The notes beneath the pieces are model-generated. The model was not told the origin of the DNA and made no database searches. It saw only the letters and a list, made by a program, of their open reading frames with translations. Of a stretch of 64,000 nt of DNA, positions 1-64,000 are shown piece after piece; positions within the stretch are counted from its first letter, which is position 1; every line of letters begins with the position of its first letter. A program made the position numbers and the translations under genes. Source of the stretch: an uncultured Clostridia bacterium (lineage in GTDB: Bacteria; Bacillota; Clostridia; TANB77; CAG-508); the NCBI GenBank assembly GCA_944387445.1, contig CALXEX010000004.1:689-64688 (forward strand). The letters are read 5' to 3'.

Positions 1-706
<706 letters not shown>

Positions 707-727
707 GGAAAAAGTAGGAGGGTGTAT

Positions 728-2257
728 ATGAATTTATTAGATGAAGATGTTTCAAACAATAAAGATACAAAAACAAAAAATATTATAAAAATAATAATTA
801 TATTTATAGTATTAATCTTAATAGCAATTATAGGTATTTTTTCATATATGATGTATTTAGAAGGAACGATTTTAAGAGTATATGTTAACAATCAAGAAAG
901 TGCAGATGTTAAAAATTTATTAAAATTTCAAGAAGATGGAACCATATATGTACCAGTAAGAGCAATCGCTAGCTACCTAGGATATAACAGTTATAATGGT
1001 GAATATAGTAACCGCTCTGAAGACAAGAGCAAATGTTATGTAGAAAGTGAAGAAGAAGTAACAAACCTTACATTAAATTCAAATAAAATATATAAATTAA
1101 ATTTAGAAGAAAATAGCAATAACTATACATATATATATATGGACAAACCAGTAATAGCAATTGAAGGAGAATTGTTTATCACAACTGATGGTATGCAAAA
1201 AGTATTTAATACCACTTTCTCTTATGATCAAGAGAATAATAGAATTACAATTGATACAGTACCATTTCTAATTAGTGCTTATACGAATGCTATTTTAGAT
1301 TATGGATATACGAATGTTAGTGAAAACTTTGAAAATGAAAAAGCAGTTCTTAAAAATATGCTAGTTGTTACAGATGATAAATATTATGGTGTCATCAATA
1401 CAACAGATGGCTCAGAAATTTTAGAATGTAAATATGATAGTATTAAATATCAAGAGGCAACAGGTGATTTTATTGTAAGTAGTGATAACAAATTTGGAAT
1501 TATAGGAACCGATAAACGAACAAAGGTAGATATTAATTATAGTAGTATAGAATTAATGGATTATGATGCAGGGTTATATTTAGTAAGTAGAAACAATCGA
1601 TATGGTGTTGTAGACTTGAGTGGAAATACTGTATTATATGCTGAAAATGATCAAATCGGAGTAGATATATCTAAATTTGAAGAAAATGATTTAAAAACAG
1701 GTTATATTTTGGTAGATTCGTTAATACCTGTTTTGAGAAATAATAAATGGGGATTGTTTGACACAAAAGGAAATCAAGTAGTTGCTTTTGAATATGATAG
1801 TTTTGGATATATTGCAAGTAACAATAGAGAAGCTGAAAACCTATTAGTTATACCAAATTATAATGTAATAGTGGCTTGCCTAAATAATCGATATACATTA
1901 TTAAATGCATCAGGCGAACAACCAATTAGGGCATTTGTAGATGATATCTACATGACAATTAGTGGAGGAGAAAAACATTATCAAATGACTGCAAATGATA
2001 AAACTTATGATGTAGAAGAATATTTAGATAGATTAGGCGTACAACCTACAACAAATAATCAGACAAATACATCAACAAACACGACATCTAACACAACACA
2101 GTCTAATACAACACAATCTAATACTTCAGCAGTAAATGAAGTAACGAGCAATCAAGCAAATAGCGAAACAGTAGAAGAAAATAGTGAACAAAATAGTGAT
2201 ACACAACAAAGTAGTGGGGAAGAACAAAATAGTGAACAACAAGGAAGTGAACAATAA
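728..2257 (+). CDS. membrane-anchored surface protein with WG-type repeats and a Thr/Asn/Ser/Gln-rich tail
   Basis: AGGAGG lies 8 nt before the ATG at 728 (the track start at 722 is GTG). There is one N-terminal TM helix. About five repeats resemble KWGLFDTKGNQVVAFEYDS. The C-terminus is low-complexity (TNTSTNTTSNTTQSNTTQSN). Confidence 0.6.
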   Translation: MNLLDEDVSNNKDTKTKNIIKIIIIFIVLILIAIIGIFSYMMYLEGTILRVYVNNQESADVKNLLKFQEDGTIYVPVRAIASYLGYNSYNGEYSNRSEDKSKCYVESEEEVTNLTLNSNKIYKLNLEENSNNYTYIYMDKPVIAIEGELFITTDGMQKVFNTTFSYDQENNRITIDTVPFLISAYTNAILDYGYTNVSENFENEKAVLKNMLVVTDDKYYGVINTTDGSEILECKYDSIKYQEATGDFIVSSDNKFGIIGTDKRTKVDINYSSIELMDYDAGLYLVSRNNRYGVVDLSGNTVLYAENDQIGVDISKFEENDLKTGYILVDSLIPVLRNNKWGLFDTKGNQVVAFEYDSFGYIASNNREAENLLVIPNYNVIVACLNNRYTLLNASGEQPIRAFVDDIYMTISGGEKHYQMTANDKTYDVEEYLDRLGVQPTTNNQTNTSTNTTSNTTQSNTTQSNTSAVNEVTSNQANSETVEENSEQNSDTQQSSGEEQNSEQQGSEQ

Positions 2258-2262
2258 TACAT

Positions 2263-2309
2263 GAAATAGAGAATATTTACTTAAAATGTAAGTAAATATT
2301 CTCTATTTC
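2263..2309 (+). terminator. 20-bp perfect stem-loop after the WG-repeat gene
   Basis: gaaatagagaatatttactt / aagtaaatattctctatttc with a 7-nt loop. The T-run is only distal, so efficiency is uncertain. Confidence 0.5.
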
Positions 2310-2440
2310 GTAAATAATAAAGTTTTTGAATACTTAAAAGGTTCTTATTTTTGACCAGTCATACTAATAGAAAAAAATACAAAAATAGTATATAAATATA
2401 TAAGGGATAATTTATGTAGAAAACAAGAAAGAGGTATTAA

Positions 2441-3373
2441 GTGAGTAATATACATATTATGAAAAATGGCATCTATTTCCCTAAAAAGCAGATAGAAAAT
2501 GATCAACTAGAGAAAGCCTTGCATTTGGAAAATGGATATATTGAAAAAAGAACAGGAATCAGAAATAGATATTATGCAGTAAATGAAAACATAGAAGATA
2601 TGGCAGTAGAAGCTGTGAAAACACTTTTTCAATCAGAAAAAGAAAAGGAAGATATAGGTCTTATCATAACAGCAACTACAAGTACAGATATACTAATGCC
2701 AGGAATATCTAATTATGTGCAAAAAAAATTGGGACTTTCTCCATGCATATGTTTTGACATATTAGCTGGATGTGGTGGATATGTTAATGCATTTGACATT
2801 GCTAAAGTATATATGGATTCACAAAATATAAAAAAGGCAATGATTATTGGTGTAGATAAATTATCTGGGATTATTGATCAAAAGGATATAGGAACAGCTG
2901 TTGTTTTATCTGACGGTGCTGGAGCAACATTAATAGAGAAAGAAGATTGTGATTATAAAAAACTATATGTATCTCATATTCAAGCAGAAGAAGATAAAAA
3001 TGATATTTTAACATACCGATATGGAAAAAAATTATATATGAATGGAAAAGATGTATATAAATATGCAGTAACAAAAACAGTTGAGAACATAAAGGAACTA
3101 TTAGAAAAGGCTAATATTTCATTGGATGATGTAAAATATATAGTAGCACATCAATCAAATTTAAAAATTATGAAAGCAATTGCAGTAAGATTACAGATAG
3201 AAATGGAAAAAATGTATACAGATATAGAAGAAAGAGGTAATACGTTTTGTGCAAGTATACCGATTGCTTTGTATGATATGCAAAAAAGTGGATTGTTGAA
3301 ATCTGGCGATAAAATTATTTTATTAGGCTATGGTGGTGGATTGAACACAGGTAGTATTTTAATGGAAATATGA
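2441..3373 (+). CDS. fabH: 3-oxoacyl-ACP synthase III
   Basis: Active-site Cys context LAGCGGY, AHQSN and GNTFCASIP motifs. GTG start with AAGAGG upstream. Confidence 0.9.
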   Translation: MSNIHIMKNGIYFPKKQIENDQLEKALHLENGYIEKRTGIRNRYYAVNENIEDMAVEAVKTLFQSEKEKEDIGLIITATTSTDILMPGISNYVQKKLGLSPCICFDILAGCGGYVNAFDIAKVYMDSQNIKKAMIIGVDKLSGIIDQKDIGTAVVLSDGAGATLIEKEDCDYKKLYVSHIQAEEDKNDILTYRYGKKLYMNGKDVYKYAVTKTVENIKELLEKANISLDDVKYIVAHQSNLKIMKAIAVRLQIEMEKMYTDIEERGNTFCASIPIALYDMQKSGLLKSGDKIILLGYGGGLNTGSILMEI

Positions 3374-3420
3374 TAGAGCATAATTGCAATAAATTACATA
3401 AAAGAAAGGATGAAAAAAGA

Positions 3421-4356
3421 ATGAAAAGAGCATTTTTGTTTCCAGGACAAGGCGCACAAGTTGTAGGAATGGGAAAAGATATTTATGAAAAATATGATGA
3501 AGCTAAGAAGATTTATGATGAGGCTTCAAAAATTTCTGGAATTGATGTAAAAAAACTTTGTTTTGAAGGTCCAGAAGAAGAATTAAATAAAACAGAGAAC
3601 ACACAAATTGCTATCTTAACAACAAGTTTAGCAATATTAGAAGTGTTAAAATCAAAAGGAATAGAAGCAGATATTGCAACAGGATTAAGTTTAGGAGAAT
3701 ATGGTGCATTAATTTATGCAGGAATTATCAGTTTTGAAGATGGAATCAAGCTTATTCAAAAAAGAGGCTATTACATGGGAAATCTTCTACCTAATGAAAA
3801 ATTTTCTATGGCAGCCATTATTGGGTTAGATTCAGAAAAAATAGAAGAAGTTTGCAAAGAAATTGCTAAAGAGAATAAATTTATTGTTGTTGCTAACTAT
3901 AATTGTAGTGTACAAACCGTTATATCAGGACAAGAAGATGCAATTGATGAAGCAATGGAAGTGTTAAAAGCACAAGGTGCTAAAAGAGCAATAAAATTAA
4001 ATACAAGTGGACCATTCCACACCATAAAACTAGAAAAAGCAAAAGAAGCATATGAAAAAGAATTGGTAAATATTGATTTTCATCTTGATACAAAGGTTAA
4101 AGTTATAAAAAATATTGATGGTACATATTATACTGAAAATGACAATATAAAAGAAATTTTAGCAAATCATATTATTAGTCCAGTAAGATTTGATAAAGCA
4201 ATTCAATTAATGCAACAAGAACAAGTAGAAGAATATCTAGAAATTGGACCAGGAAGAACTTTAACAGGATTTGTAAAGAAAGACAACAGAGAGGCAAAAA
4301 CATATAATATCAATAATGTAGAAACTTTAGAAAAATATTTAGAAGAACAAGTATAA
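3421..4356 (+). CDS. fabD: malonyl-CoA:ACP transacylase
   Basis: FPGQGAQ and GLSLGEY (GxSxG) motifs. I prefer the internal ATG at 3421 (MKRAFLFPGQG) over the track start at 3370, which overlaps fabH. Confidence 0.9.
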   Translation: MKRAFLFPGQGAQVVGMGKDIYEKYDEAKKIYDEASKISGIDVKKLCFEGPEEELNKTENTQIAILTTSLAILEVLKSKGIEADIATGLSLGEYGALIYAGIISFEDGIKLIQKRGYYMGNLLPNEKFSMAAIIGLDSEKIEEVCKEIAKENKFIVVANYNCSVQTVISGQEDAIDEAMEVLKAQGAKRAIKLNTSGPFHTIKLEKAKEAYEKELVNIDFHLDTKVKVIKNIDGTYYTENDNIKEILANHIISPVRFDKAIQLMQQEQVEEYLEIGPGRTLTGFVKKDNREAKTYNINNVETLEKYLEEQV

Positions 4357-4398
4357 TGTGTGTTCCCTGATATAAAAAAGAGAAAGAAAGGAAGAAAA

Positions 4399-5142
4399 AT
4401 GATGGAAGAAAACAAAACCGTATTTGTAACAGGTGCTTCAAGAGGAATAGGAAAAGAAGTTGCCTTAAAATTTGCAGAGAATGGATATAATGTCGTAATC
4501 AACTATGTGTCAAGTAAAACAAATGTAGAGGAATTAAAGGCTGAATTTGAAAGTAAAGGTGTAAAAGCACTAATTATGCAAGCAGACGTAACAGACAAAG
4601 AAGCAATAGAAGAACTAGTAAAAAAAGCAATAGAAGAATTTGGAGCAATTGATGTTCTAGTGAATAATGCAGGCATTACAAAAGATAATTTATTAATGAG
4701 AATGAGTGAAGAAGAATTTGACAAAGTCATCGAAGTCAACTTAAAAGGAACCTATATTGTTACAAAAGCTGTTACCAAATATATGATGAAAAAAAGAAAA
4801 GGAAGTATTATCAATTTATCATCAGTTGTAGGTGTTGCAGGAAATGCAGGACAATGTAATTATTCAGCATCAAAAGCTGGAATTATTGGATTTACAAAAA
4901 GTGTAGCAAAAGAATTGGCTTCAAGAAATATTAGATCCAATGCAGTTGCACCTGGATTTATAGGAACAGATATGACAGCTGTATTATCAGATGAAGTAAA
5001 AGAAAATATACATAATCAGATACCATTAAAAAGAATGGGAACAGCAAAAGAAGTAGCAAATTTAATCTATTTCTTAGGTTCAGATGAAAGTAGTTATATT
5101 ACTGGTCAAGTGATTAATATAGATGGTGGAATGGTCATGTAA
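4399..5142 (+). CDS. fabG: 3-oxoacyl-ACP reductase (SDR)
   Basis: TGASRGIG, NNAG and YSASKAG (YxxxK) motifs. The ATG at 4399 follows AAAGGAAG. Confidence 0.9.
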   Translation: MMEENKTVFVTGASRGIGKEVALKFAENGYNVVINYVSSKTNVEELKAEFESKGVKALIMQADVTDKEAIEELVKKAIEEFGAIDVLVNNAGITKDNLLMRMSEEEFDKVIEVNLKGTYIVTKAVTKYMMKKRKGSIINLSSVVGVAGNAGQCNYSASKAGIIGFTKSVAKELASRNIRSNAVAPGFIGTDMTAVLSDEVKENIHNQIPLKRMGTAKEVANLIYFLGSDESSYITGQVINIDGGMVM

Positions 5143-5149
5143 ATAGTTA

Positions 5150-5192
5150 TATTTCAAGTATACTATATAAAAAATATAGTATACTTGAAATA
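5150..5192. repeat. 19-bp-arm perfect palindrome in the fabG-fabF spacer
   Basis: tatttcaagtatactatat-aaaaa-atatagtatacttgaaata. Each arm contains the self-complementary octamer AGTATACT. It is followed by an A-run, not a T-run, on the + strand. Confidence 0.8.
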
Positions 5193-5225
5193 AAAAAACA
5201 GTATAAAAAAGAAAGGAAGATAAAA

Positions 5226-6467
5226 ATGGAAAGAAGAGTTGTGATTACAGGGTTAGGTGCTGTAACGCCAATAGGAAATAATACAAAGGATTTTTGGGAA
5301 GGAATTAAAGAAGGAAAATGTGGAATTGATGAAATTACAAGATTTGATACCACAAATTTTAAAGTAAAATTAGCAGCAGAATTAAAAGATTTTAATGCAG
5401 AAGACTATTTTGATAGAAGAGAAGCAAAAAGACTAGATAGATTTTCTCAATATGCTATAGTAGCTTCTAGAGAAGCTTGGAAAGATAGTGGATTAGATAA
5501 AGAAACAGAAAATATGGAAAGAGTAGGCGTTATCATTGGTTCAGGAATTGGTGGAATTGGAACAACAGAGGAAGAACATGAAAAATATATGACAAAAGGA
5601 CCAGATAGAGTTTCTCCAATGTATATCCCAATGGGTATTCCTAATATGGCAACAGGAAATGTAGCTATTGATATTGGAGCAAAAGGAGAATCTATTGCGA
5701 TGGTAACAGCTTGTGCTTCAGGTACACATAGTATTGGAGAAAGTTTTAGAATGATAAAACATGGATATCAAGATGTTGTATTAGCAGGAGGAACAGAGGC
5801 TGGAATTACACCACTTGGTATAGCTGGATTTACAAATATTAAAGCATTATCAAAAGCAGAAGATAAAAATAGAGCAAGTATCCCATTTGATAAAGAAAGA
5901 AGCGGATTTGTTATGGGAGAAGGTGCTGGAGTTATTATTTTAGAAGAATTAGAACATGCTAAAAAAAGAGGCGCTAAAATTTATGCAGAAATGGTTGGGT
6001 ATGGTGCAACATCTGATGCTTATCATATTACATCACCAGCTCCAGGAGGAGAAGGTGGCGCAAGAGCTATGAAAATTGCTATGGAAGAAGCACATGTGAA
6101 CCCAGAAGAAATTACATATGTAAATGCACATGGTACATCAACACATTTAAATGATTCATACGAAACACAAGCAATTAAAACTGCATTAGGAGAAGAAAAT
6201 GCTAAAAAAGTAATGGTAAGCTCAACAAAAGGACATACTGGACATTTATTAGGAGCAGCAGGCGGTGTAGAAGCAATTATATGTGCAAAAGCAATTGAAG
6301 AAGGTTTCGTTCCAGCTACCATTAATTATAAAGTTCCTGATGAAGAGTGTGATCTTGATGTAGTTCCAAATGAAGGAAGAAATGTAGATGTAAAATATGC
6401 AATTTCAAATTCATTGGGATTTGGAGGACACAATAGTAGTATTTTATTGAAAAAGTATGAAGACTAA
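5226..6467 (+). CDS. fabF: 3-oxoacyl-ACP synthase II
   Basis: ACASGT active-site Cys, HGTST and GHLLGAAG motifs. 413 aa. Confidence 0.93.
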   Translation: MERRVVITGLGAVTPIGNNTKDFWEGIKEGKCGIDEITRFDTTNFKVKLAAELKDFNAEDYFDRREAKRLDRFSQYAIVASREAWKDSGLDKETENMERVGVIIGSGIGGIGTTEEEHEKYMTKGPDRVSPMYIPMGIPNMATGNVAIDIGAKGESIAMVTACASGTHSIGESFRMIKHGYQDVVLAGGTEAGITPLGIAGFTNIKALSKAEDKNRASIPFDKERSGFVMGEGAGVIILEELEHAKKRGAKIYAEMVGYGATSDAYHITSPAPGGEGGARAMKIAMEEAHVNPEEITYVNAHGTSTHLNDSYETQAIKTALGEENAKKVMVSSTKGHTGHLLGAAGGVEAIICAKAIEEGFVPATINYKVPDEECDLDVVPNEGRNVDVKYAISNSLGFGGHNSSILLKKYED

Positions 6468-6551
6468 GGAAATGTTTATAATAATTTATGCTTTGTACTT
6501 TTCAATTTAAGAAAAATGATGTAAAATGAAAACAAAAACGGAGGTAGAAAT

Positions 6552-7016
6552 ATGGATTATAAGGAAATAAAAAAATTAATGGATGATATGGGAAATTCTA
6601 AATTAGAAGAATTAGAAATTGAATTTCCAGATGGCGTAAAAATTAGTATGAAAAAAAGTGAAAAAAGAGAAGTGATCGTAGAACCACATGTAATAGAAGC
6701 AGGTGCACCAATATCTGTTCCTGCTGTAAAGCCACAAGAAGAAAAAGGTATGGTTGCAGTAGAAGAGAAAAAGGAAGAAAACTATAAAGTTATTAAATCA
6801 CCAATGGTAGGTACTTTTTATGCAAGTTCATCACCAGATAAAGATCCATATGTAAAAGTTGGAGATAAAATTTCCAAAGGACAAGTGGTATGTATTGTAG
6901 AAGCTATGAAATTAATGAATGAAATTGAATCAGAATTTGACGGCGAAATTGTAGAAATTTGTGTAAAAAATGAAGATGTTGTAGAATATGGTACACCATT
7001 ATTTAAAATTAAATAA
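6552..7016 (+). CDS. accB: biotin carboxyl carrier protein of acetyl-CoA carboxylase
   Basis: Biotinyl-lysine motif EAMKLMNEI in a C-terminal lipoyl-like domain, with a Pro/Glu-rich linker. Confidence 0.9.
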   Translation: MDYKEIKKLMDDMGNSKLEELEIEFPDGVKISMKKSEKREVIVEPHVIEAGAPISVPAVKPQEEKGMVAVEEKKEENYKVIKSPMVGTFYASSSPDKDPYVKVGDKISKGQVVCIVEAMKLMNEIESEFDGEIVEICVKNEDVVEYGTPLFKIK

Positions 7017-7095
7017 GATATGGTATGATATAGATAGCAAAGGTAATATATAATTGTGATATTGTAAAATTAACTATAAATGGAGGTTAAGATAA

Positions 7096-7518
7096 ATGTT
7101 AAATAAAGAGCAAATCAAAGAAATTATTCCTCAAAGAGAACCATTTTTAATGATTGATGAAGTAGAAGAATATATACCAGGGGAAAGTGCTGTTGCTTAT
7201 AAAAATGTAAGTGAAGATGAATATTATTTCAAAGGGCATTTTCCTGGAAATCCAATTATGCCAGGTGTTTTAATTGTAGAATCTTTGGCACAAACTGGTG
7301 CAGTAGCTATTCTTTCTATGGAAGAGAACAAAGGTAGAAATGCGCTTTTTGGCGGAATTGATAAATTAAGATTTAAAAGACAAGTTGTTCCAGGAGATAG
7401 ATTGAAATTAGAAGTAAAAATTATTAAAAGAAAAGGACCTATTGGAATTGGAGAAGCTCTAGCAACTGTTGATGGTAAAGTTGCTGTAAAAGGTGAATTA
7501 ACTTTTGCTGTTGTTTAA
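7096..7518 (+). CDS. fabZ: 3-hydroxyacyl-ACP dehydratase
   Basis: [19 protein letters not shown] hot-dog motif. 140 aa. Confidence 0.92.
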
Positions 7519-7544
7519 ATTATATGATGATAGGAGAAAATAAA

Positions 7545-8642
7545 ATGGGGGAAATGGAAGTAAAAGAAAGGAAAAAGAAAAAAGGAAAAACCATAATAAA
7601 AATAATATTACTCATCATTTTATTATGGGTATTCGTTTCAATTTATCATCAAATAAAAGAAGATTTTGAAGAGCAAAAAAGAGAAGAAGCGCTTCAAGAG
7701 GAAATTGCAAATCAAAAAGAACAAGAAAAAATTGATGGGTATATAGAGTTAGTTAAAAGTTATGTACAAGAAGAGTATGAAAATTATCAACAGGAGTTTG
7801 TAGTAGAATTTTATAAGAAACAATATCAATCAAATGAGATAGAGATACCAACAACAGATTCAACATGGTATATAGGGGATAATGAAAATATCCAGGAATA
7901 TTTATTTATATACTATCCAATAGAAAATAAAGATATAAAAGGTTGCGTAGCAATTAGATACCCTATAGATGCAGAAGAAGATATTTCTGTAGTTGAATTA
8001 TCTTATGGATATGATGGAATGCAGTTTTTTAGCCCATATGAATATAATATTGAAAATATGGAAAGAAAGCAAAAAGCTAGTGAATACATAAAGCAGTATT
8101 TAGGAGAACAATATGTAGTAGATTTATCTACTGATGCAAGAATATTATATGTAAACACTGAGCAAAATTTTCATGATTTGGTTATACAAGATAGAAATAA
8201 TGAATATAAAAATATTTTAGTGACGATAAATAATTTAGCGAAAGATGAATTGAAATATCAAGAAATTATTATAAAATATCAAGAAAATACTACTTTTATA
8301 AATTCTTGTAATCAAGTTGAGATGAATGATCCAAATGATTCAGAAGCATATAGTTCTTTTGAACAAAAAAATGATATACTGTTTAATAGGGAATGGATAT
8401 TAGAAGAACTAAAAAATATTTTTGAAAATTCAGATTTGAAAATAGGTAATAAATATGATACATATACTTTCAATTATAACTTTATTAATATTAATGCGAA
8501 ATATCAAAAGTACAAGAAAACAGATCTTATACAAAAGATAAAAGAAGTATCTATGAAATATAGTGAAGAAATAAGAGTTAAGTTTAGCGATTATTATATT
8601 ACAATCAAAGACAATGGAGAAATAAAAGAAAGTAAAAATTAG
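7545..8642 (+). CDS. hypothetical membrane-anchored protein
   Basis: Long ORF. AGGAGAA precedes the ATG at 7545 (track start 7524). Lys-rich N-terminus followed by one TM helix. No recognisable domain. Confidence 0.5.
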   Translation: MGEMEVKERKKKKGKTIIKIILLIILLWVFVSIYHQIKEDFEEQKREEALQEEIANQKEQEKIDGYIELVKSYVQEEYENYQQEFVVEFYKKQYQSNEIEIPTTDSTWYIGDNENIQEYLFIYYPIENKDIKGCVAIRYPIDAEEDISVVELSYGYDGMQFFSPYEYNIENMERKQKASEYIKQYLGEQYVVDLSTDARILYVNTEQNFHDLVIQDRNNEYKNILVTINNLAKDELKYQEIIIKYQENTTFINSCNQVEMNDPNDSEAYSSFEQKNDILFNREWILEELKNIFENSDLKIGNKYDTYTFNYNFININAKYQKYKKTDLIQKIKEVSMKYSEEIRVKFSDYYITIKDNGEIKESKN

Positions 8643-8754
8643 AATTTGAATGTAATATTTTAATAAATAAAAAAAATCCTTCCAAAAACTTGTATTTTGA
8701 AATATTATTGATATAATAATATATGGACATAAACAAGAGAAAGGGAGGATTTTT

Positions 8755-9897
8755 ATGTTAAAGAAAGTAGCGATACTAGCAAATGGTGGAGATGTATCAG
8801 GATTTAATGCAGTAATCAGAGCAATCAAAAAAACATGTGAAACAAATGGAATAGAATGCTATGGTTATATTGATGGATACAGAGGTCTTGTAAAAAACAA
8901 TTATATCAGATTAGATGGAAGTGAAATCGCTTCAGGAATATTACCAAAAGGTGGTTCTATTATTGGTTCTTCAACAAATGCTATTGTTTTCCATTACAAA
9001 GTAGAACATGAAGATGGAACAGTAACATACGAAGATTTATCAGATCAATGTGTAAAAAATGTAAAAGAAGCAGGATTTGATTGTGTATTCACATTAGGTG
9101 GAGATAGTACACAAAAATCAGCAAGAGATTTATTCTTAAAAGGAATCAATACAATTGGAGTACCAAAAACAATTGATAATGATGTAGCATGTACAGATAT
9201 TACATTTGGATATAATACAGCTGTACATGTAGCAACTGAAGCGTTAGATAGATTACATACAACGGCAGAAACCCATGATAGAATTATGGTATTAGAAGTT
9301 ATGGGAAGATTTGCAGGTTGGATTGCTTTAGAATCAGCTATTTCTGGAGGGGCAGATGTTGCATTAATTCCAGAAATACCATATGATATTCATAAAGCAG
9401 CAGAAGCAATTAATAAAAGAAAGGAACAAGGAAAGAGATTTAGTGTTGTTGTAGTTTCAGAAGGAGCACATCCAAAAGATGCTGGACAAACCACTCATTC
9501 GGCAGAAGGAATTGATAATAAGGCAGGAATCAGTGTTAAATTTGGAGGAGAAGGTAATCGTGTAGCAAAAGAACTTCAAGAATTAACAGGACTAGAATCA
9601 AGATGTACCATTTTAGGATATATGCAAAGAGGAGGAACACCAACTGCATATGATAGAGTATTATCTACAAAATATGGTGCTAAAGCAGTAGAACTTGCTA
9701 TGGAAGGAAAATTTGGTGTATTAACAGTTATTAAAAATGGCAAACTAGACTGTGTACCATTAGAAGTTGTAGTAGGAGAAAATAAAGAAATTGGAGCAGT
9801 TCAAGGTGGTACAGCAGAAAGCAATGTAAGATATGTAACAATGGATGATGATTTAGTAAAAACTGCAAGAGATATTGGAATTTGTTTAGGAGACTAA
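8755..9897 (+). CDS. pfkA: 6-phosphofructokinase (phosphoryl-donor specificity not resolved)
   Basis: GGDSTQKSA, PKTIDNDV and MGRFAGWIAL motifs. GGGAGG RBS. Confidence 0.85.
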   Translation: MLKKVAILANGGDVSGFNAVIRAIKKTCETNGIECYGYIDGYRGLVKNNYIRLDGSEIASGILPKGGSIIGSSTNAIVFHYKVEHEDGTVTYEDLSDQCVKNVKEAGFDCVFTLGGDSTQKSARDLFLKGINTIGVPKTIDNDVACTDITFGYNTAVHVATEALDRLHTTAETHDRIMVLEVMGRFAGWIALESAISGGADVALIPEIPYDIHKAAEAINKRKEQGKRFSVVVVSEGAHPKDAGQTTHSAEGIDNKAGISVKFGGEGNRVAKELQELTGLESRCTILGYMQRGGTPTAYDRVLSTKYGAKAVELAMEGKFGVLTVIKNGKLDCVPLEVVVGENKEIGAVQGGTAESNVRYVTMDDDLVKTARDIGICLGD

Positions 9898-9922
9898 ATA
9901 GGATTCATAATTAAAATAAGAG

Positions 9923-9963
9923 CAGACTTTAAATAGTAAACATTATTTAAAGTCTGTTTTTTT
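9923..9963 (+). terminator. intrinsic terminator of pfk
   Basis: 13-bp stem cagactttaaata / tatttaaagtctg followed by T7. Confidence 0.8.
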
Positions 9964-10005
9964 GTTGAATAGGAAAAATCGAGTTTTTCCTATTCAACAA
10001 AAAAA
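9957..10005. repeat. palindromic element, copy 1 (T-run, 17-bp stem, TCGAG loop, A-run)
   Basis: ttgttgaataggaaaaa-tcgag-tttttcctattcaacaa, flanked by complementary T and A runs. A related copy lies at 12636-12679. Confidence 0.75.
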
Positions 10006-10045
10006 CAAAATTGCACAGAAAAATTGCTATGCAATTTTTCGCGTC

Positions 10046-10132
10046 GACAAATCTTTACGCTTCTTCGAGAACTTAAATATATATAGTTAAGTTAGAAAAG
10101 TAGAGAAAAGTTCTCGCGAAGCGAGATTTGTC
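10046..10132. repeat. imperfect long-range inverted repeat with relatively G+C-rich arms
   Basis: gacaaatctttacgcttcttcgagaac ... gttctcgcgaagcgagatttgtc, with a 37-nt spacer. Blocks of 9, 6 and 7 nt pair. Confidence 0.6.
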
Positions 10133-10187
10133 CTTATCATTCAGTGTTCAATTTTTATTACATTTATATTACATTTTAAGTATTTTA

Positions 10188-10216
10188 TTGAGATAACAAA
10201 ATATTATTGGTATAAT
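10188..10216 (+). promoter_or_regulatory. sigma-A-type promoter upstream of the 10319 ORF
   Basis: TTGAGA, 17 nt, then TGgTATAAT (extended -10). Confidence 0.55.
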
Positions 10217-10318
10217 TTGGTTATGATAAACATAAGAAACATAACCTTGTTGTATATGAAAAAATTCATATGTGGTTAAGATAAAAATAGATTTTTTCAT
10301 TACAATAAAATATAAAAA

Positions 10319-10984
10319 ATGGAGGAAACAATGGAAAAGATGGAAAAGAAACAAAAAATTTTTATTATTTCAATTTGTGTTATTGTGGCAATCATTATAG
10401 TAGCGCTTATCGGATATGTTATAACAACCAATCAAGAAGCAAATACAAATAAAAATAGATTAGCGAATATGTATGAAAAAATGATGCAAAATGAAACTTA
10501 TCGTATAACCTTTCAATTAGATGATAATAATAAATATACAGTATCTAGAAAAGGAAATTTAGCCAATATTGATACTTATCATAATGGAAGCCATACAACA
10601 GATATTATCAAAGATGGAAATACGTATTTATTAATGTATAGTACAAAAAAATACTATATGTATCAAAATAATGAAACAGAACTTGCAGAATTATCTAATA
10701 CGTTAAATGAAATAATTCAAAGTCAAGAACCTGAAAAAGGACAGGAGAAAATAGATGGAGACAATTATCGCTATGAAGAATATAAAGGTGTATCTGATTT
10801 CTTAATGAATACAGACGAAAATGTTTCAGAAGAAGAAATCAATACCAGATTTTATTTCGATGGTGATGATTTAAAATATATTAAAACAATTATGGGAGAT
10901 ACTTCTGAATTAATCAGTGTCAATGTATCTTATGATGTTACAGATGATATATTTGAAATACCATCAGATTTCCAAGGAGAATAA
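10319..10984 (+). CDS. hypothetical secreted or membrane-anchored protein
   Basis: N-terminal TM helix or signal anchor. Alternative ATG at 10331 just after GGAGG. No recognised domain. Confidence 0.5.
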   Translation: MEETMEKMEKKQKIFIISICVIVAIIIVALIGYVITTNQEANTNKNRLANMYEKMMQNETYRITFQLDDNNKYTVSRKGNLANIDTYHNGSHTTDIIKDGNTYLLMYSTKKYYMYQNNETELAELSNTLNEIIQSQEPEKGQEKIDGDNYRYEEYKGVSDFLMNTDENVSEEEINTRFYFDGDDLKYIKTIMGDTSELISVNVSYDVTDDIFEIPSDFQGE

Positions 10985-11061
10985 AAAGGTTAACAATGAA
11001 GCGCTTGCCTAGTGCAAGACTTCACCAATATAAATTAATATTATTAAGGAGGAATTGAAAA

Positions 11062-12225
11062 ATGTCAGTAAAATTTGTTTTAAATGAAACATCATATTTC
11101 GGAAAAGGAGCAAGAGAAGAACTTGCAGGAGAAATCCAAAAAAGGGGATTCAAAAAAGTATTTTTAGTAAGTGATAAATCTTTAGTAGAAGCTGGTGTAA
11201 CAGCTAAAGTTGAAGAAGTATTAAATAAGGCAAATGTTCCTTATGATTTATATGATGAAATAAAACCAAATCCAACAATAAAAAATGTAACAGATGGTGT
11301 AGAAGCTTGCAAAAGATCAGAAGCAGATTTAATAGTAGCTGTAGGTGGAGGCTCAAGTATAGACACAGCAAAAGGAATTTCTATTGTTATGACAAATCCA
11401 GATAGAGCAGATATTAAATCTTTAAATGGAGCATCTGATACAGCAAATAGAGGATTACCTGTTATTGCATTACCAACAACAGCAGGAACAGCAGCAGAAG
11501 TTACCATTAATTATGTTATTACAGATGAAGATGCAGAAGTAAAAATGGTATGTGTAGACCCTAATGATATTCCAATTTTAGCAATCATTGATTCAGAATT
11601 AATGGGTTCAATGCCAAAAAGTTTGGCAGCAGCAACAGGAATGGATGCATTAACACATGCAGTAGAAGGATATATCACAAAAGCACATAATGAAATGTCA
11701 GATATGTTTCATATGAAGGCTATCAAAATGATATTTAAATATTTACCATCAGCTGTTAACGAGAAAAATGAAGAAGCAATTGAAATGATGGGAATGGCGC
11801 AATATATTGCTGGAATGGGATTCTCAAATGTAGGACTTGGAATTGTTCATTCAATGGCACATCAATTAGGAGCCGTATATGATACACCACATGGAATTGC
11901 TAATGCTATGCTACTTCCAACAGTTATGAGATTTAATGGAGAAGACCCAGCAACAGCACAAAGATTTAGAGAAATCTTAATGAATATCGGAAGACCAGAT
12001 GCAGAACACCTAAATGATCAAGATGTTATTAATACATTTGTATGGATGATTTCAGAATTAAGCAAAACAGTAGGAATTAATACAAAAATTACAGATTATG
12101 GAGCAAAAGAAGAAGATTTTGAAATGCTTGCTGAAAAAGCAATGAATGATCCATGTAAACCAGGAAATCCAAGAGATGTTACAAAAGAAGATTTTATAGA
12201 ATTATATAGAAGAGCAGCACAATAA
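11062..12225 (+). CDS. iron-containing (group III) alcohol dehydrogenase, FucO/DhaT-like
   Basis: GGGSSIDTAKG, HAVEGY and HSMAHQLG metal-site motifs. 387 aa. Confidence 0.85.
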   Translation: MSVKFVLNETSYFGKGAREELAGEIQKRGFKKVFLVSDKSLVEAGVTAKVEEVLNKANVPYDLYDEIKPNPTIKNVTDGVEACKRSEADLIVAVGGGSSIDTAKGISIVMTNPDRADIKSLNGASDTANRGLPVIALPTTAGTAAEVTINYVITDEDAEVKMVCVDPNDIPILAIIDSELMGSMPKSLAAATGMDALTHAVEGYITKAHNEMSDMFHMKAIKMIFKYLPSAVNEKNEEAIEMMGMAQYIAGMGFSNVGLGIVHSMAHQLGAVYDTPHGIANAMLLPTVMRFNGEDPATAQRFREILMNIGRPDAEHLNDQDVINTFVWMISELSKTVGINTKITDYGAKEEDFEMLAEKAMNDPCKPGNPRDVTKEDFIELYRRAAQ

Positions 12226-12356
12226 ATAATTTTTCGGCCCTATATACTTACCACTTGTATATAGGGCTGAATCGTTATAATTTTATAAATTTCAAAAAAA
12301 CACTTGTAAAAACTAAAAAAATGTGTAATAATATTAACATAAAAGAAAAAGACCAT

Positions 12357-12640
12357 AAAAAAGAGGAGTACATTTACACAGATTTTTAGAGAATAGAAGT
12401 CATTGGCTGGAAGCTTCTTAAATCATGATAAATGGAAGGTAGCTTTTTTGTTGATATTCTGAAATAATAGTAGGAATATCCGTTTAGGCAACGTTAAAAG
12501 CATTAATGAGATGTATAATCATTTGTTTTAAACATAAAAAAATAAAATTCAAATGAAAAAATAAGAACACAATTGATTATATAAGTAAGGTGGTACCGTG
12601 GATATCATTCGCCCTTATGTTTTATGCATAAGGGCTTTTT
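12357..12640 (+). promoter_or_regulatory. T-box leader riboswitch (tRNA-sensing attenuator)
   Basis: T-box sequence AAGGTGGTACCGTGG at 12587-12601. Terminator gcccttatg/cataagggc plus T5 at 12611-12640. Stem I has base AAAAAAG/CTTTTTT, AGTA (12367), AGAGAA (12388), a distal loop with GGCTGGAAG, and a specifier-loop candidate GGAAGGTAG (12434-12442). Confidence 0.85.
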
Positions 12641-12679
12641 GTGTTATAGAAGAATCGCTTTTTCTATAACACAAAAAAA
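12636..12679. repeat. palindromic element, copy 2
   Basis: tttttgtgttatagaa-(loop with AATCG)-ttctataacacaaaaa. Same layout and similar sequence as 9957-10005, and again directly behind a terminator. Confidence 0.7.
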
Positions 12680-12723
12680 CAAAGAACGTGAATACATGAT
12701 GTAAAGGAGATTACAAAAAAAGC

Positions 12724-13713
12724 ATGGAAAAAATAAGAATGTGGAAATTAGATAATATCAAAGCAATATTAATTTTTCTTGTAGTATTAGGACATTTATT
12801 TGATTTGCGTAATCAAGGATTTATAAATTTTTTATTTATAGTGATCTATTTTTTCCATATGCCAGCTTTTGTATTTTGCTCAGGGTATTTCAGTAGACCT
12901 AGAAATAAAAAGGCAATAGTAAAATATTTAATACTTTATATAGGTGTGCAAACAATATATTACTTATTTTGTAACTATTGTTTAGGAGAGGACAAAAAAT
13001 TAACATATTATACACCATACAGGAGTTTATGGTTTCTACTTGCACTATCTGCATGGAATATTTTATTAACATTTTTTGATACGAATAATCATAAAAAACA
13101 AATTTTAATGATTTTATCATCTATAATCTTTGGATTAGTAATTGGATATATTTCATATCCATCCCTAAAGATTTTTAGTATATCACGTATTTTGGTATAT
13201 TTGCCGTTCTTTTTAACAGGATATTATCTAAAAAAGAATGATATCACATTGCTATGGAAAGAAAAACTGTCTAATAATAGTAAAAAAATAATTTCCGCAT
13301 TACTCATGATTATGATAGTAGGTATATTATTTTATATATGGCAAAATTATAAACAATGGGATTATGAATGGCTTTATGGAAGTATATCATATAAAGCCGG
13401 TGAATATGGACCATTAGAAAGATTAATACAGTATATAGTTGCAATTTTATGTATGATTAGTCTTTTATGGTTTATACCAAATAAAAAATATAAATTAACA
13501 TATGTTGGTAAATATACCCTTGTTATTTATTTACTTCATATTTTTATTGTAAAAACAATTGAAAGTATGAAAGTTTTAAGTGATAATCCATATATATTTT
13601 TATTGCAAACGAGTATTATTGCTGTTGTACTAACAACTATTTTACCAATCTTACCAATTGCAAAAGAAAATTTAATGAATGAAAAAGAAAGGAAGGGGAG
13701 AAAAAATGGGTGA
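12724..13713 (+). CDS. integral-membrane acyltransferase (acyltransferase family 3, OatA/fucose-acetylase-like)
   Basis: N-terminal DNIKAILIFLVVLGHLF motif, about 10 predicted TM helices, AAAGGAG RBS. Confidence 0.75.
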   Translation: MEKIRMWKLDNIKAILIFLVVLGHLFDLRNQGFINFLFIVIYFFHMPAFVFCSGYFSRPRNKKAIVKYLILYIGVQTIYYLFCNYCLGEDKKLTYYTPYRSLWFLLALSAWNILLTFFDTNNHKKQILMILSSIIFGLVIGYISYPSLKIFSISRILVYLPFFLTGYYLKKNDITLLWKEKLSNNSKKIISALLMIMIVGILFYIWQNYKQWDYEWLYGSISYKAGEYGPLERLIQYIVAILCMISLLWFIPNKKYKLTYVGKYTLVIYLLHIFIVKTIESMKVLSDNPYIFLLQTSIIAVVLTTILPILPIAKENLMNEKERKGRKNG

Positions 13714-14002
13714 TGTACAAGAAAGTAAGCAAAAGAAAAAATTTGTTGAACTGTATGAAAAACATAAATTAAGTCCTACAGAAGAATTAATTTTTAAACC
13801 ACATAAAGAAAATGGACTTAAAAACTTGACTAGAGATGAAATTGAAAAATATTTGAGTTTAGATATAAAAGCTTTGAAAAAAACAAAAATGAATATAAAA
13901 ACAATTATTATTGCAGAAAAAACACAAAAGTTTTTGGTTGAAAATAAACAAAAATTATTAAATAAAATTAAAGAAAGGGAGGAAAAGGAGAATGAACGAT
14001 AA
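13706..14002 (+). CDS. small Lys/Glu-rich hypothetical protein
   Basis: The ATG at 13706 follows GGAAGGGGAG and overlaps the acyltransferase stop (ATGGGTGA). Its 3' end overlaps the valS start by 11 nt. No domain recognised. Confidence 0.4.
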   Translation: MGDVQESKQKKKFVELYEKHKLSPTEELIFKPHKENGLKNLTRDEIEKYLSLDIKALKKTKMNIKTIIIAEKTQKFLVENKQKLLNKIKEREEKENER

Positions 14003-16652
14003 GTATAATCCAAAAGATTTTGAAGAAAAACTATATCAAGAATGGGAGGAAAAAGGATATTTCAAACCAAGTATGGATAAAACGAAAGAAAGTTATTGTA
14101 TTATGATGCCACCACCAAATGTAACAGGAAAATTACACATGGGGCATGCTTTAGATGATACAATACAAGATATTTTAATTCGTTTTAAAAGAATGCAAGG
14201 ATATAATACTTTATGGCTTCCAGGAACAGACCATGCTGCCATTTCAACAGAAATGAAGGTAGTTGAAAAACTAAGAAATGAAGGAAAAACAAAACAAGAA
14301 TTAGGTAGAGAAAAATTCCTAGAAGAAGCATGGGAATGGACAAGGATTTATGGTGGAACGATTGAAATGCAACAAAAGAAATTAGGTTGTTCTTGTGATT
14401 GGGATAGAAAACGTTTTACTATGGACGAAGGATTATCAGATGCTGTTTTAGAGCAATTTGTTGATTTATATAACAAAGGGCTAATCTATAAAGGAAAAAG
14501 AATGATTAACTATTGTCCAAGTTGTAAAACCTCTATTTCAGATGCAGAAGTAGAATACAAAGAAGAAGCTTCTCATTTATGGCATATCCGTTATCAAATA
14601 ACAGGAGAAAAAGATAGATATATTGTAGTTGCCACAACAAGACCTGAAACGATGCTTGGAGATACAGCGGTTGCCGTTCATCCAGAAGATGAAAGATATA
14701 AAGATTTAGTTGGAAAAACATGTATTTTACCAATTATGAATAAAGAAATTCCAATTATTGCAGATGATTTTGTTGATAAAGAATTTGGAACAGGATGTGT
14801 TAAAATTACACCAGCACATGATATGAATGATTATCAAGCAGGTTTAAGACATAATCTAGAAATTGTAGAAGTGTTTGATGAAGATTATAAAATGGGTGAT
14901 CTAGTTCCAGAATATAAAGGAATGGATTTATTAGAAGCTAGAAAAGCAATTGTCAAAAAACTAGAGGAAATTGGGGCATTAGTAAAAACAGAAGACTATA
15001 CCCATAATGTAGCAAAATGTGAAAGATGTAAAACAACGATAGAACCAAAAATATCTGAGCAATGGTTTGTTTCTATGAAAGAACTAGCAAAAAGAGCAGC
15101 AGATTCTGTTAGAAATCATGAAGCTAGATTTATTCCTAAAAAATATGAAAAACAATATTTTAATTGGCTAGATAATATACAAGATTGGTGTATATCAAGA
15201 CAATTATGGTGGGGACATCAAATACCAGCATATTATTGTGAAGAATGTGGACATATTAATGTTGCAAAAACAGCACCTACAAAATGTGAAAAATGTGGTA
15301 GCACAAAATTACATCAAGATGAAGACACACTAGATACATGGTTTAGTTCTGCATTATGGCCATTCTCAACGTTAGGTTGGCCAAACACAGAAACAGAAGA
15401 TTATAAAACATTCTATCCAACAAATGTATTGGTTACAGGATTTGATATTATTACTTTCTGGGTATCTAGAATGATGTCACAAGGATTAGAATTTACAGGT
15501 CAAGCACCATTTAAAGATATTTTAATCCATGGAATGGTTCGTGATAGCCAAGGAAGAAAAATGTCTAAAACATTGGGAAATGGTATAGACCCAATTGAAA
15601 TTATTGATGAGTATGGAGCAGATAGTTTACGTTTTGCTGTTATATCAGGAACAACAATGGGAAATGATATCAGATATATGCCAGAAAAACTAGAACAAGC
15701 TTCAAATTTTGCCAATAAAATATGGAATGCAACAAAATTTATTAGAAATAGTGATGTAAAAGATGAAAACATTATAGAATTCCACACAAAAGTATATGAT
15801 AAAGAAGCAAAAACATATCAAAAAGATTTATTAAATATAGAAGACAAATGGATTATCAATAAACTAGAAACTTTAATCGCAGAAGTAACCAATAATATGG
15901 AAAATTATGACTTAGGTGTTGCGTTAGATAAAGTATATAACTTTATTTGGAACGAATTCTGTGACTGGTATATTGAAATGGTAAAACCAAGATTATATAG
16001 TGATGACTACAAAGAGAAAGTAAAAGTTTGCTATGTATTAGATTATGTATTTGGTATTTCAATGAAACTATTACATCCATTTATGCCATTTGTGACAACA
16101 GAAATTTATAGAAATTTAGTAAAATACAATGATAAAGAATTAATGGTATCAAAATGGCCTTATGCAAAAAACGAGAATGCATTTAAAGAGGAAGAAGAAT
16201 TTGTTGAAAGATTAAAAGCAATTATTATAGAAATCAGAAATACAAGAGCAAATATGAATGTACATCCATCTAAAAAAGCAGAATTGATCTTTGTAACTGA
16301 AAAATATGAAAAAGAAATAGAAGAAGCAAAAGAATTCTTATTAAAATTAGGATTTGGAAGTCATATAACTATTCAAAAAGATAAAGCAGGAATTAAAGAC
16401 AATGCCATTAGCATTGTACAAGATGGAATAGAACTATATATGCCATTTGAAGGATTAGTGGATATGGAACAAGAAAGAAAAAGATTACAAGAAGAAAAGA
16501 AAAGACTTGAAGGCGAAGTGGCAAGATGTGAAAAGATGTTATCTAATCCAGGATTTATGAATAAAGCACCACAAAGTAAAATCGATGAAGAAAAAGCAAA
16601 ATTGGAAAAATACAAAGATATGCTAGCAAAAGTAATGGAATCTTTGAAGTAA
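13992..16652 (+). CDS. valS: valyl-tRNA synthetase
   Basis: PNVTGKLHMGH (HIGH-type) and KMSKT motifs, a CP1 editing region and a C-terminal coiled coil. 886 aa. Confidence 0.96.
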   Translation: MNDKYNPKDFEEKLYQEWEEKGYFKPSMDKTKESYCIMMPPPNVTGKLHMGHALDDTIQDILIRFKRMQGYNTLWLPGTDHAAISTEMKVVEKLRNEGKTKQELGREKFLEEAWEWTRIYGGTIEMQQKKLGCSCDWDRKRFTMDEGLSDAVLEQFVDLYNKGLIYKGKRMINYCPSCKTSISDAEVEYKEEASHLWHIRYQITGEKDRYIVVATTRPETMLGDTAVAVHPEDERYKDLVGKTCILPIMNKEIPIIADDFVDKEFGTGCVKITPAHDMNDYQAGLRHNLEIVEVFDEDYKMGDLVPEYKGMDLLEARKAIVKKLEEIGALVKTEDYTHNVAKCERCKTTIEPKISEQWFVSMKELAKRAADSVRNHEARFIPKKYEKQYFNWLDNIQDWCISRQLWWGHQIPAYYCEECGHINVAKTAPTKCEKCGSTKLHQDEDTLDTWFSSALWPFSTLGWPNTETEDYKTFYPTNVLVTGFDIITFWVSRMMSQGLEFTGQAPFKDILIHGMVRDSQGRKMSKTLGNGIDPIEIIDEYGADSLRFAVISGTTMGNDIRYMPEKLEQASNFANKIWNATKFIRNSDVKDENIIEFHTKVYDKEAKTYQKDLLNIEDKWIINKLETLIAEVTNNMENYDLGVALDKVYNFIWNEFCDWYIEMVKPRLYSDDYKEKVKVCYVLDYVFGISMKLLHPFMPFVTTEIYRNLVKYNDKELMVSKWPYAKNENAFKEEEEFVERLKAIIIEIRNTRANMNVHPSKKAELIFVTEKYEKEIEEAKEFLLKLGFGSHITIQKDKAGIKDNAISIVQDGIELYMPFEGLVDMEQERKRLQEEKKRLEGEVARCEKMLSNPGFMNKAPQSKIDEEKAKLEKYKDMLAKVMESLK

Positions 16653-16791
16653 TTTTATAAAAAACTTGACAGACATTTTCTTTTATAAGGGGTGTCTGTT
16701 TGCATTTTCCATAAATTCAGGAATTATGTGCATTGAAAACTTTTTATTATTATGATAATATGTGAAAAGTAAATAAAAGTAGGAGAAGAAA

Positions 16792-17766
16792 ATGAGTAAT
16801 TTAGATAATAATTTATATTCCAAAATTTCTTTAAAATTTAATCAAGATGGTAAATTTAAAATATTAATGATGTCAGACATACAAGAATCTCTGGACTATG
16901 ATAGAAGAACATTAGAAAATATAAATAAAATAATAGAACACACAAAACCTGATTTAGTAGTATTAGGAGGAGATAACTGTGATGGAACTATCATAAAAAC
17001 AGAAAATGAACTAAAGGCATATCTAGATATTTTCTCTGAACCTATGGAAAAAAGAAAAATTCCATGGATGCATGTTTTTGGAAATCATGACCATGATGTA
17101 ACAATTGATGATATTTATATGACTAAAATTTATGAAAGTTATAAATATTGTATTTCCAAACATACAGAAGATATTTATGGTACTACAAATTATGTTCTTC
17201 CAATCAAATATTCAAATAAAGATGAAATAGCATTTAATATTTGGGCATTAGATACAAATAATCAGATAAAAGATACCGATATAGAAATAGATAAAAACAT
17301 GGATATGTTAAGAAAACCTTCAATGTCAGGTGAATGGGATATATTGCATTTTGACCAATTAATGTGGTATTGGAATAGTTCTAAAGAAATAGAAGAATAT
17401 TGTAATAAAAGAATTCATGGGATATTATTTATGCACATACCACCTTGGGAATTTCAATATATTGTAAATAATCCTGAATACACAAATGGAAAAGGTAGTA
17501 TGAAAGAAATTATGAAAATAGGTATGTTTAATTCTGGTATATTTTCAACGATATTACAAAGAAACGATATTAAATGTATTGGTTGTGGACATAGTCACAA
17601 TGATTGTTTTGATGGGGAATTTTGTGGCATAAAAATGTGTTTGGATGCATGTGCTGGATATAGTCCATATGGTACAGATGAATTGAGAGGCGGAAGAATT
17701 TTTGAGATTAATGAAAATAATACAAATCATATAAATACGTATATGGTACATTATAAAGATTTATGA
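16792..17766 (+). CDS. calcineurin-like metallophosphoesterase
   Basis: MSDIQE, GGDNCDG, GNHDHD and GHSHND motifs. Confidence 0.75.
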   Translation: MSNLDNNLYSKISLKFNQDGKFKILMMSDIQESLDYDRRTLENINKIIEHTKPDLVVLGGDNCDGTIIKTENELKAYLDIFSEPMEKRKIPWMHVFGNHDHDVTIDDIYMTKIYESYKYCISKHTEDIYGTTNYVLPIKYSNKDEIAFNIWALDTNNQIKDTDIEIDKNMDMLRKPSMSGEWDILHFDQLMWYWNSSKEIEEYCNKRIHGILFMHIPPWEFQYIVNNPEYTNGKGSMKEIMKIGMFNSGIFSTILQRNDIKCIGCGHSHNDCFDGEFCGIKMCLDACAGYSPYGTDELRGGRIFEINENNTNHINTYMVHYKDL

Positions 17767-17798
17767 GAATGAATAGCGAAAATTAAAGGGAGTTTCAA

Positions 17799-19550
17799 AT
17801 GAAAAAATATAACAAAATAATCACAAAAGAATTAAACCGAATACTACCATATCATTTACTGGGCGTTGTATTTCATACAATTGTCATTTATTTAGCATTC
17901 AAAATTCCAGAAAGCATAGGAAAAATATTAGATATGCTATCTCAAACCAATGTAGATAAAGGGCAAATTATGCAAGAAGCATATTGGCTAATATTTTATT
18001 GTGCTATTGTATTTATCCCAAGAACAATTTATCGTATTTTACTTTTTACAGTTTCAAGAAAAGCAGATACTAATTTAAGAAAAGAAGTTATTAAACATTT
18101 ACAAAAAGTAAAGCCAGAATATTTTGAAAAAGAAAATAAAGGCGCATATCTAGCATATTTATCAAAAGAAATTTTATCAATACATAAAATATTGGGAGAT
18201 CACCTTTTTCAACTTGCAAAAATTGTTGTAACACCAATAATAGCAATATCTTTGATTTGGGGACAATTTAATAAAAATTTAGCATTATGGCTCATACCAA
18301 TTTTTCCAATTGCAATTACATGTATGTTTTATTCTTATAAAAAGTTAAAAGAAAAAATAGAAATATCCAGAAGAATATATGTAGAGTTATCAAAAAACAT
18401 AGAACAAAATACAGATGGATTTTTATTGATAAAATCGTATAATCAGCAAGAAAACCAAATAAATCATTTTAAACATATCAATTCAAAAATGTATAAAGCA
18501 GATTATGAAATTGGAGTTGCTAAAAATCGTATAAGTAGAATTATTAATATTCTATATGGTTTGTGTTTCATGATTAGTTTTGTTGTTGGAATCCAATACA
18601 TAGAACTAGGAAAAATGACAGTAGGTGGATTAACAGCATTTATAGGTTATATAAGTACTACATTAAGCAATTTTGTAGCAGGAACACAACAATTATTAGA
18701 AAGGATGCCATATTGGAGACAGTCGTTAGATAGATTTAATTATTTTTTAAATTTAGATGAATATAAAAAAGATGGAAAAAGTTTAGAAAAAATAGATACA
18801 ATAGAAATTAAACATTTATCATACTGGTATGATGATACTGAAAAACCAGCATTAGATAATATCAATATGATGATTAATCATGGAGAAAAAATAGGAATTA
18901 TCGGACAAGTTGGTAGTGGCAAAACAACTTTAATGAATATCATATCAGGCTTTTATGAAATACCAAAAGGAATGGTATTAATAAATGGGGAAGATATAGG
19001 CGATTATAAAAGAGATGATTTATTTTCGAAATATAATTATGCCCTGCAACAAAATATTATATTAGATGATACAATCAAAGCAAATGTAGATATTATGGAA
19101 AATTTGGAAGATAACGAATTTGAAAAAATTATAAAAAATGCAGAATTGGAAGAAGATATAGAAAAGCTAGAAGAAAAGGAAGAAACAGTTGTAGGAGAAA
19201 AAGGAGTTAAACTATCTGGAGGACAAAAACAAAGAGTATCTATTGCAAGAAATTTATCTAATGCAAGGGAAATTAATATTTTTGATGATACGCTATCAGC
19301 ATTAGATTCTACTACAGAAAAGAAAATCATGAATTATCTATTAGAAGAGGTAGGAGATAACACATTAATTGTCATAGCAAACAAAATATCTAGTGTAGAA
19401 AAGTTAGACAAAATCTATGTATTATTAGATGGAAAGATTGAGGATTGTGGAACACATGAAGAATTGTTAAAAAGAAATAAATTTTACAAAGAAGTTTATC
19501 TATTAGAAAAAAAGGAGGAAGAAGATGAAATCTATACTAAAGAAAAATAG
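17799..19550 (+). CDS. ABC exporter subunit (fused permease and ATPase)
   Basis: Six-TM N-terminal domain, Walker A GQVGSGKTT, signature LSGGQKQR, Walker B IFDD. Confidence 0.88.
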   Translation: MKKYNKIITKELNRILPYHLLGVVFHTIVIYLAFKIPESIGKILDMLSQTNVDKGQIMQEAYWLIFYCAIVFIPRTIYRILLFTVSRKADTNLRKEVIKHLQKVKPEYFEKENKGAYLAYLSKEILSIHKILGDHLFQLAKIVVTPIIAISLIWGQFNKNLALWLIPIFPIAITCMFYSYKKLKEKIEISRRIYVELSKNIEQNTDGFLLIKSYNQQENQINHFKHINSKMYKADYEIGVAKNRISRIINILYGLCFMISFVVGIQYIELGKMTVGGLTAFIGYISTTLSNFVAGTQQLLERMPYWRQSLDRFNYFLNLDEYKKDGKSLEKIDTIEIKHLSYWYDDTEKPALDNINMMINHGEKIGIIGQVGSGKTTLMNIISGFYEIPKGMVLINGEDIGDYKRDDLFSKYNYALQQNIILDDTIKANVDIMENLEDNEFEKIIKNAELEEDIEKLEEKEETVVGEKGVKLSGGQKQRVSIARNLSNAREINIFDDTLSALDSTTEKKIMNYLLEEVGDNTLIVIANKISSVEKLDKIYVLLDGKIEDCGTHEELLKRNKFYKEVYLLEKKEEEDEIYTKEK

Positions 19551-21162
19551 TAAAATACTTTTTTTCGTTGCATTTTTCTTAATCGTAACAAATATATTAA
19601 GTGTTACACATCCTTTTGTATTAAAACAAATACTAGACATTGATTTTAAAGATACTAATATTATTATAATTTTAAGAAATTTAGTAATTATATATGTTAC
19701 AGTACATATCTTCCTTATCATATCAAAAGATTTAAGAAATACAGTTATCAATAAAGCAATGTCAAAAATATTAAAGGATTTAAGAGAAAAGCTTTTTTTG
19801 CATGTACTAAAATGGAATATGGGAACCTATCAAAAATATAATTCATCAGAAATCTACACCAGACTAACAGCAGATATTGATAATGTGTCAGCACTATTTT
19901 TAGGAACTTTGCAAGTATTAGTCAATGATGTTTTATATATTGCGTTAATGGTAGTATTTATGTTTTTAGCAGATATTAAATTAGCAATCATAGGCTCTAT
20001 TGCCATGGTAATTACGGCAGGAGTGTCATATATATTTACACATCAAGTTGCAAAAGCTAATAAAGGAATTTTAAATAAAAGAGATAAAGAAAATAGACAA
20101 TATTCAGAAATGTATAATAAAAATAAATTGACCTATTTATTTGGCTTACAAAAAAATACAGTTAAAAAAATAAATAAAACACTAGATGAAGAACTCGTAT
20201 ACAGAAAACGATTTATATTTGTAGAAAGCTTTATATATCCATTATCCATAACAATACAAGCACTAGCCATTTACTTTATATTGCAATATGTATTTCATAT
20301 AAATAGTGCTATTTCATTAGGGAGTATCTATTTGGTAATAAATTATATTAAAGATTGCAGAACACCATTAACTGAAATATTTGAACAATTAGAAGAAATC
20401 CAATCATCATTTATGTCTTTAAAACGAATCAATGTATTACTAAAAGAAAATGGCATAGAAGATATTGAAAAAGGTGAGAAAGATGAAGATTTAAAAGGCG
20501 ATATAGAATTTGAAAACGTATCTATGCAATATGGAGATAACAAAGTTTTAAATGATATTTCGTTTATTATAAAAGAAGGAAGTAAAGTAACAATAGCAGG
20601 AAAAACAGGTGTAGGAAAAACCACCATGATGAATATTTTGATGAGGCTGTATTCATTCCAAAAAGGAAGAATTTTAATTGGAGGAAAAGATATAACAAAA
20701 ATTAGAATAAAGGACATTAGAAAAAATATTTCATATATATCACAAACACCATATATTTTGGAAGATACCTTAAAAAATAACATTGTACTTGGAGATGAAC
20801 ATATAACAGATGAGCAAATAAAAACTGTTGCAAAAGAAATAGGATTTGAAAATACATTAAACAAATTTAAAGATAGATTAGAGGAAAACATATCAAAATC
20901 TAAATTATCTTATGGACAGTTACAAATGATTGCATTTTTAAGAGCAATTTTGCATAAAGCAAATATTTATATATTTGATGAACCAACTTCAAATATAGAT
21001 TTAAAAACAGAAGATAGAATCCAAAAATTAATTAATCGAATTACAAAAGAAAGTACAGTCATTATCATTGCACATAGGAAATCTACCATTGAAAATTCAG
21101 ATAAGATTATTTATTTAAAAGATGGTAAAGTCGATATGATTAAAAATAAATGTGTGATTTAA
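19525..21162 (+). CDS. ABC exporter subunit (fused permease and ATPase), partner of the previous gene
   Basis: Walker A GKTGVGKTT, degenerate signature LSYGQLQM, Walker B IFDEPT. The 26-nt overlap with the upstream gene suggests a heterodimer. Confidence 0.88.
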   Translation: MKSILKKNSKILFFVAFFLIVTNILSVTHPFVLKQILDIDFKDTNIIIILRNLVIIYVTVHIFLIISKDLRNTVINKAMSKILKDLREKLFLHVLKWNMGTYQKYNSSEIYTRLTADIDNVSALFLGTLQVLVNDVLYIALMVVFMFLADIKLAIIGSIAMVITAGVSYIFTHQVAKANKGILNKRDKENRQYSEMYNKNKLTYLFGLQKNTVKKINKTLDEELVYRKRFIFVESFIYPLSITIQALAIYFILQYVFHINSAISLGSIYLVINYIKDCRTPLTEIFEQLEEIQSSFMSLKRINVLLKENGIEDIEKGEKDEDLKGDIEFENVSMQYGDNKVLNDISFIIKEGSKVTIAGKTGVGKTTMMNILMRLYSFQKGRILIGGKDITKIRIKDIRKNISYISQTPYILEDTLKNNIVLGDEHITDEQIKTVAKEIGFENTLNKFKDRLEENISKSKLSYGQLQMIAFLRAILHKANIYIFDEPTSNIDLKTEDRIQKLINRITKESTVIIIAHRKSTIENSDKIIYLKDGKVDMIKNKCVI

Positions 21163-21191
21163 TAATATTCTAAAAATAGGAGGGCAAACTA

Positions 21192-22340
21192 TTGAATGTA
21201 ATTTTTTTAGATATAGATGGTGTTTTGAATAGTCCAAATTATGCGACAAGATATAAGAATATGAAAACAAAAAAAGAAAGAACATACAAAAATATTGATG
21301 ATAGTGCACTTAAGTATCTTCAAAAGCTTCAAAATAAATATGATGCTAGAATTGTTTTAACTTCTACTTGGCGTAAGTGGCGTAACCTTATATCAATAGA
21401 TAAATTTAAAGAATCTATTAAAGAGAATCCAATAACAGAAACAGAGAGAAAAGAATATGGAGGAAATGCAACTTTAAGAACATTGTATGAAAAATTAGAG
21501 TCAGAATATGGGTTAGCGTTAGATGATGCAACGATTGATTTACAGAATAGAATGTTAGAAATACAACTATACTTATTACTTCATAAAGAAATAGAAAAAT
21601 TTGTGATTTTAGATGACGATGATCAAAATTTTACAGAAATGTTCGAAGAACAATTTGTTCAATGTTGTAAAGAAGGAGAAGCTTTTGGAGAAAAAGAATT
21701 TGAACAAGCTTGTACAAGTTTTGCACAGCAAAAAAGATATATTCCCAAAATAGAAGGCTTAAAAGAATTGCAAGATTATTTTGATAAAGTAACAGAATTT
21801 TATAAAACTAAGGCAGAGTCAGTCTATGCTTCAATCTTAGAAGAAGATTTCGATGGGTATTCATTCAAAGAGGTTTCATCTGATACTACACCAGATATGC
21901 AATATAAAAGATTATATTATTACTTGCCAGAAAAAATTCGCGATAAAATTAGTATAGATTCTTGGAAAAATGGAAGAATTATGACTAATAACCAAAGAAC
22001 ATTTGAGCAAGCTATTATCAGTAATCAAGATTATTTTTCTAGTTTAATGTTATTGAAAGCTGGTTCAGATTCTTTGCCATTATATAGCATCGTATTAGAA
22101 CAAATAGAAATAGACAAAAAAGAAGAAATGCAAATGATGCAAGATTTAATTTCTAAATTATCTGAAGAACAAAAAATGAAATTGTTACAATCAGCTAGAA
22201 GAAAATATGATGAGTTGCAGGAAAAAAATTTGCAGGGCTCAATAAAGAATATGAGTGAAGTTATTCAATGTTTGTTTAATGAAGATATTTCAAAAATACA
22301 AATTGAAATAGAAAGTGAGCCAGATAAAGAATTGCATTAG
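21192..22340 (+). CDS. HAD-like phosphatase-fold domain protein with an approximately 230-aa unknown C-terminal extension
   Basis: TTG start 7 nt after AGGAGGG. IFLDIDGVLNS, LTSTWR and FVILDDDD resemble the HAD domain found in RNA-repair-associated proteins (from memory). Confidence 0.5.
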   Translation: MNVIFLDIDGVLNSPNYATRYKNMKTKKERTYKNIDDSALKYLQKLQNKYDARIVLTSTWRKWRNLISIDKFKESIKENPITETERKEYGGNATLRTLYEKLESEYGLALDDATIDLQNRMLEIQLYLLLHKEIEKFVILDDDDQNFTEMFEEQFVQCCKEGEAFGEKEFEQACTSFAQQKRYIPKIEGLKELQDYFDKVTEFYKTKAESVYASILEEDFDGYSFKEVSSDTTPDMQYKRLYYYLPEKIRDKISIDSWKNGRIMTNNQRTFEQAIISNQDYFSSLMLLKAGSDSLPLYSIVLEQIEIDKKEEMQMMQDLISKLSEEQKMKLLQSARRKYDELQEKNLQGSIKNMSEVIQCLFNEDISKIQIEIESEPDKELH

Positions 22341-22432
22341 TATAGAAGAGAACAAGTACAAGGAAATACTTATAAGAGAGTAGAATATTTTAAATTCATA
22401 TGATATACTGCAATTAAAAAAGGAGTTTAGTC

Positions 22433-23158
22433 ATGAAAATACAATTAATTGGAACAGGAACAATACCTGATATTGCAAATAGTGCAAGTATATTGATAAA
22501 TGATCATATATTATTTGATATGCCTAATGGTAATTTAAAAGCCATGATAAGACAAAATATAGATATAATGAAAATAGATACTTTAATTATATCTCATACT
22601 CATGCAGACCATTGTTTTGACACACCATTTTTATTATGGTATAAGAAATATTATTATAAACCAGGATATAAATTATCTACAAAAATTGTAACAGATGAAA
22701 TTACTAAAGATACAATAGAAAACTTAATAGACTTATCATATTTTGGTTCTGCAAAAGAAGCAGAAAAAGAATTTATTGATTTTCAAGATGTAAATAATAT
22801 AAAGATATGTGATGATGTAGAAATATTAAATGAACCGATGTTACATAGAAAGATTAAATATGCTAATGGATATATTATAAAAGAAAATCATGTAAGCATT
22901 GGATTAACTGGAGATACAAGTTATTGTGAAGGCATAAGAAAAATTGCAAGTAAAGTAGATTATTTAATTTGTGATATGACATTGATGCTAGGTAATGATT
23001 CACATATGGGAATAGATAATATTTTAGAACTTATGAAAGATTATCCAAATCTAAGAATAATACCAATACACATGCACGATAAAACAAGAAATGAAGCCAA
23101 AAAATTAGAAAAAGATAATTTACTTATATATGAAGATGGCAAGATTTTAGAGATATAA
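22433..23158 (+). CDS. MBL-fold metallo-hydrolase
   Basis: SHTHADHCFD (HxHxDH) motif. Confidence 0.7.
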   Translation: MKIQLIGTGTIPDIANSASILINDHILFDMPNGNLKAMIRQNIDIMKIDTLIISHTHADHCFDTPFLLWYKKYYYKPGYKLSTKIVTDEITKDTIENLIDLSYFGSAKEAEKEFIDFQDVNNIKICDDVEILNEPMLHRKIKYANGYIIKENHVSIGLTGDTSYCEGIRKIASKVDYLICDMTLMLGNDSHMGIDNILELMKDYPNLRIIPIHMHDKTRNEAKKLEKDNLLIYEDGKILEI

Positions 23159-23271
23159 GGAGCAAAATTTGTAACTTATTTAGATTCAGATAAGATATAT
23201 AATGATTTATTTAATAAAATTTTAAGATAGAAAAAAGTATATAGATTAAATGAAATAGAGCTGAAATACCA

Positions 23272-23955
23272 ATGAAAGAAACATATTTAACAGAATTACA
23301 TTTACATACAAAAGAATCTAGTTCCTGTTCAAATATACCAGCAAAAGGAATGATAGAAGCATATAAAGAAAAAGGATATTCAACAATTGTTATTACTGAT
23401 CATTGCAGTAAAGGCAAAATGGAAAGACTAGGGAAGATTAGTTGGAAACAAAAAATGGATTATGTGTTTACTGGATTTGATATTGCAAAAGAATATGGAG
23501 AAAGTTTAGGATTATATATTTTATTAGGTGTAGAAATAACCTTACATCAAACAGATAGTGATTATCTAGTATATGGGATAGACAAAGACTTTTTATATAA
23601 CCATGAAAAGATATATGAATACTCACTTCCAGAATTGTATGATTTATGCCATAGAAATGATTATATATTAGTACAAGCTCATCCTTTTAGAGATAATATA
23701 GAACTTGTACCATTAGAATATATTGATGGAATTGAAATATTTAATGGTTGTCATGATGAAGTATCTAGAAATGAAAAAGCAGAAAAATATGGTATGAGTA
23801 CAAATAAAATATTAACATCTGGTTCAGACTTTCATAATTTAGAAGATTTAGCAAGAGGAGGAATCGTAACAACAGAAGAAATAAGAGACATCAAACAATT
23901 AGTAAGAGTATTAAAAAATAAAGAATTCAAAGTAATAAAAGATGGGAAATACTAA
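23272..23955 (+). CDS. PHP-domain phosphoesterase
   Basis: ELHLHTKESSSCS N-terminal motif, plus later AHPF and SDFH metal-ligand-like motifs. Confidence 0.7.
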   Translation: MKETYLTELHLHTKESSSCSNIPAKGMIEAYKEKGYSTIVITDHCSKGKMERLGKISWKQKMDYVFTGFDIAKEYGESLGLYILLGVEITLHQTDSDYLVYGIDKDFLYNHEKIYEYSLPELYDLCHRNDYILVQAHPFRDNIELVPLEYIDGIEIFNGCHDEVSRNEKAEKYGMSTNKILTSGSDFHNLEDLARGGIVTTEEIRDIKQLVRVLKNKEFKVIKDGKY

Positions 23956-23957
23956 AA

Positions 23958-24545
23958 ATGGAAGAACTAAAAATAGATTATAAATTTAATTTAGTAGATT
24001 TTAAAATAATGGAAAATATCGAACATTCATATTTTCCAAATGACAATATAACACCAGCTGAAGAAGTATTAAAGTGGTATCAAAGAAATGACTTAACTTG
24101 TATAGGTATTAGAAATAGTAATAATGAAGTAATTGCAAGTGTTAATATACTACCGTTGAATGAGAGAACTTTTTATAATATTTATAACAATAAAATGAAT
24201 GAAGCTGATGTAATAGATTCTCAAATAGAAACATATGAGAACAACCAAGATTATTACTTATACTTATCTTCAATATCAATAAACAAAAATTATAGAAATA
24301 ACTATCGTGTAATAACAACACTATTAAAAGGATGTATTGATTTATATGAGATACTAATAGATAGAAACATTAAGATAATAAAAATAATGGCAGATGCAAG
24401 TACAGAGCATGGAGAAAAAATATGTAAGAAATTATTGGAAATGGATTTTATAAGAGATACAAGCCATAATTCTAAAATTTATTGTATAGATGGTAATGAT
24501 TTTATACATTCATTTGATAAAATTATAAAATTTTTAAGGGAATAA
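23958..24545 (+). CDS. hypothetical protein, possibly GNAT-like
   Basis: ORF starts 3 nt after the PHP gene stop. Size and secondary-structure feel are GNAT-like, but no clean motif A is visible. Confidence 0.35.
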   Translation: MEELKIDYKFNLVDFKIMENIEHSYFPNDNITPAEEVLKWYQRNDLTCIGIRNSNNEVIASVNILPLNERTFYNIYNNKMNEADVIDSQIETYENNQDYYLYLSSISINKNYRNNYRVITTLLKGCIDLYEILIDRNIKIIKIMADASTEHGEKICKKLLEMDFIRDTSHNSKIYCIDGNDFIHSFDKIIKFLRE

Positions 24546-24611
24546 AATTTATAGGATTAAGAGAAAATATTATGATAATTGAAAAGAAGAAAAATAGGAG
24601 AACTACAAATT

Positions 24612-25307
24612 ATGGAAAATAGAAATAAAAAGGTAATAATAGGAATTGTTGCAAAACATATAAATAATAATCAATCCAAAATTAATTCTTTAATTCGTGA
24701 TGAAGTAAAACAAGCAATATTTGATAATGGCGGAATTGCAATTGGAATATTATCACCAAATGAGGAAATATTATATGCAGGAAACGATTGGAAAGATTAT
24801 GAAGGTAAAATAAGAAAAGAAGAAATAATAGATGAGTTAAATTTGTGTGATGGTGTTATTTTGCAAGGTGGGATAACTTGCGAAGCATATGAAAGTTGGA
24901 TTGCAAAATATTGCTATGATAATAACATTCCTATACTTGGGATTTGTGCTGGACAAAATGCCATAGCAAGAGGTCTAGGAGGAACAACTTTTAAAATCAG
25001 TAATCCAGAAAAACATGATAAAAGTTTTGATGAATATGTGCATAGTATAAAGATTGATAAAGAGTCAAAATTTTATTCAATTACTCAAAAAGAAGAAATA
25101 ATGGTAAATTCAAGACATAAAAATTCAATAGAAGAATGTCCAAGATTAAATAAAGTAGCATTTTGTGAAGATGGATATGCAGATGTTATTGAAGATCCTA
25201 ATAAAGATTTCTATATTGGTGTAAGATTTCATCCAGAAAGTTTATATAAAAAAGATGAAAACATGAATAATATTTTTAAAGCTTTTTTAGAAATATGTAA
25301 AAATTAA
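24612..25307 (+). CDS. class-I glutamine amidotransferase-like gamma-glutamyl hydrolase (peptidase C26 family)
   Basis: LGICAGQNAI nucleophile elbow and GVRFHPE. The ATG at 24612 follows AGGAGAA. Confidence 0.75.
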   Translation: MENRNKKVIIGIVAKHINNNQSKINSLIRDEVKQAIFDNGGIAIGILSPNEEILYAGNDWKDYEGKIRKEEIIDELNLCDGVILQGGITCEAYESWIAKYCYDNNIPILGICAGQNAIARGLGGTTFKISNPEKHDKSFDEYVHSIKIDKESKFYSITQKEEIMVNSRHKNSIEECPRLNKVAFCEDGYADVIEDPNKDFYIGVRFHPESLYKKDENMNNIFKAFLEICKN

Positions 25308-25388
25308 TGTTAAATAAAATCAAATATAGAGGATAAAACTTTTATAAGGAACATCTTATATATTTTTAATATACAATATTAAAAAAAT

Positions 25389-25427
25389 AGAATCATCGCC
25401 TTTTACAGAAAGATGATTCTATTTTTT
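25389..25427. terminator. bidirectional terminator between convergent genes
   Basis: agaatcatc/gatgattct stem flanked by A7 and T6. Confidence 0.7.
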
Positions 25428-25494
25428 AATGCAGTCAATAGCAATATCACATAAATTGTATTATAAAAAAACAAATTATAGGGAAATACTAGAC

Positions 25495-26767
25495 TTATCT
25501 TAACAAATTAAACCAACTAGAAAATACTTTTGTACTCATAGTAGCAAGATTGATTTTATCAACAGAAATTTGTGAAACTAAATTTACTGTTGAGAGAACT
25601 TCTCCATCCAAAGAAAAGGAAACTTCACCAACTTTTTGACCACTCGTAATTGGAGCAGATATGTTTTCATCTAAAGTTACAGTTTGTTCGATATTTTTTT
25701 CACTGCCTTTTGCAAGTAAAATACCAGCATCATTTTCTAATACAACAGGTATTGTAGATTGAATTCCTTTATCTATACTTGTGGTTTGAATTAAGTCTCC
25801 CGCTTTTCCAAAACTTTGATAAGAAAAATTATTAAATCCATAATCTAGTAATTTTTCGGCTTCTGAGAAACGCACTTTTGTAGAGGGTGCTTTCATAATA
25901 ACAGCAATTAAAGACAAACCATCACGTGTAGCACTAGCAGATAAATTATACAAAGCAAGAGAAGTAGAACCTGTTTTTAAACCTGTAGCACCACTATAAT
26001 TCTTAATCAATCTGTTTGTGTTAGAAAGCCCGCGTTTCACCATCTCTCAAAGTGTCCATCCAGATGGTTGTATAATTAGTAATTTCAGGATATTTTGTTA
26101 ACAATTCTCTAGACATAACAGCAATGTCATAACTAGAAGTTACATGACCATCTTCATCTAAACCATGACAATTTTTAAAAGTTGTATCACTCATACCTAG
26201 TTCATAAGCCTTATCATTCATCATTTGGACAAAAGCTTCTTCTGAACCAGCAATATATTCTGCCATGGCAACAACACAATCATTTGCAGAATTGACACAA
26301 ATTGCTTTTAACATTTCATCAACCGTCAAAGTTTCAGTTGTATCTAGCCAAATTTGAGAACCACCCATGGAAGCAGCATTTTCACTACAAGGAACCTCAT
26401 CTGTTAAAGAAATTTTTCCAGAATCTAATGCTTCCATAATAAGAAGGATACTCATGACTTTTGTAACAGAAGCAGGACGTAATTGTTCATGAATATTGTG
26501 AGCATATAAGATTCTGCCAGAAGATTGTTCAATTAAAATAGCTGATGCAGATTCTAAATTTAAAGAATTATTATCAGTAACTTCACTAGTTGCATTTGTA
26601 AGTAAGGCGTTATCCTCTTCTATATTAGAAACATTTGTAGAAGACCAAACATATAAAGAATCATCTGAAGCAAATACAAAGGAAGAATAAGAAATGAAAA
26701 TGCAAAGTATAAGAAGAATAGTAAGAAAATGTTTCATATTTGTTTTATTCATATATTTGTAAATCAT
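25495..26767 (-). pseudogene. D-alanyl-D-alanine carboxypeptidase (peptidase S11, Dac-type) split by a frameshift
   Basis: The N-terminal ORF (to 26021) has a signal peptide and the SVTKVMS (SxxK) motif. The C-terminal ORF (from 26043) has SNTNRL, GLKTGST (KTG) and the C-terminal beta domain. The frames differ by 1 nt in the 26021-26043 overlap. Confidence 0.8.
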
Positions 26768-26942
26768 AAAAACCTCCAAAATAGCAGATAACTGCTAGAA
26801 ATATAGTCAAAATATTTTACTTAAATATATGATTAAAAAAATAAAAAAGAACTTATTTTTATTTCAGATATTTTTTGTATATCCATTTTCTTGACAATAT
26901 TTTTGAATAAAGATAAGATAAAAGAAATAAGGGGGAATCAAA

Positions 26943-27680
26943 ATGCCAACATGGGCCATTCATTTAGCAACAGCCAAAAAAGTAAGTGAAAAAATAGATA
27001 CAAATAAAAATATATTTACATTTGGAAATATATTACCAGATATACCAAATGAATATGTTGTAAAAGAAATTACACATCATGTATCACATGCAAGAACACA
27101 TTTTGAAACAGACGTTTTAGTGGTAGAACATATTGAAAAAAGATATGATTTAAGAAATTTTGTAAAAAAATATCAATCTAAATTTTCTAACCCATTAATA
27201 TTAGGATACTATGTACATCTATTAACAGATTATTTCTGGAATGATAAAACATATGGAGAACATGGGATTTATGATGAAGAAAAAAATAGAATTGGGTTAA
27301 TTTTAAATAATGGAGAAAGAATCCTATGTAGTACAGAAAGAGCAAGACAAATCAAAACACAAGACTTTAGAATATTTTCGAAATACATTTATGATCATCA
27401 TTTAGCAGATAAACTGGAATATCAGGAGGAGATAAAGGAATACTTAAAAGAAATTGATTGGATTACATTAGAAGAATCAGATATAGAAAAGACAATAAAA
27501 TATATAAATGACAGATATATGGGAAAAGTTCAAGTGTTAGAAAATGGGGAAAGTACAGAATACAAAATATATAGTGAAAAAGAAATGTTAGAATTAATGG
27601 ATGCCTCTGTTATGTTTATTTTAAAAATGATAAGAAAAGCATCTACAAATGAAATCCTAGATTTCGGTGTATGTAAATAA
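26943..27680 (+). CDS. hypothetical His-rich protein, possibly a metal-dependent hydrolase (zinc phospholipase C-like)
   Basis: WAIHLATA, NILPDIPNE and YYVHLLTDYFWND motifs. The family assignment is tentative. Confidence 0.4.
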   Translation: MPTWAIHLATAKKVSEKIDTNKNIFTFGNILPDIPNEYVVKEITHHVSHARTHFETDVLVVEHIEKRYDLRNFVKKYQSKFSNPLILGYYVHLLTDYFWNDKTYGEHGIYDEEKNRIGLILNNGERILCSTERARQIKTQDFRIFSKYIYDHHLADKLEYQEEIKEYLKEIDWITLEESDIEKTIKYINDRYMGKVQVLENGESTEYKIYSEKEMLELMDASVMFILKMIRKASTNEILDFGVCK

Positions 27681-27768
27681 ATTATTGAAAAATGATATAA
27701 ATGATGAAACGAGAAAAATATGAAGAGCATGTTATACAAAAACAAAAATAATAAAAAAGGATTAAATT

Positions 27769-27867
27769 ATGATTCATATATTACTAGTAGAAGATGATAA
27801 AAATATATCGATTACTATTTTCTATTATTTACAATCAAAATGTCGCACAGACAAACGAACATTATGA
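27769..27867 (+). pseudogene. remnant of a response-regulator receiver domain (first ~20 residues recognisable)
   Basis: MIHILLVEDDKNISITIFYYLQSK, then unrelated residues and a stop after 32 codons. AAAGGA RBS retained. Confidence 0.5.
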
Positions 27868-27912
27868 GACACGAACCTTATGAGAGAAAAAAATAAATAT
27901 GAGGAGAAAAAA

Positions 27913-28413
27913 ATGATTATAATAGGGGAAATATTTTCATTGCTAGCTGCTTTGTGTTTAGCTTATTCAACATTTAGCCATAAAAAAAATAAAATGATAT
28001 GGTGGCAAGCAATAAATGCAATATTTTATGGACTTTCGAACTTGTTTTTGGGAGCTTATTCAGCTGTAGTAACAAATATATTAACATTATTTAGAAATAC
28101 ATTACAAGTAAAAGATAAATTAAATAAACATATTACCATCATCATTTGTTTACTTATGGCTATTGTAGGAATTATATTTAATAATAGAGAATGGTTAGGT
28201 CTATTACCAATATTGGCTTCTGTATCATATACAATTTGTGTATATGTATTAAAATCTGTACAACAAATGAGGATTGCACTTGTAATTAATTTAGCACAAT
28301 GGGCAATTTTTGATTTTATAGTAAAAGCATATCCCATGTTTATAATGGATATGATCATAATTATTGTTACAGTAATGAATATGATTAGATATAAAAACAT
28401 GACAGAATCGTAA
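27913..28413 (+). CDS. small multi-pass membrane protein (YgjV-like)
   Basis: Five to six TM helices. The ATG at 27913 follows GAGGAG. The family call is from general resemblance only. Confidence 0.45.
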   Translation: MIIIGEIFSLLAALCLAYSTFSHKKNKMIWWQAINAIFYGLSNLFLGAYSAVVTNILTLFRNTLQVKDKLNKHITIIICLLMAIVGIIFNNREWLGLLPILASVSYTICVYVLKSVQQMRIALVINLAQWAIFDFIVKAYPMFIMDMIIIIVTVMNMIRYKNMTES

Positions 28414-28676
28414 ATGATATTCTCTTAACTAATTTTTATATAATAAAATCAGAAGAGGAATTTATTAAGAAATTCTTAAAATCCTCTTCTTTTTAAAAAG
28501 TCATTTTAGAGTCACTTTTATGTAGTAATATAATACTAACAATATTAGTATATCATAATTTTATGTAATCATCGATATTTTCCTCAAAAATTGTCAAATA
28601 ATAAATTTTTATTGAAGAAAAAATCATTTTATGATAGGATTATATTAATGAAAGTAAAAAGTTAAAGAGGGGAAAT

Positions 28677-29828
28677 ATGAGTACAAAAGAAATTGTTAAA
28701 AATAAAGAAAATATAGAAGAAAAACAATTAGTAAAAAGTGAAGTAGAAGATTATGCAAAATTTGATATATTACGATATGCACAAGTTTGGGAAGATGCAG
28801 ATATCTTATTACAAGCATTAGACATACATGAGGATGATAATATATTATCTATTGCATCAGCAGGGGAAAATGCGATTAGTTTGTTGATTAAAAATCCCAA
28901 TAAAGTTTTTGCAATTGATTTAAGTGAAAACCAAATTGCTTGTACAGAATTGAAAATTGCAGGATATAAATATTTAGATTATCAAGAATGTATGGAATTA
29001 ATTGGTGTTTTTGATTGCCAAGACAGAATAAAAATCTATCAAAAAATTGCAGATAAGCTATCTAAAAATACAAAAACATATTTAGAAAGCAATTTTGATA
29101 TGATAGAAAAAGGAATTATCCATACAGGAAAATTCGAAAAATATTTTCATCTATTTGGTAAAAAAATATTACCATTTATTCATAAAAAATCAGTAAGAGA
29201 AGAATTGTTACAAAAGAAGACAAAAGAAGAAAGAATGCAATTCTATGATCAAAAATGGAACAATATGAGATGGCAAATGCTTTTTAGATTATTTTTCTCT
29301 AAAATTGTTATGGGAAAATTAGGTAGAGATAAAGCGTTTTTTCGCTATGTTCATGTAAATGTTGCAGAACATATTTTAGAAAGAACGAAATATGCCATCA
29401 CAGAATTAGATACATCAGAAAATCCATATTTGCATTATATTATTAATGGAAAATATGACAGAACTGTCTTACCAGTAGCATATAGAAAAAAAAATTTTGA
29501 AATTATCAAGAAAAATATAGATAAAATTTATTTACTAAAAGATTCTGTCGAAGATTTTATACAAAAAGATGAGATAGATTATATTAGTAAATATAATTTA
29601 AGTGATATTTTTGAATATATGAGTGATGAGCAAATGTGTAAAATATTTGAAAAAATATTTACGAAATCACCATCTGGTACAAAAATTGCTTATTGGAATA
29701 TGTTAGCTGATAAAAGGGCATCAAAATATTTTGACAATTTAGTGTATAAAGAAAAAGAAGCAGAAGCATTATTTAAACAAGATAAAGCCTTTTTCTATAG
29801 TAAATTTATTGTAGAGGAGGTCAGGTAA
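28677..29828 (+). CDS. DUF3419/BtaA-like SAM-dependent (3-amino-3-carboxypropyl) transferase family protein
   Basis: YAQVWEDADILLQAL and ILSIASAGENAISLL...AIDLSENQIACTELK match the BtaA/DUF3419 N-terminal signature as I remember it. Confidence 0.65.
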   Translation: MSTKEIVKNKENIEEKQLVKSEVEDYAKFDILRYAQVWEDADILLQALDIHEDDNILSIASAGENAISLLIKNPNKVFAIDLSENQIACTELKIAGYKYLDYQECMELIGVFDCQDRIKIYQKIADKLSKNTKTYLESNFDMIEKGIIHTGKFEKYFHLFGKKILPFIHKKSVREELLQKKTKEERMQFYDQKWNNMRWQMLFRLFFSKIVMGKLGRDKAFFRYVHVNVAEHILERTKYAITELDTSENPYLHYIINGKYDRTVLPVAYRKKNFEIIKKNIDKIYLLKDSVEDFIQKDEIDYISKYNLSDIFEYMSDEQMCKIFEKIFTKSPSGTKIAYWNMLADKRASKYFDNLVYKEKEAEALFKQDKAFFYSKFIVEEVR

Positions 29829-31163
29829 ATGGATATAGAGTGGTTAAGTATTGGATTTGTTTTATGTATGCTTTTGATAGCTATGTGCATTATTAAAATC
29901 ATAGAAAAAAAGACAAAGATTCATGCAGAATTAAAACGAAAGTTATTACATATAACAATGGGATTGATTATGCTAACATTACCTTATGTATTTCACAATA
30001 TCCTTTCTGTAGGAATATTAGCAATTATAGCACTGATTATATTAATCTTATTAAAATATACAAAATTAAAAGAAGGATTAGGAAGTGTATTATATAGTGT
30101 CAATAGAGAATCTTTAGGAGAAATTTTCTTTGTTATATCTGTCTTTTTGATTTTTTATCTATCAAAAGGAGATAATGTTTTATACAGTATTCCAATATTA
30201 ATTTTAACATTTGCAGATAGTTCAGCAGCATTAATTGGAAAAAATTATGGAAAGAAAAATCTTGCAGAACGAAATGAAGATGCCAAAAGCATTGAAGGAA
30301 GTTTTATCTTTTTTATGGTAGCTTTTGTGGCAACATTAGTGCCTTTATTATTATTTACACAAGTAGGAAGAGAAGAAACCTTAATTATTTCAACCATTGT
30401 AGGATTTAATGTGGCTTTGATAGAGATGATTTCCCATAGTGGAAATGATAATTTATTAATTCCATTAACAACCTATGCTTTTTTAGCAACACATATAGGG
30501 TTAGAGGTTGAACAGTTAAGAATCAATTTAATCATTTTAGGTGTTATATTTATATTAGTAACCATTGCTAATCGAGTAAAGGCATGGAGTAAATTAGCAT
30601 TGGTTGAAACACTGGTAGTAGGGTATCTAACGATTACTCTATATGGAATATATGCTATTATACCACCATTAATCTTATTCTTAACAGTTATGAGATTTCC
30701 TAAAGTTACAGAAAAAGAACAAAATAATCTATATGATGCTAGAATTATTGAAACTAATGTGATTTTAGGAATTGCTATTTGTGGAATTGTAGCAATTACT
30801 GGTTGGAAAGCAGAATTTTTTATGATATATGCTTTGGTATATAGTATGCATTTAGCAATAAATACATTTGTAAGACTAAAATATTATTTTAATATGTCAG
30901 AAATAAATAGTATTATTTTATCATTTGCTAAAGGGCTATGTTTTATCTTTTTACCAAGTTTAGCAATTCAAAACCTGGTATTTCATAATTTACCTAGTTT
31001 ACAAATGATTATTCTTATGATTGTATGTTTGTTTGCTAGTTGTTTGATGATATATATACAAAAAAGAAAAGTAGAAAAAGAAGAAATTTCAATAAAAAAT
31101 GGATATATGCATACAGAAATTGTGTTAATATTAACAGCTATCATTTGTTTTATTGCATTATAG
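29829..31163 (+). CDS. polytopic membrane protein with a CdsA/dolichol-kinase (CTP-dependent) family domain
   Basis: FADSSAALIGKNYGK and KSIEGSFIFF motifs. An additional approximately 230-aa TM-rich C-terminal half. The ATG directly abuts the upstream stop. Confidence 0.65.
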   Translation: MDIEWLSIGFVLCMLLIAMCIIKIIEKKTKIHAELKRKLLHITMGLIMLTLPYVFHNILSVGILAIIALIILILLKYTKLKEGLGSVLYSVNRESLGEIFFVISVFLIFYLSKGDNVLYSIPILILTFADSSAALIGKNYGKKNLAERNEDAKSIEGSFIFFMVAFVATLVPLLLFTQVGREETLIISTIVGFNVALIEMISHSGNDNLLIPLTTYAFLATHIGLEVEQLRINLIILGVIFILVTIANRVKAWSKLALVETLVVGYLTITLYGIYAIIPPLILFLTVMRFPKVTEKEQNNLYDARIIETNVILGIAICGIVAITGWKAEFFMIYALVYSMHLAINTFVRLKYYFNMSEINSIILSFAKGLCFIFLPSLAIQNLVFHNLPSLQMIILMIVCLFASCLMIYIQKRKVEKEEISIKNGYMHTEIVLILTAIICFIAL

Positions 31164-31271
31164 AAGCCACATTTTCTATAATGCAATAAATTAAAAATTT
31201 GTAGGAGGAAATGATTGTAATCTGATAATCTATATTTTAATAAAATGAAATATTAAAAACAGATGTAAATC

Positions 31272-32204
31272 ATGAAAAAGAAGATGAATTTTGAAATTGT
31301 AGATAATCAAAAAAATATAAAAGTAACAGTTTTAGAAAGTGGAGAAGAAAAAGCAAAAGCTATTTGCTATTTTCAAAATACGCCAAAACAAAATGGTGAA
31401 AAAATCGGAACAATCGGAGAAATGGACATTTTAGATAAGCAATATGGAGTAATATTATTAGAAAAATGTGAAGAAATTCTAAAACAAAAAGGATTACATT
31501 ATGTTGTAGCACCAATGAATGAAAACACTTGGGGAAAATATAGAACAATGAAACAATCAAATGGAGAGTCTCTATTTTTATTAGAAAATGTCAATCCTAT
31601 GAGTGATAATGAAATATTATTAAAAGCAAATTATCAAGAGATATATACATATACTTCAACCAAAGGAAAATTAGAAAATGCTTACCAATCCCAAAGTATA
31701 GAAATGATGAGGAAAAAAATACAAGAAGAGGGTATTGCTATTAGAAAATTGAATAAAGAAAATTATATGGAAGACTTAAAGAAAATATATCATGTTTCAT
31801 TAAAAAGTTTCGGAAGAAATCCGTTATATACACCAATTGACGAAGAATCTTTTTTAAAACAGTATATACCTTATGTTCATTTAGCAGATGAAGATATTAT
31901 CTTGTTAGCTGAAAAAGATGGAAAAGAAATAGGATTTATATTTTGTATACCAGACTTTGAAGAAGCCAAAAGAGGAGAAAAGATAAATACGATTATTGTG
32001 AAAACTGTTGCAGTAATACCGGAATTTCAAAAGTTTGCCATTGGAAATGTATTACTGAGAGATATTGCAAACATTGCCAAGCAAAAGGGATTTGAAAATT
32101 GGATATGTGCTTTTATGTATGCCAATAATACTTCACAAAAAATGGCAAAACGAAATCAAACAGAAGTGATAAGAGCGTATGCCTTGTATGGAAAGAAAAT
32201 ATAG
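31272..32204 (+). CDS. GNAT-family N-acyltransferase
   Basis: C-terminal VAVIPEFQKFAIGNVLLRDIANIAKQKGF resembles GNAT motif A. Confidence 0.55.
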   Translation: MKKKMNFEIVDNQKNIKVTVLESGEEKAKAICYFQNTPKQNGEKIGTIGEMDILDKQYGVILLEKCEEILKQKGLHYVVAPMNENTWGKYRTMKQSNGESLFLLENVNPMSDNEILLKANYQEIYTYTSTKGKLENAYQSQSIEMMRKKIQEEGIAIRKLNKENYMEDLKKIYHVSLKSFGRNPLYTPIDEESFLKQYIPYVHLADEDIILLAEKDGKEIGFIFCIPDFEEAKRGEKINTIIVKTVAVIPEFQKFAIGNVLLRDIANIAKQKGFENWICAFMYANNTSQKMAKRNQTEVIRAYALYGKKI

Positions 32205-32254
32205 ATTTTTCCAATTTAAAAATCCAACTGGAAAAAGGGGATGAAATACAAAAG

Positions 32255-33748
32255 ATGAGGAATTTAGCCTATCAACTAATCAAAAATTATGAAAAGATGC
32301 CAGACAAAATATGTTTAGTCGAAAAAAATACACAAGTTACTTATGCAGAGCTATATAACCTAGTAGCAAATTTTAAAGATCATTTAAAAAGTAAGGGGAT
32401 AAAAAAAGGAGATAAAGTGTTAGTATTAGTTCCTATGTCAATTCATTTATATGTAACTTTACTTTCTATTTGGTCACTAGGAGCGATTCCTTGTTTTATG
32501 GATGCAGGATTTATTAAAAATGGATTAAGGAAAAATGAATTTGATGATATTAATAGTATTGTTGGAACGACGAAATATATTTTATATAGCCAAGTCAATG
32601 AAAATTTGAAAAAATTAAAAATAAAAATAGATGTTAAACAAATTAAAAAAACACCATTTAGTAGAAAGTTAACAGTAGAAGAAGTTGAAAAAGATTTTCC
32701 AGCTATTTTGACATATACGAGTGGAACAACAGGTATTCCTAAGATTGCAGAGAGAACACATAAATTTTTAGAAAATCAAGGAAATATCTTAAAACAAATT
32801 TCAGATTATGAAGAAAAAGATAGGGAACTTTCCACTATTCCTATATTTACTTTATCCAATATTTATGTAGGAATCACAACCGTTATAGCAAATGGAAATT
32901 TTACCAATTTAGGAAAATCGAATCCTAGAAAGTTAGTGAAACAAATAAAAGATAAAAAGATTAATAGAATCATGGCTTCACCTGGACTATTACAAGTCAT
33001 TGTAGATGATTGTATCAAGAAAAATATAAAATTAGAAGGTGTGAAAAAGATTTATACAGGTGGAGGAGCTGTATTTTTAGATTTGATTAAAAAATTACAA
33101 CAGGTTTTTGAAAATGCAACCATTCATACAATATATGGCTCAACAGAAGCAGAACCAATTGCTATATTACATATAAAAGATATGACAAAGCAAGATATAA
33201 AAGACACGGAAAATGGAAAAGGCATTTTAGCAGGAGAGATTGTTGGTGTAGAGAAATGTAAAATCATAAAACCGCATAAAGAACCCATTGGAACTATCAC
33301 AAAAGATGAATTTTTGAATATGCAAACAAAAGAAGTAGGAGAAATTGTTGTAACAGGAACCAATGTATTAAAAGGATATGTGGGTGGTATTGGAGATAAG
33401 GAGAACAAATTTAAAGTAGAAGATACCATATATCACAGAACAGGAGATATGGGATTAATTGATGAAAAAGGCAGATTATGGTTAAGAGGAAGAATGAAAG
33501 AGCCATATTTCAATATTGAATCAGCTTTACATGCAAAATTTGCAATTGGGAAGACAGCAGTCTTTGAAAATGATTCAAAATTAGTTTTGGTATTGGAAAA
33601 TCATGAAAAAACATCAATAGAAGAAATAAAAAAAGCCATTCCATTTGAAAAGATTGATGAAATTAAATATGTTTCGAAAATACCAGTCGATAAAAGACAT
33701 AGTACAAAGGTAGATTATAATGAATTAAGAAAAATATTACATATATAA
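32255..33748 (+). CDS. adenylate-forming enzyme (acyl-AMP/CoA ligase superfamily)
   Basis: TYTSGTTGIPK, YGSTEAEP, HRTGDMG and a C-terminal catalytic Lys region (DKRHSTKVDY). Confidence 0.8.
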   Translation: MRNLAYQLIKNYEKMPDKICLVEKNTQVTYAELYNLVANFKDHLKSKGIKKGDKVLVLVPMSIHLYVTLLSIWSLGAIPCFMDAGFIKNGLRKNEFDDINSIVGTTKYILYSQVNENLKKLKIKIDVKQIKKTPFSRKLTVEEVEKDFPAILTYTSGTTGIPKIAERTHKFLENQGNILKQISDYEEKDRELSTIPIFTLSNIYVGITTVIANGNFTNLGKSNPRKLVKQIKDKKINRIMASPGLLQVIVDDCIKKNIKLEGVKKIYTGGGAVFLDLIKKLQQVFENATIHTIYGSTEAEPIAILHIKDMTKQDIKDTENGKGILAGEIVGVEKCKIIKPHKEPIGTITKDEFLNMQTKEVGEIVVTGTNVLKGYVGGIGDKENKFKVEDTIYHRTGDMGLIDEKGRLWLRGRMKEPYFNIESALHAKFAIGKTAVFENDSKLVLVLENHEKTSIEEIKKAIPFEKIDEIKYVSKIPVDKRHSTKVDYNELRKILHI

Positions 33749-33761
33749 AGGGAGGGAAAAG

Positions 33762-34679
33762 ATGAATCAAATAAAAAAATGGTATACATATCAAAAAGAA
33801 AGATTTCCAGTACTTGTATATGGGATATATGTGTTTTGTATTGTATTTGCTACTTTTTGTTATAGTTACTATTACTATAGTGCAGGTATTTTAACATCAC
33901 CAACACCTACGTCTCTATACTTGGAAAGTACAGGAATACAATATATAAAACTAATACCCATGTTTTTAGTAGCTTTTTTACAGTTTTTAATGGTAAGGAT
34001 ATTAGATGAATTTAAAGATTATGAAGAGGATTGTAAATATAGACCATATAGACCTGTACCAAGAGGATTAGTTAAATTAAGTGAATTAAAAGTTGTATTA
34101 ATCATATGTGCGGTTTTACAAGTGATGATTACTATATTTTTTTCTAATTCAATATATAATATTTTATCATTTATCTGCTTAATGGTTGTATGGGCCTATA
34201 TATTACTCATGAATAAAGATTTCTTCATGAAAAAATTTTTGGACAAGCACTTATTAATTAATGTTGCTTTAGATGAAATGGTATTACCTTTATTGATTAT
34301 ATATCTAAGTACCTTTATTTGTCCTACAGGTTCTTGGTTAGCAGTAATGGCATATATCATATCTTGGATAGTAGAAGTTGCTAGAAAAATAAGATGTAAA
34401 GAAGATGAAGAAGAGGGCGTAAAAACTTATACAGCTATTTTAGGTATTGGTAAAGCAACGCTACTAATATTTGTATTGGAAACTTTGTTAATAGTTGTAC
34501 AAGGTATAATCCTAGGACAAAAAAATTATATCTGGATACTTGCTTTATACATATTAGCTAATATTCCCAATATGTTATTTGCAAAAAAGAAAACAAGAAA
34601 GATGGCAAAATTAGCAGAATTTTCAGCAAATATTTATATAGCCATTGTATATTGTAGTTTAGTAATATTAATTTTATAG
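33762..34679 (+). CDS. UbiA-like prenyltransferase-family membrane protein
   Basis: About 8 TM helices and an Asp-rich loop, LDEFKDYEED (DxxxDxxxD). Confidence 0.5.
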   Translation: MNQIKKWYTYQKERFPVLVYGIYVFCIVFATFCYSYYYYSAGILTSPTPTSLYLESTGIQYIKLIPMFLVAFLQFLMVRILDEFKDYEEDCKYRPYRPVPRGLVKLSELKVVLIICAVLQVMITIFFSNSIYNILSFICLMVVWAYILLMNKDFFMKKFLDKHLLINVALDEMVLPLLIIYLSTFICPTGSWLAVMAYIISWIVEVARKIRCKEDEEEGVKTYTAILGIGKATLLIFVLETLLIVVQGIILGQKNYIWILALYILANIPNMLFAKKKTRKMAKLAEFSANIYIAIVYCSLVILIL

Positions 34680-34687
34680 GAGAACAG

Positions 34688-37327
34688 ATGATGAAATATG
34701 TATTAGAACAAAATAGTAAACAATATGAATTTATGGGAGGAAAAGCAACTGCTTTGACAAAAATGGGACAAGTAATTGATAATATTCCAAAGTGGTTTGT
34801 TGTATCTTATGAAGGCTTTGATAAAAAAGAAAAAAACATAAAAGAACAAGCGAAAAAAGAAGTGGAAGAAGCTTTAAAGATGTTTCCAGATGATACTCAC
34901 TTTGCGATTCGTTCATCAGCAGGAAATGAGGATTCAAAAGAAACATCATTTGCAGGACAATTTGATACCTTTTTATATATTCCTAAAGAAGAGGTTATCG
35001 AAAAAATAAAAGAAGTATATTTATCTGCTTTTTCAGAAAGAATTGAAACATATCGAAAAGAAAATCATATAGAAGAGGTAATGGTGCCATCTGTTATTGT
35101 ACAAAAAATGGTGAAATCAGAAAAAGCAGGTGTGGCATTTGGAGCAAATCCAATAACTTCTAATATAAAAGAGATTGTCATTAATGCTGTATATGGATTA
35201 GGAAGTAGTTTAGTAGATGGTATTGCAACAGCAGATACCTATACCATTTTAAATGATAAAATTACCAAAACAATAGCAAAAAAAGATTATTGTCATATTT
35301 ATGTAGACGGTGACATTAAGCAAGAAATGGTAGAGAAAAAAGAAAAGAATAAAGCAGTTTTAACAGATAGTCAGATATTAGAAGTTAAAGAGTTAGTAGA
35401 AAAAGCAAATACATTTTTTGGAAGATTTCAAGATATAGAATGGGCTTATGAAGAGGGAAAACTATATCTACTACAATCTAGACCAATTACAACATTAGGA
35501 ACAGTAAAAAATAAAGAAGAAAAGCTAAATGTATTTGACAATAGTAATATTGTAGAAAGCTATGGAGGAATTACTACACCACTAACCTTTTCTTTTATTA
35601 GAACTGTTTATGAAAATGTATATTTAGAATTGTGTAAAATATTTCATGTAAAAGCAGAAAAAATAGAAATGAATGCACAGATGTTTAAAAACATGTTAGC
35701 TTTAATTGATGGTCGTGTGTATTATAATCTATATGGTTGGTATGGATTACTTTCTATGTTTCCTGGATTAGGGAAAAACAAGAAATTCATGGAGCAAATG
35801 ATGGGTGTAAAAGAATCTTTACCAGATGACCTATTTCCAATACCACAGGTTACATTTTCTGATAAAATTGGATTGATTTCAACAGGATATGGATTATTAA
35901 AAGGATTTATGAAAATAAGAAAAATGACAGATAAATTCTATGTAAGATTAAATGAAGCATTAGAAGATAAAGATATCCAGCATATGGACTTATATGAATT
36001 ACATGATTATTACTATGAATTAGAAGGAAAATTGTTACACAAATGGGATGCACCATTAGTTAATGACTTTTTAGCAATGATCTTTTATGGACAATTAAAA
36101 CAAGAATGTGAAAAATTATTTAAAGAAGAGGGAAACTTGATACATAATGATTTATTATGTGATGAAGGGAATATCATTAGTGCAGAGCCAGCAAAAAGAA
36201 TTCGAGAAATGGCAGAGATTGCAAAAGATGATGAAAAACTTTTAAAACTATTAGAAAGTGAGGATATGTTATATATCCAAAAAGAACTTCCTAAATATCC
36301 AGAATTTTATAAAAAAATACAAGCATATTTAGATAAATTTTCAGATAGATGTTTGCAAGAGTTAAAATTAGAAACATTAACATTAAAAGACAATCCTATT
36401 AGCTTATACCATTCAATATTAACATTTGCAAGAAGAATGCAAAAAACAAAAGTAAATGCATTAGATTCTGTAGAAGCTAGAAAACAGGCAGAAAGAAAAG
36501 TAAAGCAAGCTTTAAAATTTAAACCATTAGAAAAAGCAAAATTCAACTTCTTATTAAAACAAGCAAGATATACAGTAAGAAATAGAGAAAACCTTAGATT
36601 TGAAAGAACAAGACTTTTCGGAAGAGTAAGAGAAATCTTTTTAAGAATGGGATATATATTAACTTCTTTAAATGTTATAGAAGAAAAAAGAGACATATTT
36701 TATTTAGAAGTAGATGAAATTTTATACTATATTGATGGTAAATCAACGACCAACAATTTAAAAGATCTAATTGCGATACGAAAGAAAGAATATGAAACAT
36801 ATAAAGAAATTAACCCAGATGAAAGATTTTATACTTATGGAGCTGTAAATGTAGGAAATAACTTTAAAAAAGAAATAGAAATTCATACAAACAAAACAAA
36901 TAGAAATGAGAAAAATAGGGACGAGGTACATGGAAATAATAAGAATGATGAACATAAAAATCAAGAAGATAAAAACCAAGTACCTGCGAACAAATCAGAA
37001 GAAGAAAAAAAATTAAAAGGAATCGGTGCATCACCTGGAAAGGTTAGTGGACGAGTAAGAGTGATAGATAATCCGGCAAATGCAAAATTAGAACAAGGAG
37101 AAATTTTAGTTGCTGAATATACAGACCCAGGTTGGATTATGCTATTTCCTTCTGCAAGTGGAATTTTAGTAGAAAGAGGAAGTTTATTATCCCATTCAGC
37201 GATTGTTTCTAGAGAACTTGGTATACCTGCAGTAGTTGGAATTACAGGATTGCTGGACAATTTAAAAACTGGCGATATGGTTGAATTAGATGGAACAACA
37301 GGTATTGTGAGAAAAATATCAAATTAG
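34688..37327 (+). CDS. PEP-utilising phosphotransferase with ATP-grasp N-domain and C-terminal swivelling His domain (PEP synthase / rifampicin-phosphotransferase-like architecture)
   Basis: N-terminal GGKATALTKMG plus FAIRSSAGNEDS. C-terminal GIGASPGKVSGRVRVI and GSLLSHSAIVSRELGIPAVVG. A large unassigned middle domain and an Asn/Lys/Glu-rich linker. Confidence 0.8.
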   Translation: MMKYVLEQNSKQYEFMGGKATALTKMGQVIDNIPKWFVVSYEGFDKKEKNIKEQAKKEVEEALKMFPDDTHFAIRSSAGNEDSKETSFAGQFDTFLYIPKEEVIEKIKEVYLSAFSERIETYRKENHIEEVMVPSVIVQKMVKSEKAGVAFGANPITSNIKEIVINAVYGLGSSLVDGIATADTYTILNDKITKTIAKKDYCHIYVDGDIKQEMVEKKEKNKAVLTDSQILEVKELVEKANTFFGRFQDIEWAYEEGKLYLLQSRPITTLGTVKNKEEKLNVFDNSNIVESYGGITTPLTFSFIRTVYENVYLELCKIFHVKAEKIEMNAQMFKNMLALIDGRVYYNLYGWYGLLSMFPGLGKNKKFMEQMMGVKESLPDDLFPIPQVTFSDKIGLISTGYGLLKGFMKIRKMTDKFYVRLNEALEDKDIQHMDLYELHDYYYELEGKLLHKWDAPLVNDFLAMIFYGQLKQECEKLFKEEGNLIHNDLLCDEGNIISAEPAKRIREMAEIAKDDEKLLKLLESEDMLYIQKELPKYPEFYKKIQAYLDKFSDRCLQELKLETLTLKDNPISLYHSILTFARRMQKTKVNALDSVEARKQAERKVKQALKFKPLEKAKFNFLLKQARYTVRNRENLRFERTRLFGRVREIFLRMGYILTSLNVIEEKRDIFYLEVDEILYYIDGKSTTNNLKDLIAIRKKEYETYKEINPDERFYTYGAVNVGNNFKKEIEIHTNKTNRNEKNRDEVHGNNKNDEHKNQEDKNQVPANKSEEEKKLKGIGASPGKVSGRVRVIDNPANAKLEQGEILVAEYTDPGWIMLFPSASGILVERGSLLSHSAIVSRELGIPAVVGITGLLDNLKTGDMVELDGTTGIVRKISN

Positions 37328-37416
37328 GGATGTTTCTGTTTGGAACATTTTCAAAATAAAAATTAATAGGGACATACCAAAAAGCAAAAATGTTTCATTT
37401 GGTGTGTCCTTATGCT

Positions 37417-38175
37417 TTACGGTTCTTCAATCAAATCTTGCCAATACTTTTTAGGCATAAATTGCATTTGACATCTAGCATTTTTTCTTTCTTGTATGGC
37501 AATAGTTTTGAAAAACAATTTCCAAAGTTCTTGATATTTTTGTTCTTCTTCAGTAATATCAGGAATTATTAAATTAGTACTATCAATAATTTTGTATTCT
37601 TGTGTATTGTATAAAAAACAAATATTTCTATTTTTATCATGTATGATAAAGTTTTGTGTAGGTAGCCTTCTAATAAAGTGATGTCCTAAAGGTTCTATAA
37701 TATTATTATCAGGATGAATAGAAGCATAATATAGATTTTCTCCAATTTCCATAAAGCGAAGAAGACCTTTTAACTTATGACATTCTGATAAAGCCCTTTT
37801 TCTCATATTGATAACAGAAAAGACATAAGAAATTGTGAGCATGGTGTTGATTTTAGGACCAATGTCAAACCCATCACATAAATATTTTAGAATTTTGATT
37901 TCTTTTTCTTTTCCATCTGATAAAAAGGCATAAAAACTATTATATAAAGCTTCATAGCAAATATTTTTATTGATTCCTTCAAAAACACGTTTTGCTTTTT
38001 CGTAATTGGTATCTATATATTGTGTTTTATCTAAAAAATTTTGTGTATATTCCTCCTCTGAAACAATTTTTTGTGGTAATGTTTTATGAGAATAGCTCTC
38101 AAATACAATAGTTAATAATCCATCAAATGTACCATCATATAAATAGGTTTTATTTATAAGCTTCCAGTTAGACAT
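37417..38175 (-). CDS. DUF4130/TIGR03915-type putative DNA metabolism protein
   Basis: N-terminal YLYDGTFDGLLTIVFESY motif. Overlaps and follows the radical SAM partner gene. Confidence 0.75.
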   Translation of the reverse strand: MSNWKLINKTYLYDGTFDGLLTIVFESYSHKTLPQKIVSEEEYTQNFLDKTQYIDTNYEKAKRVFEGINKNICYEALYNSFYAFLSDGKEKEIKILKYLCDGFDIGPKINTMLTISYVFSVINMRKRALSECHKLKGLLRFMEIGENLYYASIHPDNNIIEPLGHHFIRRLPTQNFIIHDKNRNICFLYNTQEYKIIDSTNLIIPDITEEEQKYQELWKLFFKTIAIQERKNARCQMQFMPKKYWQDLIEEP

Positions 38176-39452
38176 TTTATTTTATCCTCCTTTGTAGGTA
38201 ACAATGTATCAAACATAGATAATTGTTCATATTTCTTTTGTGGTATGGTATTTCTTTCTGAATACAATAAATTGGTTTCAATAAAATTTTTATTAAATTT
38301 ATTGACTTCATAAAAATATTTTCCTTTACAAGTTATAAAATATTGTGCTCTTTTTAGGACAACTCCCAATTTTTTTAGACTTTCAAAGTCCAGTAAGAAT
38401 TCTCTTCTAGCAGTAATAATTTTCTTGGCGCTAATGACACCAATTCCAGGAATTCTAAGTAAAGTGTGATAATTGGCAGTATTGATTTCTATTGGAAATT
38501 TATCTAAATTTCTTAAAGCCCAATCACATTTTGGGTCTAATAAAGTATTAAAATTTGGATGTTCTTCATTTAATAATTCATCTGCTTGAAATCCATAAAA
38601 GCGAAGTAACCAATCTGCTTGATAAAGTCTATTTTCCCTCAAAAGAGGAGGCTTTTCCAAAGTAGGTAAGTTTTTATCATTATTAATAGAAACATAAGCA
38701 GAATAATAAACACGTTTTAACTTTAAAGATTTATACATTCCTTCAGAAAGTTTTAATATTTTTAAATCTGTTTCAGATGTAGCACCAACCATTAATTGTG
38801 TAGTTTGACCTGCTGGAACAAATTTCTTTTTATATTTGGATTTATCCATTTTATTTAATTTTAATGTATTGGAAATATAAGTCATTGGCTTTAAAATTCC
38901 GTCTTTTTCTTTTTGAGGTGCCAATAATTTTAAACTATCATTTGAAGGAAGTTCTATATTAATACTCATTCTATCTACTAAAATACCTAATTTATCAATT
39001 AATTCTTGACTACAACCGGGAATCGTTTTGCAGTGAATATATCCATTAAAATGATATTCATTTCTTAAAATAGATGCTGTTTCAACTAATTTTTCCATTG
39101 TATAATCAGGAGATTTAATAACTGCAGAACTTAAAAATAAACCTTCAATGTAATTTCGTTTATAAAAATGAATGGTTAAATCTGCAACTTCGCGAGGGGT
39201 AAAGGTAGCTCTAGGAACAGAATTGGAACAACGGTTAATACAATATTTACAATCATACATACAGGCATTTGTAAATAAAATTTTTAAAAGAGAAATGCAT
39301 CTACCATCTGCACCCCAACTGTGGCAAATGCCAGAAACATGACCATTTCCAATTCCATTATCTGTGTTTTTTCTGCTACTACCACTAGAACTGCAAGAAG
39401 CATCATATTTAGCAGAATCTGCAAGTATTTTCAATTTATCAAAAATGTCCAT
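38154..39452 (-). CDS. putative DNA modification/repair radical SAM protein (TIGR03916-type)
   Basis: CMYDCKYC (Cx3Cx2C) and a C-terminal helix-hairpin-helix, LLRIPGIGVISAKKIITAR. Always paired with the DUF4130 protein according to the family description. Confidence 0.8.
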   Translation of the reverse strand: MDIFDKLKILADSAKYDASCSSSGSSRKNTDNGIGNGHVSGICHSWGADGRCISLLKILFTNACMYDCKYCINRCSNSVPRATFTPREVADLTIHFYKRNYIEGLFLSSAVIKSPDYTMEKLVETASILRNEYHFNGYIHCKTIPGCSQELIDKLGILVDRMSINIELPSNDSLKLLAPQKEKDGILKPMTYISNTLKLNKMDKSKYKKKFVPAGQTTQLMVGATSETDLKILKLSEGMYKSLKLKRVYYSAYVSINNDKNLPTLEKPPLLRENRLYQADWLLRFYGFQADELLNEEHPNFNTLLDPKCDWALRNLDKFPIEINTANYHTLLRIPGIGVISAKKIITARREFLLDFESLKKLGVVLKRAQYFITCKGKYFYEVNKFNKNFIETNLLYSERNTIPQKKYEQLSMFDTLLPTKEDKIKCLTGSL

Positions 39453-39549
39453 AGCACACCTCCAAATATATGTTCGATTATATCATTCGAAAAATGAAAA
39501 TGCAATAGTTTTTAAAAACAAATTTTCGTATTTTTTAGCACTTATAAAC

Positions 39550-39578
39550 TTTACATAATTTTTAAGATATGATATAAT
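39550..39578 (+). promoter_or_regulatory. sigma-A-type promoter for the SSB-like genes
   Basis: TTTACA, 17 nt, then TGaTATAAT (extended -10). Confidence 0.55.
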
Positions 39579-39716
39579 AGTATTACTGTTTATGCAGAAT
39601 AAATAGAGAATTTATTTCTCAAAGAGAATATACTAGAATATAGTATATAAACAAAAGAGAAAATCTTCTATAAAAATGCATTAAACAAAAGAAAAAGAAT
39701 TAGGAGGAAAGAAAAA

Positions 39717-40355
39717 ATGAAAGAAACAAAAGAAACACGGATTGGAAGAGTAGAAAACAATGATGCCTTTATTATAGGTACCATTGAACAAAGCTTTGTA
39801 ACTGGAGAAATAGCTGGGGAAACATTCTATGCCACTAGAGTCTTAACAGAAAGGACAAGTGGTTATGAGGACAAAATTAATGTGCTTATCCCGGAAAAAA
39901 TCTTAAGTTCAAATATAACTGTAGGCAAAAAAATAAAAATAAAAGGAGAATTTCAATCAGAAAATATAAAAGATGATGATGGAAACTCACACCTTTTATT
40001 GTATTTTTTTGTAAAAGAGGTTGAAATTGCAAAGAAATTTGCAGTGGACAAAAACAATATATGTTTAAACGCATATATATGTAAACCTACAGTTTATCGA
40101 AAAACGCCATTGGGAAGAGAGATAACAGATATGATGGTAGCTGTACATCGGCCTGATGGTGAAAGTGATTATATTCCGTGTATCGCATGGAATATAACTG
40201 CAAGGCGATTATCCGGATTAAAACCTGGTGGTCGCATCAGAATTGTCGGGAGAATGCAAAGTAGAGAATACTTTAAAACACTCCCGAATGGAGACAAAGA
40301 AAAAAGGGTAGCCTATGAAGTCTCCATCAAAAGAGCATTTTTAGAAGAAATGTAA
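39717..40355 (+). CDS. double-OB-fold single-stranded-DNA-binding-like protein, paralog 1
   Basis: Two SSB-like halves. The second contains DYIPCIAW...GGRIRIVGRMQSREY...VAYEVSI, typical of SSB OB folds. No acidic C-terminal tip. Confidence 0.6.
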   Translation: MKETKETRIGRVENNDAFIIGTIEQSFVTGEIAGETFYATRVLTERTSGYEDKINVLIPEKILSSNITVGKKIKIKGEFQSENIKDDDGNSHLLLYFFVKEVEIAKKFAVDKNNICLNAYICKPTVYRKTPLGREITDMMVAVHRPDGESDYIPCIAWNITARRLSGLKPGGRIRIVGRMQSREYFKTLPNGDKEKRVAYEVSIKRAFLEEM

Positions 40356-40422
40356 GCAAAAGAAAAATCTTCTATTATCAAAACGCATTAAAACAAAAAA
40401 CAAAAAACAGGAGGAAAAGCAA

Positions 40423-41067
40423 ATGATGAAGAAAAAAAGACCATCACGGAGGGGAATGGCGAAAAACAATCAAGTAGTTATCGTAGGAAGGATTAAAGAA
40501 GAATTTTCCTTTGATCACAAATGGAAAGGAGAAGAGTTCTATGTAACAACGGTCGCCGTAAGGCGCGATAAAGACAGTGTGGACACAATTCCACTCATGA
40601 TAACGAAAAAAATGAAAGATGAAAAATTTTCTGGCAAAGAATATGTCAGAAAAAAGGTCGAAATAATAGGCCAATTCCGGTCTTACAACAAATGGGGAAA
40701 CGATAGAAAATCCCATTTGAAATTATTCTGCTTTGTCGAAAAAATTGACTTTGTCAATCTCGACGTAGATGATAAAAATGAAATTTTTTTGAGAGGATTT
40801 ATCTGTAAAAAACCAGTGTATCGAATAACTCCAAAATCAAAAAGTCCGATATCAGACCTTCTGATTGCAGTTAATCGAAAGCTGGGAAAATCAGATTATC
40901 TCCCATGCATTGCATGGGATGAAAATGCTGTAAGTGCAGGCATAATGGACGTCGGAGACTGCATAGAAATAACAGGCAGAATCCAGAGTAGAATGTATCC
41001 GAAAGATGGTGAATGGAAAGTGGCTTATGAGATTTCCATCATCAGAATGAAGAAAATAGAAGAATAA
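40423..41067 (+). CDS. double-OB-fold single-stranded-DNA-binding-like protein, paralog 2
   Basis: Alignable with paralog 1 (EEFYVTTV, SHLKLFCFV, SDYLPCIAW, GRIQSRMY, KVAYEISI). Confidence 0.6.
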   Translation: MMKKKRPSRRGMAKNNQVVIVGRIKEEFSFDHKWKGEEFYVTTVAVRRDKDSVDTIPLMITKKMKDEKFSGKEYVRKKVEIIGQFRSYNKWGNDRKSHLKLFCFVEKIDFVNLDVDDKNEIFLRGFICKKPVYRITPKSKSPISDLLIAVNRKLGKSDYLPCIAWDENAVSAGIMDVGDCIEITGRIQSRMYPKDGEWKVAYEISIIRMKKIEE

Positions 41068-41075
41068 GCTTGAGT

Positions 41076-41099
41076 GCAGAGAGACCGCAGGGTCTCTCT
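41076..41099 (+). terminator. G+C-rich hairpin after the second SSB-like gene
   Basis: cagagagacc-gcag-ggtctctctg. Only a weak T tract follows. Confidence 0.55.
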
Positions 41100-41152
41100 G
41101 TTAACATTTTAAGGAATTAAACCACAAATCTATAAAAATTTGTAAATGCATA

Positions 41153-41181
41153 TTGAAAAAATTGAAAGGAAACTATATAAT
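41153..41181 (+). promoter_or_regulatory. sigma-A-type promoter of the FtsZ-like gene
   Basis: TTGAAA, 17 nt, then TATAAT. Confidence 0.6.
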
Positions 41182-41231
41182 ACTAAGCGATACATAATAC
41201 AAAAGGAAATTAGAAAAGGAAGGTACAAAAA

Positions 41232-42221
41232 ATGATACAAATAGAAAACAAATATGGAAACAATTATGGAAATATATATGGAGAAATAAAAACATCGATT
41301 CCAAAAATAAAAGTTATTGGAATTGGTGGAGGTGGCAATAATGCCGTAAGACAAATGGTAGAAGATCAAGTAAAAGATGTTGAGTTTTATTTTATTAATA
41401 CAGAACTTGCCATGTTAAATAAAACAAAAATGGAAAATGTATTACAAATTGGAAAAGAAACGACAAAAGGATTAGGAGCAGGAGCAAACCCGGATATGGG
41501 TGAAAAGGCAGCAATCGAAAGCAAAGAAGATATCAAGAAATTATTAGAAGGAACACAATTATTATTCTTAACAGCAGGAATGGGAGGAGGAACTGGAACA
41601 GGAGCAATTCCAGTAGTTGCAGAAATTGCACAAGAAATGGGCATTCAAACAATTGCTATTGTCACAAAACCATTTCTTTTTGAAGGAAGATTGAGATCAA
41701 GTAGAGCAGATGTTGGAATTGAAAAATTAAAACAACATGTTAATAGTTTAATATTAATTTCAAATGATAAATTATTGAAATTGGCAGGAAGTCAAAAAAT
41801 GAGTGTCATTAATGCATTTAAAATGGCAGATAATGTATTAGAACAAGGAATCAAAAGTATTACAGATTTAATTACATCAGTGGGAGATATTAATGTTGAT
41901 TTTGCGGATATTACGACAATGCTAACATATAAAGGAATGGCATATATGGGAATTGGAGAAGCCAAAGGAGAAGGTAGAATGATAGATGCCGTTAACCAAG
42001 CTATTGATAATGCACTTACAGAAAACAAGATTGATAATGCAAAAGGTGTAATTTTTAATGTTAGAGGAAATTCAGAATTGGCATTAAGTGAAATAAATGA
42101 TGGTATTGGTAAAATTAATGACTTAATTAGTGAAGATGCCAATGTTGTATTTGGAACGATTACAGACGAATCTTTAGGAGACAAAGTTGTCGTTACTGTT
42201 ATTGCAACTGGTGTAGAATAG
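41232..42221 (+). CDS. FtsZ-family GTPase, globular core only (no C-terminal linker or tail)
   Basis: [10 protein letters not shown] (T1), [10 protein letters not shown] (tubulin signature), NDKLL and [19 protein letters not shown] (T7). The ORF ends at VIATGVE. Confidence 0.85.
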
Positions 42222-42266
42222 AATGTATAATCTATAACATAATTCAATAATTACTAATTTAAAAAC

Positions 42267-42293
42267 AGGATAGCCCCCTTCTAGGGCTATCCT
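42267..42293. terminator. bidirectional terminator between convergent genes
   Basis: aggatagccc-ccttcta-gggctatcct. Confidence 0.6.
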
Positions 42294-42316
42294 ATTGAGG
42301 TTTTTAGAGAATATTC

Positions 42317-43829
42317 TTAATAAAACTCTTTCAATTTTCTATAAACTCCTTTTCTATCAAATACAATCATAAAAATCAAATAAAATAAGACAAACAAAGC
42401 AATTTGAATAATTGTACTTAAGTTGAAATTTGAAAAAGTGATAGGGAATAGTTTAATTAGTATATAAGATACTAGACAAGCTAGAATAGGTCTTACAATA
42501 AATTTTTTTAAATTCACAGAATAATTGATTTTTTTCTTTAATTGAATACTACTAATGGTAAAATTTAAAAGTTCACTCACGAAAATACTCAAAATATATC
42601 CATACATACCCATAATCGGAACAATAAAAAAGATAATCGAAATCGTAACTAATAAATCAATAATGTTACAAACCATGACACTTACTTGTTCATTAATACC
42701 TTTTAACATATTATCAATAATATTATCGATATACATAAAAAAGACAAGAGGCGCTAATATTTTTATCCATTTTCCTGCTTCTATGGATTGATAAACCATA
42801 AGACTAATTTCATTGGCAAATATAATAAAAACACCTGTCACACAAATAGAAAAAATAAAGGTAACTTTAAAAATTGTATCACAAACGGTTTTTAGTCTGT
42901 TATAATTTCCACCAGCAAGCAATCGCGAAAATTCTGGAACCAATAATCCACTAAAAGAACCAATAAGAACATTTGCAAACATAATTACAGGCATAACCAT
43001 TCCGACTAATTAAACCATAGTTAGAAACAGCTAAAGAATAAGAAATACCAGATAATTCTAGTCGAATGGGAATTAGAAATTGTTTTAAAGAAGAGAGCCC
43101 AGAACGGATGCAAGAAGTTATACTAATTGGAAAAGCAATGGTAAAAATTTTTTTCTTCATTTGTACTGGTAAACTTCTTTTTGATATGTATTTTTTTCGA
43201 TCAATCAAATAAAAGATGATGTTTAAAGTAAAAGAGAACACTTCAGAAATGACATCAGCTAGGATAAGAAAAATACATATGGATTCTACATCTTTTGAGG
43301 AATTAAAATATAGTAAACAAATAGTAGTGATAATTTTTATACTAGTTTCTAAAATTTGTGAAATTGCACTTTTATATGGTTTTTCAACAGAAGAAAAATA
43401 TCCTCCAATCACAGAAGAAACTGAAATGAGGGGTAAGCCAAGTGAAATTAGATAAAGTGGAATTTCAGAAACCATGTCTTTTAGCCAAATATCAGAAATG
43501 ATAGGTGCAAATAGAGCAACAAGAAGAGAAGAAAGAATACCTAATAATATGGCAAATAGGATGGAGGTTTTTACAGCCTTTATGCCATTGATATAATTTC
43601 CTTTTGCAAATTCTTCAGAAACGATACAAGTACAAGCAATGCCAATACCAGAAGTAGCAACTGTGATTGCAAAATTATATACAGACATAATTAAACTAAA
43701 GATACCAATTGCTTCAGAACCAACTTTATTAGCTACATATATATTAAAAATTAATCCAATACCGCGCATGCTAAGTGCAGTTATAGTTAAAATAATGCCA
43801 TTAATAAAAAATAATTTTGTTTTTCTCAA
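42317..43829 (-). pseudogene. SpoVB/MurJ-type (MOP superfamily) polysaccharide or lipid II flippase split by a frameshift
   Basis: The N-terminal ORF (MRGIGLIFNIYVANKVGSEAIGIF...) and C-terminal ORF (MVMPVIMFANVLIGSFSGLLVPEF...) overlap at 42951-43000 in frames 1 nt apart. The probable TTG start at 43829 follows AGGTGA. Confidence 0.75.
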
Positions 43830-43936
43830 ACATATCACCTTTTTAATGATATTAAGGAAAAACAAAATTTATGTCCCTTTTGGAATATTGGGACCAGGTC
43901 CATTTAGACCCAGGAACCATTTGGACCAATTGAACA

Positions 43937-44659
43937 CTATTGTGTTTTTAAACGCATTAATGTGACATTAACCAAACCGTCTGTAACAGAAGATAAAATC
44001 TTTATATCATTTCCTGTATCATTTCGAAATTTAAAATCATAACTACCATAAGCAATAGCAGCGTCTTTACCATCTGGAACATATGGAACATGATTGCTAT
44101 GTGGATGTCTTTCAATGACAGTTAAATTAGAAACAGCTAATACAGCATTATATAAAGTACTACTAACTTGACAATTACCACCACCATAACCTTTTTTCTT
44201 ATTCCCATCATGGTCATAAATATCTGCTTCTAGATAGCCTTTACTACTTGTAGCAGGACCAATCGTATTACAAAAAGAAAAGGTTTCACCATTTTTTACA
44301 ATGGTTCCATTTAAGGCAGATGTTGTAATTTCCATATTTTTTGTTCTATTGGTATCAGAAGAATAAATTTTTGTGGAAAAAGCAGAAAGTTGTTCTTCTA
44401 TTGTTTTTGATTGATTATCTGTATTTGAAGTATTCTCAGAAGTTGTATTTGTGGTTTCATTAGTATTAGATGCATTCTCGAATGTTTCTTCTTTAGATGT
44501 ATTCTTATCATTAGCCGTATTACTTTCGGCTGAAGTTCTATTGGCTTCATAATTTGATTGATTATCATTTGTACTAGTATTTTGTACATAAAAATAGATA
44601 CCAATTCCAATTAGTATAAGTAGTCCAACAATGATAAAGATTCCTAGTTTTTTATTCAT
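43937..44659 (-). CDS. VanW-domain protein with N-terminal membrane anchor
   Basis: GETFSFCNTIGP, GGGNCQVSSTLYNAVL and ERHPHSNHVPYVP motifs. Asn/Thr/Ser-rich linker. Confidence 0.8.
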   Translation of the reverse strand: MNKKLGIFIIVGLLILIGIGIYFYVQNTSTNDNQSNYEANRTSAESNTANDKNTSKEETFENASNTNETTNTTSENTSNTDNQSKTIEEQLSAFSTKIYSSDTNRTKNMEITTSALNGTIVKNGETFSFCNTIGPATSSKGYLEADIYDHDGNKKKGYGGGNCQVSSTLYNAVLAVSNLTVIERHPHSNHVPYVPDGKDAAIAYGSYDFKFRNDTGNDIKILSSVTDGLVNVTLMRLKTQ

Positions 44660-44700
44660 TCAAATCACCAATTTTATTGTAACCAAAACTTTAAAAATTA

Positions 44701-44729
44701 TTGACAATTCACGAAAAAATATATATAAT
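44701..44729 (+). promoter_or_regulatory. consensus sigma-A promoter
   Basis: TTGACA, 17 nt, then TATAAT (both hexamers perfect). Confidence 0.7.
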
Positions 44730-44763
44730 TATATATGGATATTAAAGAAAGGAAGAAAAACAT

Positions 44764-44943
44764 ATGCTTGCTAAATATTGGAAAAAAATTGGAATGGTTA
44801 TTTTAATAGTAGCTTGTGTGTTTAATATCATGAATAAATTGGTGCATAAACTTTCACTAAACAGTGAAATGTTGTCTTCTGCACAATATATATATGACCA
44901 ACAACAAAATGAAACAAATAATAATGAAAATAACACAAATTAG
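44764..44943 (+). CDS. 59-aa hypothetical small membrane protein (below the ORF-track cut-off)
   Basis: ATG 7 nt after AAAGGAAG. One TM helix (IGMVILIVACVF). Sits directly behind the consensus promoter. The track lists only an antisense ORF here. Confidence 0.4.
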   Translation: MLAKYWKKIGMVILIVACVFNIMNKLVHKLSLNSEMLSSAQYIYDQQQNETNNNENNTN

Positions 44944-45021
44944 GTCTTGAAAAATAAAAAAAAATATGTTATGATTAAAAACAGTCGTATTATTTCAATT
45001 TAAGAAAGAGGTGAACAATCA

Positions 45022-45222
45022 ATGAAAGAAGGAATACATCCAAATTATAACCAAACAACAATCACATGTGCATGTGGTAATGTTATAGAAGTTGGTTCAA
45101 CAAAAAAAGATATTAAAGTGGATATATGCTCTAAATGTCATCCATTCTGGACAGGAAACCTAAGACAAGAAACAGCTGGTGGTAGAGCAGATAGATTTAA
45201 GAAAAAATATGGACTTGCATAA
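45022..45222 (+). CDS. rpmE: 50S ribosomal protein L31 (zinc-binding type)
   Basis: MKEGIHPNY, CxC...[10 protein letters not shown]. Confidence 0.95.
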
Positions 45223-45230
45223 GAAAAAAT

Positions 45231-45263
45231 AAAAGTAGAGAAGATTCTACTTTTTATTTTTTT
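45231..45263 (+). terminator. rpmE intrinsic terminator
   Basis: aaaagtaga/tctactttt stem followed by a T-run. Confidence 0.7.
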
Positions 45264-45269
45264 GGAAGT

Positions 45270-45306
45270 AATAACAATCCATAGGTTTTATCTATGGATT
45301 GTTATT
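45270..45306. terminator. 15-bp hairpin at the 3' end of the convergent minus-strand gene
   Basis: aataacaatccatag / ctatggattgttatt. Confidence 0.55.
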
Positions 45307-45316
45307 TTATATTCAA

Positions 45317-45985
45317 TTATTGATATAATTTTGCTATTTCTTTAGAAGTTAGCATATCATAAACTTTTAATCTTGTCATTTTACCAGATAATGGAGAGTG
45401 AAGAGAACCTTTAGGTGTTAAATATACTAAATAATTGTAAGAAGATAAGAATAATTCTACATTTCCATTATCATTGGTATCATATCCATATCCAAATTCA
45501 ATAAATTGATTATCTTGGTTTAAAGTTAATAATGTAACATAAGGTCTAAATTTATTATTTCTATCGGTAATTTCATAAGTTACGAGGAATATTTCATTAA
45601 ACAAAACACCTTCTAATTCAAAACTTTTAATATATTTAATATCTAATAGATTTAAAACTCTTGCTTCATCAGAAAGATACGTATATTCTGGTAAATCTCT
45701 TATAGGTCGTAAATCTTTTGTAATTAAAAAATAAGGATTTACAGTATTTCCAGATAAAGCATCAACAAAAGATTTCATGTCTAGCATGCCCCACAAAGAT
45801 AATAAATGTTTATCTATTTTGTCTTTGATATCTTTTTCTAGTAGATCATTTGTGTTCAATAATTGCAAATCTTCTAAAGAAATATTTTTATTTTCATATT
45901 TAGCTTGCTTATAAATTGTTTCTACGTTAGAAACACCTTTTCTTTTTGAAAAATTTGTTCTTAATAAAGAGTCAAAATCTCTCAT
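45317..45985 (-). CDS. hypothetical protein
   Basis: 222-aa ORF with GGAGG-type RBS (aaggaggatttt). No recognisable domain. Confidence 0.5.
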   Translation of the reverse strand: MRDFDSLLRTNFSKRKGVSNVETIYKQAKYENKNISLEDLQLLNTNDLLEKDIKDKIDKHLLSLWGMLDMKSFVDALSGNTVNPYFLITKDLRPIRDLPEYTYLSDEARVLNLLDIKYIKSFELEGVLFNEIFLVTYEITDRNNKFRPYVTLLTLNQDNQFIEFGYGYDTNDNGNVELFLSSYNYLVYLTPKGSLHSPLSGKMTRLKVYDMLTSKEIAKLYQ

Positions 45986-46113
45986 ACTTCTAAAATCCTC
46001 CTTGGTACATTTTTTATATATTATATCATTAAAACCAAAATTAAAAAAGATTTTACTGGCAATTTTCTTGCAAAAATCCCCAAAATATAATAAAATATGC
46101 AGATGATGGAGGT

Positions 46114-47529
46114 ATGAATGTGGATACAGTAAAAGAAGTAAAAAAACAAGAAGAATATATAGAAAAAGTTAAAGAATTGAATAAAGGAAAAATATTAAAA
46201 TATCATATTTTAACAATGGGATGTCAACTAAATGAAAATGATTCAGAAAAACTTTGTGGTATGTTAGAAAAAATGGGATATATAAGAACAGATGAATTTC
46301 AAGATGCTGATTTAAACCTATTTAATACTTGTTGCGTAAGAGAGAATGCAGAAGATAAGCTATTTGGAAAATTAGGAGAATTAAAACGTGTAAAAGAGGA
46401 AAAAGGAACCATTATTGCGATTGGTGGTTGTATGATGCAAGAAAAGCATATAACTGATAAAATCAAAGAAAGCTATCCTTTTGTTGATATCTTATTTGGA
46501 ACACATACATTATATCGTTTTCCAGAAGATTTATACAAAGCATTAATAGAAAAGAAAAAACAAGAAGATATTTTAGATATTGATGGAGAAATTTATGAGG
46601 GGTTGCCAATAAAAAGAGATAGCAGTATCAAAGCATCTGTTACCATCATGAATGGTTGCAACAATTTTTGCACCTATTGTATTGTGCCTTATGTAAGAGG
46701 AAGAGAAAGAAGTAGAGAACCAAAAGAAATTATTAAAGAAGTAGAAGAATTAGCAAAACAAGGATATAAAGAAATTACTTTATTAGGGCAAAATGTTAAT
46801 TCATATTTACGCGTGGAAAAAGAAAAAGGAAAACCATTTGAGGAATATGAAGGAATTCATTCTTTTGCAACCTTATTAAAAGCAATCAATGAAATAGATG
46901 GAATAGAAAGAATTCGATTTGTTTCACCACATCCTAAAGATTTTACAGATGATGTGATTGAAGCAATTGCTAGTTGTGATAAAGTATGTAAATTAATACA
47001 TTTACCATTACAATCAGGAAATACAAAAGTATTAAAAGAAATGAATCGTAAATATACCAAAGAACAATATTTAAATTTAGTAGAGAAAATGAAAGCTAAA
47101 ATACCAAATTTAACATTATCAACAGATATTATTGTAGGATTTCCAGGAGAGACAGAAGAAGAATTTGAAGATACTTTAGATGTGGTAAGAAAAGTAAGGT
47201 TTGAACAAGTATATATGTTTATTTATTCAAGAAGAGTGGGAACACCAGGAGATAAAATGGAAAATCAAATTCCAGAAGAAGTAAAACATAAACGTTTTGA
47301 TAGATTAAAAGCTTTAGTAGAAAGCCAAATCGAAGAAAATAATCAAAAATATGTAGGAACCATTCAAAAAGTACTAGTTGAAGGAATAAGTAAAAATAAT
47401 GAAAAGATGCTAACTGGAAGAACCGATAGCAACAAAGTCGTTATATTTGAAGGAGATAAGAGCTTGATTAACCAAATGATAGATTTAAAAATCGTATCAG
47501 AACATATGTGGTATTTAAAAGGAGAATGA
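46114..47529 (+). CDS. miaB: tRNA-2-methylthio-N6-dimethylallyladenosine synthase
   Basis: MTTase N-domain TMGCQLNENDSE / NTCCVRE / GGCM. Radical SAM CNNFCTYC. C-terminal TRAM-like VGTIQKVLVEG...LTGRTDSNKVVIF. Confidence 0.92.
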   Translation: MNVDTVKEVKKQEEYIEKVKELNKGKILKYHILTMGCQLNENDSEKLCGMLEKMGYIRTDEFQDADLNLFNTCCVRENAEDKLFGKLGELKRVKEEKGTIIAIGGCMMQEKHITDKIKESYPFVDILFGTHTLYRFPEDLYKALIEKKKQEDILDIDGEIYEGLPIKRDSSIKASVTIMNGCNNFCTYCIVPYVRGRERSREPKEIIKEVEELAKQGYKEITLLGQNVNSYLRVEKEKGKPFEEYEGIHSFATLLKAINEIDGIERIRFVSPHPKDFTDDVIEAIASCDKVCKLIHLPLQSGNTKVLKEMNRKYTKEQYLNLVEKMKAKIPNLTLSTDIIVGFPGETEEEFEDTLDVVRKVRFEQVYMFIYSRRVGTPGDKMENQIPEEVKHKRFDRLKALVESQIEENNQKYVGTIQKVLVEGISKNNEKMLTGRTDSNKVVIFEGDKSLINQMIDLKIVSEHMWYLKGE

Positions 47530-47545
47530 AAGGAAAATATCAAGA

Positions 47546-48358
47546 ATGAGGAAACCAAGACACATTAATGAAAAATTAGATTTAGGTGTAGATCCAGAAT
47601 ATGATGATGCAGTTGGAGAGCTAACACGTAATTTTTCACTGGAATTAGGGAAAAAAATAGGAAATCTATTTATGGAATTACATTTACAAGATCAGAATAT
47701 GAATGTAGACACTTATATGAAGTCCATGAGAGATATATTTATTCTTTTAAACAAGAGGAATAAAGGGATTTCACCTAAAAATGATGCTTTTATTAGTGAA
47801 CAAGATATATTGGAACTTGTGAGAAGATATCCTAGAATTTTAAGTCAGTCTGTCCTACAAAAAGTAAAGCCAAATTTAGACATTTTAGATAACTTAAGTT
47901 GTATGGACATCCAAAAAGTAAATCAATTAATAAAACAATCAAAAGGATATATTTTTAGTATAGGAGAAAGAAAGTTAAAGGAAACTTGCATATTTCTAGA
48001 TAACATATTTGTTCTAGATGAATTAGGAAGAAAAAGAAATGCTGTAGAATATATGTTAAGTGACTTAGGAGAAAAAAATCTACAAGTAAGTACAAAAAAG
48101 ATATATGCAAGATTGATGCATATTTGCACAATAAATCAGACAAATGTGATTTTGAAAAAGTTATTTGATTTTTGTTATAAACGAAATGAAGAAGAATATA
48201 AAGAAAAATATCATATGAGTCAAGAACAATTAGAAAATCAATATGTATTACCAGATGCAGAGAATATAGAAACTTATAAAAAAAGTATTGAAGAAAGTAT
48301 AAGTAAAATCATTCATCCAGAACATGGAGAAACAACAGACGAATTAAGATTGAAGTAA
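47546..48358 (+). CDS. hypothetical protein between miaB and mutS
   Basis: 270-aa ORF in tight spacing (16 nt after miaB, 15 nt before mutS). No recognisable domain. Confidence 0.5.
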   Translation: MRKPRHINEKLDLGVDPEYDDAVGELTRNFSLELGKKIGNLFMELHLQDQNMNVDTYMKSMRDIFILLNKRNKGISPKNDAFISEQDILELVRRYPRILSQSVLQKVKPNLDILDNLSCMDIQKVNQLIKQSKGYIFSIGERKLKETCIFLDNIFVLDELGRKRNAVEYMLSDLGEKNLQVSTKKIYARLMHICTINQTNVILKKLFDFCYKRNEEEYKEKYHMSQEQLENQYVLPDAENIETYKKSIEESISKIIHPEHGETTDELRLK

Positions 48359-48373
48359 AGGAGAAAAAAATAA

Positions 48374-51001
48374 ATGTCAGAAAATAAAGAAAAAGAATTT
48401 TCACCTATGATGCAGAGATATCTTGAAACCAAAGAACAATACAAAGATTGTATCCTATTTTATAGATTAGGTGACTTTTATGAAATGTTTTTTGATGATG
48501 CGATTACTGCAGCAAGGGAATTAGAAATTACACTAACAGGAAAGGATTGCGGACAAGAAGAAAGAGCGCCAATGGCAGGAGTACCACATCATGCAGCAGA
48601 AATGTATATTTCAAAATTAATTGCTAAAGGATACAAAGTCGCAATCTGTGAACAATTGGAAGACCCCAAAACAGCAAAAGGCATTGTAAAAAGAGGTGTT
48701 ATTAGAGTTGTTACACCAGGTACTATAGTAGAGAGCAATATGCTTGAAGAAAGAAAAAATAACTATATCATGTCCATTTTTAAATCTGGAATTTATTTTG
48801 GTATTAGTGTATGTGACATATCTACAGGAGAATGTTATTCAGCAGAAATTAAAGACAATAACAATTTTCCACAATTGTTAGATGAGATTGCAAGATATAC
48901 ACCATCAGAATTAGTGATTAATTCCAATTTAGCAGATTGTACAGAAGAAATGAGCAAAATTAGAGAACGTTTTAGTACATATATTACAAGATTTCAAGAT
49001 AAATTTTTTGATAATAAACCAGATATCATTAAATTACGATTTAATTTAGTGGATACGAACCAAAGACCGATTGAAAATATAGAAGAAAGAAGTTTTGCAG
49101 TTGCCAGTATTAATGCATTAATCGAATATATAGAGCAAACACAAATGACGAGTTTAGACCATATTAATAAAATTACGATTTATCAAATATCAAAATATAT
49201 GTCATTAGATATAAATGCAAGAAGAAATTTAGAAATTACAGAAAAGATGAGAGACAAATCTAAAAAAGGAACTTTATTATGGGTATTAGATAAAACCTCA
49301 ACTTCTATGGGAGGAAGACATTTAAGAAGATGGCTAAATGATCCATTAATTGATACTTTAGAAATAAATAGAAGACTAGAAGCTGTAAAAGAGTTAAAAG
49401 ATAATGTAATGCTTAGAGGAGATGTTATTGACAATTTAAAAAAGGTATATGATATTGAAAGATTAGCTGGAAAAATGGCATATGGAAATGCTAATGCAAG
49501 AGATATGATTACATTAAAAAATTCTCTAGCAAGATTACCAGAAGTCAGAAAAGTACTAGAAAATTGTGCATCTCCAATGTTAAAAGACATCTATGATAAC
49601 TTAGATGAATTACAAGATATTTATGAATTGATCGAAAAGTCCATTGTAGATGATCCACCAATGACTGTAAAAGATGGTGGAATCATTAAAATGGGATATA
49701 ATGAAGAAGTGGACAAACTTAAAACTGCAACAACAGAAGGAAAGAATTGGATTATTCAATTAGAAGCTGATGAAAAAGAAAAAACAGGAATTAAAAATTT
49801 AAAAGTAGGATTTAATAAAGTATTTGGGTATTTTATAGAAGTTACCAAATCAAACTTGGATCAAGTTCCTGAAAGATATATTAGAAAACAAACTTTAACC
49901 AATGCAGAAAGATATATTACAGAGGAGTTGAAAAATTTAGAAAATCAAATTTTAGGTGCAGAAGAAAAAGTGGTTAGCCTAGAATACGACCTATTTACAA
50001 AAATAAGAGAAGAAATAGCAAAAAATATTGTTAGATTACAAAAAACAGCAACAATGGTATCTACTTTAGATGTATTAGCATCATTTGCACAAGTTGCAGA
50101 AGATATGAATTATTGCATGCCACAAGTAGACAATTCAGGTATTATTGATATCAAGGGAGGAAGACATCCTGTTATCGAAAAAATGTTAGGTGCTGGAGAA
50201 TTTGTAGAAAATGATACCTATCTAGATAAAGATGAAAGCAGATTATCTATTATAACAGGACCTAATATGGCAGGTAAATCAACCTATATGAGACAAGTTG
50301 CCTTAATTACCTTAATGGCACAAGTGGGAAGTTTTGTACCAGCAGAAGAAGCTAAAATTGGTGTAGTTGATAAAATCTTTACAAGGGTTGGTGCATCTGA
50401 TGATTTAAGTATGGGACAAAGTACCTTTATGGTAGAAATGATGGAAGTAGCAACCATTTTGAAAGAAGCAACACCAAATAGTTTAGTGATTTTAGATGAA
50501 ATTGGAAGAGGAACTTCTACCTATGATGGATTATCTATTGCTTGGGCAGTCGCAGAATATATAGCAAATAAAGAAAAATGTGGAGCAAAAACCTTATTTG
50601 CAACACACTACCATGAATTAACAGAGCTAGAGGAGAAAATTGAAGGTGTTAAAAATTATTCTATTGCCGTTAAAGAAAAAGGAGAAGATATTATCTTTTT
50701 AAGAAAGATTGTGAGAGGCGGAACAGATGAAAGTTATGGTATTCATGTAGCAAGATTAGCAGGTGTTCCAAAACTAGTTACAGAAGAGGCAAACAAAATC
50801 TTAAAATCTTTGGAAAGAAAAAATATTTTAACCGGTAAAAAAGAAGAAAAGAAAGATAAAAAACAAGTAGAAGGACAATTTGATATGTACAATTTTAAGC
50901 TTGCAGAAATTGCCCATGAAATTGATAAGATTAATCTAAATGAGTTAACACCAATTGATGCCTTAAATACATTGGTAAAGATAAAGGAAAAGATGAAATA
51001 A
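48374..51001 (+). CDS. mutS: DNA mismatch repair protein MutS
   Basis: N-terminal mismatch-binding GDFYE(M)F motif, Walker A GPNMAGKST, DEIGRGTST. 875 aa. Confidence 0.96.
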   Translation: MSENKEKEFSPMMQRYLETKEQYKDCILFYRLGDFYEMFFDDAITAARELEITLTGKDCGQEERAPMAGVPHHAAEMYISKLIAKGYKVAICEQLEDPKTAKGIVKRGVIRVVTPGTIVESNMLEERKNNYIMSIFKSGIYFGISVCDISTGECYSAEIKDNNNFPQLLDEIARYTPSELVINSNLADCTEEMSKIRERFSTYITRFQDKFFDNKPDIIKLRFNLVDTNQRPIENIEERSFAVASINALIEYIEQTQMTSLDHINKITIYQISKYMSLDINARRNLEITEKMRDKSKKGTLLWVLDKTSTSMGGRHLRRWLNDPLIDTLEINRRLEAVKELKDNVMLRGDVIDNLKKVYDIERLAGKMAYGNANARDMITLKNSLARLPEVRKVLENCASPMLKDIYDNLDELQDIYELIEKSIVDDPPMTVKDGGIIKMGYNEEVDKLKTATTEGKNWIIQLEADEKEKTGIKNLKVGFNKVFGYFIEVTKSNLDQVPERYIRKQTLTNAERYITEELKNLENQILGAEEKVVSLEYDLFTKIREEIAKNIVRLQKTATMVSTLDVLASFAQVAEDMNYCMPQVDNSGIIDIKGGRHPVIEKMLGAGEFVENDTYLDKDESRLSIITGPNMAGKSTYMRQVALITLMAQVGSFVPAEEAKIGVVDKIFTRVGASDDLSMGQSTFMVEMMEVATILKEATPNSLVILDEIGRGTSTYDGLSIAWAVAEYIANKEKCGAKTLFATHYHELTELEEKIEGVKNYSIAVKEKGEDIIFLRKIVRGGTDESYGIHVARLAGVPKLVTEEANKILKSLERKNILTGKKEEKKDKKQVEGQFDMYNFKLAEIAHEIDKINLNELTPIDALNTLVKIKEKMK

Positions 51002-51020
51002 TAGTAAAAATACCCATAAA

Positions 51021-51062
51021 ACAGCTTAATCTTTACAATGAAAGGATTAAGCTGTCCTTTTT
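51021..51062 (+). terminator. mutS terminator
   Basis: acagcttaatc/gattaagctgt stem, then CCTTTTT. Confidence 0.65.
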
Positions 51063-51241
51063 ATTATATAGAAAAATTAACTTTTATCCTGACCATATAT
51101 AAGATTTTTCCGTATACAACAAGGTCAGGCCTCTTAAATTTAATAGAACCATATTGTTATAAAAGCATTTAATTGATATAATAACAATGAAAAAATAAGA
51201 AATTAATAGAGAAGATAGAAAGGAGAATAAAGAAGGTTTAT

Positions 51242-52111
51242 ATGGATAAAGAAATATTAAAAATAGAGGAATTTATAAAATCATATGTTTTAGAAAATGA
51301 AAGAGTACTTGTTTTGGTATCAGGAGGAATTGATTCAGATGTTGTTGCAAGATTATGTTATAGAGCATTAGGAAAAGATAGAATTAAATTATTATTTGTC
51401 AAAGAAACAGAGACAGAAGCAAAATTTGTAAAAAATGTTAAAAATTTGGCAGAAGATTTAGAGGTACCACTTACGATTCTTCCATTTGAAGGAAAAAGTA
51501 TGGAATTTATAAAAATTTTGGAACAAGCAGAAAATGAACCCATCTTTAATTCTAAATTGATATTAGATCCAGCAAAAGCTAAATGTTCTATGAGATCAGC
51601 AATTATATCCTCTTATCAAGATAAAGGTTTTATCATTGCAGGTTGTACCAATCTTACGGAATACGAATTAGGATTTTTTATGACATTTGGAGACAATTTA
51701 GCACACTTTAAGCCAATAGAACATTTATATAAAACTGAAGTGATACAATTAGCAAAAGAAATTGGAACAAGAAAAGAAGTAATCGAGCAACCAGCTACAT
51801 CAGGATTTTGGAGAAAACAAGAAGATTTGGAAGATATTGCTTTTTGGATATTTAACCAAGGACCAATTATGAAGGCGAGAAAATTTAGTAAAGAAGAAAA
51901 AGAGAAAATTTTTAAAATAAAAGAAGAATTAAGTTGGGAGAAAATTGATAATTGTTTAAAAAATTTAAAAAAGAAAAAGACGATAGATGAAATAGTACAG
52001 GAAACAGATTTGTCTGCAAAAATAATTGAAGGGATTATCCAAATCACGAAAAAAGCAAAACAATATAGGAATCGAGACATTATGGTCTCAATGAGAGAAG
52101 ATAAAAAATAA
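51242..52111 (+). CDS. PP-loop ATP pyrophosphatase, NAD+ synthetase-like
   Basis: VLVSGGIDSDV PP-loop. The central region resembles NadE (GCTNLTEYELGFFMTFGD...KPIEHLYKTEV). Confidence 0.6.
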   Translation: MDKEILKIEEFIKSYVLENERVLVLVSGGIDSDVVARLCYRALGKDRIKLLFVKETETEAKFVKNVKNLAEDLEVPLTILPFEGKSMEFIKILEQAENEPIFNSKLILDPAKAKCSMRSAIISSYQDKGFIIAGCTNLTEYELGFFMTFGDNLAHFKPIEHLYKTEVIQLAKEIGTRKEVIEQPATSGFWRKQEDLEDIAFWIFNQGPIMKARKFSKEEKEKIFKIKEELSWEKIDNCLKNLKKKKTIDEIVQETDLSAKIIEGIIQITKKAKQYRNRDIMVSMREDKK

Positions 52112-52300
52112 TAATATAGTTAATTTACATCTAGAAAATAGGTTGATGTGTCATATCTATTTGAAAAATGCTTAAATATATGTTAAAATTGAAAATGTAA
52201 CAAGTAAATACAGACAAGTAGTAAACATGAAAGAAAGGAGAGATAACAAAATTAAAAAATAGGTATAATCTAAAGTATAGTGTAGAAAAGGAGAGTAAAA

Positions 52301-52579
52301 ATGTTTGGAAAAAGAAAAAACGAAGAACAGAAAAAGCGGAAAATCAATTGTAGAAATGAAACCAGAATCATAACTGCTATGAGAATCAAAAAAGAAAGAA
52401 AAGAATTCATAACGGTTGAATTTCTTTTGAGAAGCAAAGAGGCTCCAAAAGACGAAAGAGTGTTTACCAAAACATTCGATAAGTGGTCTACAATATACAA
52501 TAAGTGGTCACACAAAAAAATAGGAGATGAAGTGACCGTACTTATTGACCAAGACGAAATTATGAGGGATATATCCTAA
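52301..52579 (+). CDS. small basic hypothetical protein
   Basis: 92-aa ORF with AAAGGAGAG RBS and its own terminator. Confidence 0.4.
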   Translation: MFGKRKNEEQKKRKINCRNETRIITAMRIKKERKEFITVEFLLRSKEAPKDERVFTKTFDKWSTIYNKWSHKKIGDEVTVLIDQDEIMRDIS

Positions 52580-52600
52580 ATATATTTAAATAGTTATCTC

Positions 52601-52647
52601 AAACAGTAGCTTACCCTAATCAATAAAATGGGTAAGCTACTGTTTTT
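52601..52647 (+). terminator. intrinsic terminator
   Basis: 16-bp stem aaacagtagcttaccc/gggtaagctactgttt plus a T-run. Confidence 0.8.
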
Positions 52648-52779
52648 AATATGAATGTACGAAAGGTAAAATAAACATTAAGAGAAAAGAGTTCTACAAT
52701 AGGGGAAATGTTTGCTAAAAATTCCCATAGGAAAAAGTAAAAAGACATGCTAAGATAGTATTAGAGGTGAAAAATATAT

Positions 52780-54033
52780 ATGAGATTACGAAAGAAATAT
52801 GGAAATACATTATTATTAAAAGAGTTAAAAGCGAGTTACCAATTTTTTATGAAAGAAGTAAACTTAGATTTCAAAAGTGATGGATATGGATTAATAAGAG
52901 ATAAAGATATGTATGCAGATGAAATTGCAAGTATTGCATCTGTTGGATATGGATTAGCAGGTTTAGTAATTGGCACTAATAGAAATTGGATTTCTTATCC
53001 AGAAGCCTATAGAAGAGCGAGCAAAACATTAGATACGTTTTTAAATTATGTAGAAGGAAAGAATGGATTTTACTATCATTTTGTAAATATCCATACAGGA
53101 AAAAGAGAATGCAATTGTGAAATATCCATTATTGACACAGCCATTTTTATATGTGGAGCAATATTAGTAGGAGAATATTTCCAAGGAAAAATAAAACAAA
53201 AAGCAAAAGAGCTGTATAAAAGAATTAATTGGGAATGGTATCGAAATAAAGAAACTAATTATTTTTATATGGGATATAAACCAGAAACAGGATTTTGGGG
53301 ACATTGGGATATGTATGCAGAGCAATTAATGTTATATGTCTTAGGTGTGGCTTCTCCAACACATCCTGTTTCAAAAACAATGTATGATGATATGAAAAAA
53401 GAAACATGTACATATGAAGGAATAAAAGATATTATTTATACATATTGTGGAACATTATTTACATATCAATTTTCCCATGCATGGATTGATTTTAGAGACA
53501 GAAAAGATGAAAATGGTATTGATTGGTTTGAAAATTCCAAAAAAGCAACAATAGCAAATAGAATATATTGTATCAAAAATAAAGATAGATTTAAAACATT
53601 TGGTGAAAATTCATGGGGATTAACAGCATGTTTAGGACCTAATGGATATTCTGGAGGATATGGAGCAATGCCAGCATTAGCAGATGTCGATAAACTAAAT
53701 GATGGAACAGTTAGTCCATGTGGTGCAGTGGGTTCGATTGTGTTTACACCAGAATTAAGCCTAAAGGCATTAGAGAATTATTATAACCATTATCCAAAAT
53801 TATGGGGAAAATATGGTTTTATTGATGGATATAATTTAGAAAATGGTGAGTGGTATTCAAAAGAAGTCATTGGAATTGATAAAGGGATATCTATGATGAT
53901 GATAGAAAATTATTTATCACAATTATTATGGAAACAGTTCATGAAAAATGAATATGTACAAAAAGGATTAGAGATGTTAAATATTTGCAAGGGAAATATA
54001 CATACAAAAGAAAAAGAGAGTCAATTTATTTAA
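52780..54033 (+). CDS. glucoamylase-like (alpha/alpha)6 protein, candidate GH144-type beta-1,2-glucanase family
   Basis: SIASVGYGLAGLVIG, NGFYYHFVNIHTGKR and EISIIDTAIFICGAIL resemble the 'putative glucoamylase' family. No signal peptide. Confidence 0.55.
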   Translation: MRLRKKYGNTLLLKELKASYQFFMKEVNLDFKSDGYGLIRDKDMYADEIASIASVGYGLAGLVIGTNRNWISYPEAYRRASKTLDTFLNYVEGKNGFYYHFVNIHTGKRECNCEISIIDTAIFICGAILVGEYFQGKIKQKAKELYKRINWEWYRNKETNYFYMGYKPETGFWGHWDMYAEQLMLYVLGVASPTHPVSKTMYDDMKKETCTYEGIKDIIYTYCGTLFTYQFSHAWIDFRDRKDENGIDWFENSKKATIANRIYCIKNKDRFKTFGENSWGLTACLGPNGYSGGYGAMPALADVDKLNDGTVSPCGAVGSIVFTPELSLKALENYYNHYPKLWGKYGFIDGYNLENGEWYSKEVIGIDKGISMMMIENYLSQLLWKQFMKNEYVQKGLEMLNICKGNIHTKEKESQFI

Positions 54034-54045
54034 GTGGAGGTCTTG

Positions 54046-56271
54046 ATGAAACATAAGGAAATACTAGAATTATTAAATGAAATGACAATAGAAGAAAAAA
54101 TAGGGCAAATGGTACAAATTACAGGAGATGTATTCTTATCAGAGGATACAAATAGCATATTAACAGGACCATTAAAAGATTTACATCTTTCTAAAGAAAA
54201 AGTATATCATGTAGGTTCTGTTTTAAATATTGTCGGAGCAGAAAAGGTTAAAAAGGTACAAGATGAATATTTATCAAAGAGTAGATTAAAAATACCTCTT
54301 CTATTTATGGATGATATTATTAATGGATATAAAATTGCATTTCCTATTCCAATTGCACAAGGGTGTTCATGGAATCCAAAAGCGATAGAAGAGATGACAG
54401 AAATATCTAGCATGGAATCTAGTATAGCAGGTGCTAATGTCAATTTTTCACCAATGGTAGATTTATCAAGAGATGCAAGATGGGGAAGAGTAATGGAATC
54501 TATTGGAGGAGAAGATCCTCTTTTGGGAGAAATCTATGCTAGAACAATGGTGAAGGCATATCAAGGGAATAGGCTTTCAAAAATAGGGAAAATGGTATCT
54601 TGTGTAAAACATATAGCAGGTTATGGAGCAGTAGAAGCCGGAAGAGATTATAACACAGTAGATATGTCAGAAAGAGAATTTAGACAGTATTATCTACCAG
54701 CATATAAGTCAGCAATAGAAGCAGGTGCAGAAATGATTATGACATCATTTAATATATTAAATGGCATTCCATCTACAGTAAACAAATGGCTAATTCAAGA
54801 GATAATTAGAAAAGAATTAGGATTTGAAGGTATTATTATTTCAGACTATGGTGCGATTGAAGAAACTATAACACATGGATATTCTGCAAATGAAAAAGAA
54901 GCAACAAGAAATGCTATTAATGCAGGTGTTGATATTGATATGATGTCTGGCATATATGCAAATCATTTAAAAGACTTGTGTTTAGAAAATCAAGAAATAG
55001 AAAACAAAGTAAATGAAAGTGTTTTAAGAATATTGACATTAAAAAATAAACTAGGATTATTTGAAAATCCATATGGAAACTCAAATGTGGTACAAGAAAA
55101 GACATATTTAATGAATCCAACTAATTTAGAAAAAGCAAAAAAATTAACACAAGAAACATTTGTCTTATTAAAAAATAAGAATCATGTATTGCCATTACAA
55201 AAAAATAAAAAGATTGCTTTAATTGGACCATATATCGATAATATTGGAATTACTGGGTCATGGTCTATGTTTTCTGATAGAACGAAAAATGGTACCATTT
55301 TAGATATATTCAAAGAGAAAATAGGAAAGGATGTATTATATGCAAAAGGGTGTGAAATATTAAGACAAGAGGAAATTAATAAAATATTATCAGCAGATGG
55401 ATTACCTACTGTACACGTAGAAAATGAAAGTCAAAAAGAGCAAGAGATGATTACTTCAGCGTTACAAATTGCAAAAAAGGCAGATGTTATTCTTTTAGCA
55501 TTAGGAGAACATTACAAACAAAGTGGGGAAGCTTGTTCACGTTCGAATATTGCTTTACCAGAAAATCAAATACAATTAATCAATGAATTATATACATTGT
55601 CAAAGCCAATGGTATTAATTCTATTTAATGGAAGACCGATTGAGTTAAATACGGTAGAAGAAAAAGTAAATGCAATTCTAGAAGTATGGTTTCCAGGAAC
55701 AACGGGAGCAAAAGCAATCGTAGAAATACTATTCGGAGAAGAAAATCCATCAGGCAAATTAACCATGAGTTTTCCTCAAAATGTGGGACAATGTCCAGTA
55801 TATTATAACCATTACAATACTGGTAGACCACACCATAGCAATCTTCGTTATGTATCCAGATACCAAGATATTCCAACAGAAAGTTTTTATCCATTCGGAT
55901 ATGGTTTGTCATATTGTAATTTTAAATATACAGATATGCATCTTAATAAACACAAAATGAAGAAAAATGAGACTATTACAGTAACGGTAAAAATAGAAAA
56001 TCAAAGTAATTATGCAGGTTATGAAGTGATACAGTTATATATACAAGATTTATATGGAAGTGTGGTTAGACCAGTAAAAGAATTAAAGGCATTTAAAAAA
56101 GCATATTTTCAGTCTCATGAAATTAAGTATGTGAATTTCGAAATAGACATAGATATGTTGAAATTTTGGAATGATAAATTAGAATATGTAGCGGAATCAG
56201 GAGAGTTTAAAGTTTTTGTAGGAGGAGACTCTGTAAATGTTTTAGAGGAGAAATTTGAATTACTTAAATAG
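54046..56271 (+). CDS. GH3 beta-glucosidase (BglX-like)
   Basis: IGQMVQ, KHIAGYG and GIIISDYGA (nucleophile Asp context), plus a C-terminal fibronectin-like domain. ATG after GTGGAGG. No signal peptide. Confidence 0.85.
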   Translation: MKHKEILELLNEMTIEEKIGQMVQITGDVFLSEDTNSILTGPLKDLHLSKEKVYHVGSVLNIVGAEKVKKVQDEYLSKSRLKIPLLFMDDIINGYKIAFPIPIAQGCSWNPKAIEEMTEISSMESSIAGANVNFSPMVDLSRDARWGRVMESIGGEDPLLGEIYARTMVKAYQGNRLSKIGKMVSCVKHIAGYGAVEAGRDYNTVDMSEREFRQYYLPAYKSAIEAGAEMIMTSFNILNGIPSTVNKWLIQEIIRKELGFEGIIISDYGAIEETITHGYSANEKEATRNAINAGVDIDMMSGIYANHLKDLCLENQEIENKVNESVLRILTLKNKLGLFENPYGNSNVVQEKTYLMNPTNLEKAKKLTQETFVLLKNKNHVLPLQKNKKIALIGPYIDNIGITGSWSMFSDRTKNGTILDIFKEKIGKDVLYAKGCEILRQEEINKILSADGLPTVHVENESQKEQEMITSALQIAKKADVILLALGEHYKQSGEACSRSNIALPENQIQLINELYTLSKPMVLILFNGRPIELNTVEEKVNAILEVWFPGTTGAKAIVEILFGEENPSGKLTMSFPQNVGQCPVYYNHYNTGRPHHSNLRYVSRYQDIPTESFYPFGYGLSYCNFKYTDMHLNKHKMKKNETITVTVKIENQSNYAGYEVIQLYIQDLYGSVVRPVKELKAFKKAYFQSHEIKYVNFEIDIDMLKFWNDKLEYVAESGEFKVFVGGDSVNVLEEKFELLK

Positions 56272-56392
56272 CAAGAGACAAAAACAAATGGAAAATATTT
56301 TAAGCATAAAGTAAAAATGTTTTATAAATAGAAATCAAATTATATATTGATAAAAACCTGTGAAAATAGCAATTTTTTACAGGTTTCAAATG

Positions 56393-56421
56393 TTGACATA
56401 AAATAAGAAATGTGATAAAAT
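56393..56421 (+). promoter_or_regulatory. sigma-A-type promoter of the six-gene operon
   Basis: TTGACA, 17 nt, then TAAAAT. A 7-bp inverted repeat GTTGCAA/TTGCAAC lies in the leader (56443-56470). Confidence 0.6.
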
Positions 56422-56507
56422 TTACACGAATTTTTGCATAAAGTTGCAAAGAGTGTATCTTAATTGCAACAAAAAAATCTAATAATAATTTTGAAAGGAG
56501 AAAACAG

Positions 56508-58133
56508 ATGAACACACAAAGTATAGTAAGGTTAGGAGACTATATTCGGGCAGGATATCCGGCTATTGTTTTAAACACTCCTGAAGAAGAACGGGCTCTG
56601 GAAGAATGTTATAAAATAGCAGAAGGATTAGAACTGCAGTTTTATGCATGGTCTGAAACCAAGGGGGTTTTCAAATGTGAAAGAGATAAATGCGATGGAA
56701 ACCTTAAATATGAAACTGTAAAAGAGAGTGTAGCACCTGATGAAGAAGCTTTGAATGAGGGCTTAACGTATGGTAAAAACACCATATATTGTATGTTGGA
56801 TTTCCATCCATATATTAAAGCTCCAAATGTATGGAGAACAGCCAAAGATGTTTTTGCAAAAGCAAAAGGAAAAGGGACGAGTTACATTTTTATAAGTTGT
56901 AAATTTGATGTCCCGGCAGAACTGGAACATGAAGTAATCATAACGAGTTTAGACTTACCTCAAAAAAAAGAGTTACAAGAAATTGTAAATCAATTTTGTA
57001 AAATGTACGGAATTAGAGTTCCAGAAAATTTGGATGAAGTCTTAGATGCGGCCTTAGGTCTCACAATAGCAGAAGCTACGAATGCATATGCAACTTCACT
57101 GTCAAATACGGAAGGATTTGATGTAGACATTATAAACAATGTCAAAAGACAAATCATTTGTAAAGATGGCTTGTTGGAGTATATGCAGCCCAAAGAAACA
57201 ATGGAAACCGTGGGCGGAATGAAAAATTTTACAAGTTATGCGGAAAATCGGCTTTCTGCATATTCTGAAGAAGCAAGAGCTTATGGTTTACCTTATCCGA
57301 AGGGCGTACTACTTGTAGGAATTCCCGGATGTGGAAAAAGTTTGGCAGCTAAGGCACTTTCAAATATGTGGAAAAAACCTTTGCTGAAGCTGGATTTAGG
57401 AAAATTGTTTGGTTCTTTAGTAGGTGATACAGAAGCCAACACAAGAAAAGCCTTAGAAATAGCAGAAGCAATGGCACCGGCCATTTTATGGATAGATGAA
57501 ATCGAGAAAGGCCTCTCCGGAGTTGGAAGTAGCGGAAAGACAGATTCTGGTGTTACTTCTAGAATGTTTGGAACCATTCTTACATGGCTCCAGGAGAAAG
57601 AAACACCGGTCTATGTAATTGCCACTGCTAACAATATTTCTTCATTACCACCGGAGTTTTTGCGCAAAGGTAGGTTTGATGAAATCTTTTTTGTGGACTT
57701 ACCAAGTGGTGAAGAAAGAGAAGAAATCTTTGAAATTCAGTTGAAAAAGTATGGCAGAAAAAGTGAAGATTTTGATATTGCGGAATTAGCGAAGTTGTCT
57801 GAAGGATATACCGGAGCAGAAATTGAAGAAGCTATTGTTTCTGCAATGTTTAATGCATGGAATGATGGAAAAAGACCATTAACAACAGATGACATTAAAA
57901 CGGTGATGTCTGAAGAAATTAAGCCGATGTCTACAGGTATTATGAGTGGTACTGTTCAAGCATTAAGAGAATGGAGTTCCACTCATGGAATTAGAAGTGC
58001 TTCTTCTATTCCGAAAGTAAAGAAAGCGGCAACTTCAACAGGAAATATAAAAAGTACGAGACAAATAAGATTTAAAAAGCAGACTAATGGAAAAGCAGGC
58101 GGTACAGAGCAAACAAATAAGGAGGAATCATAA
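56508..58133 (+). CDS. AAA+ ATPase, classic clade, Ycf46-like architecture (unassigned N-domain of roughly 250 aa plus one AAA module and a basic tail)
   Basis: Walker A GIPGCGKS, Walker B ILWIDEIEK, sensor-1 ATANN, Arg-finger region RKGRFDE. Confidence 0.85.
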   Translation: MNTQSIVRLGDYIRAGYPAIVLNTPEEERALEECYKIAEGLELQFYAWSETKGVFKCERDKCDGNLKYETVKESVAPDEEALNEGLTYGKNTIYCMLDFHPYIKAPNVWRTAKDVFAKAKGKGTSYIFISCKFDVPAELEHEVIITSLDLPQKKELQEIVNQFCKMYGIRVPENLDEVLDAALGLTIAEATNAYATSLSNTEGFDVDIINNVKRQIICKDGLLEYMQPKETMETVGGMKNFTSYAENRLSAYSEEARAYGLPYPKGVLLVGIPGCGKSLAAKALSNMWKKPLLKLDLGKLFGSLVGDTEANTRKALEIAEAMAPAILWIDEIEKGLSGVGSSGKTDSGVTSRMFGTILTWLQEKETPVYVIATANNISSLPPEFLRKGRFDEIFFVDLPSGEEREEIFEIQLKKYGRKSEDFDIAELAKLSEGYTGAEIEEAIVSAMFNAWNDGKRPLTTDDIKTVMSEEIKPMSTGIMSGTVQALREWSSTHGIRSASSIPKVKKAATSTGNIKSTRQIRFKKQTNGKAGGTEQTNKEES

Positions 58134-58690
58134 TGAGTCACTTTTCAACAGTAAAAACGGAAATAACAGATTTGGAAGCTTTGGAGAAAGCAGTTTCTAG
58201 CATGGGGTTGAGATTGGAATCCAATACAACGTGCCGGTATTATTACGGAGCCGAATTCAAGGAACATGTTATAAAACTTCCTGGACGGTATGATGTTGCC
58301 GTGGAATCTAAAGGCAATGGTACCTATGATTTAAATGCCGATTTTTATGGAGGACATGTTGAAAAAGTCATTGGACCTAAAGGCGATGTACTTCTGAAAC
58401 AATATGCCATTGAAAAGTTGAAAATCGAAGCAAAAAAACATGGGTATAAGGTCTATGATAAAGGAAACGGAAGTTTAAAAATCATGGATCCGAAAACGAC
58501 CGGGAAGGCTGAAGTGACATGTTTACCTGATGGAAAGTTCGAAATAAAAACTTCAGGTTTCAAAGGCAAGTCTTGCATGAAGTTTGAAGCAATCGAAAAA
58601 GCCTTAGGATGTATTGACAGCACAAAGAAAACTGCTGAATACTATGCTGGTGATAATACGGCCAAAGCGCGTCTTACAGAATGGAGTTAA
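58133..58690 (+). CDS. DUF1257 (Ycf35-like) plus DUF2997-like fusion protein
   Basis: The N-terminus MSHFSTVKTEITDLEALEKA matches my memory of the DUF1257 start. The C-terminus GFKGKSCMKFEAIEKALG matches the DUF2997 core. The ATG overlaps the AAA+ stop (TAATG). Confidence 0.65.
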   Translation: MSHFSTVKTEITDLEALEKAVSSMGLRLESNTTCRYYYGAEFKEHVIKLPGRYDVAVESKGNGTYDLNADFYGGHVEKVIGPKGDVLLKQYAIEKLKIEAKKHGYKVYDKGNGSLKIMDPKTTGKAEVTCLPDGKFEIKTSGFKGKSCMKFEAIEKALGCIDSTKKTAEYYAGDNTAKARLTEWS

Positions 58691-58694
58691 TAGC

Positions 58695-60077
58695 ATGAAA
58701 AAAATAGCCATTATTATGTGTAATGATATGCATATGGACATAGAACGGTCCAATGTCTTACTAAATTACATTGTACAAAATGGTAATTATGAAATTGTCT
58801 GTGATTATACAATTGCAGATATTGTCATTATTCAAACTTGTGCTTTTGGAAATGGTAAAAGATATAGTATGCAAGTCATTGCAGATGTAAGAGTAAATGC
58901 CAATCCAAATGCCAAAATCATCGTAACGGGGTGTTTATTACCAATTAACAAAGAGGAATTAAAAGTGATTCCTGGAATAGAAGTAAAAAGCTTTGATGAA
59001 CTAATTCTTATGTTCAAAAAAGCAGATATACATCTATATCAGGAAATCGTTCCTCAAAATAAGGTGATTATCTCAGAAGGATGTTTAAAAAGATGTTCTT
59101 ATTGTGTATATCCCTTAATTGCTGGCAAATACACTAGTAAGCCAATGGGTGATATTTTGTCAGAAGTTGCAAGATTATATGAGACGGAAACAAATATCTA
59201 TTTAACAGGGGCACAAGAAACATCAGATTATGGCAGAGATTTATATGGCGAACCGAGTTTTGCGAAGTTGTTACAAAAAATTTGTACACAATTTCCGAAT
59301 TGTAACTATATCATTGGCTGGTTTCATCCGGCAGGGTTAACAGAAGAAATGATTTCTGTGATAGCACAAAATAAAAATATCATAGAAATTATGCTTCATA
59401 TCCAGCATGTGGATGAAACAATTCTTAAAAATATGAATCGACCCACAATGAAATTTACAGATGAGAAGATTCAGAAATTAAGAAAATTACGGCCAGATTT
59501 GGCTATTTCAACTGAAGTGATAGTTGGGTTTCCTAGAGAAACCCAACTGGAATTTCAAAAATTAGTGAAGTATTTAAGTAAAGGATATTTCACTGATATA
59601 GGAGTAGCAAGTTATGAACAGGTTTTGGGTACCGACGCTTCTGTGATGGAAAATCAAATTCCAGAAGGCATAAAAAAACAAAGACTACAATTCATCCAGA
59701 CGAAATTTAAAGCTTGTATTTATCCAGGCAATAAGGATAATTTTACGATGTCAGTTATTGAGGAATATATGAAAGCATATGATTTATTTTGTCAACTGCC
59801 TAAGTATATTTTGAATAACAGACAAAAATATAATTGTATTGCTGGGGTAGATACGAAGGCTAAAACGGAAGAGTTGGAAGAAATTTTAAAAGAAGTTCTG
59901 GAATATATTATAAATTCCAGAGGTGAATTTGATTTTCAAAAGAATAAAAAAATTCTAACTGAAAAATATACAGCAGATGCGAGAATGCTATTTTGTAGTA
60001 TGATAGAAAGAGGGAATTTCAAAGAAGGAATAAAGCAAAGAGCAAAAAAATTGTTATTAGATGACAACCAAGATTAA
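58695..60077 (+). CDS. methylthiotransferase-like radical SAM enzyme (MiaB/RimO family fold) without a recognisable TRAM domain
   Basis: MTTase N-domain Cys triad (IIMCND, QTCAF, TGCLL) and radical SAM CLKRCSYC. The ATG at 58695 is 8 nt after GGAG. The track start at 58614 overlaps the upstream gene. Confidence 0.75.
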   Translation: MKKIAIIMCNDMHMDIERSNVLLNYIVQNGNYEIVCDYTIADIVIIQTCAFGNGKRYSMQVIADVRVNANPNAKIIVTGCLLPINKEELKVIPGIEVKSFDELILMFKKADIHLYQEIVPQNKVIISEGCLKRCSYCVYPLIAGKYTSKPMGDILSEVARLYETETNIYLTGAQETSDYGRDLYGEPSFAKLLQKICTQFPNCNYIIGWFHPAGLTEEMISVIAQNKNIIEIMLHIQHVDETILKNMNRPTMKFTDEKIQKLRKLRPDLAISTEVIVGFPRETQLEFQKLVKYLSKGYFTDIGVASYEQVLGTDASVMENQIPEGIKKQRLQFIQTKFKACIYPGNKDNFTMSVIEEYMKAYDLFCQLPKYILNNRQKYNCIAGVDTKAKTEELEEILKEVLEYIINSRGEFDFQKNKKILTEKYTADARMLFCSMIERGNFKEGIKQRAKKLLLDDNQD

Positions 60078-60095
60078 ATTTATGAAAGGAGTAGT

Positions 60096-60758
60096 ATGAA
60101 AATTCAGCGTGTTATTCGTTTTAAAAGAGAGCCTTTAAATAAAGGTGATCCAAAAGAACGGGAAGAAGCTATCCGTGTAAATCACGATGCTTCAGAAAAT
60201 ATACAACAAGAAGAATGCAGACCATCTCCAAAATTAAAGCTTCCAAAAGAATTTAATGATGCAAATATGCAACTAAGAACATGTATCAGATTAGCTTTCG
60301 AAGAAAGAAACAAGGAAAATCTATTTGGAGTATTTGGACCCGATGCAGAAAGAATGATAAACGAATTAAAGAGAGATGTGATCGATAGACGTGATTGTAT
60401 TGTTAGCTTAACATATTCTTCAGAGTTTGGAAGTATAAAGAGTTATGAGGAATTATGTGACTATATTGCAAGAGGATTGCAACAGATGTCTGGAGAAGAA
60501 TTTATAGAAGGATACACATCTGAAAAAATCATTTCAGAGATTATAGATTTATACAAAATTGGGTTAGTTGATATGTGGAGTAGGCCACAAAAAGTTTTCA
60601 TTCTAATCAATTTCGAGATTATGAATCTTGAGATTTTGAGAAAACTTTCAAGTCTACAATCTTCAGATTTGATTATTCTTGTATGGTCTAACGAGACCAG
60701 AGATGGTATAGAAGATTTCTTCTATGATGGAAACTTTATTTTTGCAAATTTAACATAA
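60096..60758 (+). CDS. hypothetical protein, paralog A of the next gene
   Basis: AAAGGAG RBS. Shares MKI(Q/E)RVIRF, GVFG, L(R/K)(K/R)LS.LQSS(D/E)LII and GNFI blocks with the 60781 ORF. Confidence 0.6.
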   Translation: MKIQRVIRFKREPLNKGDPKEREEAIRVNHDASENIQQEECRPSPKLKLPKEFNDANMQLRTCIRLAFEERNKENLFGVFGPDAERMINELKRDVIDRRDCIVSLTYSSEFGSIKSYEELCDYIARGLQQMSGEEFIEGYTSEKIISEIIDLYKIGLVDMWSRPQKVFILINFEIMNLEILRKLSSLQSSDLIILVWSNETRDGIEDFFYDGNFIFANLT

Positions 60759-60780
60759 TATTTCAGAAAGGAAAAAAAGT

Positions 60781-61599
60781 ATGAAAATTGAGCGTGTTAT
60801 TCGGTTTCAAAAACCTCAAAATACAGAGGATGTTAATGAAGCCGTCAGAAAAGTAGAAAGCACAGGCATTGGTTTTCGGACTTTAGAAGATGTGCAATCA
60901 AGAGGTGGCATACCTGATGGAGAATTTCATTCCCAAGTAGTGATGGAAAAATCAGGCCCGAGTGCTTTTGACCAGTTAAAACGGAGAATGGAAATTGTTT
61001 TGGCTGGGAGAGCTTCCAATATGATTGGCGTTTTTGGGATAAATGCAGACAATGTGATTGGACAAATGATGAAAGATCCGATTTTCCAGAATGTTAATTT
61101 TTTGGGTAAAATAGAACAATCGCCTGGAAGTGATATTTATAATTATATTGCAGCAATTTTAATGGACTATCTTAACCAAAAAGTAGGTGGAAGGCGTGAT
61201 TTGGAGTATGAAAGGAGAGAGGCTTTTAGAACAATTGAAACTATTTATGATTCTCATGAAACTCATGGTACAGCATTAGATGTTTTACATCAGACTGCAA
61301 TGAAAGCCAAAAGGGATAGTTATATTTTAACTGCCCTCAATCAAATTAATAGAATAGATAATTATGTATCTTATTCAAGAGAAAGAGAGTATAAATTTCT
61401 GTTAATTGTGGAATTACAAAAAGTGGATTATGTGACACTTAAAAGGCTTTCAAATTTGCAATCCTCAGAGTTAATTATCATTACATATTCTTTATTTAAA
61501 TTAGAATATGCGCTGGATAGTGAAACAATGGGGAGCATAGGAGGTAATAATATCATAGGAAAGTTTTTCCCTGCTGGTAACTTTATTATGGCAGATTGA
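60781..61599 (+). CDS. hypothetical protein, paralog B
   Basis: Same conserved blocks as paralog A. 272 aa. Confidence 0.6.
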   Translation: MKIERVIRFQKPQNTEDVNEAVRKVESTGIGFRTLEDVQSRGGIPDGEFHSQVVMEKSGPSAFDQLKRRMEIVLAGRASNMIGVFGINADNVIGQMMKDPIFQNVNFLGKIEQSPGSDIYNYIAAILMDYLNQKVGGRRDLEYERREAFRTIETIYDSHETHGTALDVLHQTAMKAKRDSYILTALNQINRIDNYVSYSREREYKFLLIVELQKVDYVTLKRLSNLQSSELIIITYSLFKLEYALDSETMGSIGGNNIIGKFFPAGNFIMAD

Positions 61600-61620
61600 T
61601 AAAGATAGGAGGGATTTACA

Positions 61621-62910
61621 ATGATTTATATTGACCTTGATGAACATAAGATTTACCGTAAGTCTTATCAGGATTCTGATAGTGCTTCTTATTCAGGAAC
61701 TGGTTTCTTTCTAGAATCTGCAAAACTAATTATTGATAAAATGTTCGAAGAATATTTCATGGAATTTTATCAAGAAAACGCCATGAAGTCACAGATGACT
61801 GAAATCTGGAAACAAATATCAATAAACATTCCTGAGGAAACAGTATTTGTGGTAAAAAATGCACAACAGTATTATTTAACTGAAGATTTGCATTTTGAAA
61901 CTATACCAGAAGTATTTTTTGAAATTAGTAATACTGCCCACATTGTTTTGGCAGAATGTTTTGAGACATGCTATTCAAGATTTACTGACTGGATGGGAAA
62001 CTATAAAGACTGGAAACAGAAAGAAATCAACTTGCCTACTATATATATAAGTGAAAGAAAGCATCCAGACGTAGGAGGAGTAGAAGGCTTCTTTGAGGAT
62101 GAAAAAGTAAGGTTTGAGCGTATTTTAAATGTCTCTTTGAAGCCAAAAATGATTGATTCTGTAAGCCCAAAGATTATGGAACTCTATAGAAGTGAAATCT
62201 TGGATAACGAACCAATTATGCTTATCATTAAAACGGATGGGGACACTAGAGAAATCTATAGTGTTTCGAACGAATTAATGGTTAAAAAAGTTCAGTATCT
62301 TCATATGGAAAGGCAATTACAGGAAATCATTAGTAGACATGTGCCAGTAGACTCTGATTTTCTGGCAAATAGGCTGTATAATTATATTTGGATGCCGTCA
62401 AAGTGGATAAAGCCATATATCAGAATAGAAACAGTTAATAAGAATGGCATAAATGCTACATTATTTATAACTGATAGGCAAATTCCTATTGTTTCCGATT
62501 TAGAGTTTAAGAAAGTTTATACATTTGCATTGATTGAACATAATGCAAATGTATATCCAAATTCTCCCTATAGTATGTGTGGAGATTTTATCAGTATTCA
62601 ACCGGTTTCTCCTGAAGAGGGATTACGGGAGATGCAAGAAATGAATGAAACGATGTTTCAGGATATGACTTGTTATGTAGAATATGTAGGGAAAAAATAT
62701 AGGATTCATGGAATGGATCCCGATACTTGTAAAGAGGGAACATGGGATGAGGAAGATAGTTTGGTGTATGAACTGAAACAAGGCGAGTTGAGTTTGATGG
62801 AAAGCTTGACTCTTGAGGCTATAAAGGATGGTTGGTCTAGGATAAAAGAGGTGGCTAGAAAAGCACGAAAAGAAGGCGTCTATGCATTCTTCAAAGTTGA
62901 ATTTTTCTAA
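61621..62910 (+). CDS. hypothetical 429-aa protein
   Basis: TAGGAGGG RBS. No recognisable domain. Last gene before the terminator. Confidence 0.6.
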   Translation: MIYIDLDEHKIYRKSYQDSDSASYSGTGFFLESAKLIIDKMFEEYFMEFYQENAMKSQMTEIWKQISINIPEETVFVVKNAQQYYLTEDLHFETIPEVFFEISNTAHIVLAECFETCYSRFTDWMGNYKDWKQKEINLPTIYISERKHPDVGGVEGFFEDEKVRFERILNVSLKPKMIDSVSPKIMELYRSEILDNEPIMLIIKTDGDTREIYSVSNELMVKKVQYLHMERQLQEIISRHVPVDSDFLANRLYNYIWMPSKWIKPYIRIETVNKNGINATLFITDRQIPIVSDLEFKKVYTFALIEHNANVYPNSPYSMCGDFISIQPVSPEEGLREMQEMNETMFQDMTCYVEYVGKKYRIHGMDPDTCKEGTWDEEDSLVYELKQGELSLMESLTLEAIKDGWSRIKEVARKARKEGVYAFFKVEFF

Positions 62911-62911
62911 C

Positions 62912-62956
62912 AAAAAAGATTTAAAGGTCGCAATTAGCGACCTTTAAATCTTTTTT
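62912..62956. terminator. strong bidirectional terminator closing the operon
   Basis: A6-gatttaaaggtcgc-aatta-gcgacctttaaatc-T6. Confidence 0.85.
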
Positions 62957-62957
62957 G

Positions 62958-62986
62958 TTGAAGAAATTATGTAAATATGGTATAAT
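62958..62986 (+). promoter_or_regulatory. promoter of the terminal radical SAM gene
   Basis: TTGAAG, 17 nt, then TGgTATAAT (extended -10). Confidence 0.5.
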
Positions 62987-63097
62987 ACAGAAGATACATA
63001 TAAACTATGTTTAAGAAATTTAATTTGAGTTATTTTAACTTTAAAAAATTCTTAAACAAATGCACATTGAAAAACAAATATATGGAGGAGGAAAACG

Positions 63098-64000
63098 ATG
63101 AAAAATCAAAGTGCATCAACTTATTTAGAGAGTATTAGTGGAGTACTTAGCACTACACTCAATCCGGAAGGACCAGGAGCAGTTCGCATTCATTTGGTTC
63201 CTGCAAGGAAAGGAAAACGTAATCAACCAGCAATGGTGGTTCTCAATGGATGGAGAATCATTACATTAAAATCTGCTTGGGCTATACTCCTTGCTATTTT
63301 TATTCGCAAGGTAAATAAGCACGCAGGCAATGAGGTAACGGAAATCGATTTGAGCAAAATTGTTGAGGAGACTGCTGATGAGATGCATCAGATTTTTCCT
63401 CGTCATTTCAAGTTCAGATTCAAACGGGACCTTAAAGAAATGCTTGGCACAATGATTGCCATAGCTAAAGGAGAGAAAGTCAAAGGAAATATCGGCATGT
63501 CAATTGATGATTATGCAGATAGAATGGCTGGACCTCTTAGAATGGATCTTATGATAAGTGCCATGAAAAAATCCGGGCATTGGAACTGTAATCAAAAATG
63601 TGTCTATTGCTATGCAGCAGGGCAGTCACAGGCAGAAGTGCCGGAGCTTTCTACAGCTGAATGGATCGAGATCATTGACAAACTGTGGAATGAGGCTTAT
63701 GTTTCTCAAATCACTTTTACTGGTGGAGAACCTACCAGAAGAGATGATCTTGTAGATCTGATTAACCATTCAAAACAGTTTGTAACTCGCTTGAATACAA
63801 ACGGACTTGCACTTGAGGACGAAGTTCTTTGTCAAAGACTTTATGATGCTTGTCTGGATTCTGTGCAGGTTACGTTGTATTCTTCTGATCCGGAAATTCA
63901 CAATCGTTTGGTAGGTATTTCGAATGGTTTCGAAAGAACGGTTCAGGGAATCAAAAATGCCCTGGAGATAGGGTTAAATGTGAGTATCAATACTCCCATT
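63098..64000 (+). CDS. radical SAM protein with an approximately 160-aa N-terminal extension; 3' end outside the window (not in the ORF track)
   Basis: My translation from the ATG at 63098 (after GGAGGAGG) gives MKNQSASTYLES...HWNCNQKCVYCYAAGQS (Cx3Cx2C), ITFTGGEPT and RLNTNG. The frame is open to nt 64000. Confidence 0.75.
   Translation, partial: MKNQSASTYLESISGVLSTTLNPEGPGAVRIHLVPARKGKRNQPAMVVLNGWRIITLKSAWAILLAIFIRKVNKHAGNEVTEIDLSKIVEETADEMHQIFPRHFKFRFKRDLKEMLGTMIAIAKGEKVKGNIGMSIDDYADRMAGPLRMDLMISAMKKSGHWNCNQKCVYCYAAGQSQAEVPELSTAEWIEIIDKLWNEAYVSQITFTGGEPTRRDDLVDLINHSKQFVTRLNTNGLALEDEVLCQRLYDACLDSVQVTLYSSDPEIHNRLVGISNGFERTVQGIKNALEIGLNVSINTPI

Follow-up and report, generated by a model that had tools for sequence, protein, structure and literature searches.

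Two-OB-fold SSB-like genes of an uncultured gut Clostridia genus lie in a variable slot behind a conserved, probably structured mRNA leader

The DNA analysed here (the window) is a 64,000 nt stretch of an uncultured Clostridia bacterium (TANB77; CAG-508), taken from assembly GCA_944387445.1, contig CALXEX010000004.1, positions 689-64,688 of the forward strand. The organism belongs to an uncultured genus from chicken gut. Two adjacent SSB-like genes, g1 and g2, are found in the window between a radical-SAM operon on the opposite strand and an ftsZ-like gene. Both are preceded by a leader that ends in a Shine-Dalgarno (SD) sequence (Table 1).

Table 1. Features of the two-OB locus and its borders, in window coordinates
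Feature	Positions	Strand	Remarks
DUF4130/TIGR03915 gene, next after the radical SAM gene	37417-38175	-	profile match
Radical SAM protein (TIGR03916), left border of the slot	38154-39452	-	657.9 bits
Promoter TTTACA-17-TATAAT with TG extension (TGATATAAT at 39570-39578)	39550-39578	+	11/12 consensus matches
Leader 1, full ~135-nt 5' UTR, predicted structured	39579-39716	+	covariance-model match, folding, conservation, covariation
P1 5' strand TGTTTATGCA (predicted)	39587-39596	+	genus-wide invariant, ~9 nt past the -10 element
Hairpin HP1 (GAGAA / TTTCTC) (predicted)	39606-39620	+	pair 30-44 alternates G-C / A-U
Hairpin HP2 (ATATACTA / TAGTATAT)	39628-39648	+	predicted fold, two-sided changes
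Block 1 AAAATCTTCTAT	39660-39671	+	conserved pyrimidine-rich junction segment
P1 3' strand TGCATTAAACA (predicted)	39677-39687	+	contains block 2
Block 2 GCATTAAA	39678-39685	+	part of the P1 3' strand
g1 Shine-Dalgarno AGGAGGA	39702-39708	+	unpaired A-rich stretch, unpaired probability 0.99
g1	39717-40355	+	212 aa, two-OB SSB-like protein, g1-type lineage
Leader 2, truncated g2-type leader, 3' 73 nt only (ATGTAAGCAAAAGA..)	40350-40422	+	covariance model, junction comparison
Leader 2 block 1 AAAATCTTCTAT	40364-40375	+	identical to 39660-39671
Leader 2 block 2 GCATTAAA	40385-40392	+	identical to 39678-39685
Leader 2 Shine-Dalgarno AGGAGGA	40409-40415	+	ahead of g2
g2	40423-41067	+	214 aa, two-OB SSB-like protein, g2-type lineage
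Terminator-like hairpin GCAGAGAGACC-GCAG-GGTCTCTCTG, then TTAACATTTT	41076-41110	+	fold -21.8 kcal/mol, g2-type terminator
FtsZ-like gene, 329 aa, right border of the slot	41232-42221	+	own promoter 41153-41181

Pairwise comparison aligns the g1 and g2 proteins over their full length with 40% identity (E 1e-43). Both exceed the curated cutoff of 171 bits of the NCBIfam HMM NF004476, the PRK05813 family (183.6 bits for g1 and 193 bits for g2). In both proteins the C-terminal half is recognized by Pfam SSB, and at the N-terminal side g1 has a match to PDB 4gs3 (E 6e-6), the N-terminal OB fold of EndoTT/TtePriB from Thermoanaerobacter (Caldanaerobacter) tengcongensis. The AlphaFold2 model of g2, computed from a 90-sequence alignment (pLDDT 91.6, pTM 0.85), features two beta-barrels, and the top full-length Foldseek matches to it are the two-OB SSBs of Thermus and Deinococcus (TM 0.71-0.76). 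The two proteins belong to PRK05813 (EndoTT/TtePriB), a family of SSB-like proteins with two OB folds. Their chains end straight after the last strand (...EEM and ...IEE), with neither a disordered linker nor a DDDIPF-type tip. This organization, with its two OB folds, differs from the SsbA-type layout of a single OB fold, a disordered linker and an acidic tip that binds partners, and the canonical SSB model TIGR00621 stays at 17.8 bits, below its cutoff of 53.95. The PriB name (as in TtePriB) is also unsupported here: TIGR04418, the model for this ~100 aa, single-OB, homodimeric protein, gives 13.9 bits for g1, below its cutoff of 72 bits, and g2 is not among its matches. No PADLOC anti-phage defence model matches either protein. 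The preliminary description of this DNA, made from its letters, had recognized related yet diverged proteins with two SSB-type OB folds each and no acidic C-terminal partner-binding tip, and the profiles, structural matches and chain ends agree with it. It had also noticed that g2 is richer in G+C than its surroundings, as is the case (G+C 0.366 and GC3 0.36, compared to a G+C of 0.289 for the window and a GC3 of 0.10-0.19 in most of its genes); the GC3 of g1 is likewise raised (0.25).

Comparison with sister species indicates that the site between the radical-SAM operon and the ftsZ-like gene is a variable slot. The radical SAM gene at its left border retains 96-99% amino acid identity in sister species whether the slot is filled or not, while the slot itself is found empty, with a g1-type gene alone, with a g2-type gene alone, or with other cargo. 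It is empty (198 bp) at five loci (L020, L028, L031, L032 and L040) and keeps a deletion scar at a sixth (L033). The promoter is found at all cassette-bearing loci and is missing from the empty slots. The terminator element behind g2, a hairpin that a simple terminator scan missed, is also found behind the g2-type genes of L013, L014 and L018. As judged from these sequences, the cassette of this genus is self-contained, with a strong promoter, a ~135-nt structured 5' UTR, the gene and a terminator. The tree separates two deep cassette lineages, g1-type and g2-type. Cassette genes have an omega of 0.2-0.65 with dN up to 0.42, whereas flanking genes have an omega of 0.02-0.05 (dN ~0.01, dS 0.27-0.69), a roughly tenfold difference in dN/dS. 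In at least one genus the PRK05813 gene behaves as a swappable, fast-evolving cassette rather than as a housekeeping gene. The pair is not one of simple tandem paralogs, as had been proposed: each of the two deep lineages occurs alone in the same slot in sister species, and a recent in-place duplication was rejected on the basis of the lineage tree and of the fusion junction described below. The divergent placement beside the radical-SAM operon was correctly noted, the neighbours encoding TIGR03916 and TIGR03915 proteins, but the suggested tie with these genes does not hold. Many sister species keep the operon next to an empty slot, on which ground a functional link was rejected, and other Clostridia carry the two-OB gene elsewhere. 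Intragenic mosaics were observed among the cassette genes. The hotspot also hosts a BECR-nuclease plus tRNA-mimic module.

The covariance model of the leader matches positions 39579-39728 with 127.8 bits, and leader 1 folds with a minimum free energy of -22.2 kcal/mol (z -4.4). In the predicted architecture a closing helix, P1, encloses HP1, HP2 and a small third stem, and the junctions are unpaired and conserved. Block 2 is modelled as the 3' strand of P1, its partner being the invariant stretch at the 5' end of the RNA. Block 1 is able to pair with AUAGAGAAU or with the SD; a long-range helix P2 formed by AUAGAGAAU and block 1 was dropped in favour of the local HP1 (87% versus 98% of cells paired). 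With the predicted helices 97.6% of alignment cells are paired, compared to at most 57% in slid controls. In an alignment of 12 sequences from about 4 lineages, which had been fitted to the model, 8 of the 23 pairs show two-sided changes, a number reached by one of 500 shuffles. Three of the pairs with two-sided changes are found in HP2 (two in a nine-sequence alignment). Such compensatory changes argue for a conserved folded mRNA leader that is absent from RNA databases: Rfam gave no relevant match to it at E up to 5 over positions 39000-41600.

Leader identity is 0.94-1.00 within the g1-type, for a gene pS of 0.02-0.31, and 0.78-0.94 within the g2-type, for a gene pS of 0.39-0.67. Between the two types it remains at 0.72-0.79, where gene pS is saturated. 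The leader is far more conserved than the synonymous sites of its downstream genes. Its unpaired segments AAACAAAAGA, AAUUCUUCUAU and CAGAAU hardly vary, even between lineages with a protein identity of 40%. Among the matches listed, the same leader precedes relatives with 42-45% identity in at least two other genomic contexts (L286 and L324). These outgroup leaders came from an alignment-based scan of contigs, which has Lachnospiraceae homologs among its listed matches. The leader of L286 retains block 1 as AAUUCUUCUA. Single-sequence folds of the two outgroup leaders did not recover P1, for whose 5' strand an alternative partner is available after HP2 (UAAACA), stronger in L286. Searches of genome contigs with a 14-mer of the invariant leader start yielded only chance matches among those listed, and a longer leader pattern had one true instance in metagenome contigs, identical to L024. 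In chicken-gut metatranscriptome contigs g1-type sequence, and only this type, is present at low depth; these contigs pinpoint no transcription start and do not demonstrate that the pair is co-transcribed. The idea that the leader is a mere part of a conserved flank was ruled out by the empty slots, which have neither promoter nor leader. Selection on the leader blocks as part of a cis-acting RNA had been put forward in the preliminary description. This part stands: the blocks lie in a structured 5' UTR that is conserved and shows compensatory changes, and the similarity of leaders does extend across orthologous loci of other genomes. The likeness of the two leaders within the window, on the other hand, comes from common descent, leader 2 being truncated.

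The identical blocks reported upstream of both start codons are present (Table 1), and sharing an exact 12-mer is only modestly unlikely by chance given how A-rich the stretches are (it occurs in 55 of 2000 mononucleotide shuffles). Leader 2 is the sole other match to the covariance model in the 64-kb window (32.7 bits, E ~1e-3; the next match has 19.9 bits). The final codon of g1 (ATG) and its stop codon (TAA) derive from the fused leader, which reads ATGTAA. The tandem originated in a fusion, in which a g1-type gene was joined at its 3' end to the terminal 73 nt of a leader of the g2-type. Because of this fusion, the shared blocks are inherited pieces of one leader, and leader 2 is not conserved independently. 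The junction is a small worked case of an operon built from two alleles of one locus. Leader 2 could be nothing more than a passive leftover of this event, in which the blocks persist because the junction is young and the ribosome site alone is functional. The odds of such a relic fall somewhat short of even, and it is compatible with a functional leader 1. Leader 2 is deprived of the P1 5' strand, HP1 and HP2 and folds no better than shuffled sequence (z -1.1). The tandem, known from two independent sequences, is limited to one shallow lineage (dS of 0.14 for g1 and 0.27 for g2 between the window and L010), and leader 2 has diverged by 10% between these two, including an indel in the spacer that separates the blocks. 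Such a divergence is close to neutral and no less than neutrality predicts. This divergence and the shuffle-like fold suggest that leader 2 may be passive. Speaking against it, both blocks are intact though the spacer between them changed, and block 1 gained a new 7-bp partner within the last codons of g1.

The whole account, which joins the family, the cassette, the fusion and a feedback through the leader, has in our estimate a probability of about 60%. Its observed parts alone (family, cassette, slot, two lineages, fusion and inherited blocks) are very probably correct. Feedback of the products on their own translation is our best guess for the leader but a tentative one, with the odds clearly against it. 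The leader would act at the mRNA level: abundant ssDNA/RNA-binding products would attach to the A-rich, unstructured region containing the ribosome site, beside the folded domain, and this binding would limit their translation in a T4 gp32-like manner. In addition, P1 may make the mRNA more stable, being located right at its 5' end. As leader 2 retains the unstructured part and the ribosome site, g2 may keep part of the control. SSBs mostly prefer pyrimidine-rich strands; the putative operator stretch is purine-rich, which counts against an SSB-type feedback binding.

The leader might instead be a 5' stabiliser or translation enhancer that acts without feedback, the helix at the 5' end blocking a 5' exonuclease and the A-rich stretch simply favouring initiation. 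Helices at the 5' end that protect mRNA from 5' exonuclease are known for Bacillus leaders. The start of P1 just past the -10 element would suit this role, as would an SD that is constitutively open in the predicted ensembles, a leader in which the terminator scan found no intrinsic terminator, and a strong promoter and SD; the raised GC3 is compatible with high expression. A stabiliser needs structure and not sequence, yet the unpaired segments named above are nearly invariant, and we regard this explanation as unlikely.

Concerning the origin of the pair, g1 and g2 could be an old in-place tandem duplication, the single and empty states being later losses, for example through loss of g1 by recombination between the two copies of the leader. 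The two lineages have the same leader and slot in common, the ~65-nt direct repeats could delete g1, and L033 shows that deletions occur. This scenario is nevertheless improbable: g1-only loci have their own stop codon, C-terminus (..EE, then the stop) and terminator, which the tandem loci do not have, and their right flank resembles the empty site and not g2-type loci. Since the last codon and the stop of the tandem g1 are leader sequence, the tandem is the derived state.

The blocks could also be DNA operators for a transcription factor, such as a damage-response repressor common to the divergent repair operon. The invariant ACTGTTTATGCAGAAT coincides in part with the expected start site, HP2 forms a palindrome at the DNA level, and a putative Cheo-box-like sequence is present in the adjoining radical-SAM promoter. 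However, one-sided changes in P1 stay G.U-compatible, which fits an RNA on the + strand, while DNA or the opposite strand would have C.A at these places; the stem of HP2 covaries while its loop ranges from 5 to 10 nt across leaders; 90 nt separate the two strands of P1; and the leader moves with the gene to other loci. A DNA operator is thus very improbable. A ligand-sensing riboswitch, in which P1 closes a multi-stem junction with conserved junction nucleotides, would agree with the stems that P1 encloses, with the conserved unpaired junctions and with the alternative pairings available to block 1 and to the P1 5' strand, but is hardly credible given a P1-to-SD spacer that differs in length among leaders (atypical of a riboswitch expression platform), an SD sequestered in no predicted state, the absence of a terminator and of an Rfam match, and no obvious metabolite logic for an SSB-like gene.

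A wider conjecture sees in the leader a novel type of RNA operator by which two-OB SSB-like proteins of AT-rich gut Clostridia adjust their own level, and in the cassettes conflict genes driven to diversify by phages, whose SSB is of the same family. It is quite unlikely to hold as a whole. Its conflict-gene part draws on the presence or absence of the cassettes among species, on their deep allelic lineages and intragenic mosaics, and on the hotspot shared with the nuclease module.

Members of PRK05813 number in the thousands among Clostridia and the phages of these bacteria, and the literature that we found on the family consists of a single biochemical study, on EndoTT, and of the half-structure 4GS3. 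The locus provides this family with a candidate regulatory RNA, unlisted in databases and with clear helices. Deinococcus-Thermus SSBs (DrSSB 1SE8/3UDG; Taq/Tth 2FXQ, 2IHF, 2CWA) are the best full-length structural matches (~210-225 columns) and also have two SSB-type OB folds within one chain, but their identity to g2 is only 15-18%. They are the main cellular SSB of their hosts, with a flexible linker as well as an acidic tip at the C-terminus, whereas the chains of g1 and g2 end right after the last strand.

The closest characterized protein, Tte0829 (EndoTT, TtePriB), is a two-OB PRK05813 member that binds ssDNA (PMC2887958, PMC12614216). It belongs to the same curated-HMM family, has ~215 aa and two consecutive OB folds, and also has no C-terminal tail. 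Its residues 170-184 (G-x-R-I-R-x-x-G-R-x-Q-S-R-E-Y) are almost identical in g1 (PMC2887958). It is encoded by a single gene in a thermophile, and such a leader is not reported for it. The in vitro ssDNA endonuclease activity of EndoTT requires G170, R172 and G177 (PMC2887958). These positions are G, R, G in g1, G, C, G in g2 and G, Y, G in g1-only alleles; across the 90-sequence family alignment the R172 position shows H (37), R (26) and C (15). The triad is present in the tandem g1 but not in g2, and the wider conjecture above extends to a possible division of roles between the two proteins or to a heteromer of them.

Phage SSBs of phrog_26861 (Enterocloster phage PMBT24, Dulem virus 39 and gut prophages) belong to the same two-OB family, with 35-48% identity. 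Their genes sit in replication/recombination modules beside primase, RecJ-like exonuclease, Pol III alpha, ERF or RecT, a context that supports a true ssDNA-handling role. Phage genes are absent around the cassettes of the window. Conversely, such a leader was not found upstream of the phage genes, and the leader pattern gave 34 chance matches and no covariance-model match in viral contigs.

T4 gene 32 is the case of an SSB that represses its own translation (PMC535899, PMC3014915). The likeness is one of layout only: a structure at the 5' end of the leader, then an extended A-rich region that is unstructured and holds the ribosome site, and finally a gene for an ssDNA-binding protein. The sequences are unrelated, and the folded element is a multi-helix junction here and a pseudoknot in gp32. 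Should autoregulation through the leader be confirmed, bacteria would have their own equivalent of the classic T4 gp32 circuit.

The slot between the radical-SAM gene (left) and the FtsZ-like gene (right), which in the window holds g1 and g2, two adjacent genes for SSB-like proteins with two OB folds, is highly variable in related genomes. A survey anchored on the radical-SAM gene covered 80 species; in same-genus loci the radical-SAM and FtsZ-like proteins are 91-99% and 91-98% identical, respectively, and the slot between them is empty, filled by g1-type or g2-type genes or both, or occupied by other cargo (see the table). Since slot states vary beside a kept radical-SAM gene, and the family gene is found alone amid housekeeping genes in other Clostridia, the proximity to the radical-SAM repair operon noted in the preliminary description is not a functional link. 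The nuclease present in two slots belongs to PBECR3 (PF18812, E 4e-22) and is followed by a skipping-rope RNA (RF02924, 44 bits vs a gathering score of 36.7), described as a tRNA mimic in a recent preprint. The BECR-fold RNase and the RNA beside it resemble a toxin paired with an RNA that serves as decoy or antitoxin; remnants of the pair were seen in L026 and L061. In a chicken-gut RNA-seq contig (run X28), positions 39530 on the radical-SAM side and 41151 on the ftsZ side are separated by 76 other letters instead of the window's 1620 bases; the contig stems from an empty-slot relative in the same kind of sample.

Features of the window and states of the slot in related loci (L-numbers)
Feature	Locus	Position	Strand	Remarks
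Promoter TTTACA-17-TGATATAAT	window	39550-39578	+	near-consensus; promoter scan
g1	window	39717-40355	+	ORF, 212 aa
Leader 2	window	40350-40422	+	last 73 nt of g2-type leader, fused to g1
g2	window	40423-41067	+	ORF, 214 aa
FtsZ-like protein	window	41232-42221		329 aa; GTPase and FtsZ_C domains, own promoter
Slot with g1 and g2	window, L010-12
Slot with g1-type only	L021, L025, L029, L004-9
Slot with g2-type only	L022, L024, L084, L090, L013, L014, L240
Slot empty	L020, L028, L031, L032, L040			198 bp
Promoter joined directly to terminator tail	L033	4728-5001		deletion scar
PBECR3 nuclease, then skipping-rope RNA	L023	3989-5001		nuclease of 121-124 aa
PBECR3 nuclease, then skipping-rope RNA	L030	4148-5001		nuclease of 121-124 aa
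Patatin-like lipase (phospholipase) and acyltransferase	L034	3285-5001
Element with long inverted repeats	L035	4535-5001		~270 bp

Every cassette-bearing relative has the same promoter followed by the same ~135-nt leader, the structured 5′ UTR. Empty slots have neither, so the leader is part of the cassette and not of the flank. The two blocks reported as common to the leaders of g1 and g2 were confirmed in the sequence, and alignment of orthologous loci bore out their conservation: the leader is better kept than synonymous sites. Leader identity is 94-100% among g1-type loci (synonymous sites of the following gene differ by 2-31%), 78-94% among g2-type loci (39-67%), and still 72-79% between the two types despite saturated synonymous sites. 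No Rfam family matched the leader. A covariance model trained on these leaders detected only leader 2, the shorter one before g2, as a further copy in the 64-kb window; elsewhere it picked up at least two more, in the outgroup loci L286 and L324, directly upstream of family members (42-45% identity) in quite different neighbourhoods.

Three leader helices are supported by RNAalifold and pair counts: P1, the closing helix (UGUUUAUGCA with UGCAU-U-AAACA, whose 3′ side includes block 2), HP1 (GAGAA/UUUCU) and HP2, a hairpin of 8 bp. The P1 5′ strand lies ~9 nt past the −10 and is invariant in the genus. Across nine leaders, 97.6% of cells are paired, vs at most 57% with slid partners; two-sided changes occur at three pairs and one-sided changes in P1 yield G.U pairs. 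When L286 and L324 are added, two-sided changes are found at 8 of 23 pairs (four of them in P1), matched in just 1 of 500 shuffles, in a model-fitted alignment that leans towards structure and draws on few lineages. Block 1 is conserved, pyrimidine-rich and within the junction; its possible pairing partners are AUAGAGAAU and the Shine-Dalgarno, the latter lying in an unpaired A-rich stretch of the predicted fold. In the L286 leader (1286-1437) the P1 5′ strand pairs with a UAAACA after HP2 at −11.3 kcal/mol vs −8.8 with its P1 partner; this alternative is present, and weaker, in all other leaders. The leader may thus be able to switch from one closing helix to another.

Leader 2 originated by fusion. 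In g1-only loci the gene finishes with GAAGAG TAA and is followed by a terminator of its own, whereas in the window and L010 the g1 end reads GAAGAA ATG TAA GCAAAAGA. In g2-type leaders the ATGTAA(A/G)CAAAAGA stretch forms the end of the 3′ arm of HP2, so that leader 2 is the remainder of such a leader; g2 and a g2-type terminator follow. It lacks the P1 5′ strand, HP1 and HP2 and folds no better than shuffled sequence. No terminator was found between g1 and g2, and therefore the two genes are probably co-transcribed. Transcripts themselves give weak evidence: chicken-gut metatranscriptome contigs cover g1-type sequence at low depth.

The flanking genes are constrained (dS 0.27-0.69, dN ~0.01 and omega 0.02-0.05 relative to sister species), and the 91-98% identity across the genus places the FtsZ-like protein, which lacks linker and C-terminal peptide, under strong constraint. 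In cassette genes omega is roughly ten times higher (0.2-0.65), with dN up to 0.42, and dS of g2-types exceeds that of the flanks. The g1 alleles are mosaics; g1-types and g2-types form two separate clades with long stems. The elevated G+C noted for g2 is real, though shared by all cassette genes (GC3 0.22-0.36 vs ~0.16), and is compatible with a foreign origin or with high expression. Only one other stretch of the window has unusual composition, a five-gene block at 56508-62910 (GC3 0.23-0.31 vs ~0.16). On the minus strand, the MatE/MurJ-like flippase (42317-43865) is split in two overlapping ORFs, as in L007-9 and L014, and is a single 503-aa ORF in L004 and L018. Also on the minus strand (39462-39475), CGAACATATATTTG immediately follows the radical-SAM gene's −10 (TGATATAAT) and by eye is similar to the LexA (Cheo) boxes of Gram-positive bacteria; CAAACATATATTCG or CGTACATATGTTTG takes this position in relatives.

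The g1 and g2 proteins (40% identity over their full length) both exceed the curated cutoff of NCBIfam NF004476/PRK05813, in agreement with their initial SSB/OB-fold assignment. Pfam SSB matches only their C-terminal halves; the g1 N-terminal half matches PDB 4gs3, and the AlphaFold2 model of g2 (90-sequence alignment, pLDDT 91.6) has two beta-barrels. The best full-length Foldseek matches of this model are the two-OB SSBs of Thermus and Deinococcus (TM 0.71-0.76). Neither sequence ends nor model show a linker or an acidic tip; the lack of the tip agrees with the first description. 4gs3 is the N-terminal OB domain of a T. tengcongensis protein named PriB (PMC4129139, PMC12614216); the NCBIfam model search gave no match of g1 or g2 to PriB proper. 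The 4gs3 protein, Tte0829, is EndoTT, the founding studied member of PRK05813, a two-OB protein that binds ssDNA and is an ssDNA endonuclease in vitro, an activity requiring G170, R172 and G177 (PMC2887958). All three residues are kept in g1 of the tandem lineage; the R172 position is Cys in all g2-types and Tyr in g1-only alleles, a pattern that hints at split roles of g1 and g2. Defence-system models did not match either protein. The two-OB family also occurs as a phage SSB (phrog_26861) adjoining ERF, RecT, primase or RecJ-like nuclease. Within the early region of a prophage, a 207-aa member (L238, 3001-3624) that shares 47-48% identity with each of g1 and g2 has a cI-like repressor and a KilAC antirepressor upstream and an ERF recombinase downstream.

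The leader would act at the RNA level. We favour, tentatively and by analogy (probability roughly 0.3), a feedback of the ssDNA/RNA-binding products on their own translation, which may be combined with 5′-end stabilisation. The analogy is with T4 gp32, an SSB that limits its own translation (PMC535899, PMC3014915).

Follow-up and report, generated by a model that had tools for sequence, protein, structure and literature searches.

What could a Ycf46-like AAA+ ATPase, a DUF1257-DUF2997 fusion protein and a radical SAM methylthiotransferase (MTTase) do together in a single operon of a gut Clostridia bacterium? The genes lie near one end of the window, a 64,000-nucleotide stretch of contig CALXEX010000004.1, and all coordinates below are window positions on the + strand except those of the bidirectional terminator. 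Six same-strand ORFs (g1 to g6) were present as originally predicted, with a TAATG overlap at the g1/g2 junction and subsequent gaps of 4, 18, 22 and 21 nt, all confirmed on the ORF coordinates, and a GGAG-type Shine-Dalgarno sequence preceded each gene. A sigma-70-type promoter with an extended -10 TG, TTGACA-17-(TG)TAAAAT (56393..56421; 11/12 positions matched), was the top-ranking promoter-like site of the region, where such sites showed no excess over chance (39 found vs 39.2 expected); it was kept in the related loci L001, L002 and L008 and was present in variant form in L003. The 5'-UTR contained the inverted repeat GTTGCAA-N14-TTGCAAC (56443..56470), a candidate operator or leader hairpin expected by chance 0.02 times per window, which was invariant among close relatives even where the DNA upstream had diverged. 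The predicted bidirectional intrinsic terminator (62912..62956), an approximately 20-bp perfect stem between A- and T-runs, was missed by a simple scan but was detected by folding against 200 shuffles (MFE -33.7 kcal/mol, z = -11.9), with the A-run 5' and the U-run 3' of the hairpin. The near-consensus promoter, the six co-oriented genes and the very strong terminator bear out the original prediction of one operon-like unit.

The first gene, g1 (541 aa; 56508..58133), encodes a Ycf46-like classic-clade AAA+ ATPase, as predicted: Pfam AAA (4.7e-28) and AAA_lid_3 were matched, phrog_8638 matched over the full length (1.7e-126), and the best PDB matches were to p97/Cdc48 D2. Walker A (57318-57341), Walker B (57483-57509), sensor-1 (57621-57635) and the Arg-finger region (57663-57683) were all located in the sequence, and every motif quoted in the original prediction could be retrieved. 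The N-domain, previously left unassigned, aligned with g1's own lid/sensor-2 region (hhalign 69%, E 4.5e-5) and is probably a degenerate AAA module, giving the order AAA-like N-module (~1-235), active AAA module, lid and low-complexity tail. The tail, earlier described as basic and probably disordered, contains a conserved motif that this description had overlooked, TRQIRF (aa 517-522; 58056..58073). The architecture is that of Ycf46, and 35-38% of residues are identical along almost the whole protein; the basic R-x-I motif of the tail is missing from the cyanobacterial ATPases.

The product of g2 (185 aa; 58133..58690; Pfam, phrog_20456, phrog_23133) proved to be the expected fusion of DUF1257 (aa 1-110, with an invariant N-terminal MSHF) and DUF2997 (aa ~125-175); both exceeded their Pfam cut-offs, DUF2997 clearly (37.4 bits vs 24.1) and DUF1257 marginally (23.7 vs 22.2). 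Residues M1, S2, H3, R35, G39, D54, D70 and Y91 were invariant across phyla, together with the lone DUF2997 cysteine, Cys148 within GFKGKSC (58556-58576), and the N-terminal Ser-His with the Asp and Arg residues look, from conservation, like an active or metal-binding site. No relative of g2 was found in the PDB. In cyanobacteria, plastids and phages the ATPase is likewise linked to Ycf35 (DUF1257) and DUF2997, which share these invariant residues; in the window the two DUFs are fused, an MTTase gene follows, and tagged accessory cassettes are added. The literature searched yielded no biochemical function for these relatives.

In the mechanical ORF list g3 starts upstream at a TTG (58614); its homologues, however, begin with MKKIA, giving a 460-aa protein (58695..60077). 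Pfam UPF0004 (37.4 bits) and Radical_SAM (55.7 bits), the three cysteines for the auxiliary [4Fe-4S] cluster (Cys9/49/80; 58710-58727, 58833-58850 and 58926-58940) and the CxxxCxxC motif CLKRCSYC (59082-59105) are features of RimO and MiaB and agree with the prediction of an MTTase; as also predicted, the Pfam profile search detected no TRAM. The g3 family comprises at least 174 clusters at E<=1e-40; among the 120 listed, which were mostly ~420-490 aa with a few shorter and apparently truncated, TRAM was absent from all. Instead of TRAM, g3 has a conserved family-specific domain of ~120 aa (aa ~340-460), including IAGVDT (59838-59855) and a basic C-terminal helix (RAKKLLL, 60039-60059). All NCBIfam scores were below cut-off (superfamily-level model, 205.6 vs 251), with RimO as the top-scoring equivalog; RimO was also the best PDB match, in an alignment stopping at aa 332. 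By these comparisons g3 is, of the four MTTase clades described (PMC2952846), nearest to RimO, the only one known to modify protein. The missing TRAM would still permit an RNA substrate if a partner supplied RNA binding. The g3-type gene was always linked to the AAA+ and DUF1257-DUF2997 genes and never alone.

The trio, in the order g1-g2-g3, was detected in ~30 species-level genomes of gut and rumen Clostridia and in additional metagenome contigs, and in the window it is tightly packed (an overlap or 4 nt between genes); no copy with the MTTase was found among IMG/VR viral contigs. The predicted linkage is thus real, and the accompanying claim that no characterised system couples these genes held in PADLOC, NCBIfam and the literature searched, none of which matched the operon. 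Around the trio are variable cassettes of g4/g5-like pseudo-ATPases, g6, BspA-type LRR arrays (LRR_5, as many as 7 paralogues at one locus), coiled-coil proteins and Zn-ribbon proteins. When synonymous divergence was compared gene by gene between the window and L001, dS was 0.012 for g1, 0.027 for g4, 0.060 for g3 and 0.102 for g2, but 0.43-0.56 for g5-g6, a rise exceeding 10-fold between g4 and g5; dN/dS for g5-g6 also exceeded that of g1-g4. On this sequence comparison, the g5-g6 cassette was exchanged through recombination. The flanks of the loci were housekeeping genes, partly syntenic between species, and not defence islands. Against PADLOC the accessory proteins gave no meaningful match, the two recorded being Control_protein (E 7.8e-4) and DruG (E 1.2e-4), both at ~18-19 bits.

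The original prediction that genes 4 to 6 lack recognisable domains was wrong at the fold level for g4 and g5; their suspected paralogy was upheld, with 29% identity and one shared HMM family. The AlphaFold2 model of g5 (272 aa; 60781..61599) had pLDDT below 50 at residues 1-58, predicted to be disordered, and a core to about residue 240 with pLDDT mostly 67-92 and one 10-residue block at 56. Its first Foldseek match was RdrA, the RADAR ATPase (E 2e-6, prob 1.0), with weaker matches (E 0.014-1.1) including MuB, NB-ARC, clamp-loader delta, PCH-2 and SAMD9. A degenerate Walker A, GVFGINAD (61027-61050), and a Walker-B-like FLLIVEL (61396-61419) were located, and the Walker A lysine was absent in every g5-family member examined. 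The shorter g4 (220 aa; 60096..60758) carries an N-terminal tag, an acidic linker and a domain with the degenerate P-loop GVFGPDAE (60327-60350). For both, the prediction is a disordered N-terminus followed by a degenerate P-loop domain of STAND/RdrA-like type.

The tag of g4 (QRVIRF, 60105-60122) and g5 (ERVIRF, 60790-60807) follows the motif R-x-(I/V)-x-x (RVIRF in the window), common to the ATPase C-tail and accessory-protein termini; R-x-[IVM] occurred within the last 8-25 residues in 25/25 Clostridial g1 orthologues. With a PSSM derived solely from g1 tails, which also scored g4, 9/57 operon-accessory ORFs reached the threshold of >=8 at a terminus vs 2/132 flanking ORFs (Fisher p = 4e-4), many of the matches coming from the g5 family alone and hence not being independent; one of the two flanking ORFs was an upstream g5 paralogue. 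Tags were present in at least six accessory families, N-terminally in the g5 family, F10, F11 and the L101_4558/L112_10384 family and C-terminally in LRR proteins and F28, while g6 and several other accessory proteins carried none. By hhalign, g5, F10, F11/F16, F28 and the L034_4953 family were pairwise unrelated, and L101_4558 and L112_10384 fell outside the g5 family; the LRR family, assigned through Pfam only, was left out of this comparison. At L112 the g1 tail ARIKRA was accompanied by tags RRIKRA and TRIKRP, and at L125 RRIIPV by RQIIPI and RQIIPM; this tail-tag co-variation across loci was weak (permutation p = 0.025) and is confounded by shared ancestry. Related C-terminal motifs occurred in Verrucomicrobia, Bdellovibrionota, a Streptococcus satellite and phage Corndog. 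Because the tail motif is also found in Ycf46-like ATPases from lineages and phages without the MTTase, it is excluded that the tag is primarily an MTTase substrate motif. Its invariant positions, Arg and Ile/Val, lack the Asp that RimO modifies, and the S12 target loop ranked only within the top 1.8% under the PSSM.

The reading we favor, at a probability of roughly 40%, is drawn from sequence comparison and predicted structures: the core machine would recruit tagged clients for ATP-driven remodelling and possibly RimO-like methylthiolation. The core would consist of g1, in which an inactive N-module precedes an active module of the classic clade, together with g2 and g3, in which the family-specific C-terminal domain would replace the TRAM substrate-binding domain. 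Clients in the window would be the two pseudo-ATPases (g4 and g5), and g6 would be a partner without a tag; elsewhere the clients would include LRR arrays, coiled-coil proteins and Zn-ribbon proteins. The tag may be a docking signal, probably a beta-strand in which positions 0, +2 and +4 are conserved, and a putative receptor in the core would bind it both on clients and in the tail of the ATPase itself. The ATPase would grip the disordered linker beside the tag and remodel or unfold the client, and g3, without the RNA-binding TRAM, would work on protein, attaching a methylthio group to the tag, close to it or to the client being presented, as RimO does with ribosomal protein S12. The g1 pore loop, Leu-Val-Gly with no aromatic residue, counts against this reading. 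Short terminal peptides on flexible linkers are known to recruit proteins to classic-clade AAA+ ATPases, as in Vps4 MIT-MIM, proteasomal ATPase tails and eCIS Pvc15; the motif described here is unrelated to these in sequence and also occurs in the ATPase's own tail, and the operon encodes no partner protease, ESCRT or tail particle. The earlier hypothesis that an unfoldase presents g4 and g5 to a RimO-like enzyme gains indirect support from the match of their tags to the ATPase tail, from the disordered linker carrying the tag and from the closeness of g3 to RimO; the presence of the tag in relatives without the MTTase speaks against it, and methylthiolation is a step that we infer. The data suggest that this conserved operon of gut Clostridia, uncharacterised until now, represents a new tag-directed protein-handling system.

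LRR and inactive-STAND-like partners vary in the manner of cassettes, which suggests sensing in the context of conflict or immunity, and the biological role may be conflict-related. A full anti-phage or conflict system targeting RNA or the ribosome seems rather unlikely. In such a system, LRR, inactive-STAND-like and coiled-coil proteins would be invader sensors tethered by the tag to the AAA+ ring, and sensing would make the ATPase release or activate the MTTase as an effector that modifies host or phage tRNA, rRNA or ribosomal protein and stops translation. Conflict systems typically show variable cassettes, arrays of paralogues and recombination; RdrA is the top structural match of g5, IetA is resembled by the g1 ATPase module, and a Streptococcus phage satellite has at its end a related ATPase with a tail motif, along with neighbours with similar C-termini. 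AAA+-centred ternary conflict systems (Kaur, Burroughs, Iyer, Aravind 2020; PMC7159879) likewise combine a chaperone-type AAA+ having an inactive N-terminal AAA copy with catalytically dead STAND-like partners, occasional radical SAM enzymes and fast-diverging small proteins with a conserved terminal peptide. However, those systems lack the operon's ATPase family, the DUF1257/DUF2997 pair and an MTTase-type radical SAM enzyme, and the operon has no MoxR or vWA component and resides in unicellular gut Clostridia. The RADAR and IetAS similarities are limited to generic P-loop and AAA modules (for IetA and IteA, 73 vs a 510-bit curated cut-off); g5 has no Walker A lysine, and the operon encodes neither the RdrB deaminase nor the IetS protease. 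Lytic phages themselves carry the AAA+/DUF1257/DUF2997 trio. The earlier hypothesis of a horizontally acquired defence module retains its variable, recombining cassettes and loses ground on the housekeeping flanks, the negligible PADLOC scores and the absence of a recognisable effector domain and of viral copies.

A maintenance module in which the AAA+ and DUF1257/DUF2997 proteins serve an adjacent Fe-S or radical enzyme, by loading, sacrificial auxiliary-cluster repair, sulfur relay via the DUF2997 Cys or electron delivery, appears improbable. The MTTase would then be a client and not a tool, with the tagged neighbours as its substrates or regulators. Three distant lineages do have an Fe-S protein 3' of the DUF pair: Clostridia have the MTTase, a Bdellovibrionota locus has a radical-SAM-like protein of 292 aa with CxxxCxxC, and cyanobacteria have a ferredoxin-like gene (cluster 'duf2997-ycf35-fed7', PMC4284462). 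The invariant Cys and putative active-site residues of g2 would also suit this role. Yet at many AAA+/DUF1257/DUF2997 loci (Verrucomicrobia, phages) no Fe-S gene lies next to the trio, the Bdellovibrionota example is one locus with a sub-threshold Pfam score, and both the tag shared by ATPase tail and accessories and the cassette turnover are left unexplained. Highly improbable, in our view, is a sorting signal by which the AAA+ would pack tagged proteins into a particle or compartment or feed them into an export route, by analogy with eCIS Pvc15-type ATPases with N-terminal packaging signals and encapsulin targeting peptides. Terminal peptides, disordered linkers and unrelated cargo-like proteins would fit, and in Bdellovibrionota one trio is embedded in a contractile-tail-like cluster that also has a protein resembling a sheath, on sequence reading only, and a match to the baseplate-hub family Phage_GPD below threshold (26.7 bits vs a 30.1 cut-off, E 4e-6); shell, tail, membrane and secretion genes are nevertheless absent at all ~30 Clostridial loci, and the MTTase is left without a role.

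The last gene, g6 (429 aa; 61621..62910), matched no Pfam, NCBIfam, PADLOC or PHROG family, and its model (pLDDT 69) had no Foldseek match in PDB or BFVD. It is a very rare orphan family, with homologues in two large libraries amounting to 7 clusters at 90% identity and 20 at 50% identity, and it was found in 8 of the first 12 related loci.

The main new finding of the analysis was a short terminal motif, the tag, shared between the ATPase g1 and the accessory proteins encoded beside it. All Clostridial g1 proteins carried a low-complexity tail with R-x-(I/V/M)-x-x in the last 8–25 residues (TRQIRF in the window), and the same motif was located at the extreme N-terminus of the paralogues g4 (MKIQRVIRF) and g5 (MKIERVIRF). 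Among related loci in other genomes, the motif was N-terminal in a coiled-coil protein, a 170–190-aa family and one more family, and C-terminal on every LRR paralogue (FSGVIRxNLIAxKKK) and on a Zn-ribbon protein in another locus. With a PSSM built from g1 tails only, the terminal motif was detected in 9 of 57 operon-accessory ORFs vs 2 of 132 flanking ORFs (Fisher p = 4e-4), and one of the two flanking ORFs was an upstream g5 paralogue. Variants of the motif tracked within a locus: the tail ARIKRA of locus L112 was accompanied by two accessory proteins with RRIKRA and TRIKRP, and the tail RRIIPV of locus L125 by the tags RQIIPI and RQIIPM. An automated test of tail/tag co-variation was weakly significant (p = 0.025).

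Basic-aliphatic ends were also found on ATPases elsewhere, namely those of Verrucomicrobia (RRVQS), Bdellovibrionota (KRVIELR), a Streptococcus phage satellite (TRKVLV) and mycobacteriophage Corndog (KVRVLDL); no such motif was present at the ends of cyanobacterial ATPases. The conserved positions 0/+2/+4, the terminal site and the predicted disorder of the g5 N-terminus would fit a docking peptide. The idea that the tag mimics the S12 loop targeted by RimO was kept as no more than a weak lead, since GGRVKDLP ranked only in the top 1.8% of 8-mers. In the Streptococcus satellite phage Javan368 (L019:3568-7548), the g1-like ATPase ending in TRKVLV lay at the satellite end, and the two proteins before it had tail-motif-like C-termini (NRKIKI and SIIRNHKI), with no Pfam domains found.

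The operon was present as originally predicted, with six co-oriented ORFs across 56508–62910, a 1-base overlap between g1 and g2 (TAATG) and then gaps of 4, 18, 22 and 21 nt; a GGAG-type Shine-Dalgarno sequence preceded all six start codons. GC content was low throughout the window (about 25–36% per 1-kb window, mostly <30%) and somewhat higher in the operon (30–39%). The proposed promoter, TTGACA-17-TG-TAAAAT at 56393–56421, was the top promoter-like site in the region and was kept in related loci; the total number of sites in the promoter scan of the region was not above chance. The terminator hairpin at 62912–62956 was overlooked by a simple terminator scan and was recovered by folding (−33.7 kcal/mol, z = −11.9); it is flanked by A- and U-runs and can thus terminate in both directions, as had been claimed. 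An Rfam search of the operon and its UTRs returned only hairpin families below threshold, all at the terminator. A perfect inverted repeat in the 5′ UTR, downstream of the promoter and ahead of g1 (GTTGCAA-N14-TTGCAAC, 56443–56470), was kept in the close relatives L001, L002, L003 and L008 despite diverged upstream DNA and was missing from more distant loci. The repeat could be an operator or a leader hairpin.

The assignment of g1 to the classic-clade AAA+ ATPases, with a complete module and lid, was supported by Pfam (PF00004, 4.7e-28; PF17862), and its GIPGCGKS (Walker A), ILWIDEIEK (Walker B), ATANN (sensor-1) and RKGRFDE (Arg-finger region) motifs were located. The nearest solved structures were the D2 modules of p97/Cdc48 (1e-52). 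An aromatic-hydrophobic-Gly pore loop 1 is typical of substrate-threading AAA+ unfoldases; at the corresponding position, assigned by eye, g1 has S-L-V-G-D-T-E, where Leu stands at the aromatic site. The phage family phrog_8638 matched g1 over aa 13–505 (E 1.7e-126), and g1 was 35–46% identical over aa ~5–500 to ATPases adjoining DUF1257 in cyanobacteria, Verrucomicrobia and Bdellovibrionota. The ~235-residue N-domain of g1 aligned with the lid/sensor-2 region of the active module in the same protein (hhalign 69%, E 4.5e-5), so that g1 probably consists of two AAA units in tandem, one inactive and one active.

The fusion of DUF1257 and DUF2997 in g2 was likewise recovered, with DUF2997 (PF11211) scoring 37.4 vs a Pfam cut-off of 24.1 and DUF1257 (PF06868) being marginal at 23.7 vs 22.2. 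Across Clostridia, cyanobacteria, Verrucomicrobia, Bdellovibrionota and one phage, M1-S2-H3, R35, G39, D54, D70 and Y91 of DUF1257 were invariant, and F4 and Y37 nearly so. A single Cys within a G..G..C motif was retained in DUF2997, including the cyanobacterial members. No solved structure related to DUF1257 or DUF2997 was found by sequence or profile search. The cyanobacterial DUF2997 proteins (loci L060–L098) start with MAQQTIRFRIRPDGRVEE, and the first beta-strand of these proteins, TIRFRI, is similar to the RVIRF tag on the Clostridial accessory proteins.

The third gene, g3, carried the predicted methylthiotransferase (MTTase) N-domain and radical SAM site, and TRAM (PF01938), claimed to be absent, gave no match at E ≤ 0.1 in g3 and was found in 0 of 120 listed g3-family clusters. 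The N-terminal UPF0004 domain (PF00919) scored 37.4 bits vs a cut-off of 27 and the radical SAM core (PF04055) 55.7 bits; CLKRCSYC was invariant in the family, and the auxiliary-cluster residues Cys9, Cys49 and Cys80 were present in g3 and most family members, the only exceptions with losses being P0127 and P0133, which are divergent or orphan. Solved RimO was the best structural match, in an alignment that ended at aa 332, and the final ~120 residues formed a conserved family-specific domain. All curated NCBIfam cut-offs lay above the g3 scores (TIGR00089, 205.6 vs 251; RimO, 201.1 vs 357; MtaB, 165.2 vs 357; MiaB, 141.1 vs 355), and RimO was the top equivalog model. The g3 family comprised at least 174 clusters (90% identity) at E ≤ 1e-40; the 120 listed were mostly 420–490 residues long, with a few shorter and apparently truncated, and two bore source names, both just "radical SAM protein". 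MTTases are divided into four clades and defined by three domains including TRAM (PMC2952846), so g3 is an atypical member: it shares UPF0004 and the CxxxCxxC core with MiaB, RimO and MtaB and differs by the absence of TRAM and the sub-cut-off scores. A RiPP cluster with a radical SAM maturase was rejected, since the tagged proteins are folded proteins of 170–460 aa and no Pfam match to SPASM or RRE was obtained in g3. In the subtype with 170–190-aa proteins between g2 and g3 (L038/L123, L124, L125), g3 was only ~370 aa long, without most of the family-specific C-terminal domain.

Genes 4–6 had been described as devoid of recognisable domains, which stood for g6 and failed at the fold level for g4 and g5, both predicted to have degenerate P-loop domains. 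In the AlphaFold2 model of g5, residues 1–58 were disordered (pLDDT <50), followed by a mostly confident core to about residue 240 with pLDDT 67–92 except for one 10-residue block. This core matched P-loop NTPases; the sole significant match was RdrA of RADAR (E 2e-6, probability 1.0), and weaker matches (E 0.014–1.1) included MuB, NB-ARC, clamp-loader delta, PCH-2 and SAMD9. At the Walker A site, g5 has GVFGINAD and its paralogue g4 has GVFGPDAE, and the Walker A lysine was present in no family member. With a P-loop-like core and no such lysine, the g4/g5 family is predicted to consist of pseudo-ATPases. For g6, no family was found in any profile library searched (best in Pfam, PAZ, sub-threshold at 21 bits), and its AlphaFold2 model (pLDDT 69) had no Foldseek match in PDB or BFVD. 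The protein is very rare: 5.8 billion proteins yielded 7 clusters, and an exhaustive HMM search of 1.84 billion representatives yielded 20.

Scans over one genome per species, with g3, a g2 alignment and a g3 alignment as queries, yielded about 30 genomes, all of uncultured gut Clostridia, with hosts that included human, mouse and deer. The suspected co-occurrence of the AAA+ ATPase, DUF1257-DUF2997 and the MTTase was evident in these genomes, with g1-g2-g3 in the same order except at contig ends and in a few decayed or orphan copies (L043; L103:6950-8329; L124:8998-10047). One of these copies was a lone g3 homologue without g1 and g2, in which Cys49 was replaced by Ser, and the remaining ones held truncated g3 with accessory-gene fragments; these copies suggest occasional loss of the system. 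The rumen MAG RUG770 contained two separate contigs (L030 and L031), each with a full LRR-type system, which points either to a pair of paralogous systems within the genome or to heterogeneous strains in the bin. Outside Clostridia, a g1-like ATPase lay beside DUF1257 and DUF2997, with no MTTase, in Verrucomicrobia, Bdellovibrionota, a deltaproteobacterium and many cyanobacteria, and Rhizobium phage RHph_I4 carried the same three without the MTTase. The MTTase link is thus a Clostridial elaboration of a wider AAA+/DUF1257/DUF2997 module. A phage or prophage origin of the MTTase system was rejected, as IMG/VR viral contigs held no copy of the system by family-specific patterns and MTTases from a phage collection matched the core only, at 26–32% identity.

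The genes accompanying the core varied from locus to locus. The cassettes comprised 1–3 g5-like proteins with g6, as in the window; a g5-like protein with three others, including a coiled-coil protein of ~420 aa; arrays of 4–7 BspA-type LRR paralogues (Pfam LRR_5, E 1e-64); 1–2 copies of the 170–190-aa protein between g2 and g3; a g5-like protein with two Zn-ribbon proteins; or a further pair of small proteins. Profile-profile comparison (hhalign) showed the accessory families to be mostly unrelated, the sole links being F11 with F16 and the Zn-ribbons of F28 and F29. Between the window and its close relative L001, dS was 0.012 for g1, 0.10 for g2, 0.06 for g3, 0.027 for g4, 0.43 for g5 and 0.56 for g6, and the jump at g5-g6 relative to g1-g4 indicates that the g5-g6 cassette was exchanged by recombination. 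In most comparisons dN/dS was higher in the cassette (0.3–0.6) than in g1-g3 (0.1–0.2), with g4 (0.66) and g1 of L008 (0.41) as exceptions. A defence-island setting, raised in the original prediction, was not borne out: the flanks were housekeeping genes that varied by locus, with some synteny among related species, and in the window included asparagine synthase, Dxr, SufCD, LepA, AddAB and glycoside hydrolases.

Comparison with known systems by PADLOC gave only generic IetA and TRIP13 ATPase matches for g1, none for g2-g6 and no meaningful match for the accessory proteins of other loci, and a known defence system was rejected on these grounds. The IetA matches spanned only the ATPase module of g1 (aa 253–503) and g1 scored 73 bits vs a cut-off of 510 for NCBIfam IteA; IetAS (IteAS) has the serine protease IetS, whereas no protease domain was found in g1-g6. 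The g5 fold is RdrA-like, but its Walker A lacks Lys, and no PADLOC RdrA/RdrB match or deaminase was detected in g1-g6. Unlike the MoxR-vWA ternary conflict systems (PMC7159879), g1-g6 and the sampled accessory proteins had no MoxR or vWA domain. In agreement with the original prediction, no characterised system with this gene combination was found in the libraries or literature searched, and the literature searched held no link of DUF1257, DUF2997 or Ycf46 to an MTTase or phage defence. The parts come from known superfamilies, and their architecture echoes the known themes of tag-directed AAA+ recruitment and chaperone-centred variable systems.

In the most economical reading, the core machine of g1, g2 and g3 would recruit tagged clients. 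With its resemblance to RimO and its lack of TRAM, an RNA-binding domain, g3 could plausibly act on protein, either on the tag region or on the client presented to it; to our knowledge, RimO is so far the sole protein-modifying methylthiotransferase. We give a probability of roughly one in five to the full proposal that Ycf46/DUF1257/DUF2997 is a tag-reading AAA+ machine and that gut Clostridia recruited to it a fifth, TRAM-less MTTase clade for tag-directed methylthiolation of interchangeable sensor-like clients. Caution is called for on several counts: the tag is older than the MTTase association, it lacks a conserved Asp, and its similarity to the S12 target loop is weak. Alternatively, the core might serve Fe-S enzymes, since in three lineages the gene after the DUF pair encodes an Fe-S protein: the MTTase in Clostridia, a small CxxxCxxC protein in Bdellovibrionota and a ferredoxin-like gene in some cyanobacteria (PMC4284462). 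A conflict role is suggested by the cassette turnover and the LRR and dead-STAND partners, and echoes the AAA+-centred systems of PMC7159879, but the usual context, an effector and database support are missing.

If true, tag-directed methylthiolation by a tag-reading core would give a first handle on the biochemical function of Ycf46/Ycf35 (DUF1257)/DUF2997 and would represent a form of post-translational modification or signalling not known before, possibly an immune one. Ycf46 and Ycf35, for neither of which we know any biochemistry, are conserved across cyanobacteria, algal plastids and many phages; the Clostridial version, in which the enzyme partner can be identified and the candidate clients bear a recognisable tag, makes the question experimentally concrete. 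A TRAM-less clade of at least 174 sequence clusters wired to an unfoldase would, if confirmed, broaden the known protein-modification chemistry, and the recombination-swapped cassettes, with their LRR arrays and dead STAND-like ATPases, may mark an unrecognised conflict system in abundant uncultured gut Clostridia.

Other neighbours of the DUF pair were also recorded. In a Bdellovibrionota MAG (L053:6451-10513), the gene immediately after AAA+, DUF1257 and DUF2997 encoded a 292-aa protein whose CLLKCTTC motif is of the radical-SAM type (Radical_SAM below the Pfam threshold, E 4.8e-4); the set lay inside a contractile-tail-like cluster that also had a sheath-like protein, assigned by inspection of its sequence, and a baseplate-hub gpD match below threshold. 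The Synechococcus-type loci L078, L080, L082, L084, L091 and L094 had a Ycf46-like ATPase and, further along, DUF2997, DUF1257 and a ferredoxin-like protein (CxxCxxCxxxCP) in that order, a parallel to the Fe-S enzyme encoded after the Clostridial DUF pair. At L056:253-3608, DUF1257 and DUF2997 followed a ClpA/B-like rather than Ycf46-like ATPase (770 aa), a putative further pairing of the DUF pair with an unfoldase based on the sequence alone. Radical SAM genes near DUF1257 in other phyla, namely picocyanobacterial RlmN and the Ahb-type haem enzymes of L056, were dismissed as probable coincidental neighbours; the RlmN-type gene lay ~3.5 kb upstream of DUF2997-DUF1257 in L069, L071, L077, L079, L083, L090, L092, L093 and L098, which probably reflects synteny within the lineage and not a functional link.

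Past the operon terminator lay another radical SAM gene (62958–64000), which encodes a CNQKCVYC motif, is 433 aa long in matching contigs and has a promoter-like site of its own at 62958–62986. In an initial set of 12 related loci it did not adjoin the system, and it is therefore not part of it. Just 5′ of the operon promoter, a hairpin of CCTGTGAAAA...TTTTTTACAGG followed by T residues (56357–56384) probably terminates transcription of the glycoside-hydrolase genes before it, insulating the operon.
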